A DNA stretch of 64,000 bases from Ramazzottius varieornatus (taxonomy: Eukaryota > Animalia > Tardigrada), in contig BDGG01000003.1 in the NCBI GenBank assembly GCA_001949185.1, positions 4,461,092 to 4,525,091 of the forward strand, written 5' to 3'. Position numbers and translations under genes: made by a program. Positions 1 through 64,000 of the stretch are shown here, one piece after another; the first letter of the stretch is position 1; each line of letters starts with the position of its first letter. The notes beneath the pieces are model-generated. The model saw nothing but the letters and a program-made list of their open reading frames with translations, was not told the origin of the DNA and ran no database searches.

Positions 1-367
1 TGTCATTATTATCATCTCACAACGACCTCGGTAACTAATGTCATGTCATTTTATGTCATGTCTTGTAGTGTGGTGGCGTAACTGGCGTTTCCAACTTTCC
101 GCCATTTACTGGATAACAACAGTGGTCCTGAAGGTGAAAATTACGAACGACGACATAGCAGTATTCCATAGAGTATAATTGGATCAAAAATACAGTCACT
201 CGAGAGAAACCGTATGTCGTCACAGTAATTTTCGATAGTTACATATGGTCACGTATTTGATTCAATGAAACGCTGACAAGAGAATCGTAGGCGAACGACC
301 AGGAAGAGCTACCCAACGCATTCAGCACGTCGAATCAGAAAAGCGACAAAAAATATCGGGAGCATCC

Positions 368-3300
368 TCAGTGAAAGCTGTCATTGCGGGAGAGCCAGAA
401 AGCCGAAGTAGCAGATGTTTCTTGGCTTTCTTCCTAAAAAAAGAAAAGGATCGAATGGCTGATGCGTACTCCAGCTCAGTAAATCTCACCTCGGCCTTCA
501 TGGCTGCCTCAATTCGATATTTTTGGATGAAACCCAGCTGGTTCTTGAAAATGTCCGAGATGCGGACTCTTGTGGGCAGGGAGGACGAATGGAGTTCGAA
601 CGCGGTCCTCACCGTCTCTCCCAGAACGTAGAAACGCGGAACTTTCGATACGTTCACCAAACCTCCAGTCACACTGCCAATATGTAGTCCCGCCTGCCAT
701 CTCACTTTCTTCTCCTCCAAGAAGTCGGGCAAAATGTTCTGATAGCCTTCCATGAAACTTAGAGCAAAGTCTGCTGCGTCCTCCCCATTGGTCGCACTGC
801 TGGAGGAACCGCCTGCAGAAAGACCCGCCACGTATATGCTAGCATGGCCAGCGGAATCCGCTTTAGAAATATTGTATTTTGTTAAGAGTCCGTCGTGGTC
901 TGAAAGCCACAGAGACATTCTGCAAATTGAGAGCACCATGTGGGACGTCGGCAAAAGACTTGAACAGGATCATTTTCCCAAGTGGTGCACGTCAACCGTG
1001 CATGCGGCTGACGGAAAGCGTGCGCCGCTACAGAAAACGAAGCTAGCATAATCGTTTTCGCAAAGTGGCGCACGGCTCCGGTCAGTAACAGTGTAAACTT
1101 GCGCTACTTGGAAAAAACGATCCTGGTCAACTCAGTTGCTCGCGTCCCATTTGTAAGTTAAAGCCAGGTTACACGTACAACTTTGGAATTTCTCCAGAAA
1201 GACGAAGGCTTCTGTAACCCCCAGCTGAGTAATCGTGCACGACAGTTCGGTCGAAGTCAGAACGCAGACGGCGACAGACTCGAACGTCGAAGGATGAGAA
1301 CCAGCATGGGCCACAACCGCGGGCACTTGAGCTGTCCTGAGGTCCTCCAGCTTTCTCATTGCTGTCTCAAGTTCCGTCTGCTTCTCAGTCAGCTGATTTT
1401 CGAGATAACTATTATGGTTTTCCATTGACTGCAGCATGTTGTCCATCAGAGCCTTTCTTTTCGGGAAGATTCCATTCGAGACTTTTTTAACGGCCATGAT
1501 CGTAAGCCGTTCTGATGAGTCTTCGGCCCACATTGACCGGATCAATGCGAAAATATTCGGCCATTCATGGAGAACATTCTGTGAGATTTTGGGTCGTATC
1601 TTCTTGTACTTGACAGCGGTCAATATGCTCAAAGCACTGTTGTGCGAATCCACCAGGTCCTCGTAAGGACTGCAGTTGGTAAATATCTCGTACAAGATCA
1701 GTCCCAAGCTGTAAATGTCTGCCCGCATGTCGGCTGATTGAACAATGTACAGCCCGGCTGCATCCCGTCTTAGCAGTTCCGGAGCAACGTAAAGCAGGCG
1801 GCTGTGATACGTCTCGATCTTTCCCTCGTTGGGCGCTTCATCCTGCGAAGTTTTCGCAGCTGTATAGAAGTACTCGAAGGCGATGAAAACGCATCTCTGT
1901 GCCACCGTCAGTGCGTGCTGCTCCCAGTCGCCAATCACGCCGTTCCACTGGTGGTCTACGAAACATGAGTGGGTAGACAGTTGACCGTGAGTGATGCCCT
2001 GCTTGTGGAGAAAGGCTAGTCCTTCGATTAGGTCACGGCTTAGAGAGAACGTTACAACTTCCGGGTAGGCATCTCTGTTTAGCAGGAAGTCCTGCAAGAA
2101 GAATACATAGCCCTTGTATCCTTATTGGTGGTTGTTCGCATGAGGAGAAAAAAAGTTACAACACACAAAAAACCAGGTAAACAAATTGTTTTTCCAAGCG
2201 GCGCACGCTTTCAGCTAGTGACACCGAACATGTGCATCACTCGAGATAATAATCAAGGCAGCTGAAAGAGATTGTTTTCCAAGTGGCGCGCATTTTTATG
2301 TCAATAACACAACGAACGTGTGCCCCTTGGGAAAGGAAGCCGATCTTGCCGAGCTTGTTTGCCGAGACCTTATTTATGCATCATGTTAAAGAGACCTTTA
2401 GGCATCCTTTCGAAGGGCACGATGAAATGAGCATCCATCTACCATTCGCCCGGAGGCATACTCCGAAAAACGACGTGATGTTTGCATGGGCGAAATTCCG
2501 TATGCGAATCATAGCTTTCCGTGTCGCCCACCTAAACGTCTCCGGATCGTTTAGTGGCTGGAGAAGTGGTTGTGCCAACCGGTACTGGTCATCGTGCAGC
2601 CGGACAACCTGGTGCTCCGTCCCGAAATGCTTCGTAAATAAAATGCTACCTATTGTAACGGTGGTCATGAAGGACCCTTTCGATTTAACCGAGAGCTGGC
2701 TGTGACTGGCTGGCACGTATTCGTCGAGGACTATAATGTATGTCGCTTTCAACACATCCTGATAGCGCAGGTAGAAATGGTACAGAAAGAAGGCTCCGAC
2801 GCTGGAACCGAGTGTACCCAGCAAGGCTAGGCAGACTGCGACTGGGACTTGCCACTGATCGTAGTCTCCGTTGAGGGTCTTCGTCTCAATTTCGACCAGG
2901 CGAGCTACCAATTGTGTCCCGCAGACCAGCTTGTCAAAAATGGTTTCTCTGGTGGTCTTTGCAGCTTCGAGACTCACAGGTACTCTCACGGAGTCGCGTA
3001 TGATACTTCTGGCGACTGGCTCTTCGAGGACAAACCGAAAGTACCGGTGCAGTTCCATAAGGATCGTGCAGTTTTTCAGGGGGTTCTTTTTTATCACCAA
3101 GTAGGTGAAGGCCGAGATGGGATACGTATTCGTCGAACTCTGCGCTGAGCCGGAAGTATCCCCGGCTGGCAGACTGTCGGCAGTGTTCGTGGTTTCGTCT
3201 GTGTCGGTCGCAGGTGATGTCCACTCGCCATTTTCGTTCTGAATGCTGGCCTCGGATAGAACCTGGAAGCAAACTTGTCTGAGGACCACCATGTGATCAG

Positions 3301-4435
3301 CGGCTGAGGACCACGTGACATGGAATGTCGCCAAAGCCAAGTCGTCTCCAAGAGACGCAACTTTTCTTTGTTATTAGCCAAGAGCTTGCGCCACTTGACA
3401 GAGCAATTTTGTCGAGTTCGACTGTTTTTCTAAGTGGCGCACGTTTCTGGTTTTACTGGCCAATAGTGAGCGCCACTTGGGGGAAACCATTCTGGTGAAA
3501 TCATTTGCCGGCGTCTCGCATACTGCAAGACGGAATCCAGTATAAATCACGACTTACGCTGTCGCGAGCATCCGAAGAACCCAGGTATCCAACGGAATAC
3601 GGCATGTTCAGCACAATCCCCGACGCGCCGCGACTACGCTTTCCGCAAAGAACTGTCATTGATTTATTCCATCTGATGGGTTCCATCGCATCATTACACC
3701 CTGTCAAAATCCTTACAAGCTTCATCCATCAGGAGATTAGGGTCGGCAGTAATCGTTACTCACCTTGAGAGAAGGTATTCACTTCCTGATTCCACTGGGG
3801 GTTGAAAGCAGCCAGGGATTTTGTGAATATGTGGGTGGTGCCCGAGTTGTCGGTTCGTACAACAACAATTATGGAATGGTTGGCGCTCCTTAAGAACCCA
3901 TTCATTTGGACCAGGATGGGATCATTCCACAGACGGATGGTTCCGTTGAAAATTCCCACCAGCGCCTCTTGGGTAAGTTTGAGGCACTTCTCGGAAGAGT
4001 TCGTCAGGTCGTCTGGTAAATTATACACCACAGAAACCGACCTAAAAGAAACAATAACTCTTCGGATTTGGGCGTATTTTTGAGAAAAGAAAATTTTGCC
4101 TGGGTCGGATCTTACCCGATCATTACGGGAAAGTACTGGAGGTCGTCATCGGTACCATCCGAGGAAGGTTCAACGTCCGAACCCGCGAAATCCAGTACAT
4201 CATTCCTCAACATTCGAATCCCTGTTCCACTGCCGACGCCACGGTAAAGAACGCTGACATCCGCGTAGCGCATCCGCATGGCTTGATATGCCGGCTGCAA
4301 AGCTTTATAGACGTCAAGCGGAATAGTGGCCCCACCTCCCACGATGGTCACTTTGGGTCTTCCGGCGCCACCGCAAAGCTCAACGTTCAGCCAAATGGCC
4401 AGAATTGGCAGGAGTAAGTAGTAACGACACACCAT
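368..4435 (-). CDS. Receptor guanylyl-cyclase-like protein with extracellular PstS-type phosphate-binding domain; pseudo-cyclase
   Basis: Phase-consistent GT-AG exons 4435-4116, 4041-3764, 3700-3558, 3262-2396, 2091-1179, 899-490, 433-368. Signal peptide MVCRYYLLLPILAIWL. PstS motifs GGGATIP, YRGVGSGTG, DFAGSD, VVRTDNSGTT, SVGY, YPISAFTY. TM VPVAVCLALLGTLGSSVGAFFLY. Kinase-homology domain (HANITSFFG, HGQLSTHSCFVD, LLYVAPELL, ADIYSLG). Coiled coil MDNMLQSMENHNSYLE. Cyclase-like GLHIGSVTGG...PRFYVLGETV...AFWL. Confidence 0.88.
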
Positions 4436-5534
4436 CTTCGTGTCCAAATATCTACCAGCGTTAACGATACATAAAACTTGAAAGAACTTGGAGATGGCTC
4501 TATGAAGAAGACAAGCATTCGAACTTCCTCATGATATTCTACCACAAGCGGGGCGTTCGACCCGGGTGCCTTACTGTTACACAACCTCAAGGACAAAACG
4601 AAAGATTTACACCGATGGTGGTACGCAGATATCGATGTGGTACCTGCGGTCAAAATCAATCGCGAAAGGATCAAGAGCAAAAATCTGACATGACCAATGT
4701 GGTGTACCGTTGCTGGATCGCGGAAGATCATCTGCTGACTCTGCTAATCGTAATCGTGTTCGAGTACCTCCGCGTGCGACAAAGGCGAAGATTGAAATTA
4801 TCGAAATAGCACAAGGCGTACGTGTTATTCCGCAGTCGTTAGGGTCACATCGTATCGAGCGAGTACGTGTCATGCCCTTGACAGCTTACATGAACTAATT
4901 TCTAGTTCGTACTGCGTTCAAAACCTTTCATCGTCGCGTTTTTTTACCGGAAGGCATCAGAAATTCTCCGCTGTTCCTGACGGGGTGCGCGTCAGTACTT
5001 CGAGCTGCGGTTCAGCACACTGCTTGGAGCCATTAGAGCGTGCTTTCCAACGGAAGCCATCAGAAAATTAGCATGTTACAGATGTGGTCCTGCCTGAACG
5101 CACCTGAGTTCCATATTTCATAACCCATAAAAACAAACAAACTCGGCCGGATTCTCTTTCCAAGTAGCGCACGTCCTCAGCCAAAAACACCGGAAAGGTA
5201 TGCCACTTCGGAAAACAATCAACTCGACAGGATCGTTTTTTCCAAGTGGCGCCCGGCTCTAGCCAACGACATTGGAGGCGCGCGCCACTTGGAAAAACAA
5301 TCTTACCGAATTTGTTCGCCGAGCTTCCACTGGTGCGGAAAAGTGTAAACTCGCACGTATAATATCCACGGGCGTGAAACACTAAAACCTGTGGCCGACT
5401 TTTGATATTTAATACTTGAAGAAAAGCATAATAACAACAGAAACGTTCCATCGTATTCTTCGTGCACATCAGAATACATGACTTGATGCCGGCTATCGGA
5501 TGTGCCATGAAAGATATTCTGCGTAATTCAAATC

Positions 5535-7793
5535 TCATCTATAGAGGCTACTCTTGTCGGACGTTGGAGAACTTCCACCCGTCGACTGGTACGATCCCAA
5601 GTTGCCAGTGACTCCTTCCAGTTGGCTGGCTATGGAAGCACTCAGGCTGGAGCCACTTAGCGCCTCACTACCGTTTCCGTTTCCGTTAAATCCGCTTCTT
5701 CCATAAGAACTCAAAGGACCATAAGCATTCCCACTGTACGACGAGGAACCTGAGCCTCCATTATTCGAGCCGGACTCGTAGGCAGCGGGCTGACTTCCTG
5801 CCCCGTACGAACCACTTCCTCCCCCATAGGAATTACCCGACTGTGGCGCGGATTTGTAGGAAGCAGTGATGGATGACTGGTAGGGACTCTCTGCGTAACT
5901 GTTGACGTTGTGGCTGTAACTCGAGCTGTAACCGTTGCCACCACCACCGTATGAAGAGCCAGAGTTGTAGGGGCCGGCACCGTACTTGCCAGCAGAGTTA
6001 TAATTGCCGCCGTAACTGCTACCACCGCCACCATAGCCGCCTCCACCGCCTCCTCCATACTTGCTTCCACCTCCACCACCATAGCCACCACCGCCACCGC
6101 CGTAACCTCCACCGCCAGAACCACCGTAGCTACTACCTCCATAGCTGGGTTTCTTATAGGGACCGTACATGCTACCGCCACCTCCATAACTGGGTTGATA
6201 TCCACCGCCACCACCTGAAATCACAGTGCATAACTCAACTTAAGATAATCCAAAGTAGGCACAATGGATGCTTCGAAAATTACTGTGGTTGCGTACCGTA
6301 GCCGCCGCCGCCACCACCTCCGTAGGACCCGCCACCTGAGCCATAACCACCTCCTCCATAGCCGCCACCGCTTGACCCTCCGTAGCTACTATCTCCGTAG
6401 CCTCCTCCTCCATAACTACTACCGCCACCTCCGTAGCTGTCGTAGACCGGAACTGGTATAGGGATGGGAGGACCCATGATAGGAATTGGTGGACCGGGAA
6501 CCGGTATCGGAATTGGAATAGGCGGAGGCACTAAGATATAAATTCCGGTTTACTAAACCTTGCCGCTCAAATCGCTATGTTTGAATCAGTTTTGGATAAA
6601 CAATAGCCATGAGATCATATCAAAGTCAATATTTGGACGATGTTACTGCAAGAAACAGTTCAACGTATTCAATTTTTGTGGCTCATTTGGACCTACGAGC
6701 CCTTTTTTAAGTTTGAGAGACCGGCAAACGAGACGTTCCAGAATGTTATCCCAAGTCGCGCACCACTCAAGTTTGGCGCAATGATGACATGCGTCACTTC
6801 GGAAGACAATCTTGTGCATTTCGCTTCCCTTTAACCATCAAAATTCATAATCATCAGCAACAAAAAAAATTAACAAACTTGAGTCGACTTACTGTATCCA
6901 TAATTTCCACCACCTCCATAACTTCCTCCTCCACCGCCGTATCCTCCTCCACCGTATCCACCCCCTCCAGAACCGTAGCCACCACCACCTCCACCATAGC
7001 TACTTCCGCCTCCATACCCGTTCTGCCCATAACCACCTTGCATTCCATAACCACTTCCTCCATATCCCCCTGAACTACCATAGCCTCCCATTCCGTAGCC
7101 TTGCATCCCGTAGCCACCACCACCACCAGCACTGTACCCGCCACCTCCTCCATATCCACCTCCTCCATACCCGCCACCTCCGTAACCTCCCATCATTCCG
7201 TATCCCCCTCCTCCATAGCCACCACCTGCACCATATCCGCCACCGCCTCCGTAGCCTCCATAACCACCTCCTCCAGTTCCATAACTGTTACTAGTTACTG
7301 CATACCCTGCAATAGGAGTTCCCTGGATCACAGTACTGCCAGGAGGCACCGACGGCAGTCCTCCGCCTCCATAGATTGGCGTACCCTGGATAACTGTACT
7401 TCCCGCAGGGACCGATGTCAAACCTCCCGCGGCACCCGTGTAGAAACTGGTTGTGACTGGAGTTCCCTGGATGACGGTACTTCCGGCTGGCACCGATGTC
7501 AACTGGCGACCATCTAGCGTCCCGCCGGCGGTCACGGTAATACTGAGAGGGACACTGTTGCCAGCTCGCGCGGTGAGCGGCGAACTGGATGATCCGGACG
7601 AGGAGAACCTCGAAGAAATCTCCCGCCGCCTGGGTTGATCGGCGATGGTCGGAGAAAACTCCCGCTTACTGTTCACAGTGTTTGAAGCACTAGCTACAGG
7701 TGAGCTAGAGTCCGCCGCATCTTGAGCAAAAGTCAGTCCACACAGACACGATAAAAATAAAAAGGAATAAAATCCCTTCTTGAAACGCTTCAT
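5535..7793 (-). CDS. Secreted Gly/Tyr/Ser-rich low-complexity structural protein (cuticle/eggshell-like)
   Basis: Exons 7793-6893, 6530-6297, 6214-5535 join in phase. Hydrophobic N-terminus, three LxSVPxGSTVIQGTP repeats, long GGGGY tracts, a Pro/Ile-rich exon (PPIPIPIPVPGPP). Confidence 0.85.
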
Positions 7794-8267
7794 GATGAGA
7801 GCCACAAAAAATGGTAATCCTTTCTCGGAAAAATATTCGATGAATAATGCAAGGGAAAAGAGAGAAACGGTGACTGGTGCGGCCGGATCAGCCCAAACAG
7901 CAGCAGCGGTTGCAAATGATGCAATATTTGAACCGAGTCGATGGAATGAAAGTGGTTATTGAAAGATGTTTGGCATTGTAATCGTCCATAGTCAAGACGC
8001 GCGGATCGGAGGCAAAGATCTGCCCGATTTAGCTCTTGACTTGAGTTATCGTCTGCCGAAGGTAGGTCTGCCTCATCTGCCTGATGTTTTACTTGTTTTA
8101 AATATTACTTGAGCAAGTATTCCTAATGAGTGTATATACCTAGTTGCCCTCTCAAGGTGACAGGTTGACTTAGCGAGCAAATATTAGCCGTACTAGTTGT
8201 GACCAGGCTACTTCGACGGACCATCGGCTACTGTTCTCCACCGACTGGTTCCGCCAAGCACTCTCAG

Positions 8268-9500
8268 CACAACATCTGTTTTGTTTGATTCTTTTGACCT
8301 GGAAAGAGAAACGTACCGTCCTGTAAAGATCTCCATGCCTCACAGTTCGCACCTCGAAGATTTTTCCACTTGTTCTGGTCGAAGAGTCCCTTTGATTTGC
8401 GAAGAACCCCAGACTTAAACGTCTGCAGCGCACGCGTCCAGTCTGAAATGGAAAAATAAAGAAATCGAGGTCGTCAGCAAAACGAACTCACGCAAATCGT
8501 TTTTGCAAGCGGCGCATGCTCTTGGCCAGTAACAATGAAGACATGCGCCACTGGAGATGAGAACCTGAGTACATTTATCTGCCCACATCCCAAATATTCA
8601 GCCTCATATATCATTGAGGATTCAAGAGTGTCAAACAGATAGATTACCGAATACTTGTTTTCTGGTTCGAAAGACCATCTCGTATGGTTTCGAATCACTT
8701 TCGACCAAGAAGTGCGGATGTGACGAATTCCGTAGGGGTTCGGTTGGGCGTTGTCCCGTCCATTGGTGATGGCGTAGACCCGCGCGCACTAAGTGTGCGT
8801 CGTCTACAAGTCACTCTCTGCAAAAAACAAACAACACTTAGACCAATATGAAATCAAGTTCATGGTCGAGTATGTTCGTTCGATCGTTGCTTATTTAAGA
8901 AAGTTGTAACTCATAAGTCAAGCCAAAGTGGTCAGCAATACGTCGCACGCGTCACCTAATGGGAGGATTTAGAAGTCGCGACACGTCAAGTACGGCTTAC
9001 AGCGGCTTACTTGACCATCCACGAGCTACTGCCAAAGCCCATCCGTAATCTAGGGTCAATTAGCAGGTCTTTGGCATGCAACAATGAAAGCCAAGTACCT
9101 TGATAATCCATATCCTGCACCACACACGAAATACCAATGTTCAGCTCGCGCCAACCTTCACATGTTGTACTCGGACCGGGAATCTCCGACGAAGTTCGGC
9201 CTAACGAGGCGATAGGGCCTGCGAAAAAGGCTTCCCAAAGGATATTCGGGAAACGCGAGGTCACTGCCAGGCTTGGATTGCACTCATTCTCCGTCAAGCG
9301 TCTTAACTGGGGTACGGTGGTAAAATTCTTACCGCAGGGTCCGCAGAGGTAGGTCTTCTTCGAAGGCGCGCGTGCTCTTTCAGGAATCCAGGCAGTTCCT
9401 CGGAGTCTTTCGACGACAACGCCTTTGCTTCCTGATGATTTCTGTGGACGTGATATAGTGCAGATGGCGGATGAAACAGGTACAGAGAAACTGAAGGGGA
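8268..9500 (-). CDS. Possible multi-exon gene or pseudogene with one degenerate C2H2-like motif
   Basis: Open frame about 9515-9007 contains YLCGPCGKNFTTVPQLRRL. Plausible downstream exons near 8803-8648 and 8442-8268 join in phase. No family recognised; start not found. Confidence 0.3.
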
Positions 9501-10355
9501 TTCTGGGGGAACTGTTTCAGATTTTTCAGGTCGAGCGAAGCGAGGCCCTGTTAAGTCTGTCGAGACTTCAATGGACAATCAAATTCTTCGAGCTTTCAGA
9601 TGTCGCAAACACCGTACTGAAAAAAGACACGTCAGTTGATCGGGGCGATTAAAAATTTTACTGGGGAACCGTACTGTGAGTCACAAGTATAAGTGCTCGC
9701 TCTACAATGGTTTGCCTCCTTTGCTCGGCCTTTCCCGTGGTCAGAACCACTAGCTAGTTCAGTTACCCACGCCACGGGCAAACGATCCAGGTTAAACTTG
9801 TCACGTTACACTTTCCTTACATTACATACCAGACATAAGTGACATGACCGCACAGGGAAATGGAACCATCGTTAATACCGTTCAACATAACCTCTCGATC
9901 ACAATTTCCGGCTTGAGTTCTCACTTCTCATCGTCATTATACGTAGTCAGTACTATCAGCTTCCTTGCCGTTCATCCGGAGACTGCCCAACCCGTGCTAA
10001 AAAAGTCGCAAGATTTCGAGCAAAAGCCTTTCTGAATGCGGGGAAAGCATCAGTCACAGTCATTACTTGTTGTTGGATACAGTAATTTTCCAGATTTGTT
10101 GACTTTATCGGCTACATGAAGGCAGAATCTGATAGAGCTCGCAAAAAGCGCCAGAAGAGATGCTGCATTCTAGGATGAACAAGTATCAAAACAACAGATC
10201 AACGTTCAGAATGCTGCCGACTCGGCAGGAGTTAGGACGCGAGAAAACAAGGGCTATATCAAACGTTGAAAAAGTAAGCTGTCATGGACGAGATCAAAAT
10301 TCGTCTAAACGTCCATCTGCTCAAAAGAGACCACAGGTGAGTTTTTCTTCTACCT

Positions 10356-11248
10356 TTAGACAACCACGTTCATGCTGGCACCTGATCCGTTGCGGTAGCT
10401 CTTGACGGCCATCAAGCTCCAAATCTGCAAAAAAACTCACTGAAGATCGAACATTTTTTTTCAGAAGACGCGGTGAATTCGAATCTGGAGGAAAAACTTA
10501 CGTTGACCAGAATCAGGATGGCAAAGATGATGATGTCGGCAAGGTACGCACGAACAATCTCCGCAGGGATCTACAAGGGAAGAATTATGTCTAGCCGTAA
10601 CTCAACGATATCGTAGCTGACTCTATGAACAAGGAAGTACGAACAATACAAGCGAAGCTTCGATTAAACTTACTCCATCGTAGTACATGGCATAGTCAAT
10701 GATGCGCCAGATGACAGCAGCGATCTGCACGACGACGTAGACGAGGAAGATCATGAACCAGGCGCTGATGAGGGATCCGCTGTTCTGTTAAAGAATTGCA
10801 TCGAGTTAATCAGTTGACTTGTACTTGATTTGAACGTCGGCAAATGAACTGAACATGGGTCATCGCAAGTGGCGCACGTTTTCTTTGTTATTGGCCATGA
10901 ATGTGCGCCACTTGAAACAACGATCGTGGTCATGTCATTTGCCAATATCCCCTTCTTACTCTATTCAGGCCCATGAAGAGGAAGATGGCGGCTATGATCA
11001 GAGAAACTCCAAAGATGACTGCCACGATGCGGCTCCAGGCCATGTACTGAGGAGCGTAGGTCCATCCCCAGATGTTGAATCCCAACAGCAGGATACCCAA
11101 GATCTGCAGCAAGAAACGAAAAGTGGATTTTTCATTCAAGCGATATTACTTAAAAGAAATCGTCAAAGAAAAGGGATGAACTTACGAATGTGTACACAGA
11201 TACCAAGTAGCTGCCGGTCTTCAAGGAGCAAGGTCCACAGGTTCTCAT
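10356..11248 (-). CDS. Small four-transmembrane protein (LAPTM/Mtp-like tetraspan family)
   Basis: Five phase-0 exons: MRTCGPCSLKTGSYLVSVYTF / ILGILLLGFNIWG...LFMGLNR / NSGSLISAWFMIFLVY...YYDG / IPAEIVRAYLADIIIFAILILVN / IWSLMAVKSYRNGSGASMNVVV*. N-terminal CxxCxLKTG and four hydrophobic helices. Confidence 0.8.
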
Positions 11249-13028
11249 GATGGCGGTTTCTTGGTGCAGAGGCGAAAGAAATGTTCCGTGAAATCTACAA
11301 GGGAGAAATTTAAATAAACGGAGCTTCTAACGCTGTAAAATGCGTGGACAAATTCTTGCAGAGACAAGACTGACTTCAAACGTTGGAAGTCCGAAATAGA
11401 ACTGCCAGGGAAATGGCAGCAGTGAAGTCGCAGAGAAGTTGGCTTGTCTTATCACAATGACTAAATCAGTGGCACCCATGAGCACGTACATCAACAAGGA
11501 AGGGCTTGTCCACCCTCTTGCTAGCCTTCCTACTGATGATCCCACGATAACAATGGAACGGAATGCGATAGCACTGTTACTTGCCCTGCTTTCAGGCGCA
11601 CACTCAACGCCGTCGTGACGCGCCACTCTTGGCCATTCTGGGTATTCTGGCCATTGTCCACCATTAGTCCGTGGCTGGCGCAGCGTGCAAAGACTTCGTA
11701 ACAGCGCGCACGTGCGACAGCTGGCGCCGCCTGTAGACTATTGCATTTCCCTGTCTAAATTGCGCACTACGTCACTGCGTGGCGATGACGTCGGGCAGAC
11801 TATTTCTTTCCGATTTGTTGTTCTCGCTACAGTTACTTGTTCCTACTGCGACCCGAGGAGATTGGCTCCTTTTCTGGGCTAGCACGGAACACTGTAGAGG
11901 AATCACCCTTTTTCGGTGATTCAAGGTGGCTCGACGGAAGTCACGGTCATAATATTCAGAGATATGTTTTTGAACTCTGCACGCTATGCATTGCTTGATG
12001 AAACAGATAGTTTTCCAAATAAACAACCTCATTGTCGTGAATATGTCAAAGATCAACTTCCGGAGCATCCGATCCGTGCTGGTATGCATCACATTGATGC
12101 CAGATATCCGGACGACACACATGGCGACACGCCAACCTACGATGATTAATGAGGAAGGACGCTGTGAGAACAGGAAGTAGAATCTGAGCCTAATTAAACG
12201 CTCATTAAGGCAGATATCGACCTGAATGAGCTGGCATCAAGTTGCAAAACCTGATGTTGAATTTTATCCTTTCTATTGATCAAATACCCTCTCAAGTCTC
12301 GCCAGTAATGAGAGGGTCTTCAGCACGCGGTTCCTTCTGTGCAGCGGAAACAATATGGTGTTTGTCCAGTTTGTACAGCCGGCGGGTTACGTAAATCTGT
12401 TGGCAATAGATTGGTAATTCCGGCCCCACATAAAATCTCCATTACAAGGCAAAACTCTAATGCTCAAACGCTGCTACAATGATCCACTGAATGAAAGGAA
12501 GAGACGACCTTACAGCTATAGCTGGCTCAACAGCACAACACAACGTGGCAGCTAGTATTCAATGTCAGAAAGCCGTAGAAATGCCGAAAGTTACGTGATT
12601 GGACTCGGGATAGGGGAATGAGGCGTCAGCTTCCTGCTCCTGGGTACTCGTACTGTATTCCCCGACTCCCGCTTGCCGTCCACGCTTCCTTCGCGGTGCA
12701 TCCCGTCAACAGGAACTGGCTATAACTAACCTCACCATGACTCTAAAGTGTCACGCTAGCTTCAGTTTATGTCATGCATTGTTATTGTTCGAAATGTCGC
12801 CCATAGTTGCTTCTTCTCTATGAATGCGTGTTCAGTAGCCGAGGCTCTGGTTTCCGGCTGTAAAATTACGCCTGTCCCGGCTTGTTACGCTTCTAACAAG
12901 CATGCACGCTCAGTCGTCAAAGTCCTGTGTAACTCGTATACCCTACAATCCCAGTCGTCTTTTGATCAGACCTTGAAGGTGTCTGCTCTTGACACTGAAG
13001 TCCGTCGCTTACCTTTGATTCTCGCCTA

Positions 13029-15693
13029 ATGCCCATGTTTCCGGACCATTCCCCGCACCATTCACCGAGTAGATCGGGTCCCCGGACACCGAAGATGCCT
13101 ACGCGCCAAAGCCGGACTGGAGTACCGGAAAATAAAAACCTGAGATTAGTCAAGCGGGTTCAGAGAAAGTTGTCTGTCGCTTGCTTACCCGATCCGCGAA
13201 CCGACATCGTCAAGAAGGAACAACAGCGGCGCGTCACGGTTCTTGGAGCAGGTAAGGCCTTCTATATCAGATCATTAACCAGGTTCCTCACCGAAAACTT
13301 CCGTCTTTCACGGGGCGCCTGTAAGGACATGCAGAAAATAAACCGGATTTTGGGACGTCGGCAAACGGCTCGAATATCATCTCTTTCCCAAGTGGCGCAC
13401 ACATTCAGCCAACAACAATGAAGACATGCGTTACTTGAGATCCAATGGTGTTCAGCGCCTTTGTCGGCGTCGCATCTATTAAATTCTTAATTTTATTATT
13501 CCAAGCATTCTATTTTGATATATTAAGGAAAAAATTGGTTTCGAAAATGAATTTCGATGGAAAAATTGTACGTGGCTTTCGGCGTGAATACACAAATTGC
13601 CTTGGCTGGAAGACGAATGGCCTTGTCACTTGTCCATTACTACGCCCATCAACATTCCATCAGCTGATCAAGTCGAAGGTTCCTCGAGAGGGATCGCGTG
13701 GGAAATGTTCAAGGAAAAGCCGTGCTAATTTAATTATTGTCCGACATACCGTGGCGGCGTCCGGGAAGGAACTTCGATACCCAAAATCAATCCCTACGGC
13801 TGCCGCGAGTGTGTCATATCGTAATGTGGATAAATTGTCAAATCGTCTGCGTTGACCAAGCATGCAGCCGCCGCCGGATAAGGCGCGCTCAACGGGGAAC
13901 CTTCAACTTGGGCCTGTCTGGAAGACCTTGTTATTGCGGTCAACTGTGATTAATGGTCCTGTCTGATGAGGTCTGCAAAATGGAAAGCACACGCCTCTGT
14001 TTTTCTTGTTTCAGCAAACACCGGGAAGAGCGCCATCATCACACAGTTCCTTTATGAAAGGTAATCGCGCCAGTCACTCGAACTCCATACTGCTGTGTTT
14101 TTGTGGTACAGTGAAAAAACTGCTCACATCCAGCCAAACGAAAAACCCAATCAGAAAGTTTACCCTAGAAAAAAAATTTTCTATTGTGGAATTAACAAAC
14201 TGAGTTCGACGGAAACAAACGAACTGAACCAGAGCGTCATCACAAGTGGCGCACGCGTCCGATGTTACAGGCTAAGAGTCTGCGCCACTTGAGAAAAAGA
14301 TTTGTCTCAAATCATTTGCCAGCGTTTCAAGTATGGCACAGAATCAAACTCAAAACGAAACGGTGTTTGATTTTTGTTCAGGTATCCGTACAGATACAAG
14401 AAGACCGTGGATGAGCTCCATAGAGCAGAATACCTCATCCAGAATCAAGGTCTCGTTCTGGAGATCCTCGACACTTCCGGATATTTCGAGTTTCCGGCGA
14501 TGCGCGAGTTAGCCATCCGGAAGAGTGATGCCTTTATCCTCGTCTTCAGCGTCGACAATGAAGCTTCTTTAGAAGAAATGAAGGGTATCCGAGAAGAAAT
14601 CCTCCAGATCAAGCGAGGTCCCGATCCTGGTCCAGATGAGGAAGAACCTAGGCCAAAAATACCAACGGTCGTGGTCGCGAACAAGGCGGACATTCCAGTC
14701 GAAGATTGGGCTGTCAGCCGCGAATACGTCGAACTTCTGGTAAAGCTTTTATATTTTATAGACCTTGTGTCTTTATATGTTTTGATTTTTTATCTAAATC
14801 TATTTGTCGAGTAACGGAGTGGTATTTTAGAATTTTAAAACAATTCACAAAAGTGGCGCACGATCTCAGCCAGTAAAAATTAAAACGTACGCCGCTTGCG
14901 ATGAAGACCTGGGTGAAGTCATTTTCCGACCACCAGAGTGGTTTGATAATAGGTGAGTTTTATTTCTGGGTTGGACGAGGTTAGGCATGAGCTTCCTTTA
15001 AGAACGAAAAAGTTATTAGCTTGTGAAAGATCTTAAAAAGCCCTCCTTTAGCCGCCTTTGCAGACAGATTCAATAACGATTCTTGCGGCTGACCCCTTTT
15101 AGTGAACCTCCTTTGCGACGTTAACACGATTCTCGCGTGATTTCCAATGAGAAATTTCCACAATATCGACAGATGCTGGATTTATCCATTATATTCGATC
15201 TTTTGACATCTACTTGCATCGTACTTGCACTGTACTTGCAGTCGAGTGGTAGCACCTCACAACCCTTTCATGTTCTTCACAGGTGAAGTGCGACTGGGGT
15301 TCCTGCGGCTACATTGAGGCCTCTGCAAAGACCAATTACAACATTGTAGAAATCTTCAAAGGCAAGTTTAGAGTTACTCATTGGCCTCGTTTACCGGAAT
15401 CATTAAAATTTTCCACCTCACTTTCAGAACTCTTGGTTCAAGCCAACATCCAATACGCACTGAGCCCTGCAATCAAGCGTCGTCGTGAGTCCATGCCCAA
15501 CGTCTTCCCACCTATCCCCCGGAATAGCCTGACTTCGGAGCAACGAGCTACTGACCTAGACGAATCCCTCATGGAGCACCTTCAACTTCCCTCTGGAGCT
15601 AACTCGCGCCAAGGTAGCATCAGCGGAGCCAGTTCGCGACGAGGCAGCACCCTCACTGCGCCCACGAAACGCGATTCCTGCAACATCTCGTGA
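13029..15693 (+). CDS. Ras-family small GTPase, RasD (Dexras/Rhes)/Ras-dva-like
   Basis: Exons 13029-13251, 14015-14060, 14382-14739, 15283-15361, 15428-15693. P-loop GAANTGKS, LDTSGYFEFPAMRELAI, NKAD, EASAK, C-terminal CAAX CNIS. Confidence 0.9.
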
Positions 15694-16816
15694 ACGAGCA
15701 GTTCGTTATCCATTCGATCCCTTCCCGAAGAGGGATAATCATTTCAAGTAGGATAGACCTTGAGCTTGAGCTCTGGTTTCGCCTATTAGAGTCAAGTTCC
15801 ACCCAGATTAAAATATTTATTTGTTTTTTAACTACTTTATATGCAACTGTCAAGCTTACATAAGGTTCCTTCAATAGATTTATCGTTTAACTGTCTGTTT
15901 TCGGCTTGTCCAAATACTATCGATTCCCGATCCTTGTACTTCAGTGATACTCTCATCCAGCAGAGAGCAGTACATGCTATAAGGCTGGAGGATAGCGCCT
16001 GCAGATTAGGAACTTGTCAGTCGGTCTCTCGTTGCGCGAATTGACATGGAGAAGCGGAACCTCGCGTTCATTAACTGTCTTTTGAAACACTGAATGACGG
16101 GATAATGAAATGGGAACGTGTCTGAAACGGTCTGATGTAACTTACGGCGGAAATAAGGAAGTGCTCATGGAGTATGTTGACAGGGCCGGAAACAGCCTTG
16201 ACAAATTTCAAGTTCAAGTTCCACAAGCATCTGTCTTGATTGATAATCATTCCATGACGAGTGTCATTACAAGTGGTCTCTTCAATATCAAGCTCCCGGG
16301 GATATCCAGCTTCACACATTCTCAGCTTCCTCTCTTGGGTCCGAGCAGTATATTCAGCTTCCAGCGGCAGTGAGGCGTCAACCGCGAACTACAGAATCGC
16401 ACAACCGAAACTAGAGTAAGAGTCCATGTTGAGCCTAACAGAAACTTACCGTACATCAGCGCACGCCGCACGAGCCGCCTTCTCGCATTCCAGAGCCTAT
16501 CGAGGAGTAGCGAAATATCCTTCAACCGGCTACGATAGAAGGTATGAGGTAAGGATTCCAAGAAAGCAGAGACTACTGTCACTACTCTCTGCGAAAGACA
16601 AGAATCCAGAATTTGATGTCAGAAATTTAGAACTGACGACCAAAAAGCCAAAACAAAGTAAGAATTGACTTCCGGTCATAATGTTCCGGGGCGAGCCGCA
16701 CTATAGCCTGCCACCCCAAGTACAGAATGGGGAATATGGCGAGCAAACGCTGCAAACAGTCAACCACCTTAAACTGTGATGTCATCGGGCGTTTACGCGT
16801 GGGAACAGCTAGCTTA

Positions 16817-18439
16817 CGAGGGGATTTTTCCAATCCGCCGCCTCTGATCCTCAAACCGACATCACAGGTGGATAGAGAAGAGTTTTCTCTATAGTCTGAA
16901 CCGGAAACCTGGTCATCTTTCCGTTTCTGGAATAAACTGCAGGAACCGGAAGTTACGTTAAAATTAGGGCGGTACTGTACATTGACCGAGGCACAATCAA
17001 TAAGCTTGATTGACTCATAGTTGATTGGCCAAAATTGATTGTTCCTTCCATCATATGAGCTTGTCGCTGTCGCATGACGCATCTTTTGTTGATTCTCTCC
17101 TCCATAATCTTCCCACAACACTGCGATGTACTCCATCAATCCCTTGAACGTGCTAAAGCTCCTGGAAGAGGAATACAAACTCTGGTATCAACCGGACGAT
17201 GCGCCAAGTGAAGCGGACAAGCAGCTGAAAGACCTTATCAAAGGTAGGTATTTTTCCGAAGGTTCAGTGCAGAAGTAAGAGGTTTTGTTTCACCGGATTG
17301 TTGGAATATTCTAGATCTTATTGACATCAAAATTGCTCGAAGCGACAGTCCTGTGCTGGAGGTTGAAGAGGACTTGCAGGGGGACCTACAGCTCGACGGG
17401 CTAACGTTCGACGACTTTGAAAAGACGGCGGGTGATGCTAACCTGTTGAACGGTAGCGCTGAACGTTATTTCGTCGAAGATGATCGCTTGAGCGAGCTCG
17501 TTACAAGTGACACTGAACCTTCGTCCCACGAAATATTTGTTCCGCGACTCCCAGATCCAAGAGTTCCGTCAAGCCAAGCTATCAATCTCGACTAAAAGAA
17601 ACGTGCTGTTGATTACTGGTGTAACGTTACAGCAAAGAAACGGCGGAGCTTGTCTTCAGTCCGAAACCATTTCACAAAAGTTCGGGACGAACGACAGCTA
17701 AGAGACTGGAAGAAACAGCTAGCTGAAGGCGGATCCCGATTCGACAAATTGAAAGTCATTCGCTTGGAGACAGCAAAGCAGTACTTCATGGCCAAGCAGA
17801 AGAGACAAGTAGTCAAGGATTTGGATCTTCAACGATGGGCGATAACCGCGAATAATGATGTGGATCTGCCTGGTTTCACCGCTTCGCCGTACTGGGTGTC
17901 AAAATTCAAACGGTAATTGATATCGTGCAAGAATTTACTTATCAATTTAACGAAGGCAAATCTTCTGTATTTGAACGTCGGCAAACGATTTCACCTGAAT
18001 CGTCTGTTCAAGTAGCGCACGTTACCGTACTCAATAAGTGACAGCGGCGCCGCTTGAAAAAAAACGACCTTTTCCAATCTGCTGGCAGTGTTCCGATGAC
18101 ATTTATGCTATTTTGGCAGGTACTCTGGAATAGTTGATCGAAAGATAACGAAGTTCGTCACAAAGAAGTCCCTTGATGATGTTCATCATTTCTGTACCAT
18201 CTACCTGCCTTAATGTTTTTTTGAATTTTCCACTAGATGTCTTTACGAGGACGGAAGTTACAGGTTAACTTGTAGCGCCACCTGTGTTGAAATTTTGACG
18301 TAACTTCCGGTTCCTGCAGTTTATTCCAGGAACGGAAAGATGACCAGGTTTCCGGTTCAGACTATAGAGAAAACTCTTCTCTATCCACCTGTGATGTCGG
18401 TTTGAGGATCAGAGGCGGCGGATTAGAAAAAACCCCTCG
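16817..18439 (+). mobile_element. Tc1/mariner/pogo-superfamily DNA transposon, internally deleted
   Basis: About 150-bp near-perfect terminal inverted repeats (16817-16965 vs 18291-18439) starting CGAGGGG, with TA immediately 5' of the left end. Encloses a truncated transposase. Confidence 0.85.
17126..18180 (+). pseudogene. Intron-containing pogo/CENP-B-type transposase N-terminus with premature stop
   Basis: Exons about 17126-17243, 17315-17912, 18120-18180. In-frame TAA at 17593 in D*KKRAVDYW. CENP-B-like HTH (DLQRWA...FTASPYWVSKFKRYSGIVDRKITKFVT). No DDE/D domain. Confidence 0.75.
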
Positions 18440-18981
18440 TTAGGTGAAATGTGAGAAAATGACTTGAACCAGTCCTTGTTCTCAAGTTGTACTGCTGAGT
18501 GGAAAGTAAATTTTGTACCCATATTTATTTACCTCTAATGACCTCCCTCGAAAGCTCCGGAGTTTAATTACTTAACTTCCCCTTGCCTCGCCGTCGCGTA
18601 TTATCGGATGAATTGATGATTCTGATCATAATTTACACATGGACCCTACCCCGCACACCCATAGGGAACGAGCTGTAGCTCTCACGTGACCAAAAACGCC
18701 TGATAACCAAACATGCCCAAATTGCACCAGTAGGACTAACTTTTCATGGCCAACAATACTCCTGCTGGTAACGTCTTCAAAAAACCACATTATCACGTGA
18801 TACAACCGAAACTACCACCAATCATGGCGAAAATGAAGAACTTTGCTTTGCAAACCACCCCCTACACCTCGAATCCTTCCAGCCAATTGCACTCCCCCAC
18901 TCAAACACATTTCGCAAAGTGGATGTAACACAAGCACATTATAATGACCAGTGCAGCCCCCTGTTGTATCAATGAATTGAG

Positions 18982-19768
18982 CAGTGTTGGTCCGATCATT
19001 ACAATTGATAATGAAAATGACCAAAAACGACCGTTTTGGAATTCCAATATGACAATTAGAACTGGGAATCCCAGGCCGGACAGTTCCAATATTAATTAGA
19101 ATTGCAATTAGAATTCCAAAAATAGAAGCAATTTTAATTGGTAATCGGAATACTGACAATAGTAATTCGAATTACTGAACTGGAGCCAGCAACGCGGTAA
19201 AACGCACGTGAGTATTTGGTTTTGGACTTTCTACATGATTTGGTGCTTGATTGGGTGAATGTGTATGCGTACGTGCATGTCGCACGAGGCAGCACGGCAC
19301 GATGCTTACTGTATTGCTTCGCGAACCATGCGCGGCGGATTGATGTACGCGCGAAGTTTAACCCCGGTCCTGATGTTTTTCCTCACCAACCCCCTAAGGA
19401 TTGTTTCGCGAGTATAACGACGTGCGCGCAGGGCTTCAGGAAACGTTACAATATCTGTTTTCATCAGCGCATCCGTGTTCAGTGCCACGAGTATAACAAA
19501 TCTTGAGCTAAACATTCATCAGCCATAGGTCGCTCATGGAACGACAGGCTTAAGTTGCTTTAAAACGTCATGTACAGGATATTCGATTTAAAAACGAACC
19601 ACACAAATTGGAATAATTTCAATTGCTCTCGTGAGTTGAATTCCGATTAATTTGCAATTGCTAGTTCAGCTGAGCTGAGTCTGACGTAATGGAAATTGCT
19701 GCCGCTGAGGTATTCCGATTAATCGTAATTGCAATTAGAATCGAAAAAGTCATATTGGAGCAACACTG
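18982..19768. mobile_element. Non-autonomous hAT-like element
   Basis: TIR CAGTGTTG...CAACACTG flanked by a perfect 8-bp TSD GAATTGAG (18974-18981, 19769-19776). AATT-rich subterminal repeats. Confidence 0.85.
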
Positions 19769-20859
19769 GAATTGAGTGACATTAGTGTCAATCCTTTTAC
19801 CACCCGATATTAGGCGCAAACCAGATAGGCCAGAACAGCTGACGCAACACACGTCTTAGGCGTAACCGCATCACATGTGACCGCACTGTCGAACCCGTAC
19901 CGACGTACCTCACAAAAGAAACAAGGGAGCTGGTCAAAATTGGGCATACTAAATTTCACTCACCTTACGTCACCGTTCATGTGTTCAGTGACGACAGGCA
20001 GACGAAATTTAACTTGACTGACTCGTGGGCTCTGCCACATGCTTGGCTGAGTTTGATTCTGCCAGCGCATGGCATGCATGTGCGTGTCATGCGCGATGGC
20101 CTCTAGTGCATTTCTGCGCTGAGTCTGGTACTGCCTCCCACAACCGGCGGTGGGTGCGCTGCGTGGGGGCGCGTGGCAAAAGGATTGGCACTAAGTGACA
20201 TTGTAGTACGGCACGTCCCAGTGCTGTAAACAGTTCACGAGGCTGGCAGATCCAGAGCACGGAGGCAGCGAAGCCGCCGGAGTGCGTTACGGTAGGGGGT
20301 ACAGGGGGCGCGGTCACGTTTTCGAGTCTGTACATGATGTGTCGATGAGTTTTCGAGCTCTCCGACGCACAGAGGAGCGTTGTCTCGAACTTTGGGTTTC
20401 AGTTCGAGACAACGGGTCTCTCTTCCTGCTCATTTCTTTTCTGTTGTGAGGTCAAGTCTTTTAAGTATTCGCATGTGTTTGTGCTCATGGAGGAGGTTAT
20501 CGGTCAGCTACCTCAGCCTGCTGTGGTTGCTCTTTAGTTTTCGCTCCTCGAGCAAGAAAACGTGCTGATATACTGTAATAACTAAGCAATAATAGCGCGA
20601 GTATTACGTCACATTCGTCTACAGCTATTTTCTACAGCTTTACTGGATCGTGATTAGATAGTGCCGGGCATGCGTTTGCGCCTTTAACAGTATTTGACGA
20701 CTGCTACTTGTACCAGCACCCTACTGTTTGTTTTCTTCATGTTTCTAATTACTGATCACACGTCACCAAACATAATATACCCTTCAATTCATTTCAATGG
20801 AAGAAAACAGCTACCGGTGGCGAAAACGCGACTGTTGATATCTAGAAGCAAACAATGCT

Positions 20860-21590
20860 CTAAGACGCAGCAGCATCGTCAAGGTTAGAGATCAGATCGT
20901 TAGGTCGAAATCGAAGTTTATTACCGTCAGGTATGCAGACCAGCTGTTGCGCTATCTGGCCGAAGTCCCCTTCAGCAGAAACTTCGGTTCTGGACGGAAA
21001 GCGCTCTAAACCTCCTTTATGAGCAGAAGCCGGTGAGTCTACAGCTTTCATCCGTGATACGTTTGTCTGGACCGGCGGTGCGTTCTGCTCGGAGAGGGTC
21101 GCGGCCGTGGTCTCGATGCGCGACAAGAGATGTCGCAGCATGCAGATGTCCACTGGCGATAACAGTTTTTCCAGAGACTCTGCTGTGGATTTGGGATCGA
21201 AACACTTGCCGAGAACTCGGTAAACGCGGTCGAAGTCCAGGTTGTTCTTTTCGATCGGTTCTTTACTCCTCTCTGCAGTATCCACAGCTTGGAGGAAAGC
21301 CCCAAACCAGGAGGAACTGATAGGAGACGTATAAGAAACTGTCGACATCAGTCAGATCGCCATACCTGTTTCAGGAGCATGGGCAGTTCAGGAATGTTCG
21401 CGTGCATGTATCCCACCGGATTCGGGGCGAACAGCGGTTTGGCCGCCTGTGGGAAGAACCCGATTACTGTATCGGCTGAGAAAATACCGCGATGGTTCCT
21501 TCGCCGTCCACTCGTCATGCTCACAGGATCATGCAGTAGTCAAAACAGGCCACCATGGAAAAAAGAGATCGCTAGAAGCTTACCATGACG
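20860..21590 (-). pseudogene. Degenerate ORF, possibly the N-terminal region of a CRE-like non-LTR element
   Basis: Frameshifted coding-like stretch (FDRVYRVLGKC...EKLL...GDFGQIAQQL) next to the CRE-like RT on the same strand. Similarity judged by eye only. Confidence 0.3.
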
Positions 21591-21899
21591 TGCTGGCTGT
21601 TGAGGCCACAGAACAGATCGAAGTTCTTCGCGCCGTGAACCGGCGTCTTAGACTTTTCTTCTCAGCAGCTGAACGAAGACATCCACCTTACGAGAAAACA
21701 TGGACCGCAATTTTTCGTTTTCAAATTTCGAGAAACGTGAAACAAAAAAGAAGTCTAGCACAAGCTAAACTTCCTGGTTCCGAGTACCCAGAACATAGAA
21801 GATTTCTTCTAGACCACGAAAGAATGGAAAGGTTCCCAAAGCACAGACAGCATTTCCTCTGTATGTCTACACTAAAACGCTGTCTAAAAAGTCTGAGGA

Positions 21900-23525
21900 T
21901 CTTTTCTTCCGTGTGGTTTGCAACTCTCGTCCCGACTCCTATCAGCAGACTCGCCGCCGAAGGACCGAAACTTTCGTAGATCTCGACATCAACTGGAAAA
22001 AGTACCGACCTTCCGGGTTCCGATACCTTGTCCGCTTGAGATCTTCGGCTTTGTTGGCTGCATAACCCGCGTTCCCCGCTGATCCACCAACATTACTGTC
22101 ACACAGCGTGTCCATACAGGTGACGTCCCACACTAGAGCCTCACCTTCCTTCCTTCCAAGGAGCGAGCGTCATTCCGTCCGGCCGCTTGCGAGTGTCGTC
22201 TCTCAGGACACCATTGGACTCGAGTACTGCATGGGACTAACAAGTCACCAAAGTACGGCACAACGACTCGTTCAGGGCTGAGTACCGACGGTGCCGGCCA
22301 GCACTGTACTTACAGCTTAGTCAATGTCTTCCGTAGACGTCAACCGTTGCTGAACATCTGCAGGTGTGCGGTTCACAGATAGGCACGCCCAGTCTCGAGC
22401 CTACCGGGATTCGCGGACTGTCGTCATCGAGAATGTTGCCCAGGCAGGATGCTGGCAAGGCATTCAGCCACGCTCCCGACTCCTTCGTCGATACCGCTTG
22501 CATTCTTGCCTTTTCCGTTAGTGGGCTTGCCTGGAGAACTTCGCAAAAGTTCCTTTCGACAATCGGCAAGTCCCACATGCGCTGGAGGATGCGAACGGCC
22601 GCCAGCGAGAGTCCAGTTCTCAACACCTCCATCCATGATGTCAACTCAGCCGCGCACAGTTAATCCAGGTCGAAGTCAGCAACCAGGAGGTGACCAGTGA
22701 CTTAGCAGAAGAAATAGGGGCCAAGTAGGCCGAGAGGGCAATTTCTTCTGCTCGGCGAAGGCCAAGTCCACCTTTTGCGACTGGAAGGCTTGCTTGTTTC
22801 CAGACCGGATCCGTCATGTTGGTGTCTGTAATCCTTGCGGCGCTTATGCAAAGAACATCATCAAAGTTACGGAGCAGATCTCGAAATTTCTACACAGGAC
22901 TACATCGCAGAACGCATGACAACTTTGGCAGAAATAAAGGATTCTTTAACACAACTAAAGCCTGATGGGCAGCTAGTTTTCCCAGTCTTGATGCCATTAG
23001 CTCTGCTTGGCGAGTCTTCTCCTGTAATACTGCTAGTACCGCCTCCGGAAGGACAGGAGCCTCTGGAAGGACAGGAGCATCAGCTCCACACTGCTGAGGG
23101 GGTGACTGTCGGGAAAATAGCTTTCGCGTGCGATTTGGTTGTCAGCTGTTCCTTCTTGCTACCGCCAAAGACGAAGATTTCACACTTGTCCATGTTGAGG
23201 TCAAGACCAAGACTCGCACACTGATCGGCTACCCGCTGGAAGTCTTCAATTACCCTGTCGACATCCTCTCCAATTTTGGTATCATCGAGATTATAGAAGG
23301 CTCGGCGAAGCTAAGATAAGCCGCTTTAGCCGTTCTTAGCCGTGGCTAAAATTATTTTAGCCGCGGCTAAAGCAGCTAAAATACTTTTAGCAACGGCTAG
23401 AATGTATTGTACGGCTAAAGCGGCTTATTTTAGCTCAGCCGACCCTTCTATAATCGAGATACCGGCAGTTGAAGTCGGACTTCAAGGACTTGGACAGCTC
23501 TTCAAGGACTTGGACAACGGAAAAC
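21900..23525 (-). mobile_element. Degenerate CRE-clade non-LTR retrotransposon (RT plus C-terminal restriction-like endonuclease)
   Basis: RT FNCRYLDD...LGLDLNMDKCEI; SLPVAKGGLGLRR; SGAWLNALP; zinc knuckle C-R-C...H; RLE KRPDGMTLAPWKEG..LVWDVT..AEDLK..Y. Multiple stops and frameshifts. Confidence 0.85.
23292..23452. mobile_element. 161-bp MITE (8-bp TSD, hAT-type) inserted in the RT
   Basis: About 42-bp TIRs starting TATAGAAGG. TSD ATCGAGAT at 23284-23291 and 23453-23460. Confidence 0.9.
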
Positions 23526-23966
23526 ACGGTGTGATTCGTGTGACGGGTCGCTTTGTGACGCTCCGGCACCAAAACGTTCGGCGTGTGACGTCACCCATCG
23601 TCTAAACGGTGGGTCCAGTGAGCGAAGAAGTTTGGTGTTGAGACTGCAACACCTGACCATCGAAGCGAGGTTTCAGCACCGAGCCTTTCCCAACAAGTTC
23701 CGTTATAACTTATAACCGGCATAACCGTTATACTTATAACGCACAAACCATTTCCTGCCCAAGAAAGTCATCTTTCGCTACATGTTATGTTGTGTTTCAC
23801 CTGGAACGATGATATTGCCATGTACGCAGGTACCCCGGTGAACCGGCATGGGTATCTGAGTTGAACCTTTGCCTGCTTTTCCGCGCTCGAGCTTGATGGT
23901 GCTTCATATCGAAATAATTCTCTAACCTTGTACTATGCTTACGACATGGGGGCCTTGTTCTGTGTG

Positions 23967-24977
23967 TAGGGATGTTAATCAACCAACCGACGACGGATAC
24001 ATCCGGATATATCCAGTTAAAAGACGGATTAGATAAGCTAGAGCACGGAATCTGGTCGCATGCGCTGCACTGCACTGCAGCTGTACTGTGCTGCAGCACA
24101 GCTGCAGTACGGAAATCGACGAAATTTGTGCAGCACAGCACAGCATGCAGCAGGAAGCCGCAGACTGCCGCGCAGATCCACGGACCAACACTTAACAAAA
24201 ATTGATACTTTTGGGTATTCGAGTTTCAGGCATCTGAGTTTTGCCGTACCGTATGGCCACGTTTTCTCGGTGGACTACCCATTTTGCCGACAATACTATA
24301 ACATAAGTCGGTACATCAGCGTGCAGCGCAGTTGCAACAAGTCCATGTGCATCTGCAGCGCAGCTGCCTAGCCACTGGGCATGAAAGTTGTGCAGCACAG
24401 CGCAGCGTACAGCGACCTGGTAGCGTGCGCAGCACAGTTGCTGCGTAGTTTTGAACCTGCGGCCCAGTGCTCTAGGATAAGCATATTAACCATCCGCTTA
24501 TTAGCCGGATAAAGCTCTTAACCAACCGGATAGGATCCGGATAACGTCCGTATCCAACCAGATTTTATCCGGTTAATGAGCTTCGAATCAATCAGAAAAT
24601 CAAAGCAACATGCTGTAGGTTACGAGCTGTAGTCTGGCTGCCGACGGGTCTTGGGCTGACAGGCTCAAAATTCGTTTTGTCACGCAATCTTCTAACTAGC
24701 AATGGTAATATTATTCTCCTAATTAGATGATTGACGATGATGATTAAACAGAGCGAAGGTTCGACAGCTTCGACTCACAGCTAGAAACTGACGAGAATCT
24801 TAAACCGGAATTTCAACCGGATAACATACGGATAATATACGGATAATCCGGATAATAGTTTTAACCAGAGAGCTGGATATGGATAAGTCTTTTAACCAAC
24901 CACACTGTATCCGGATAGATTTTTATCCAACCGCTTATCCAACCGTTTAACCGTTTAACCAACCATCAACATCCCTA
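23967..24977. mobile_element. Non-autonomous hAT element (outer)
   Basis: TIR TAGGGATGTT...AACATCCCTA, perfect 8-bp TSD TCTGTGTG, many CGGATA/AACC subterminal motifs. Confidence 0.88.
24039..24474. mobile_element. hAT-like MITE nested in the previous element
   Basis: TIR TAGAGCAC...GTGCTCTA, TSD AGATAAGC/GGATAAGC (7 of 8), GCAG/CTGC-rich subterminal repeats. Confidence 0.82.
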
Positions 24978-25187
24978 TCTGTGTGGGACCTGCCTACGAG
25001 TATGGGCGGCCGGAGATGCAAATATTCGGGTGTTACTGTAGTTCTAAATTATCCTGCACTGACCCGCGTGATGAGTCACCGCAGCCCAGTGCGATCAGAT
25101 GCTATCAGTTTAGCCTCGCTGGCTCACACCCGGGCATCATTTACTGTTCACGTGGTTGAGTGCGCGATAATTTGGTAGCACCACCGT

Positions 25188-26405
25188 ACCTTTTTGAAAC
25201 AACGTTGGTTACTCTGCGGGTTTTGACGCAGCTTTGTTTTGACGCAGCTTTCCTAAACTTGCTGTAACTTTGTTTTTGTAGTAACCTTGTTTGTGAATTT
25301 TGCAACATTTTTGCAAATGCTGCGGCTTGTTAGCCAAGTTTGATGTACGAGGTAAACGGCTTAATTCGGGCATGGCAATTTCCGACCCTTAATTCGGGCA
25401 AGCCTGCGGTATGGGGTGGTTGTCATGTGAAAGTCTTTTTTTACTTCAAACGAGCTTTATGACGTCAACGAAGGTTGTTAAGTAAATCGAGTCAAGCGCC
25501 TATTGTGGCCCTTCGTAATCTCATTTCGTAGGCTTTTTAACATTAGCGATACCCTCCTCTGGTTGGAGTCCTGTTTTTCGGATTCCGTCCATCAGATCAT
25601 CCTCAAACTGTTTAAGGCTACCGTAAACAAGTTTTTCCACTCGGCAAACTACAAATAACGCTGATCCGTCCAGCCGTTACGGAGAAAACAGTTGCCCTAA
25701 TTATGGGTCGGAAATTGCCATGCCCGAATTAAGCCGTTTACCTCGTAATCCGGAAAAGTTTGATCAAACTTGGAAAAGTTGTGGTAACATGGGAGAAAGC
25801 GTAATAATTGTGGCAAGTTCTGATTGAAGTTGGAACATTTTGTCGTATGTTTGTTGCGTTTGAAGTAAGTTTGTAAGTTTTGCAGTAACTCTGTAGTCTG
25901 TAAAACTTATAGTAACTTGGTTTCGACAAGGTGAGTTCTCGGGCGTCAGCAAGTCACGGCGAAATAGAAACGGTGTGGGCGTGGTTGAACGATCCGATGA
26001 TGCACTGCTTAATCTTGACGACGCTCACCCGATCTCTATTTGACTGGTCCATACTTCAAACATAGCCACGACCATCCGCGCAAGTTTTGCATCTTGCCTG
26101 CAAAAATTGCCCTAACTTGGGTTACTGCACAAAGTTACGTCAAAAATCCGAAGTTACGTAAAAATCTTGTCGCTTGTTCTACAACTTCAGACGTTTGTTC
26201 GCAATGTCGTAGTCTACATAGGATCCCTTGCAGTCATGTCGCTAAGTTTGCGGTAATTAGGAAAACTTTGCATTATGTTTTCCGAAGTTTTAAGCACATC
26301 TGGTGGCTAACAAAGCTACCGCAAAACCATGTTACTACAAGTACTACAAGTTCAGCAATGTTACATACATGCGAGTTCTGTAGGTTACTCTGTTTCGAAA
26401 TAGGT
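25188..26405. mobile_element. Probable degenerate non-autonomous DNA element with AAGTT/AACTT-rich arms
   Basis: Imperfect terminal inverted match ACCTTTTTGAAACA / TGTTTCGAAATAGGT; internal repetitive motifs. No clear TSD. Confidence 0.4.
25348..25745. mobile_element. Mariner/Tc1-type MITE
   Basis: About 40-bp near-perfect TIRs (CGAGGTAAACGGCTTAATTCGGGCATGGCAATTTCCGACCC) flanked by TA on both sides. Confidence 0.9.
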
Positions 26406-26588
26406 TTTGTCAAATGAGATTCCCTCTTTTCGACGAAATCCAAATTGTTCAGGAGATGCATTTTTAGATTTTGCGTTCACGTGTTCAACTGACCGTGCTC
26501 GTATAGGTTTGTAGAGAGTTTATTGGGCTATCGAAAAGGTATGAAAGGAAAAATATTGGGGTTTAGTATTGCACTGCTTTACAAGCTA

Positions 26589-26688
26589 CACCTGATGTCA
26601 TCGTACGCGCGAAGCATCTCCTAGGGAGTGGGTGGTAACTGATGTCTGTACCTGGTTAAACTATACGCGTACGATGACGTCATGGGTG
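26589..26688. repeat. Short palindromic MITE-like element
   Basis: GTCATCGTACGCG ... CGCGTACGATGAC inverted arms about 100 bp across. Confidence 0.55.
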
Positions 26689-27199
26689 AAGCTAAGGAAG
26701 CCGTAAAAGGTAGGTGGAATTGCCCATTCTAAAATCCTGCAGAGGTGAAATCTTTGAAAATTCGTTACTCCAAATCTAGTCCTGTCATTTCGTGACAGTT
26801 GATACTGTTCGAAAGCCCTGATTTTTCTCTACAATCTCACGTCAGAGAAGCAGAACTCGGGATTCTCTCGAAAAAGGGAATCTCATTTGACAAAACTCAA
26901 ATCGTAATGCACCAATATTTGCATCTCCGACCGGCCACAGTGGAAAGCCGGTAGTGGTCGTACACGGAGTGACGATGGATGGTTCGTCCGAATGCTGGTC
27001 TGTTTTTCCGTCCTCAGACAAGACGCAGCTATGTCCAACTAAAAGTTTACTTCTCAACTAGCCTGCTGTCTACAATGGCGCAGGAACATGGACCGCTCAT
27101 TCCGGGGGAAGTTTTCTCTGATAGCCGTTACGAAAGAAGTTGGCAACGCTACGAGTGGGGATGGTGTTTCGAGTTCTGGAGAAGATAGGCTTAATAATG

Positions 27200-28150
27200 A
27201 CTTTCACTCGCCAAGGAAATATCGGGTATCTCCATGATCCCTAACTCAGCTTATCGGCCAGGAACAGTTGCTCACTAGGTTGTCCATCTTCTGTCCGCAA
27301 TCAGCGTCTCTTCGCGGTGTTTCTTCAAGTCAACCATTTCGTACTTCACCGCTGCTTCCAGAAGTGCCCTCGCTTCCTCTTTCAGGTTCTCCAGCCCGAA
27401 ATAGTGCATGTACAGTATCGCAAATAAAGCGTCCAGCGTCTTGGTAGAAACTTCCTTGAGTACGCATCGTCCTCTTTGACATTCTGCCACGTTCGGCTCG
27501 AGCATCCATGAAAAAATTGACGAAGAGATGACCAACCTGACTTTGTGGACTGGTCGTTCGGGACCGTCCGAGGAACCGAAAATAAAATCACGACCTGTGG
27601 GACACTCGAACATCCTACGATCTAGCTCGGCCCTGAAGAGACTCAGTCACCGAGCTTCCAACCGTCTTGTATGCCTTTGGAGCGAGCAGTATCGACAGAA
27701 CCTTAATACGAAAGCACGAAAGCTTATTAGACTCTCGTTATCCACTTCGCGGTAACGTGGATCTTGATGCGTTGGCTGGGGTTATCCTTGCTAATGACTA
27801 ACTTAGTCTCTCTGCCGGAAAGACGTGAGGAACGGTGTGCCTTCCATATCGAATGCGTGCTCAGTGAACACGGCATCCACCCAGCGTTCTCGCGGAACTG
27901 TCCAGCTTTAGGTTAATAGTGGCGTCTACTATGCCACGGTGACGATTCAGCTGTCTGAGAAAGACATTTAGACTTCACGGGGTTTGGGCGATGGGAACCT
28001 TGTGGGATACGGCTTGTTCTTTCTGGGAGAGACGGAAACTTGGGAATGATTAGGTCGATCCCGAACGAAGTGGACGTGGGAAAGTAGATGGCTGTGTACG
28101 CAGGGTTTCTTCGGCCACTCTTGTGTTTCCAACTTCTCAACGTTCTCGAA
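27200..28150 (-). pseudogene. BTB/POZ-domain (SPOP-like) gene, apparently disrupted
   Basis: 27275-27613 encodes DFIF..DG..PVHK..L...SSIF..ML...E...LFAILY..ALLEAAVKYEMVDLKK, a BTB pattern. Flanking sequence has stops and frameshifts. Confidence 0.6.
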
Positions 28151-28812
28151 CATCCCTGTAAATCCGAGGCTGTAGCAATCACCCTACATACGGTGTGCAG
28201 GCAACGGCGAGGAGGTAGGCTTACGGTCGTTCAATGTGTCAGATCCACTGTCCTGCTAACTCCCATCGTCTCCCGTGTCTAATGCCCAGATCATCGGGGT
28301 ATACGAGGTCCGGAAGACCAGAACCTAGTGAAAACACCTTTGCAGAAAAAAATTCGAGGCTTCGGAATTTGCGTTTAGTACAACAGTCCGCTAAGAACGT
28401 CATGTTATGTTATGCAACTTATGTGATCAGATACGTCATAAGGGACGTAAGGCGTAAGACGGCATCACACTGACATGCGATAACATGACAGGATCATGAT
28501 GACAATGTCTGAACTCTTCCGCGTTTTCTGATTTTAAGTCCTCTTCATTTGTGTCCGTTCTGTCTGGACGCTCAAGCAGAATCTGGACTCACACCCCAGC
28601 AGGGCTGACCCATACTGTTGTGCAGCTTCCAGGCAGGACTTCGATGGAGCACCTAGATCATCCATGACGCGTGGATTCATCTTGCTCCATTCGCACTTGT
28701 TGCTGTAGGGTAAGTTTCATTGTTAGTGTTGTGTTCTTGATGTTCTTGTCCTGCTTCCATAAATCAACCTAATTACCTAAACTTGCGCTGTCTTCCAGTT
28801 ACAAAATCTCTG

Positions 28813-31800
28813 ATGGATAGTAATCCTGCCGCTTCGTTGGACGGGCTGGACTCCGTCCTCAATAGCTTGTACAGCCCTGGACTGAACCGTTACATGATGT
28901 GAGTGATATTAACTCTCACTTCCGGTAAGCGCTCAACGTTTAGTATTACGCAGCTACTATCAACGGCTTGTTGGTTACAGGGAGAGTTACGGTCTGAGCA
29001 ACGAAGAGATCGACGCTCAATTTGCTAATCTCCTAGCACAAGCTGACAGCGCTCCTTATAAGTCAACGCGTTCCAGAGCGCCCACTGCACCCTTTTCCCC
29101 ACTTCGTGTCCCTGAATCGCGCTTCGGACAACAGTACTACGTTTCAGCACCGAACGATCCTTCCGGTCAGCAACACTACCAACAGCCATTGACGTCTTCC
29201 CAACACATCGACAATGTCCCCATCCTACATATCCCCGAACAGAACGACGAAGCACAGTCTGGGAATCGGAGCGAGGATGAAGAGTACAATAACTTTCTAC
29301 GGAGTATCATCAACCCTTCGGACGTGACCGTGGTCGAGAAAGAAAAGACGAAGAAGGTCGATCCTCCGTACTACTACCCTAAGAAGAAAACTCCAACGGA
29401 TGACGTGGAGTACGACCGACCTGTCACCAGTACGTATAGACAGAGTAGCGCACTGGAAATGAGTTGACTTTTCGTTCGGTCAATGTCGCTCTACCGTTCT
29501 ATTGTCCCTAGAAAACGAACATCAGGAACTGCTCAACGATCTAAAGAAAAATCCTGTACCCGGAGTGCCAACAGACACTGATTTACTGTTGCTCGAACCT
29601 CCAATGACTACCAGGTACAGATCGTTTTTCACGTGGCGCACGTTTCCCGTCAATAACACCGGCACTGTGCGCCACTTGTAAAACGCAATATTGTCGAGTT
29701 TGTCCGCCCAGCTGCCGACTTCACGTTTCGTTATTTTTGAGGTCTGCCGCGAGGAGGTCTTCCGACATTATTTCGCCCACGCCTTCCTTGTCTCCCGCAA
29801 AGACCAACGATGTCCACCACACGCACCAGCAGCAGTGTTGCGCTAATAGTGCATCTTACCCTTCTGGCTCCGTTACCTTCCATAACGCTTACTCCACGTA
29901 CCCTAGCACCAGTCACCCCTCTCAGCCATCAGTGCACAGTTTCCTTAATGCATCTCAAGCTCACTCACGTCCCAGCAGAACGCACCAGCGGAGTTCCCAG
30001 GAGTCTTCTAAAGGAAACAACGAGATCGGAGAGTCGTTCAAAAAGCCACTTCCGGTCATGAAGCCTCGAGGAAGGGCAGGAAAGGCTTCGTTGACAAGGC
30101 AAGTTTCTTACTGGTTTAGAGTTTGGATCACTGCTAAAGTATATACACTGCTTAGTTCCAGGAAAGATGAGCACCAGCATTCTTCTAGCCAGAATAAGCA
30201 TTGTGCACACGGCGGTGTGAATTCGATTAATTCAGCCTCTCACACGGCTCAAGAAGCTTCTCTGACCAGAGAAATCAAGAGGCGTTTCGATTCTGTGGCC
30301 ACGAAGTTCAAACAGTTCTGCGAGGTATGCCCTCATTTTATTTGCCGTTTATTTTCTAAAAACAGCGTTTGGGTTTCTACGAACAGGGTTCAGAATTCCC
30401 GGACGACCAAAAAGAGTTCCTCGTTCAAATGATGAACAAGGCGATCAACAGACCCGACGATAGAGAAGCAGTCATCCTCACGGAATTCATCACGCGCGTT
30501 GTATCGTTGGTGACTGGGCAAATGGACGCTTTGAAGGTATACAAGACCCATTTTAGCATTCCTGAAATCGAATTTTGGTACATGAAGTTCTTTTTATTGA
30601 AATGTTGGTCATTCGGGAATTTTTCCTAGGTTGAGCCTTTTATAAGGGAAGCGCGGAAGGTTGACCTTCCATTCACTTCGGTGGTCTTCGGTGTCCTCGT
30701 ACACGATGACAGTCCGCTGATACTCACTCTGATGCCACATCTTTTCGGAAAGACGAAGCTCATAAAGGCCATGCAGAAAGAGTCGCTTGCGACTGCCGCA
30801 GGAAAGCAAAGGGAGGAACTGGCGGAAGCTTTCCAGGCAGCGATGCGTTTCAACGACCATCCTTACCGGTTCCCAAAGCCGAACTACGGCTCTCGAGCTG
30901 CCAGAAAGCTTGGTCTTACCGGAAAAGAAGGCCTCTTGAACCCACAGTAAGTCCGAAAGAAGCAAGGCCTTTGGGAGCTTGACAAACAAACTCCACAAGA
31001 CTGTTTCTTTTTCAAGGGGCGCACGTTCTCAGTGTGTTTGACTGGAAGTGTGCGCCACGTTGGAACACCGATCTTGTCGAGTTGTTCAGTTCGCTTAGGT
31101 TTCGTTTTCGGAATGCATAAGCAAATATTTTATCTGTTAGTTTTTTTAGAATATTTGAGTTTATGGCGGAAGAAGTCATCACGAACCCGGAGAAGATCAT
31201 CGCTGAGACGCGATCTAGCACGACGCCTCGGTCGAGTCTGGGAACAGATACCGAAGTGAAGCCTGCAGTCGCTTCGAATACTCACAAAGCAGTACCAGAT
31301 AGACTTTTAGATGCATCCCCGGCTATGAACGATAACAGCTCAAACGACTCATTGAACAGCACACATCACATTCTGAACACCGGTCACATTGCCGGAGAAG
31401 GCCCTAACACTCCGGGAAGTGTCTTGGATTTCAACTCCATCTTCGCAGGTACTCTTGAACCTTCCTCTGTATGGAATGTCGGAAAATGACTTGAACAAAA
31501 CCGCTTTCCCAAGTGGCGTACACTTCCAGCTAATACCAATGAAGACGTGCGCCACTAAGTCGTAAGATAACGATTGGGTTCAAATTATTTGCCGACGTTC
31601 CATAACTGTTTTTTGTGGGTCTTCAACTGGTAGATTTCAAGTGAATGTGCTTGCAGGTGTTCCGACGCCTCCTTCGGCATTCATGAACGAGTTTTCTCCG
31701 GCTGGTATGGCACAATTTCCTGGAGACGCGGTGCACACGCAGAACTTCGTTCGACCGCCACCGATATCCATTTCGAGACCTTCGCGACGTGTGCCGCTGC

Positions 31801-31961
31801 TGTCGTCTCCTCTTCCTTTGATGACGTCTCCGACCAAGTCAGCGGGATCACCGTTCGATCTTGGAGCGAACTCTCCTCTGTGTAATGCTCTACGTAGTCC
31901 TGGCCGAGCTCGCTATGAGTTCAGATCGACGGCTGCTCGAGGAGAACATCAGAGTGAATAA
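28813..31961 (+). CDS. Multi-exon nuclear protein, tentatively GON4L/YY1AP1-like
   Basis: Run of GT-AG exons. Motif EEYNNFLRSI...DPPY...DRPVTKNEHQELLNDL resembles the conserved GON4L segment (DPEY...DRAVRITKKEVNELMEEL). Possible PAH-like helices. S/P-rich C-terminus. The gene is well supported; its identity is tentative. Confidence 0.55.
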
Positions 31962-32482
31962 TCAGGACAGAATAACATTGTGATATTTTGTAGTGTTTCC
32001 TTGGCGTCCTTGTTTCGCTTTAGTCACACTTTTCTTATTGGTTTCGTTTTCGTCTTATGGATTTCGACTCGGTACTGCTTTTCGAAATTCTTATAGTGTA
32101 GAAGCGTGAAACTTCCTACTTCAAAGTTAAGGACCATGTCGTCGTCAGCTGTGCTACTGCTCCTACCGTGAAGTTAACGGTTTGAGGATTGTATTTGACG
32201 AACGAAGGAACGATCATCTACGTATTCGTTCATCGGAGACCCATGTACACCTTCAAATGGCGAGATCGTAGGACGATCGTGGCAATGGTTTTCCGCGTAA
32301 CGGATTGGTTCCGGAAGTGACGTCAGGATATGTGATTCGCGTGTGACGCTAGCAGAGACGTCAGGGAGGTACGGAACGACTAGCGCTCGGTTGATTAAAC
32401 TGAGATCCATTGAGTGGTGATGTGTGTGTTTGCGATTCCAATTTCCGTTTTGCAAGCTTCGAATCTTATTTCTTCTTTAATC

Positions 32483-32756
32483 TTTATGGTGAGCCGGGCG
32501 ATTCAAAAGTCCACAATACTTTTACCGCGAGTGCATGCGCGGAGAAACTCTATGCGCAGTGAAATACTTTTCCGCGCGTANNNNNNNNNNNNNNNNNNNN
32601 NNNNNNNNNNNNNNNNNNNNNNNNNNNNNNTGAAACTCTCGTCATAGTCCGCGGGTGGATGCGCGGAAAAAGTATTTCACCGTGCATGGAGTTTCTCCGC
32701 GCATGCAGCCGCGGTAAAAGTACTGTGGACTTTTGAATCGCCCGGCTCACCATAAA
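32483..32756. mobile_element. MITE with about 95-bp TIRs spanning an assembly gap
   Basis: TTTATGGTGAGCCGGGCGATTCAAAAGTCCACA... mirrored on the other side of the N-run (32581-32630). Confidence 0.8.
32581..32630. other. Assembly gap
   Basis: 50 Ns. Confidence 1.
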
Positions 32757-32879
32757 TCTTCCCACTTGCGTAGTTCTAGTGGCTGCGGCCATCGCTTAGC
32801 GGAGAGGGCTTGCGTATAGAGAGCACGGATTGCCGAGTTGCGACTGTTGAGTTACCTGAAAAGCTAGAATTCCCCGAAG

Positions 32880-34042
32880 ATGTCGTTTCCTACAGCAAGT
32901 ATTGTTACCAGCCGTGGTTTGTGCCTCGCGTCACTTATTTGCTCATCCTCTGGTAACTCCTTGCTACTCTCGGACGCCTTCTGTCAGCATCGAACAGCGT
33001 GAGTACCGTTTCTACGTTCGCTGAATGCTTCGTACAACAGCTGGTGGAATACGGTAACTAAATATTGTTCCTGCAGGTTTATTCGTAATATCAGCCGGCT
33101 GAGGACGAGGACGCCCAAGAAAGTTTACTGGTTCAAACGGATGGCTCCACCAGTGTTCGATGCTACGGAGATTCAGCGCAAGCTCGAAGAAACCCCGGAA
33201 GCTCGTTTCATGAAAGTTGGACCAGCGCGAATACACGAATCTTCCTCAGCCTTCTACGATCCTTTACTAAAGTAAGATCTATGTTGAAGGAATTATCGTG
33301 CGAGTATTCGATCGACACGCTCACAACTTGGAATCTTTTACAGTAAATTTACCAATATGATCATGTTCAAAGGACAGAAAGAGCTTGCGGAAGAAAATAT
33401 GCGTCTCGTACGTACGTGGCGCACGCTTCCAGCCAATATCACCGAAAGCTTGCGCCACTTTGGAAAACCGACCTTATCGAATATGTTTGCCGAGCTTCCG
33501 ATCATGCTTTGACAATTCCAGGCGTTTGAGAACATAAAGAAGATACAGATGGAGAAGTACCATGCTACTACTGATGTTACAGCGAAGATGAGAGTGGAGT
33601 TGAATCCTCTCAAGATTTTTCATCAAGCTGTAGAGAACTGCAAACCAGTCCTAGCGCTTACGCCGATAAAACGTGGAGGAGTTACTTACCAGGTTTGTCA
33701 ATACTCCGGTCTATGTGATTTAAGACTGGCAAGCTGATTCATGTTCTCGTTGTCAAAAGGTTCCGGTGTCAGTTCGGGATAAAACTGCAGAGTGGACGGC
33801 AATGAAGTGGCTGATTCTAGCTGGAAGAGAGCACGAACATCAGATCCATTTCAGAGAGACGATCGCCAAAGAACTCATCGCCGCTTTCCAGAACGAGGTT
33901 GGTCCTGCTCTTTCACAGTACTTCGCATGCCCAAAACAACTGTCATACTTCGTTGTAGGGTCGTGTGATAAAGCGCAAGTACGATCTTCACAAGCAGTGC
34001 GAAGCCAACAAAGCCTACGCGCATTACAGGTGGAGCAGATAA
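32880..34042 (+). CDS. MRPS7: Mitochondrial ribosomal protein S7
   Basis: Spliced product has KFTNMIMFKGQKELA, AVENCKPVLALTPIKRGGVTYQVPV, AMKWL, KELIAA, LHKQCEANKAYAHYRW. Confidence 0.95.
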
Positions 34043-34099
34043 CATCCGTTTCAATCGTCTGTTTTCATTTTTTATTCTCGTCTGTAATTTCTGTGAGTA

Positions 34100-34555
34100 C
34101 ACGAACGACGGGATCTTATGGGCCAGTAAAAATCACGGGCCAGGCGGATAAGACGGCGAATTTACAATTTGTATGGTGGTCAGAAACAGAAATCGGACAA
34201 ACGACGTAACGTAGTAACATTCAACCGCAGAAAATTGTGATCGACAGTGGTCATCAGCTGATCGGCTGTTTTACTCTAACGTTTCAACGCTGCTGTCGAC
34301 TTTCTCCGAGAGAAGCCTTGGAATAGTTTTAACTGTTGAAGGTATGCGTGTTCCGGCAAAATGGAGATCCAACTGCTATAATAAATATGACAAGCCTAAG
34401 CTCTTCGGCCCAGTGTCCAGCACGTACTTGTACGTACAGCAGTCCAGCCTTTGATGTTGGTTGCTACTTGTAGCAAGAACCACTGCCCGTGCCGCCGTAG
34501 CGAAAGGGCCCCTGGTCCGTAATTTTTACTGGCCCATAATATCCCGTCGTTCGTG
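34100..34555. mobile_element. TA-flanked MITE, family copy 1
   Basis: TIR CACGAACGACGGGAT..TATGGGCCAGTAAAAAT, TA on both sides, homologous to 44947-45670. Confidence 0.85.
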
Positions 34556-34656
34556 TACATAAAACTACATAAAGCATATTGCTTTTGGAATTTAGATTTC
34601 TTCTCGGTGAGCATTTTGAAATGTTGAGCAAAAGTATGGTCGAACTTCCTGAAAAC

Positions 34657-36520
34657 TCAGTGTCTGACTGATAAAAGATTCGCCATCATATCAAATCGAT
34701 TGCCGTCAGATTGAACACTTTGAATCTTTCCGTCTGCGAGCTTGACTTGCAAGAAACCGTATTCGTCGAGTCCTGTAATCGTTCCTTTCAGCAGGGAGCT
34801 TTGTTGCCCCGTTTGACAATTTGCTTCCGTCTTGATTTCCACCTGTTGATCCCTGTAGTTGAACATGCGAATGCATTAGACTCCTACAGTGTCAACCAAA
34901 GAAGTGCAGCCGATGAAAGGTAAGACATTAGTGGCCAACTGCAGTTAACCAAAGCCGTTACCTCAAGTGGCGCACATTTTCATTGTTCCTGGCTGGAAGA
35001 CTGCGCCACTTAGGGAACGATCTAGTTCAATTTATCTGCTCACGACCCGAATTAAGAGTACTCACTGATGAAGCCAATGCTGAAGGTAAACGGGAAGTAA
35101 TGCATTCGCTCCGGACTGTTGAAACGTTTTCACCAGTCCTTCAAACTCCGTTAAGACTCGTGCAATGAACTGTTCCACGGTAAACGTTTCGAGGTTCGAG
35201 CTCTTGGACAAGTTATGCTGGCGGATCAGGTCGTTAAGGCATAATGTTGGCTTACTGTTCGTTACGTTGAAGCCTACTCCTAAAAACACAATAGGGCAAC
35301 ACGGTTAGGTTGCGATCCATTCTGTCATCAACATGAAGTATTTCTGAAATTTCCTACCGATGCCACAGCAAGCTTTCTGCCGAAAGATCGTGGAAGTGAC
35401 GAGGACGCCACCAACCTTGACTTTGTTCGAAGTGAGAATGTCGTTGGGCCACTTGATCCGCAAGTCGACATCCTACAAAGTTTTCACCTTCACAACTTTG
35501 GCATGCCTCTGAAGAAAGCATGCCGCAAACTAGTCGAATTGTCACGTACCTCGTACCCGGAAGTGTTTTTGACAGCGAGCACACACGCAGTTGCCACCAT
35601 GTGCTGAAGCAACGTCAGACTTTTGCCAAGCTTGGAAGACAGAGATATGAATAGAGGGAAGGAAAACATTGCGCAGCCTATCGGACTTTCCCAGACGTTG
35701 CCACTGCGTCCTGGAAGACAAAGTGGCATTAATGTAATTACAACATAAAGAATTATGAGAGTCCTTTCAAAGCACATCCATACCCTTCCCGGAAGTCTGT
35801 TGTTCTGCAACCACCAAAACACCAATGTCTTCCGGTAATACTGAGGCTAACCTATAGAACACAAAATTAGACCTTTTCAGAATATATTAATAATTCACTC
35901 TACTGAATGAAAGTAAAACATCACTGCGTTTTAAACGGATAGTAAACGGGAGCTCGATAAGATCGCCTTCCCAACTGGCCCACGTTCGCAGCCAATAACA
36001 TTGAAAACGTGCGCCACTGTCAAGTTTGCACACCCAGACCTCTATTCAACCGGAGTTGATCCATACACGACACCGGTTCAACTTACCTGTCCACTATGTC
36101 TTGCGTACTGCGCATTTGTCTCGCGTAAAGCACCGACTGGCCTAAGGCTTCTGTCCGAAGGTGCCTGTAGTATTCCGAGGTGTTGAAGTGAGTGACAGGG
36201 GTTGCTGCTTCCGGTGAGCCAGGCGACGCAGAATGCTCTTGTTCGACAGGGACGATTTCCACCGGCATCCACTGCTTGTCTTGGACTTCTTCTTCAGTAA
36301 GCTTATTTGATCCGACTGGGAAGAGCAGTGCTCCGTCCGGTCTGATTTGAGCTCCTGCTGACAGCATGTAGTCCATTATCAGCGGCGCAATTACCTGGAG
36401 TAAAAACGGGCAGTCAATAGGACGCGAACACTAACAGACGCTCATGTTGAAGAAAAGGTGCAACACACGGGTTCCCTCTACCTTCGACCTGGATAACAGC
36501 TTGATGCTGGAATTCTCCAT
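34657..36520 (-). CDS. HLCS: Biotin-protein ligase / holocarboxylase synthetase
   Basis: STQD, GRSGNVWESPIGCAMFS, IKWPNDI, KVGGVL, GVGFNVTN, GLDEYGFL motifs across exons. The 5' end is uncertain. Confidence 0.9.
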
Positions 36521-36759
36521 GTCATCACTCGAAGCGCCGAGCCTCGGTTCCGAAGAAGGGCTCTCACAGGAGGTGCGGAGTCAAAAGTCAAAACAACTCA
36601 GAAGAAAAATCGGACAAATTACATATGCGAAAATTTCGTCTCAGCCTAAGTCAATCAAGAATCAACTAGTAGCCCACTGTCGTAACGTTAGTATGTCATA
36701 CTTTTGTCGGATTCCTCATTGTTATGTCATGGTACACTAAATCGTGTTACTGTATACCT

Positions 36760-37780
36760 CGCGGTTATTTTCCTTCATGGGACCTGAACCATGCTCTTCT
36801 TCTGTCATCGACAGGTTCCGTCATACGGAGATTTTTATAGCGATGGTCGCAATCAAGACAACAGGATGGGAATTTTATTTGAAAAATGGCCTAGTCACTC
36901 GGACTCACCCCGCGCTGTCGAGCAAAACATGCACAATTTCCGCTAAACACAAGGTTGGTGTCAAGAAGTTTGTCTTCAGCTGACTTGCGAGAGCGGCGAG
37001 ACAACGACCAGCACCGACCAAAAATAAAATGACCAAGATTATCCAGCGAGATAGCCCATTCAAGGGAACGTCCGGGGCCAAGAAGGGCACCTGAAAATTA
37101 ATCTAAAATATCAAAGCACGACCGCCTGAAGGTAGGACAAAAAACATGGACGTTACCGTAGAATGACCATTAGAATAATTATTACAAGGACAACCTTAAC
37201 GCAAAGCTTCGAACGGACAGTCACTTGATCATTTCTTGCCGTTGTTCTGCATTCCAATGGATCTTGCCTTCAGCTTTTCCATCATGACGGCCTTGATAGC
37301 TTCCACATGCCATGCTTCGGTTGGCACTCCCACACCGAAGGGAGACAGGATATCCGTCAGCTCTTGCTGCAATCTTCTGACAACCTTACCGTAATATTCC
37401 GCCACTGGAGCAAGTTGTTCCGTGATGGCGTCTGCCTGCAACCGTAGCTCGTGAAAGGCGTCGCTTTGTTTCCCCAGCTGAGTCACGACAGGATCGAGAA
37501 TGTCGTGACCAACTCGCGCAACTGATGCTCCTATCTTCACGCGGTCAAGCAGGTCGGCTAGGTCGGGGAAGGTGTCTGTGAGGTGGACTTCGGCTTGTGT
37601 TTTTGGTTCACCATCTACGTCGAAATCGAACAGTTCAGTGGATGGCAGCTTCTTCGGAGCGTATGGTGTGAGATCCTGATCGATCATTGTCGACGGTCCA
37701 TTCTTCTCGCACGAAGTGATTCCGTTCAGCTGATCTTCTGACGAGTGCAGAGAGTTCTCCTTGTCCGAATCCATGAGCAT
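36760..37780 (-). CDS. Uncharacterised protein (183-aa acidic/helical exon plus downstream hydrophobic exon)
   Basis: ORF 37229-37780 looks coding. Exon 37090-36909 has canonical flanks. 3' end unresolved. Confidence 0.45.
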
Positions 37781-38429
37781 CTATAAAACTCAGCACACCT
37801 ACATCATCTGAAGCACAATTAGGTACGATCCAGTTATGACACTCGAAGCTAGGAAGAGGGAACTGATCCCAAATCCCAAAACAATTCGAATGAGATTTTG
37901 ACAAGCTGATCAGCTTACATCACAGTCTGTCAGGCACTTTTCTCAAGTATCCGCCAAATGACATACTGTCTTACAGCGCTAACATGACTTATATACCTAC
38001 AGTACATGTGTACATATGTATGTATGTATTGTACACAGCTTACAGGACAAAACTGATGCTTCTTCCAAGTCCTTCATCTTTCCAGCTCTATAATGCTGGA
38101 GAGCTTTCGAGGACTTAAAAAGACTGCCTTGGACAAATGGAACCATCACCGATGTGCTATAAAACAGGAAAGGCAAGCTGAAAACCGTTGCGTGAGTCCC
38201 GGTCAGCAGGAGCTCCTCGTTTTCTGCTGCCTCTTTACCGTACCAGAAGGTTTTTCCACTGCTGAGCAGCCCTTGAGTGGAAGCGTCTTTCCAGGGGCGA
38301 GTGCCGGACATTGGAGCATAGTTCTTTTTATTTTCGTTGTGTCGAGAAATAAAATCTGTAGAAAGTAACAACAACAAGCTTGAAAGTTCCCGAGAACAGC
38401 CTTGGACAAAAACTGTTCACAGCGGGTTT

Positions 38430-41400
38430 TTAAACTTCTGCACACCGGGAATTTGAATTAGAATTTCCGCTTCCACTTTCGCTGGGCGGATGTACAACAA
38501 GCCTCGGTGTCGAAGTCCGACCTTTGCTCAAGAAATCGCTAACTTGCTCAGGGTCAATCTCTCGTTCCTGCAAGCTGCTTCCGCTAATACTGGAGGTCTC
38601 GTCTTGTTCGTTGTGAGGTTTGGCCCTTACTCGACTCTTTATCTTGCCTTTCTTATCTTTCTTCTTTTGCTTCGGACAGTATATTACAAGGGCATCTCGA
38701 ACTCCATTCACATTGGAGACGGGAACCAGGAACTTCTTGGACTTGCCCCATACGAGGTTGAGCGGCATGGCTGGCAGAGAATGGCCGCTGTTGATGGGAT
38801 GCTTGAGCGACAAACGCTCGTGGCAATTTAGGTTATTCTGAGCAAGGAGGCTATTTTGCCGAGTACTCAGAAAGGCCAACTCATCCACGGAGGAGGAAGG
38901 ACGGTACCGCAGGCTGCTGCCGAGAGCTTGGGAGTTGATTGAATGGATAGAGTACTGCTCATGATGTATTTCCGCTCGAGGGTACAAGCAGTAACACAAG
39001 GTCGAACGGTACGCTTTACGAAATCTTGCGGACAGAATGGAGTACAGGAATGGATTTACCTGCGAAGAACAGCGTTATTGCCTAAAGTTGCTCGCCGAAA
39101 GTTCGTCCACTACGAAAGGGCGGCAGACGAAACGTGCCAGAGGTGTTATCGGAAGTGGCGCACTTTCTCATTGTTTTCGGCTGGAAGCTTGAGCGATTTG
39201 AAACAACGATCTTGTGCGCTTCGTTTGCTGCGACCTCTTAAATGGTAAGATCCGGAACTTACCGTGGACGCACCGTAGTAGAAAACGCCTGCAAGAAAAA
39301 AATTAACCTTTGTTTCGTTACAAGGAAGTACGGGTTGGAAGATTGAGTTTCGCCGTACCGGAAATGTACGTGAGGACTCGGTGGATAAACATGTTGTTAT
39401 GGTCCCAGTGTTTCTCGTACACGGCATGCATTCTCTGTAAAAACGAAGGACATGCCACACCCGGACAGATAATCCGCGTCAGGAAAAACGAGGAGGTCTT
39501 GCCGGTCCTTACTTGAGCGTGATGTGGAGCATAGCAGACGAAAAAGGCTAAGGCCACCGCCACTGCAAAAAAATAGAAATTATTCCTGAACGAATAGAAC
39601 ATACATAAACCGGAAGCTCCGGGGCGGTTGGACAGTAAGTCAAAGTGAAATATCATTCAGATATCTTTAACAATCGAGTGGCGAATTTAGACTGCCAAAA
39701 TTCGGAAGTTAATCGATAAAAGTCGACTTCCTGCCTTACGGCACTCAGATGACGTGACTAACTTCGTTCCGCTAGGTCCTTCACCCATCATTTAAATTTC
39801 AGATTTTCTAATCCTCGACCATAAAGCAACTAATGAGACTACTACACTATATAGTCCAGCAAACGCTCTCATGCCACGCCCAACGTATAAGCTAACCTCG
39901 AGCTCGTTGTTCTTTCTTTTGGGGACTTGGGATACGAGGAACTTAGAGTAGTGCTCCAGCTCAAGGGTTGCCGCGTATGTGGGACGCATCCAAGTTCAAG
40001 ATGACTTTGGACTCTCGGACAATACCGTCGTCTCGTTGAACAGACACATTGCACTCCACACATACTCAACATGCAGCTGGAAGAGCCTCGTTTCCGGCAA
40101 AGACCAATCACACTTTTGTTGCCACATATGATCATAGGAAGCGAAGTCAGAACGTTGTCGGAACACAGATACCTATGCACTTATATACCTTCCAGGACTC
40201 AACTTGTAATAGCTGGCGAATGAAAAGTAGAAAATCGTTACCTCAAGTGACGCGCCTTTCCATTGTTACTGGTGAGAAGGGTGCGCCACTCAAGATAACG
40301 ACCTTCTACGTTTTGTTTTCCCAGCTCTCATTCACTACCTGTAGAACGACGTTCAAATTTAGGAGACCTCGGAGACCTTTTCAAGTTCCGGCGACGTGAA
40401 TCTCATTTTGCTCTTTTGAGACACTGGAATGACAAGAGGTGATTGGGCCGCGCCTTCGTCCTGTGTTACTTCCGGATCCCAGCTTATGCTGCTTCTAATC
40501 TAGAAAATCCCTATTCAACCAGTGTTCAGTCTTTCACCCCAACTTGCAGCTTCGCTAAGAAAAGGCTGGATGATCCACGATGGCACGAGATGCTTGTCAG
40601 CAATACAGATGGTAACATACATCATCGTTCTTCCTAGTGGATTGCAGTTGGCATTGGCTAGGAACTTGTGACGAAGGACAAGCCTCTTGATTGATCGTCA
40701 AGGCAATTAAATTAGAAAGTGGAACACAATCCCTGCTACTGGAAAAAGAAGACTGTGGAAGCCCAGCCGGAAACTTCAGGGCAACAATATTGCCTCTGGT
40801 CTAAGTATACTGACGTGCATTGCGTGATGCAGTACAATTTTAGCCAGCAACGTGACCGTATGACTGTAATATCTCACGGTCCGTATGCGTATGCCGAGTG
40901 CAATGTCAAGAGGAACCCTACTGTTCCACACATCCCACTTTCATCCCACTGATTGACATCCGACAATGGAAAAGCCATCCAGAATCAAAACAGTGTTCGG
41001 TTTGGAGCCTCAGTCAGTCTGAGTTGAATATCGCTCTTCAGCCGACGGTGTCTACAACGAACCTTTGCGTCTTGTTCCGGTGCTCTCAAGAAAACTATTC
41101 CAGAATCGCACTGGATGTCTCATTTCACGCAGTAACTCCCTTCATGCTACTCGGTATTGTCGGTGTTCCAGTTTCGTTTAGCAATGGGACTAGGCAAACG
41201 AAATCGGTTAAATGAATTTGTAAGCGGTGCACGGTTCCAACCAACAACACTGATGACGTGCGCCGTTCGGAATGGCAAACTCGACAAGATAGTTTTTCCA
41301 AGTGGCACATGCATCAGGCAAACATCACAGACTACATGCGCCACTTGGCAAAAAAACCTTGTCGAGATTGCTTGCCCAGTTCCATTTACTGCCGTTATTC

Positions 41401-43666
41401 TAAAGCAGCGCTGAAGGTGGTAGTAAGCCGATTATGACAAATATGGGGAAGGATGTATCAATCATGAATGATCATGCATGACCGACAACAGCACCCATAA
41501 AAATCGAAGAAGGATCCTGCCTGCTTTTCTTTGCCTTTTAGAACCGTTGTCAGATGTAAATCGCTCAATTCTTTACACTTCGGTGTAAAATTTCACGCCT
41601 GGACCTGACCTTTTGAAATTTGTAATGTCGATCTATCAGCTAGCCGTGGTAATGATTATTAATGATAGTGCTATCATAGAGACTTGCCTAGCATCTTCAG
41701 GACGGCTTGACGACCTTGAGTCATTTGGCTAATCTGCTGTTGCACAGTTGTCGCTCCATTAGACAACGTGTGATGGGGGGAGTGTTCGGAGCCGACAGAT
41801 TCCCGCGTCAGATAGGACGACCGGCGGAGATGAAGCGCTATGCTGATGTGCAACGCAACTATAACGAACATTGGCAGGAAGAAGAAGACGAAAGTACTGA
41901 ACTGGATCAAAATGACCATCGGACCTGCAAAAGACCAGAAACTCAATTGAACTAAAAAGTTGCTATGTCATAAACCCGTATAACAACGTAGCCGCCACGG
42001 TTCGATTCTGAGCCAAGTCACACTTCTGCAATTTTCAAAGGAAATAATCGTAGAAAAATGGCAAAATATTCGAGCTGTCAAGGACAACAAGAGAAAAACA
42101 GCTGGAAACTGGGAAAATTTGGGTATAGCTTGTTTGTAAGATCGAGAGTATTACCGACCTTCCGCGCGAGCTGTACAGACAGCAGATTCCGGAATGTCCA
42201 CACCGCCCATATTGGCGGCCCAAAGTGTGTCTGACGGATATGGAAACCTCAGGACGCTGAACTCGAGACCCATCGGACCAGCCGCGGTGAAAGCCAGGAT
42301 CCAGGAAATCATTATCGTCAGTATGACACGCGAGGACTTTGTCCGGAAATGGATATTCTTAAAAGGATGGCATATGGCCACATATCTGCAAGCAACCAAA
42401 ACAAATACTTTCTAATGTGCAGCGTGACTTAATTTGCAAAGGGATATCCGCGGAAAGACAAACATTAATTATTATTATCCCAAGAAACGAATCACTTCCA
42501 CTCACACGGAAATAATTGACTTGTACGTCAGAGCGACAAAATTGCGAGTGGGAGGTTTCCGTAAATTTTTGATTTGAATTTTGATTTAGAAAAAATGCCA
42601 GCAAACCTGGCGTCCAAGATCGCTTACTCAAGTGGCGCACGCGTCCAGCCAATAACAACGAAGAAGTGCGCCACTTGAAACAAGAATCCAGAGTTGTTTG
42701 GGTCAAGTCAGAGCACTCCTCACTAATGCATGACCAACCTTTCAACGGTGAAAGCTAAAATGGTAAAGACACTGGAAAGAGTAGAGGCTTCGGAAACCCA
42801 AGCTCGCGCTTGGCAGAACGGCTCCGGAAAGGGATACGGGTATTCCTCAAACAGTTGCTGCAAGGAAAAACAACTTTACGGTTTGAGGAACGCCAGCACT
42901 GTAATATGGTATTTGATAGGCGGAAGATCAAACTGTCGGAAGTCGACACGCAAGATTTAGCAAGTTATGACAACTTACATAAACTTCGAATGGCAATCCA
43001 AGAATCAGAGAAATAAGATCCGAGATGGCCAAGTTTATTAGATAGTAATTGGTTCCCCCAGAATGCATCCGAGGATTCTTTGAGATGACCCAGACGGTGA
43101 CAGTGTTCCCCACGGTCCCTGTGAAGAGAGATCAAAGAAGAAATTGGAGGCTCGGCAAACAGACCGGCAGCTATTTTTTCCCAAGTGACGCACGCGTTCA
43201 GCTAATGTTACCGAAGACGCGCGCCACCTGAAAAACACTGGAACAGATTTCTTCTTTACGTGGCGGACATTTTCAGTCTAATTGGCTAGGAACGTACGCC
43301 ACTTGACAAAACGACCTTGAGGAGTTTGATTGCCGAACTCACACAATCATGATTTGGAGAAAACAGAAATATAGATTTCGCTGTCTAGAAGGAGAATTTA
43401 CCCGTTATGAAAATCAAGACGTAAAAGAAGCACATCGGGATCAAAATTTCCAGCGAAGCGCGTTGTGGACCCAGCAGTTTAGTTTCCAGATATTCCTTGA
43501 CGGCAATTTTGCGAAATGGCTCGTCGAAGATGGTAGAAATTTGTGATGGTGCCAGGGTAAAGTTGTCCCTGTCGGCAAAGAGGAACTGGACAGTGTCGCC
43601 CATACTGGAACTGCTCCAGTTGAAGTCCATCAATGGCCAATGGAGGTCCTCATCCTTATTATCCAT
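38430..43666 (-). CDS. Class A peptide GPCR, neuromedin-U/pyrokinin/CAPA (PRXamide) receptor-like
   Basis: Nine exons: GN (TM1), TNYYLINLAISD, GLPFE, TILAFTVERYVAICHP, STFVFFFLPM, FFVCYAPHHAQR, YYGASTVNPFLYSILSARFRKA. Confidence 0.92.
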
Positions 43667-44946
43667 GACTGGGACGTCGACAAGGACCTTGAGCGTTAAT
43701 ACTGGACAGGAGTGTTTAGATGAGGTAATGGATACCGTAAAGTCAAAAGAATCAGAGCCCAATGTGGGATGTCGGCCTCCTGCATGTTGCCGCTCGACAG
43801 TCGTCAAGAGCGCGGCCAGCGCATTCGCAAACAATGAAAAGGCAAATCTTATTAAATCCGATTGGGCTTCCACCGGAAAAGTCGCATTCACCACATGAAA
43901 GCCGCCTTAAAGACAAATTAAATAGCAGTACAAAAGGGAGGAGGGAATGCTTGCAAAAAGGAAGGCTCAGCCATGCGCATCGCCGCGTCCTCCGGATGGC
44001 GACCTAATAGGCTTCACAGGACTTTGACTGTACAATACGCGAGGTCTTCACACTGTAAGAGGGTCGTCCTCCGTCCCGAATACAAATAACAGCAAGGATA
44101 TTTTAGAACAAATTAAACACTCGTAAATCTTTCAGAAAGACCGGAGAAAAACACATTCCAGACGAAATTACGGACTAGGTTAGTGGAAGCAATGGCGCCA
44201 TTCAATCACTGTAATGTCTCTGCGATTCTTCGCCTGTCACACACGCTGATTAGTGTTACGTGGTTTTGGACAGAAGAAAAAGACAGACCAAGATGAAGAA
44301 ATTCAATATGGTGTTACATCGTGGAAGAGAACCGAAGGAGACCGGAGTTCTCGCTGCCATGCATGACCAAGAGTGCAGATTGGGAGACACCCGGCAAACG
44401 CCATGCAGCTGACTTCCGGAAGGTCCCTGTGCGGCGCTGCCCAGGCTAAACGCTGCGCGGCGATTGGTGGAAGGAGGCTCGCTTGTAATTACTGCGATAA
44501 CTCAATCAGAGCATAATATTTGCTCCTTCTAATGTGCACGGATAACGATCGCGTCAACAGAGTTACGGACGTCAACGAGTTTCCCATGAAGCTGCATGGC
44601 TTCTTTGGAGAAACGCCTTTCCGTAAGACTAGCAACAGTATGGCTGCTCGTTCAGTTCGCGCCGCGACGCCAACGGGTGGAACCAACTGTAATGCTCACT
44701 GCTAATGCGTCTAATGCACCGGAACGAACCTTCATAAGAATCCAACCGACACCACCATCAGTGCTAATCAATATCCTACTTACTTCATCACAATCCGTTC
44801 TTGTTTTGTCTACAGGAAAACGATACACCGTCGACAAGACGGGACTTCCGGCCGTAATGAACATTAACAACAAAAACCTTTCCTGTACTGTATTGCATAT
44901 GTTCACATTTCGGGAAAAAACCCGCGGGCTTGAATATTGTTATGTA

Positions 44947-45670
44947 CACGCAGGACGAGATATCATGGTCCAGTAAAAATTACGGGCCAGGCGGAAAAGA
45001 CGGCAAATTTCCTATTTGTATGGAAGCGAGAAACAGAAATCGGACAAATGACGTATTGAGAGTAAAATTCAACCGTAGAAAATTGTCATGGACCGTGGCT
45101 ATCAGCTGATCATCTGTTTTACTCTTACACTTTAACGCTGCTTTGCATGGCTATTCGACTTCTTTCGGGAAGCTCTGGACTTGTTGTCTCGATATCCTTC
45201 CCGCAAGCGTCTATGAAAATTTCCCAGCCTTTCAAGACCAAGCGGCATTGACAATACACCGAAGAAGCCCTGAAGGACGCTCTATCGGCTGTCGAGGATG
45301 GAATGGCACATGCGAGAAGCAGCTCGGGTGTTTAAAGTTCCGCGCACCACCGTTAAACGCTATTTATTCGTTCTGCCTAGTGGTTTTGGTTTCTGAGTAC
45401 CATTGAGATTAGAAACTCCACATTTGGCATGATATGTTATTCTGACTGTTGACGGTGCGCTTGTTCCGGTAGAATAGACTCAATAGAGATCGAAATTTTA
45501 TAATAAATATGGCAAGTTTTAGCTCCTCGGTTTAATATCCAGCACGTTCGTACAGCAGTCCAGCCTTCGATGTTGATTTTTACTTTTAGCAAGAATCACC
45601 TGCCATTGCCGCCGCAGCGAAAAGGCGTGGCCCGTAAATTTTACTGGCCTATAATATCTCGTCCAGCGTG
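44947..45670. mobile_element. TA-flanked element, longer copy of the 34.1-kb family, with HTH-psq remnant
   Basis: Same TIRs and internal sequence as 34100-34555, plus an extra ~270 bp encoding YTEEALKDALSAVEDGM/MREAARVFKVPRTTV (frameshifted pipsqueak HTH). Confidence 0.85.
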
Positions 45671-47827
45671 TACTCCTTTCGAATAAGAACGAAACTTCGC
45701 GGAATTTCCTATACAACCACGAAGCGTTAAATGACTGTTTTGGTTAAGGAACCAGGACTCTAATTGCGCCATCGCTCGTAAATCGGTAGCTCGGTAAACA
45801 CTCGGCGATATCGTTTTCCCCAGTGGCGCACGCAGACAACCACAACTACCGAAAACGTGCGTCACTTGGGAAAACTTGGCGGAATCGTTATTCCAAGTGG
45901 CGCACGGTTTCAGCCAGGAACATCGAAGACGTGCACCACTTGGTGAAACAATCTTGCCAAGTCTTCTTGCCAAGCTCCCATGTTTGATGATAAAGTGTTC
46001 CGATACTTCACCGGAAAACCTGGTTCGTGGAGTCGGTCCATTTCAAGAAGAAGTCCCTCATTAGGCTGATTGTGCTGATTTTCCAGCGAACGTTATCTAA
46101 CCCGCAACAAGCAAGCCATGATTAATGATGTGCGGTAGTTTGAAATAGCAATCACGCTAAATTTCTGCGTTCGTGTGCATGGCATGCACGCCACGACCTG
46201 TGAGAAATCTGGTGTAGCTCCGCGGACACCAGATTAACCACGCTAACGAAGCAGGCCATCTCTCCCATGATTCAACCCCTAAAGTTAGTCGGGAGCGCGC
46301 GCGTAGGTTTATCAAAGGATCGTGGCTAAAGCACCATTCTGGTTCACCGACTTCTTCGTTCCCCTGGTGGAAATTTCCAGCTCAGTCCACAAAATTAACA
46401 GTCAGTTTAGTCACATGCGGAGAAGTACGACAAAGTATAGTTTTTCTGGAATTAATAAAGCGGTCCACGCCTTCGCGAAATTCGATCAAGACCCTGCCGA
46501 TAGTCGCTATTGCATGTAAATCGGCCTAGACAGCGCTCCACAAAAGATGCGGTGATAACTGGCATCAAAAGCGCACGTAATTAGGGCCATGCCAAGCTTC
46601 TCCAGACAAAGGAACACTCCCTAGGAAACCGCTGCTTTCTAAAGCGTTATTCAGTTAATGACAACCTGATGAATAACGCCCAAGAAAAGACTCCGTGTCG
46701 TTCCCCTCACGAACCTAACCGACTCGTGTTAAAAACTCCCTCCCTACGACTGCGACGGCCTAAATTAGCGTCTTTATTCTTGGGAAAGACTGATGAAATT
46801 GGACGGGGAAGAAATGCGCCGCATGTACTTCAACGGTATCTTCCGATACTTGAGCCTGTTCAAGACAATGTAACCTGGAACTCGTTGGCGCATGCGCCGA
46901 CTTCAAGACGTAGTCTTTTTCGAGAGATTACGAACTCCAGGCACGATCATTAGGAAATCAGATGCAATTCCCATGAGGGTATTTTGAGTGCTCTGTGGAA
47001 TATTTACAAAGACCATCCCGGCTTCAGAGTACAATAAAGCAAGACCTGGAACGTGACGAGAAGCCATTATAAAACATTGAACACCTCGAATAATCGTGTG
47101 CATGAAGGTCGTGCGGTGTAATGCTCGATGTAAACCGGAAAGAAAGAGAGGGGTATAACAGAGCGCCCGTTCGTCAAAACCTCCAGAAAAGCAAGCATGC
47201 TGTTGAGCGCCGAGTAGGATCATTTTGGAGACGGAAAGGTCCCACGGGACCTTCAAGACTTTGACTACTTCTATTACGTAAGTGATGCTATCCCCTTAAG
47301 ATGACGGGTTTTCCACCCGTATCAACGAACTGGAGATACAGTACATTACAATGCGACATGACTGACGCGCGAGGACGGGTTTTCGATCCACACCGACCGA
47401 CGAGTCGATAACACCGTAAAATTCCCATTGTACGATGAGAAAGAAACCCTACCGTTGGGACCGTGCCGGGTTCCTTGTTGCACCGGACGTAAAACATTGG
47501 AGCGCGGCAAACTAAACTCAGTCAGATCGTCTTCCAAGCGGCGCACGGTTCTGATGTTCCTAAGCGAGAGCGTGCGCCACTTGAGGAAATGATCTGGTCG
47601 AGTGTTTTCGCCGCGCTACCTGAACAGTTATTATTATGGTCTATTTCAATTTTCTCTTCGAGAACTCTAGCTTTCGCCCCCAGATATTACGGTTTTTGAT
47701 GAGCCGTTAATTTGGCTTTGAAGTAGCACTGCAAGCCCAGCAGTTCAAAACTCGAATATGTATATAAAATTCTGTATGAAAATTTGTTGCACGTACCAGA
47801 AATGTCCGAAAGAGAGAATTCTACCGT

Positions 47828-48965
47828 CTACATGAAGTCGTCGTCGTCTTGGATGTCCCGATTGCTTTTCATCTGATCTGGTTTCATAAGGTTGGAATAA
47901 GACCTGGAAAGGAAATTTCGATCTAAAACTCATCCTGTTATGTCAAGAAAAACGTTTCCAACCAACTTCAAACTCGCTTCCTCCTGGTTTCTTTTGGCTT
48001 CTTCGGCTTCCCGTGCTTTTTGCTCACGCGCCTCACGCCTCTTGTCCTCACGCTCCTTCTTGTCCCTTTCCTCTTTTTCTTCGATGAACTTCTGGGTAGA
48101 TTTCTCCGTCTTGGTCTTATCCAACCTGTTGACGATTTCGTTTATCCGTTTCTCAACACGTGCCCTTCTGACAGCTTTCTGGTCGTGGAAGCCAACTTGT
48201 CCCGTGTCCATGTCACCGGTTTTCTTGAGGTTGGAAGCCAATGTGTATACGATCCCCACATTGTTCTCCTTATTTCCTAGAAAGGTATCATTTTCTTTCT
48301 GCAATTTTAGATAGAAAAACTACAATGTGACGTGGGCAAATGAATTGCGCCACATCGTCAAATCAAGCGGCGCACGTTTTCTTTGTTATGTGTGGAAAAA
48401 AATCTGGTGTCATCATTTGCTCACGTCTCAAAACTTCCTAAGTTGTACCTTGAATGCTATTGGCTTTCACCAGCTGACAGCAATCCATGACGACCGCTTC
48501 CGGCAGAGTGTCCAGCGTTTGGCCCTGTTAAGAGATAACGCATAACAGCCAACCAGAGTTTCAAGTCGACATTGAAGCAACAACAGGTGGAGTTTTGATA
48601 CTCGGCAATATAGCGATACTAGGATGGGAATACCATCGTACGGGTTGCAAGCGGAGGTAGACGTGGGCAGATGACAGCTTATCGACGTGAAACCACACAT
48701 CTTCGGGCCAGGAATGTTTGATCAGTTCTTCATCTGGAAAGCAAATGTCTTTAAGAAGACCGTGGACGATACTATTTGACTCTGTGAAACAGGCTCGGCT
48801 TACTCTCATGTTTGTCCAGTCCCATATACATCATTACCGGTGGATCGACCACTACAAAGTAAGTATCTCATCTAGAAAACGGTGAACACGAAGCACTTCC
48901 GGAGGTACCTGCTTCGTTTTCATATGGCCAGTGAGCTTACCTCTGGACGCGAAAAAGAAAACCAT
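47828..48965 (-). CDS. CCDC25: Coiled-coil domain-containing protein 25
   Basis: [70 protein letters not shown]-terminal DDDDFM. Confidence 0.96.
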
Positions 48966-50287
48966 GACGGCGAAGGTGGATGAACGACGAGATGGAGTTC
49001 CGTTGCGGGACTTCCCGCCCGGAGACGACGAAAGCCGGTGCCCGATCCCGGATGTCGCAGCAGCTGCGAAACAGGAAGAGCATCCGTTCTAACTCCGGAC
49101 AAGAACTGGACGACGATAAATAATGTCAACTTTCAGGTGTTTTGCTACATTCCCCAGGGGCATATCTCAAACGAGCCGGGGCGAATTCAAAGCCGGATTT
49201 TCCAACCCGGTGCGGCGGGCAAACCGACCTATTTCGTACGACTTGTACTGAACATCGCCCGGTTGTTTCCGTTTTGACCGCTCGCTCGACCGACGTCCAG
49301 GCCCAGGCCGCCCAGCTGACTCCAGCACAGTTCAGATGCAGTTTCTGCTTCTGAATATTTTATCGTAGGTACTTCTCGTTCAGTCGAAGACGTGAAAAAG
49401 CCCATGGATCGTCCTGTTCCGAACTGATACCAGCGGTCTGTGCCTAGTTCCTGATCGCGGTCCACAGACAAGTTATGGAAACTTCCGGAAGCATGGAAGC
49501 CACCGACTCCAGTTACGCTGCTGCAGAGAACGAAGAATTGACTAACAACTTCACCGGGGTGGAAATAGGGCATCGTCTTTCTTCATTTACTCAGGAAGAG
49601 GTCTGCGGATATCTGGATTTTGATACGACCGCTGTAGCCGCGGACCGAGAATTAAGGCTGGATTCTCTATCATTTTTACTGTCGTAGTCAAATAACACTG
49701 TCGATGAAGATTACCGCCGATACCGGATATGGTGCTGTACGAGCTGAGGTCGTCGTGCACACTGCGCAAGTAGTTTGTCACAAAGAAAGCTGATCAGTTT
49801 CTTTGACGATAATAATGCTCTTTTTTCTAGAGAGGGGCGCTTTTTCAGAATTAACAATCGAAAATGGATGAAGAAAACGGATCTTTGCTGGGAGGAGCTC
49901 ACAGTTGGATATTCTGGACTGCGCGTTCTTGGGTGGACTGCTGAAGATATCTTGCGGAGTTCCCAAACCTCCTTCCTCCATTCCAGGTGACTTCATGAGG
50001 ATCCAAACCCTAACGAGACTGCTCAGTTTCTAAGCACTGTAGTACGTGCTTTTCTCTTTTGTTTACTGTATATGACCTGCACTAGTTGGTCCTTTTAGCA
50101 TTGTGTAGCACTCGTAGTTTGCTTTTTTCGAAACGTCGGAGAACTCCAAGTTCTTCCGTGGCCCGTTCTTCGTAACCATGTTTCGTCATTTCCGAAGCTT
50201 TAATTTTTGAAATGGCTCTTATTTTCAGCGCTCATCAACATCACTAGTCTTGGAATATTCAAAGGTTCTTGAGCATAACTATCCCAG

Positions 50288-52613
50288 CTACGCCCATATG
50301 CATGCTTTAGGATCGACACTATGAATGGCCGCAACCGAGCTCCTCGAACTTGACCCATCACGAGAAACAAGCAAATGGCGCTGTGACGGAGGTGTAATTT
50401 GGGGAATTCTGGTACCATAGGGATCCGTGTTTGAGGTTCTCCTTCCATCTTTTAGTTCGTTCCACAAGTATCTACATTCAGATGGTATTCGTCCGTCCGC
50501 AGACCTTGATCGTTTCAATGCTCGTCGTGGTTTTCTCTAAAAACCAGACAGATGACAATTGGAGTACGAGAAAGTATCGATAACCGATTCGTAAAGATGG
50601 TTTCTCGAAGTGGCTCGCCCCTCCAGCTAAGAACAACAGACACGTGCGCCACTTGAAACTGCCATCTAAGTGAGTCCATTTGACAGCTTCTCAGCTCACC
50701 GTGTCAACTTTCTTCAATTTAGAGTCATGGAGAACGTCGTTCTTCACGTAGCCTATAACGACCTTGCATACGACGGATGCCAATCCTAGTAGTCCCAGAC
50801 TTGATCCAACGTGCAGAATGAAGTTGGCGAAGCAAAATTTTCCCGCTTCATCACCAACAAGGAAGACAAAGCGGATTCCCCAGAACTTCACAAGGTCCCA
50901 ACGTAATTGTCCATTATTGTCGTATGAGTAATATGGATGTCTGTAATGACGATAAGGGTTGTAACTGAAGAAAAAAGATTATTATTTATAAGGATTACAT
51001 AACCAACCGGAAGTTCCACCCTTTATCGATCTTGTCGTCCTTATTGTCCAGCCTTCGAAACGAGTAGACGGGTACTCAGGCTTCAACTCTAAAGTCAAGG
51101 TTGCAGTTCCAATCAATGACTATGCCAATAATCCCACCCTGGGGAAAAAAGAGATTACAAAAGACACCAGTGCCATATCCCTATAGAAAATGGTTGATCA
51201 AATATATATCGTGGTGCGATACCTTAACCGCCATAATGTCGAGGTTCTCGCCAGCGAATCTCATTATGTGGCGGAAGCCGAACACCGGGCATGACGGTTC
51301 ATTTACCGGGTGGAAACGACAGGTTTGGAGATATTGCTGGCTATACCTTTCCAGTATATTGCGCCTGCAAAATACATCAATTTCAGCAGATGAGATGATG
51401 AACAAGAGATGGTTCCGAATGCGCGGACCACAACCGGCTCACCTTTTCACCTTAAACCTTGGGAAGGCTCCGAGTCGAACCCTTGAAGATTTGCCTTCCT
51501 TAGTTCCTTAAAGATGACGACTCTTGACTGATATGTAATATTCTTTAGAGCGGCGTATTGTCGGCTTTGCGTCACAACTTATTCCGGGGGAATGTCGACT
51601 TCCGTGGGACACCAGCCACATATTTCACATGTCCCAGTTTTGGCTATACAGCGACCCGTCTTGATGCCGTTGTCAAACGGAATGGGTTCGAAACGTCGGC
51701 ACGACGTGTCGTTCTGTCATATGATGCCGGAAACTCCCACATTACGATCCTGCAATGAGAATCAATTACTTAATGATGAGGGGCATTACCCCAACAAACA
51801 ATAGTGCCTGCTCCATGAGAACGAAAAACCAACTGTGAGCTCGGCAAGCAAACTCGACACCATCTGTGTACCAAGTGGCGTACTATCACCAGGAACGTGC
51901 GCCACTTAGGCAAACAAACTCGGCAAAATCGTGTTTCCAAGTGACGCACGTTGTCAGGTAGTAGCACCAGGGACATGCGTCACTTTAGGAAAACAAATGT
52001 TCTGGAATCGGACTGCCGAGCTCCCAGCTGTAAACCAATCAGGTAAGAGTACCTCGGGACAGAGACATTGGGTCTGGTTTCCGGTATATATCAAATTTGT
52101 GGCAATGAAGAAAGCATTGCTCTCCTGGAGAAGCTATCATGTACAGACAAGAAGGACCACATGCACCTAACGGTCTTGAAGTCGGCGATACCTGAGCGGG
52201 TACGACGAAATCGCTGCTGTCCCAAATTTCTGTACTCCCGTTGTCGATCCGCACCAAAGTACCTTTAACTTTGGTGACCACGCTGCTAGTGACGGCTTCC
52301 CGACTTTGATAGTTCTTTTCGTATAAAAACACGTAACTACGAAGGAGTAAGTTATGTAATACTCGGACGAGGAAGTCATTGCGTGCTTTGGGGAACTTTA
52401 CCCAATCAGGTAGATTATCAATAGGAGCTGGATAATGCGGTAGGTTGCCCCGATCCTTTTGCTTCGAATGGATACAACTCGCGGAGTCTGGTACCTGAAA
52501 CGTGGAAACAGCCCAATGATGGCACCACAAAGAGAAACTGCCGTCCAATCGTAGGATAATTTAGTAAGTGCTCACTGGAACAGGAAAGAGCTGAGGTAGG
52601 ATAAAATTCCCAT
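50288..52613 (-). pseudogene. P2X purinoceptor, apparently disrupted
   Basis: YQTPR, VVTKVKG, CPE, GWCP, FPRF, CPVF, GGIIG, WNCNLD, WNFR, KFWGIRF motifs. In-frame TGAs at 51719 and 51078, a non-canonical donor near 51581, and a missing NFT..KN segment. Confidence 0.85.
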
Positions 52614-53444
52614 CGTGCACCGTCGAGACGCTGGTCGCTCTCAGCCACTTCTCGCGATTCTGCTAGTCATAGGAATGGCACGACTCAAGATTACTTTACA
52701 CATATTCCACAGAGAGCCCATTCATCCTGAAGCAAAAGCTGCTAAGTTCTTAGCCCAAACGATAGTTTCAAAAGGCATTCAGCAACTGCCACGATAGGAC
52801 GAACACTTCCTGGTTGGAAAACGAGTACGATATTTCTAGACCGGAAGTCGCAAACTGAATCGGATCTATTCGGGCAAATGAGTTGAGTATCATTAACCGC
52901 AGTGCCCAGCTGGTATAAAGTGTACAACAGGATACTTTTCAATAATGAGGCACCAAAAGAATTACTCCTGACAGGGAAAATGACACAAGAACCATAAGAG
53001 GATTCTTTCGTACGAATGCAAGTACTCATGAGGGCTTCTGGTGGAGCTGTTTGGCGTAGGCCAGAAATAACAACAATCTACACTCCGCTGGCTGGTCGCT
53101 GATCTCCGTGTTTTCAGTCACGACAAAATAACCATTTGACAATTGATAAGCCTACCAGACTAAGTCTAAACTGATGAGGACTTTTCTTAGTAATTTAATA
53201 ACCAGTGTGTGGGCAGCTGCAACAAGTCAAGACCCTCTTTTGGGTTTTTGCGGAGAGAATTCGCTGCCATCAACCAATACTATCTTTAGAAGCAGTTAGC
53301 AGACTAGTATCAGCCCCAAGATACAAAGTTCTGTCAACACTGCCACATTTACTGAGAAGTTGACACGTCTCGACATTCACCTCGCAGTTTATGATAGCTT
53401 GTCCATCCGCCCGTCATTCAGACGTCATGACTTGGGCCAGTCCC

Positions 53445-54067
53445 TCATATGCAATACCCGGGAAAATCAACCACCAGACCTGCCGGAGAAATCTCGTGAA
53501 CTTCACATCGGAACTTATCTCGAGCAAGCAACGACTGAGACGTCGGCAAATGAGCAGAACCCGGTCGTTATCTCAAAGTGGCGCACGTTTCCGTTGTTAC
53601 CCAACGACCCTTGGGACAGAATCAGGTTCAATTCGTTTTGCCCAGGTCCCAATTGCTGCGTAGAAGTCTGACTTACTTGGGTCGTTGTGTTCTTTCTGGC
53701 ACTTAAATAAGCAATCGTTACTACAAATAGAAAATCACACCAGATAATTCGTCTGTACCTGGCCATCATCAGAGAAGGGAATCGAATGAAGGAACATACC
53801 TGTAAGTTCGGCTGTCATTAGCGCAGACTGGCGCTAGTATTTTTGGGCACGGGCAATTGCTGTAGACCTCCTTCCTGACTGCGCTAACAGCAGCAGAACT
53901 ATGCTGAAATAAGCACGTCGCAAGAAGGAGAATCGCCAGGACGGCCACCCCTGAAAGAAAAACAGCAATAACCGAACTTCCGGGTTCCAACTACACTGAA
54001 GAATAATATGGTCACTGCCTCGCTAGCCTTCTCACTTACTTGATAATGTCCACATTGTGTTCCGCAT
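53445..54067 (-). CDS. Secreted single-domain Kazal-type protease inhibitor
   Basis: Four exons give a signal peptide plus [44 protein letters not shown] (six-Cys Kazal pattern). Confidence 0.9.
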
Positions 54068-55128
54068 GATCCGATTCCCTAGTAGGTAGTACCTCAGGCA
54101 GATCCAGCCACCAGCTCAGCCGTAACGACTGTCTCGTCCGATAATGAAGGTCTTAACTCTGAAGGTAGTTCAAATGTATACAGGAGTCAAAACGTTGGAA
54201 CCGTGGGAGGGGAGAGGTTTAGAAATTTTTATGCTACGGTTCACATGTTGCTTCGATACATTGCTGCTTTCAAAATATTCAAGGACCTATACAAGGATAA
54301 AACTCGAACTACCATCAGATGGGACCTTGGCAAACAGATTCAGCAGGTCCGCTTTCTTAAGTGGCGCACGTTTCCAGTGTTACTGGCTGTAGGTGAGCGC
54401 CACTGGGGAAAACAATTTTGTCGACTTCGCTTGCCGAGGTTCGAAACTATGAAATCCTCGTAACGAGTTTAACACCTTGAGCACTGCGCGATTTCATGCT
54501 TTCAGAATACGATTCGGGAAAATCACTTTCGCCTTGCTTTTACTGGTTAAAACTTGGGGGCGGTGCCAAATTAGACCAATCACCACCTCATCGATTGGCC
54601 AAAATTTTGGAATATAATGTAGAGTGCGCCACCTGCCAACTCAAAACGGCCACGCTTCAAGTTTTTTTAATGACCACTGGGCAGATCTTTCCACGAATCT
54701 GAAACTGTCGCAAGATACTAAAATGTTTGGGCTCGCGCAACAATTATTTTGGTGACTCTGGACTAACTGAGAGCCTGGCTGGAAAGTAATTTGCTGGCTA
54801 CGCCGAAATCCCGTTAAGAAAGGAAAAAAATTCCACACAGGTTTGCACAGCCAGTGTTCAGTAGCCGCTAGTTTTAGTTTCAAGAAGAGTTGATTATCCG
54901 GGCAAACGGAAAAAGAACGGGGAGCAAAAGGTAAACTGGAAACTCGCTACGCCAAATGAGTGTGCGCCGGGAAAGTGAGTTCCCCGCCCCTTCCTCAAGG
55001 TGTTAATCAGACCAATGGAGTGATCAGGGATCCTGATGAAACTTTTCTAATAAGGAAAGCAGAACCAGCTACGAAAGAGCTTGTAACAGAAAGACCCACG
55101 TACTTGAAAATAAACGACTTCTCGCTCG

Positions 55129-56276
55129 TTAGATATCCTTTTCCTTTTTGCTTTTCTCTCTCATTTCACCAGTAGATTTCTGGAAGCTCTGCCAGATCGA
55201 ATCTCCGTAAACCCCAACCAGGTAAGCAGCGATCACCGGGCCCAGGAAGTACACGGCGAAAAACTCCCATTTATCATGTCCGTGGCAGTTGTACTGCATC
55301 GAGAAGGCCAAGGAAGGGTTGAAGTACCCACCCGTATATTTGTACCCTGTGCAATAATACGAAATAGTTAAGAATTCTTCAGGGATAAAGCCATTGTGAG
55401 TGTCAACATGTGGGAACTTACCAGCATATGTACATGCAGCAGCCGCGATGCCGGTCCATACACTTCCCAAAGGCAGTTGCTTCTCTCCGTGATGCACGAG
55501 CCGGTAAATGAACGTCACAGCGAACTCTATCAGGATAGCAGCAACGATATTCACCTGCGAAAAAGAACCAAAAAAATTAGATCAGAATAACTGAGACTTA
55601 AGGCAAACAAACTCGACACGATGATTTTCGAGTGGCGCACTCTTCCGGTTAATAATAATACAAACGTGCGTCACATGCGAGAAGCAGCACTGAATATGTG
55701 CACCACTTGGGAAAACGATCAAGTAGAGCTTGTCAGCTTATTTGCAGAGTTCTTGGTTGTTAAATCATGTTCGATAGGAAGGAGCGGGCGTACAGCGATG
55801 TGGGACGAGTATGTGTCGGTCGTCATCAGCTTCTGCTGATGATACACTCCACAGAAATTGAGCCCCCACAGGAACTGCACAAACTTATAAGCAGACCAAG
55901 CCGCGGACATCTGAAGGGCAATTTGAATCCCCAGTTCCATGTCCGTCATGTTTCGCTTGGATGAGAACTGATGAACAGCTCCGGCAGGGTTCGTGGAGAT
56001 GTTCGAGCGGAACAGCTTGCCAAATAAAACGGTGGTAGCGAATATGGCAAAGTAGTAGGCCGCATCTCCATACGCTCGTTTCAGGATACCATTCTCATGG
56101 CTAATGATGATCGTCTGCATCACACACAGGAAATCCTCTACGAACCTGCCAATGCGTCCTTTGGGAAGAAGCTTTTGGGCTAGACGAACGAAGAGAGTGC
56201 TAAGGACAACCTCCAACAGGTAGAAAATCCATGGCGGGATGATGCCGCTCGACGGCATCTGGCCCACGCTGCCCAT
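55129..56276 (-). CDS. Unorthodox aquaporin (AQP11/12-like)
   Basis: HENG, TNPA, IEFAVTF, TGGYFNPSLAFSMQYNC (Cys after the second NPA box typical of superaquaporins), YFLGP. Three exons. Confidence 0.88.
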
Positions 56277-56786
56277 ACTGATGGATCTTTGGAAGAATCT
56301 TGGAAAGAGAAAACAAGATATTTCTCCTAGTCAACTATAGTGCTATAGTCTTCGCTGCACTGGACCATGGCCGCAACCGGAAATGGCTAAACAGAAATTC
56401 GGAGCCGGAAAACCAAAACATACTTACCTTTGGCCCTGAATACCTCTGCTCTCAGGGGCGACTTGATGCTGATAAATCAAGTGGTGTTCTAATCAATCAT
56501 TTCTGACTGCGTCAAGATTTGACCCCCGTGGGTATTTCCTTGAAGCACTGACGGCCCTCGGGGCGAAGAAGATACTCGAATTTGTGATAGATCTTCGGCA
56601 TTCTTCGCGACCGATTTCGAATCTTCCGTTTTTCTGGAAGACAGATGTGCCTCTAATGTGGAATATTTTAATTTCGGTCCCCTGCTGAGGTTTCTGTCAG
56701 TTCTTACGCTTTGTCTCGTAGGTCCCGTGAGCACATTTGTGCCTTGTGGACCAGGGAGTACAGTGGTAGAGCAGCCGAACGTCGAG

Positions 56787-61781
<4,995 letters not shown>

Positions 61782-62299
61782 GTGAAGTTTCAAGGTAGGG
61801 ACCGAACGTTTGAACTGAGATTTCCTGGAGGCCTTTTTACTTTACGGAAACAGATGATTGGATCGGATGGTTTCCTCAATTCAAGTTTTTTCATAATTAT
61901 ATGAAATATCTTCATCTTTAGTTTTTCCAATTTAAGCAATGCGCATCTTTATTTCCGCGGTTCTTTAAACCGCGCAGTGTATATGGTTTGATTGTTGAAA
62001 AATCGGATCTCTTTTGGTTAGGCTGGGATTGAAGTGTTTATGACCGAAAATCTTGATGTATGGCTTCAGATCGGTTCTAGCCCGCTCCAATAATCTAGCT
62101 TCCAGGGGACTGCGCTTCTTAGGTGTTCTCGTGGTGTGGTTGTCAATGAAACCGTTCATCGGGCCCAGCGGTAGCATGCGGTTCATGCAGTGCGTGTCAG
62201 TTAGGCGTGCATGGCACGATTTTGCTTATGCGACCGTTATGTACTGTAGTGAGAAGGGGACGTTTATGATTTCCTGGACTGTTACCACTTTTGTGAACG

Positions 62300-63716
62300 A
62301 TGGCGGTCGCACTGACCGCGCAAAAGAGTCGGTTGTCACAACGCAGTCGGAAGAGTGCCAGTAAGTTCCGACCTGTTGAAAAGACATGGATGGAAGGCTG
62401 TGGTGAGGTATTCAAGCTCGACGATCCCGACCAGTGGCAGCCGCCCGATGGCGCTACCGTTGTGGCTCCACCTCATATCGAGAAGACCATACGACATAAG
62501 AAACATCGGCCCACAGCAGGCAAGAATACTCATGAAATACACCCTCATCAGCTGTGGTTTTTCCTGAATGCTTTTCCATTGAATTTCTTGGTAGGGAGAA
62601 AGAATATGTCGGCACCGCCAGCCGGGAGTTTGCCCGCGGCAGTGCAGAGTGAAATTCAGGTTCGGCAGGATTTCTACAAGCTCCTGGACAAGAAGAACCT
62701 GACGCATGTTGGTCGTTCGCATATTGGCGACTACCTATGGAACGAGCACTTTGAGCACAAGATGGGTGGAACGAGGAAGTTTCTGGGAGACCGAAAGAAA
62801 GGGTGGTTTGTGCTGAAGCGAATATATAATTTGGACGTGTACGAATGCATGGCGGAATACATTGTCCCTTTTGAGAACTTCGAATTTTATTCTGCCTTCG
62901 AGGTCTTGCTGTCGCATCTACATAACTCCCAGTTGGTCATTCGCATGACAGCCCAGGGTACGAAAAACATCAATGTGTAAATCTTCTAAATTTACAAGCC
63001 TTACCAGCTTTTTCTCCACTATAAAAGAGTTACGGAATGGAACTAGGGAAAGAATCTCTAAAAGATAGTTTTCAAATACTTTGGAAATGTGCGCCACGTG
63101 AGAAAGCGATCTTGTCGAGTTGCCTACCCAAATGGCGCACATTTCCAGTCCATGACACTGATAATGTGTGCCACTTGGAAAGGCTCTCTTGTCGAGTTTT
63201 TTTTCCGAGCTCCCAGATTATCTTCGCAATATTTTCAGCTTTTTGTTGTTCCTTTTACAGTTTCACATTTTTCTAGATGAATGCGTGGAGTTTTGGTCAC
63301 GAAAGTTCGCCAAGAAGCTCCAAAGTCTCATCCACTACCGCCCCAGCACCTTCCACACCGTGGTGATCCCCATGATAGTTAAGCCTGTATCACAAGAAGT
63401 GGCACTTCGTATGATTCACGAAGAATGGAACCGCATAGCCTGCTTAGCCTCCCTCGTAATCCCTCCGGCGTCTATTTACGCTCGCTGCGTAAACCGATGG
63501 ATCATTCCTCTGGCCGAACCTCCCCATGAAGGGCCTGACGGTGTGATGAGGAAATCCGAGAACCGCCAAGTACGCCTCGACATGGGTTTCCTCATGTCCC
63601 AAAGGCGAAAGTTCGCTTTGAAGGCTAGAGAAAAAGCTGCGGCTGTGGAACGAAGCAAGACTGCCGTCGATAGTTACTACAAGGTCGAGCGAAGGAAACA
63701 TCCGGGTAGAAGGTAA
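62300..63716 (+). CDS. Uncharacterised basic protein
   Basis: Exons about 62300-62519, 62595-62957, 63277-63716 join in phase. No family recognised. Confidence 0.65.
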
Positions 63717-63789
63717 GAGTCTGTCGACTTTCGAGCACGTGCATACACTGGTGTGAAATTAAAGTGATCTAGATAGATGCATGCAGGTG

Positions 63790-64000
63790 AATGACAGAAA
63801 GGCACTTTTACCGCCCTCTGCGATTTTTCCTCTCGCACGGGATTTCCCTTTTTGATGAGGTGGTGTTCTTTGCCGTAGGTTGTCGGATCATAGAAGGTTG
63901 ATACCTTTCGGTACAGCGTCAGCAGGGAAGATGCGGTCGTCGGCTGGGGCCGGAACCGCCAGGTCTTCGCTGGCTGTTTCAAATAAGGTTCGTTCGGGAC
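63790..64000 (-). CDS. Possible 3' part of a convergent gene running off the window
   Basis: Open frame from the window edge (VPNEPYLKQPAKTWRF...). No motif recognised. Confidence 0.3.

What the first reader, a model, noticed from the sequence alone, without database searches (positions are those of the whole stretch)
368..4435. Animal cell-surface receptor built on a bacterial PstS phosphate-binding domain: candidate extracellular phosphate sensor
Seen: after splicing, the ectodomain is a full PstS-like protein. It keeps equivalents of the E. coli PstS phosphate ligands: Thr10 (GGGATIP), Ser38 (GVGSGTG), Asp56 (FAGSD), and Arg135/Asp137/Ser139/Gly140/Thr141 (RTDNSGTT). It follows a signal peptide and precedes a TM helix, kinase-homology domain, coiled coil and cyclase domain. 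Three spliceosomal introns interrupt the PstS part and the neighbours are animal genes, so this is not bacterial contamination. Known: animal receptor guanylyl cyclases normally carry an ANF-receptor (type I periplasmic-binding) ectodomain, whereas PstS is a type II fold from ABC phosphate uptake. Inference: domain capture (HGT or ancient retention) produced a receptor linking external Pi or a related oxyanion to signalling. I cannot tell whether this architecture has been reported in other invertebrates.
Basis: partly seen in the sequence, partly recalled or inferred. Interest (0 to 1): 0.92.

Follow-up and report, generated by a model that had tools for sequence, protein, structure and literature searches.

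The report
Tardigrade receptor with PstS phosphate-binding ectodomain
An expressed tardigrade gene joins a bacterial-type phosphate-binding (PstS) outer domain, with every phosphate-contacting residue kept, to the membrane and inner parts of a receptor guanylyl cyclase whose cyclase is dead; the same design occurs, unreported in the papers searched, across molluscs, annelids, ribbon worms, priapulids and tardigrades, and may be an animal sensor of external phosphate.

Summary
Observation confirmed. Window 368-4435 (minus strand) is exactly the coding span of one 7-exon gene: 2997 nt, 998 codons. The order is signal peptide, PstS-type ectodomain, one TM helix, kinase-homology domain, coiled coil, cyclase-homology domain.

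- **Phosphate pocket:** all nine E. coli PstS phosphate-pocket positions align. Eight residues are kept and Phe11, a backbone contact, is Ile.
- **Transcription:** spliced contigs join exons 4-5, 5-6 and 6-7. Exon 4 alone encodes the PstS C-lobe, the TM helix and the kinase N-lobe, so this is one gene.
- **Genome:** 55.8 Mb in 200 contigs, which fits Ramazzottius varieornatus.

The interpretation needs two corrections.

1. The cyclase domain here has lost both metal-binding Asp plus the catalytic Asn and Arg. This gene cannot make cGMP itself.
2. It is not a tardigrade oddity or a recent transfer. The same PBP_like_2 + kinase-homology + cyclase architecture is in public predictions from Mollusca, Annelida, Nemertea, Priapulida and another tardigrade. 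Owenia and Priapulus keep intact catalytic residues. In a tree, 34 prokaryotic PstS from 22 phyla form one side (99/99). The animal, fungal class-C GPCR and ichthyosporean domains form the other.

No paper describing this receptor type was found. The scan had already flagged paralogues elsewhere in this genome, and this same stretch once. Phosphate binding and signalling remain inferred.

The parts
4116..4435 (-). Exon 1. Holds the start codon (4435), the signal peptide, and the first part of the PstS N-lobe with pocket residues T37 (4325-4327), S69 and D87.
   Evidence: Sequence. PBP_like_2 29.6 bits. TIGR00975 positions 2-61. Alignment to E. coli PstS residues 3-74. An RNA-type contig covers 4168-4452.
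4042..4115 (-). Intron 1 (GT..AG, 74 nt, splits a Gly codon).
   Evidence: Sequence. Homology continues without a gap across the junction.
3764..4041 (-). Exon 2. PstS core carrying the anion-binding loop R169-x-D171-x-S173-G174-T175.
   Evidence: PBP_like_2 44.3 bits. TIGR00975 67.8 bits. Yersinia and E. coli PstS at E 1e-11 to 7e-9. RNA-type contigs cover 3801-3983 and 3839-4042.
3701..3763 (-). Intron 2 (GT..AG, 63 nt).
   Evidence: Sequence. Collinear alignment to the Owenia homologue on both sides.
3558..3700 (-). Exon 3. Holds the animal-type insert and the hinge-proximal strand of the PstS fold.
   Evidence: Aligns to the matching segment of all animal family members. No Pfam hit of its own.
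3263..3557 (-). Intron 3 (GT..AG, 295 nt). Contains copies of an interspersed short repeat.
   Evidence: Sequence. Repeat hits. Repeat-type joints in the reads.
2396..3262 (-). Exon 4, a single open frame. It encodes the PstS C-lobe, a Thr/Ser/Asp-rich insert, the juxtamembrane Cys pair, the TM helix (about 2780-2848) and the N-lobe of the kinase-homology domain.
   Evidence: TIGR00975 positions 205-300. 87 library proteins match it, many over its whole length. Hydropathy. RNA-type contigs cover 2712-3092.
2092..2395 (-). Intron 4 (GT..AG, 304 nt).
   Evidence: A spliced contig in run X2 joins 2396 to 2091.
1179..2091 (-). Exon 5. Holds the C-lobe of the kinase-homology domain (catalytic-loop Asp absent, as in GC-A), the coiled-coil 'signalling helix', and the start of the cyclase-homology domain, where the first metal-binding Asp is replaced by Thr.
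   Evidence: Pkinase 50.5 bits. Best solved match is ANP receptor 1, residues 654-834. D1 to T in the fragment alignment.
900..1178 (-). Intron 5 (GT..AG, 279 nt). Contains interspersed repeat copies.
   Evidence: A spliced contig in run X2 joins 1179 to 899. Repeat hits.
490..899 (-). Exon 6. Cyclase-homology domain with catalytic positions replaced: Glu to Asp, second metal Asp to His, Asn to Arg, Arg to Glu.
   Evidence: Guanylate_cyc 40.8 bits. Alignment to ANP receptor 1 residues 877-991. Fragment alignment to active-looking family members.
434..489 (-). Intron 6 (GT..AG, 56 nt).
   Evidence: Spliced contigs in runs X1 and X2.
368..433 (-). Exon 7. Short C-terminal tail and stop codon (370-368). 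The 3' UTR continues to at least 300.
   Evidence: Sequence. Contigs cover 300-432.

Best explanation
This is an intact, transcribed tardigrade gene for a type I membrane receptor of the receptor-guanylyl-cyclase lineage. The usual ANF-receptor ectodomain is replaced by a PstS-type two-lobe 'Venus flytrap' that keeps the complete phosphate pocket.

It belongs to an old family, widespread in protostomes and apparently undescribed, here called PstS-RGC. The family's ectodomain groups with other eukaryotic receptor ectodomains (fungal class-C GPCRs, an ichthyosporean protein) and not with any sampled bacterial lineage.

Most likely mechanism:
- Inferred: orthophosphate, or a very close oxyanion, binds between the lobes and closes the flytrap.
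- Inferred: the change passes through the juxtamembrane helix, the TM helix, the kinase-homology domain and the coiled coil, as in other receptor cyclases.
- Shown from sequence: the cyclase-homology domain has lost the residues for metal binding and transition-state stabilisation, so this gene cannot produce cGMP itself.
- Inferred: its output would be non-catalytic. By the class III cyclase mechanism, each active site needs the two Asp from one chain and Asn/Arg from the other. A partner lacking both sets would silence a catalytic paralogue in a heterodimer. The protein would then act as a phosphate-dependent modulator or scaffold, or as a phosphate-binding surface protein.

Family members with intact catalytic residues (Owenia, Priapulus) are the candidates for a direct phosphate-to-cGMP receptor.
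For: **Gene structure and expression**
- seven exons, GT..AG introns, one stop.
- Spliced contigs cover three junctions.
- RNA-type contigs lie on exons, apart from repeat matches.

**PstS identity**
- Collinear PstS/PBP_like_2 matches on E1, E2 and E4.
- PDB hits are all PstS.
- All nine pocket positions align (Phe11 is Ile here). The positions are also conserved in every full-length animal member and in the Endogone GPCR.
- The R-x-D-x-S-G-T/S loop is present in most family members.

**Fold**
- AlphaFold2 model of family member P0071: ectodomain pLDDT mostly 92-98.
- It superposes on E. coli PstS with TM-score 0.85-0.88 (normalised by target), rmsd 2.6-3.1 A, E 5e-30.
- DING proteins score only 0.62-0.64.

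**Receptor-cyclase inner part**
- The best solved match for E5 and E6 is ANP receptor 1.

**Dead cyclase**
- D1 to T
- Glu to D
- D2 to H
- Asn to R
- Arg to E

**Family range**
- PF12849 + PF07714 + PF00211 occur together in Paramacrobiotus, Priapulus, Mercenaria, Haliotis, Pecten, Patella, Liolophura, Gigantopelta, Owenia, Paralvinella, Tubulanus, Lineus and others.

**Age**
- Careful IQ-TREE: 34 prokaryotes from 22 phyla form one side (UFBoot 99 / SH-aLRT 99).
- Window exons 2 and 4 sit with the Paramacrobiotus protein (93/97), inside the animal group (93/99).
- The best bacterial identity to exon 2 is only 38-50%.

**Constraint**
- 7 synonymous and 7 non-synonymous differences against another strain's contigs. 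None fall at pocket residues.
Against: - No binding or signalling experiment exists. Phosphate binding is inferred from conserved residues only.
- PstS-type affinity (about micromolar, from established knowledge of E. coli PstS) would be saturated in body fluid. A sensing role needs either exposure to the outside medium or a lower affinity.
- The fold was modelled on a family member (P0071), not on this protein, because the joined exon model was not folded.
- Introns 1-3 have no junction contig.
- The 7:7 variant count is small and allows relaxed constraint.
- The dead cyclase, together with degenerate paralogues in the same genome, could mean that the tardigrade branch of the family is losing function.
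- The heterodimer or dominant-negative idea has no direct support.
- Absence from deuterostomes and cnidarians was not established, because the searches are word-limited.
Confidence: 0.7

Rival explanations
1. One reading: this very gene is an active receptor that turns external phosphate into cGMP.
For: The complete architecture is present, with the coiled coil and a cyclase-fold domain above the Pfam threshold. The triphosphate-contacting Arg of the 'PR(Y/F)' motif is kept. Family members such as Owenia P0061 and Priapulus P0020 keep all catalytic residues.
Against: Both metal-binding Asp (to T and H), the Asn (to R), the Arg (to E) and the base-specifying Glu (to D) are replaced. The domain scores 40.8 bits, against 198-222 bits for intact members.
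Confidence: 0.04
2. A decaying paralogue: an expressed but functionally drifting copy in a large, fast-evolving tardigrade cyclase family, with no sensing role left.
For: - The cyclase family is greatly expanded in this genome. There are 158 or more exon-level matches, and the expansion is noted in PMC5034306.
- Paralogues A and B have altered pockets, and B and D have degenerate cyclase domains.
- Non-synonymous differences equal synonymous ones, 7:7.
- A low-complexity insert sits in the C-lobe.
Against: - The 998-codon frame is intact across seven exons, with correct splicing.
- All pocket residues are kept here, although they are lost in sister paralogues. This argues for selection on the pocket.
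- 7:7 still implies dN/dS of roughly 0.3, given about three non-synonymous sites per synonymous site.
Confidence: 0.13
3. The flytrap binds something other than free orthophosphate, such as arsenate, a phosphorylated metabolite or a phospho-peptide, or it serves only as a dimerisation or structural module.
For: - Animal members carry an insert of about 10 residues and a conserved Cys pair that are absent from bacterial PstS.
- Phe11 is Ile here.
- From general knowledge, receptors often re-use binding folds for new ligands.
Against: All side-chain ligands are kept, including Asp56 and Asp137. In E. coli PstS these set the preference for protonated phosphate over sulfate (established knowledge of PstS; mutant structures are listed). 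They are kept across phyla. This is hard to explain without an anion of phosphate geometry.
Confidence: 0.12
4. Recent horizontal transfer of a bacterial pstS gene into the tardigrade lineage, or bacterial contamination or misassembly joining two genes.
For: The ectodomain's nearest named look-alikes in general libraries are bacterial PstS.
Against: - There are three spliceosomal introns inside the PstS part.
- Exon 4 encodes the PstS C-lobe, the TM helix and the kinase N-lobe in one frame.
- Spliced transcripts exist.
- Orthologous architecture occurs in five animal phyla.
- Prokaryotes are monophyletic against all eukaryote rows, 99/99.
- No bacterial match exceeds 50% identity.
Confidence: 0.01

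Closest known systems
Bacterial PstS, the periplasmic phosphate-binding protein of the PstSCAB ABC transporter (E. coli PstS, e.g. PDB 1IXH, 2ABH)
   Same: - Same two-lobe type II binding fold. A family member's model superposes at TM-score 0.85-0.88.
- Same pocket: positions 10, 38, 56, 135, 137, 139, 140 and 141 are kept.
- It is the E. coli type, not the DING type.
   Different: - It is not a free periplasmic protein and has no ABC partner.
- It is the N-terminal ectodomain of a single-pass eukaryotic receptor, interrupted by introns.
- It carries an animal-specific insert and a juxtamembrane Cys pair.
- Exon-wise scores stay below the TIGR00975 whole-protein cut-off.
Receptor (membrane) guanylyl cyclases: ANP receptor 1/GC-A, and from general knowledge the C. 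elegans GCY salt chemoreceptors
   Same: - Same topology and inner module order: TM helix, kinase-homology domain lacking the catalytic-loop Asp, coiled-coil signalling helix, class III cyclase fold.
- GC-A is the best solved match for E5 and E6.
   Different: - The ectodomain is PBP_like_2/PstS (type II), not ANF_receptor (type I). No PF01094 hit was found on any exon.
- The catalytic residues of the cyclase are lost in this gene.
NIT-domain guanylyl cyclases of placozoans and many bilaterians (PMC7400543; bioRxiv 10.1101/2023.08.02.551600)
   Same: This is a precedent for an animal receptor-type guanylyl cyclase carrying a bacterial-type small-anion sensor domain (nitrate/nitrite) in place of the ANF-receptor domain. 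It is old in animals and absent from vertebrates.
   Different: - The sensor fold differs: a helical NIT domain between two TM helices, against a PstS flytrap before one TM helix.
- The presumed ligand differs.
- The PstS type was not mentioned in the papers read.
Class-C (Glutamate-family) GPCRs of early-diverging fungi with a PBP_like_2 N-terminus (Spizellomyces SPPG_06488, PMC3251606)
   Same: - Same kind of PstS-like ectodomain. Endogone P0100 is 36% identical to the Tubulanus (nemertean) ectodomain used as the query, and keeps all pocket residues.
- Further examples occur in Amoeboaphelidium and Cladochytrium.
- In both cases it replaces the usual ANF-receptor flytrap.
   Different: The transducer is a seven-TM GPCR, not a single-pass kinase-homology/cyclase module. 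The paper lists the domain but gives no ligand or function.
DING proteins / human phosphate-binding protein (HPBP)
   Same: These are phosphate-binding proteins of the PstS superfamily that have been reported from eukaryotic samples.
   Different: - They are much weaker matches: sequence E 1e-3 and TM-score 0.62-0.64.
- DING proteins are soluble, and no eukaryotic gene with introns is known for them (general knowledge).
- This gene is genomic, spliced and membrane-anchored.

Membership tests
PstS / PBP_like_2 phosphate-binding domain (PF12849; TIGR00975) | Sequence match to the family profile | tested here: met
   PF12849 is above its 27-bit cut-off on E1 (29.6) and E2 (44.3). TIGR00975 matches are collinear on E1, E2 and E4 (31.5 + 67.8 + 15.9 bits). 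The 205-bit equivalog cut-off for a whole protein is not reached exon by exon.
PstS / PBP_like_2 phosphate-binding domain (PF12849; TIGR00975) | Phosphate-pocket residues (E. coli Thr10, Ser38, Asp56, Arg135, Asp137, Ser139, Gly140, Thr141) | tested here: met
   T37, S69, D87, R169, D171, S173, G174 and T175 align to them.
PstS / PBP_like_2 phosphate-binding domain (PF12849; TIGR00975) | Two-lobe type II periplasmic-binding fold | tested here: inconclusive
   Met for family member P0071: pLDDT 87.7, TM-score 0.85-0.88 to E. coli PstS. The window's own joined protein was not folded, so for this gene the fold rests on homology.
PstS / PBP_like_2 phosphate-binding domain (PF12849; TIGR00975) | Works as the substrate-binding subunit of a PstCAB ABC importer | tested here: not met
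   The domain is fused in one reading frame (exon 4) to a TM helix and a kinase-homology domain. It is a domain homologue, not a PstS transporter subunit.
PstS / PBP_like_2 phosphate-binding domain (PF12849; TIGR00975) | Binds orthophosphate | not testable with these tools
   Needs ITC or MST on the purified ectodomain.
Receptor guanylyl cyclase (ANP-receptor type) | Single-pass type I topology with signal peptide | tested here: met
   Hydrophobic segments lie at residues 6-25 and 386-408 only.
Receptor guanylyl cyclase (ANP-receptor type) | ANF_receptor (type I periplasmic-binding) ectodomain | tested here: not met
   No PF01094 match on any exon. PBP_like_2 is found instead.
Receptor guanylyl cyclase (ANP-receptor type) | Kinase-homology domain and coiled-coil linker | tested here: met
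   Pkinase 50.5 bits. The alignment to ANP receptor 1 residues 603-834 includes the H-G-x-L motif and the linker helix.
Receptor guanylyl cyclase (ANP-receptor type) | Class III cyclase domain fold | tested here: met
   PF00211 scores 40.8 bits against a cut-off of 21.9. ANP receptor 1 residues 877-991 match at E 2e-7.
Receptor guanylyl cyclase (ANP-receptor type) | Catalytic residues (two metal-binding Asp, transition-state Asn and Arg, base-specifying Glu) | tested here: not met
   The residues are T, H, R, E and D at those positions. It is a cyclase-homology pseudoenzyme.
PstS-RGC family (PBP_like_2 + kinase homology + cyclase; provisional name used here) | Shared architecture and shared animal-specific ectodomain features (insert after the anion loop, two conserved Cys before the TM helix) | tested here: met
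   Alignment with mollusc, annelid and nemertean members. Window exons group with the Paramacrobiotus member inside the animal clade.

The most novel reading that the evidence does not exclude
PstS-RGCs may be dedicated receptors for extracellular orthophosphate in protostome animals. Members with intact cyclases (for example in Owenia and Priapulus) would turn external phosphate directly into cGMP. Dead-cyclase members like this one would tune them. The sensing module would be an ancient opisthokont invention, shared with class-C GPCRs of early fungi. That would make it the first direct, genetically tractable animal phosphate sensor or chemoreceptor.
Probability: 0.3. Interest if true: 0.85.

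Novelty: new variant of a known kind. Interest (0 to 1): 0.68.

Why it matters
How animal cells detect extracellular phosphate is still unsettled. From general knowledge, the candidates in vertebrates are indirect: PiT transporters, CaSR and FGFR1.

Here the best-understood high-affinity phosphate-binding fold in biology, with its pocket intact, is wired to a classical animal signalling chassis and conserved across at least five protostome phyla. That gives a concrete, testable candidate sensor family, and active and inactive members can be compared.

It also adds a second case, after the NIT-domain cyclases, of animal receptor cyclases using small-anion sensor domains otherwise known from bacteria. 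It links them to fungal class-C GPCRs carrying the same ectodomain, which suggests an old, modular eukaryotic 'phosphate flytrap'.

For tardigrade biology, it gives a first functional handle on part of the unexplained guanylyl cyclase expansion noted in the genome paper.

Tried and rejected
- **Literature:** ten full-text searches found no paper linking PstS/PBP_like_2 to animal guanylyl cyclases. They found only the fungal GPCR domain listing (PMC3251606) and an abbreviation list in an amoebozoan GPCR paper.
The unnamed ENA/Logan family members could not be assigned to organisms, and no orthologue DNA was available for dN/dS or intron-position comparison.
- **Protein Atlas:** the look-up by features returned only bacterial PstS clusters and no structure. 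It gave nothing beyond fold identity.
- **Word-limited homologue searches** returned few hits. They found no deuterostome or cnidarian member and no named Ramazzottius or Hypsibius entry. This is not evidence of absence.
- **Alternative splice model rejected:** a model for exons 5/6 (donor at 1174, acceptor at 920) was considered from the sequence. The spliced contig joining 1179 to 899 rejects it.
- **Reading through to the stop at 322-324 rejected:** the 56-nt intron 434-489 seen in two runs rules it out.
- **Paralogue C (C2:3.45 Mb):** only a PstS-like exon was found, with no kinase or cyclase exon within the stretch fetched.
- **Neighbouring ORFs:** Pfam gave only a Ras-family exon.
- **Joined model:** the joined spliced protein was not searched or folded. 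All searches were exon by exon, by reference.
- **In-memory use of exon order:** exon order was used once, in a script held in memory only. It counted length, frame, stops, variant codons and hydropathy.

Full report
**1. What is in the sequence**

The feature is a gene on the minus strand. Reading the sequence gives seven exons:
- E1 4435-4116
- E2 4041-3764
- E3 3700-3558
- E4 3262-2396
- E5 2091-1179
- E6 899-490
- E7 433-368

All six introns begin with GT and end with AG. The exons add up to 2997 nt, with one stop at the very end (370-368), so 998 codons.

Hydropathy shows two hydrophobic segments only. One is N-terminal and signal-like (residues 6-25). The other lies at about residues 386-408, inside exon 4.

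**2. Domain identity, exon by exon**

Every search used single exons by reference. Exon order was used once, in memory only, to count frame, stops, variant codons and hydropathy.

Family scans:
- Pfam gives PBP_like_2 on E1 and E2, Pkinase/PK_Tyr_Ser-Thr on E5 and Guanylate_cyc on E6.
- NCBIfam's PstS equivalog TIGR00975 matches E1, E2 and E4 at profile positions 2-61, 80-161 and 205-300. The order is collinear, as expected for one PstS domain cut by introns.
- No exon matches ANF_receptor.

Against solved structures:
- E2 and E1 hit only phosphate-binding proteins, with Yersinia and E. coli PstS best at E 1e-11.
- Those alignments, and a MAFFT alignment with E. coli PstS fetched from K-12, place T37, S69, D87, R169, D171, S173, G174 and T175 on E. 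coli Thr10, Ser38, Asp56, Arg135, Asp137, Ser139, Gly140 and Thr141.
- Phe11, whose backbone contacts phosphate, is Ile.
- E5 and E6 match ANP receptor 1 (GC-A) best. The match covers the kinase-homology C-lobe, the linker helix and the cyclase fold.

**3. One gene, transcribed**

- Exon 4 is a single open frame. It runs from the PstS C-lobe through the TM helix into the N-lobe of the kinase-homology domain. The fusion therefore does not depend on any splice.
- Public runs of the same organism label were laid on 300-4500.
- Run X2 has one contig joining 1179|899 and 490|433, and another joining 2396|2091. Run X1 also shows the 56-nt intron.
- X1's contigs lie on exons E1, E2, E4, E5, E6 and E7. 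Inside introns they appear only at repeat copies.
- Runs X10 and X11 carry unspliced pieces and look like DNA.
- Introns 1-3, inside the PstS part, have no listed junction contig. They rest on canonical sites and on gap-free homology across each junction.
- Against X2's strain there are 14 coding differences: 7 synonymous and 7 not. None are at pocket residues. This is a small sample, compatible with moderate purifying selection.

**4. Whose genome**

The assembly has 55,842,812 bases in 200 contigs. The Ramazzottius varieornatus paper reports 55.8 Mb in 199 scaffolds. It also notes an unexplained expansion of guanylate cyclases (PMC5034306). The window lies at about 4.46 Mb on contig C3.

A scan for the cyclase fold finds at least 158 exon-level matches in this genome. 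A Ras-family exon lies at 14374-14814.

**5. The cyclase domain is dead**

The window's E5 tail and E6 were aligned as separate fragments to family members and to GC-A. The catalytic positions read as follows:

| Position | Replacement here |
|---|---|
| First metal-binding Asp | Thr |
| Second metal-binding Asp | His |
| Base-specifying Glu | Asp |
| Transition-state Asn | Arg |
| Transition-state Arg | Glu |

Only the triphosphate-contacting Arg is kept.

In class III cyclases each active site is built from the two Asp of one chain and the Asn/Arg of the other (established mechanism). A chain lacking both sets cannot form a working site as a homodimer. It also cannot complete one with a normal partner.

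**6. Paralogues in the same genome**

PstS-like exons also occur at C2:1.751 Mb, C1:4.378 Mb, C2:3.450 Mb and C11:1.546 Mb.

- Three of them are followed on the same strand by kinase-homology and weak cyclase exons.
- Paralogues A and B have altered pockets, for example the anion loop reads R-A-Q-G-S or R-S-D-R-F-T-T.
- Paralogues B and D have degenerate cyclase motifs.
- The window's gene is the only one of the paralogues examined that showed a canonical pocket.

Earlier scan notes on other pieces of this genome describe such paralogues (s1-794917, s1-789782, s1-792745). One follow-up called the type 'lineage-restricted'. My results do not support that part.

**7. A wide family**

Exon 4 was scored against 1.84 billion representative proteins. 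It gave 87 hits, many of 800-1100 residues aligned over the whole exon. All ten that were scanned carry PBP_like_2 + kinase homology + Guanylate_cyc.

Named members come from the following groups:
- Tardigrada: Paramacrobiotus metropolitanus
- Priapulida: Priapulus caudatus
- Mollusca: Mercenaria, Haliotis, Pecten, Argopecten, Saccostrea, Solemya, Sinanodonta, Patella, Liolophura, Gigantopelta, Bulinus
- Annelida: Owenia and Paralvinella
- Nemertea: Tubulanus and Lineus

All carry automatic names such as 'gcy-like', 'ANP receptor-like' or 'speract receptor'.

Pocket and cyclase states across the family:
- All full-length members keep the pocket.
- The R-x-D-x-S-G-T/S loop is present in most family proteins.
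- Cyclase residues are canonical in Owenia and Priapulus, but variously degenerate in most mollusc and nemertean members and in Paramacrobiotus.

No deuterostome or cnidarian member was seen, but the searches are word-limited.

**8. Fold**

An AlphaFold2 model was built for P0071, a family member with a complete ectodomain. It used a 43-row alignment of animal, fungal and prokaryotic sequences. Mean pLDDT is 87.7, and most of the ectodomain scores 92-98.

Foldseek's best matches are E. coli PstS structures: E 5e-30, TM-score 0.85-0.88 by target, rmsd 2.6-3.1 A. Other PstS follow. DING proteins score 0.62-0.64.

**9. Origin**

Eighty prokaryotic loci matching exon 2 were fetched. Identity to exon 2 is 36-50% and no lineage stands out.

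The tree had 34 prokaryotic rows (E. coli PstS plus 33 of the fetched loci, together spanning 22 phyla) and 14 eukaryotic domains. The window exons were kept as separate rows. Results:
- All prokaryotes fall on one side of a branch (quick tree SH-aLRT 99; careful tree UFBoot 99 / SH-aLRT 99).
- Exons 2 and 4 group with the Paramacrobiotus protein (93/97), inside the animal group (93/99).
- Exon 1 is short and has no tardigrade partner in those columns. It is not placed reliably.

The eukaryote side also holds a class-C GPCR of Endogone and two domains of a Chromosphaera (ichthyosporean) protein. Further class-C GPCRs with this domain occur in Amoeboaphelidium and Cladochytrium. A Spizellomyces case was listed by Krishnan et al. 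2012 (PMC3251606).

The tree is unrooted, and sampling is biased towards the nearest prokaryotes. It excludes a recent transfer from a sampled lineage and fits an old eukaryotic family. It cannot say how the domain first reached eukaryotes.

**10. Reading**

Shown:
- the gene structure and its transcription
- the architecture
- the intact pocket
- the dead cyclase
- the family range

Inferred:
- that phosphate is the ligand
- that binding is transduced like in other receptor cyclases
- that the output here is non-catalytic, as a modulator or scaffold

The closest precedents are the NIT-domain guanylyl cyclases (PMC7400543) and the fungal PBP_like_2 GPCRs. No paper on a PstS-type receptor cyclase was found in ten searches. 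The design is publicly predicted but apparently undescribed. I therefore rate it a new variant of a known kind, of fairly high interest because it offers a testable animal phosphate sensor.

Noticed in passing
window, 35 sites, e.g. 976-990, 2192-2291, 3428-3442, 5158-5294, 10863-10917, 29627-29681, 41296-41350, 45817-45905: A short interspersed repeat with core TTCCAAGTGGCGCAC has 35 matches at up to 2 mismatches, against 0.07 expected. It often occurs as inverted pairs about 40 bp apart. Copies lie in introns 3, 4 and 5 of this gene and upstream of it, and they cause repeat-type 'joints' in the read contigs. It looks like a MITE-like or palindromic element of this genome.
   Followed up: partly
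window 5535-6531, minus strand: Long Gly/Ser/Tyr-rich open frames (GGYGGGG-type repeats) lie just upstream of the receptor gene. They have no Pfam match. This may be a glycine-rich structural or secreted protein gene.
   Followed up: no
window 14374-14814, plus strand: An open frame matches the Ras small-GTPase family (53.4 bits). It is a eukaryotic neighbour gene.
   Followed up: no
G000 C2:1751103-1754922 (+), C1:4377917-4381835 (+), C11:1546275-1549709 (+), C2:3449862-3450167 (-): Four further PstS-like loci occur in the same genome. Three have kinase-homology and weak cyclase exons downstream. Pockets are altered in the two that could be read, and cyclase motifs are degenerate in two.
   Followed up: partly
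proteins P0100 (Endogone), P0136 (Amoeboaphelidium), P0137 (Cladochytrium): These are class-C (7tm_3) GPCRs whose N-terminal flytrap is PBP_like_2/PstS-like rather than ANF_receptor. The Endogone protein keeps all phosphate-pocket residues.
   Followed up: partly
proteins P0053 (Chromosphaera perkinsii, 2386 aa), P0122 (807 aa), P0124 (1360 aa), P0125 (Palpitomonas bilix, 1315 aa): Other eukaryotic proteins carry one or several PstS-like domains in different contexts. There are tandem PstS domains, one with a PARP domain (PF00644) and one with PF07699.
   Followed up: no
family alignment A2: Within the PstS-RGC family most mollusc and nemertean members have partly degenerate cyclase motifs. 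Some keep only the metal-binding Asp pair and others only the Asn. This is the pattern expected if they work as obligate heterodimers, like soluble guanylyl cyclase.
   Followed up: no
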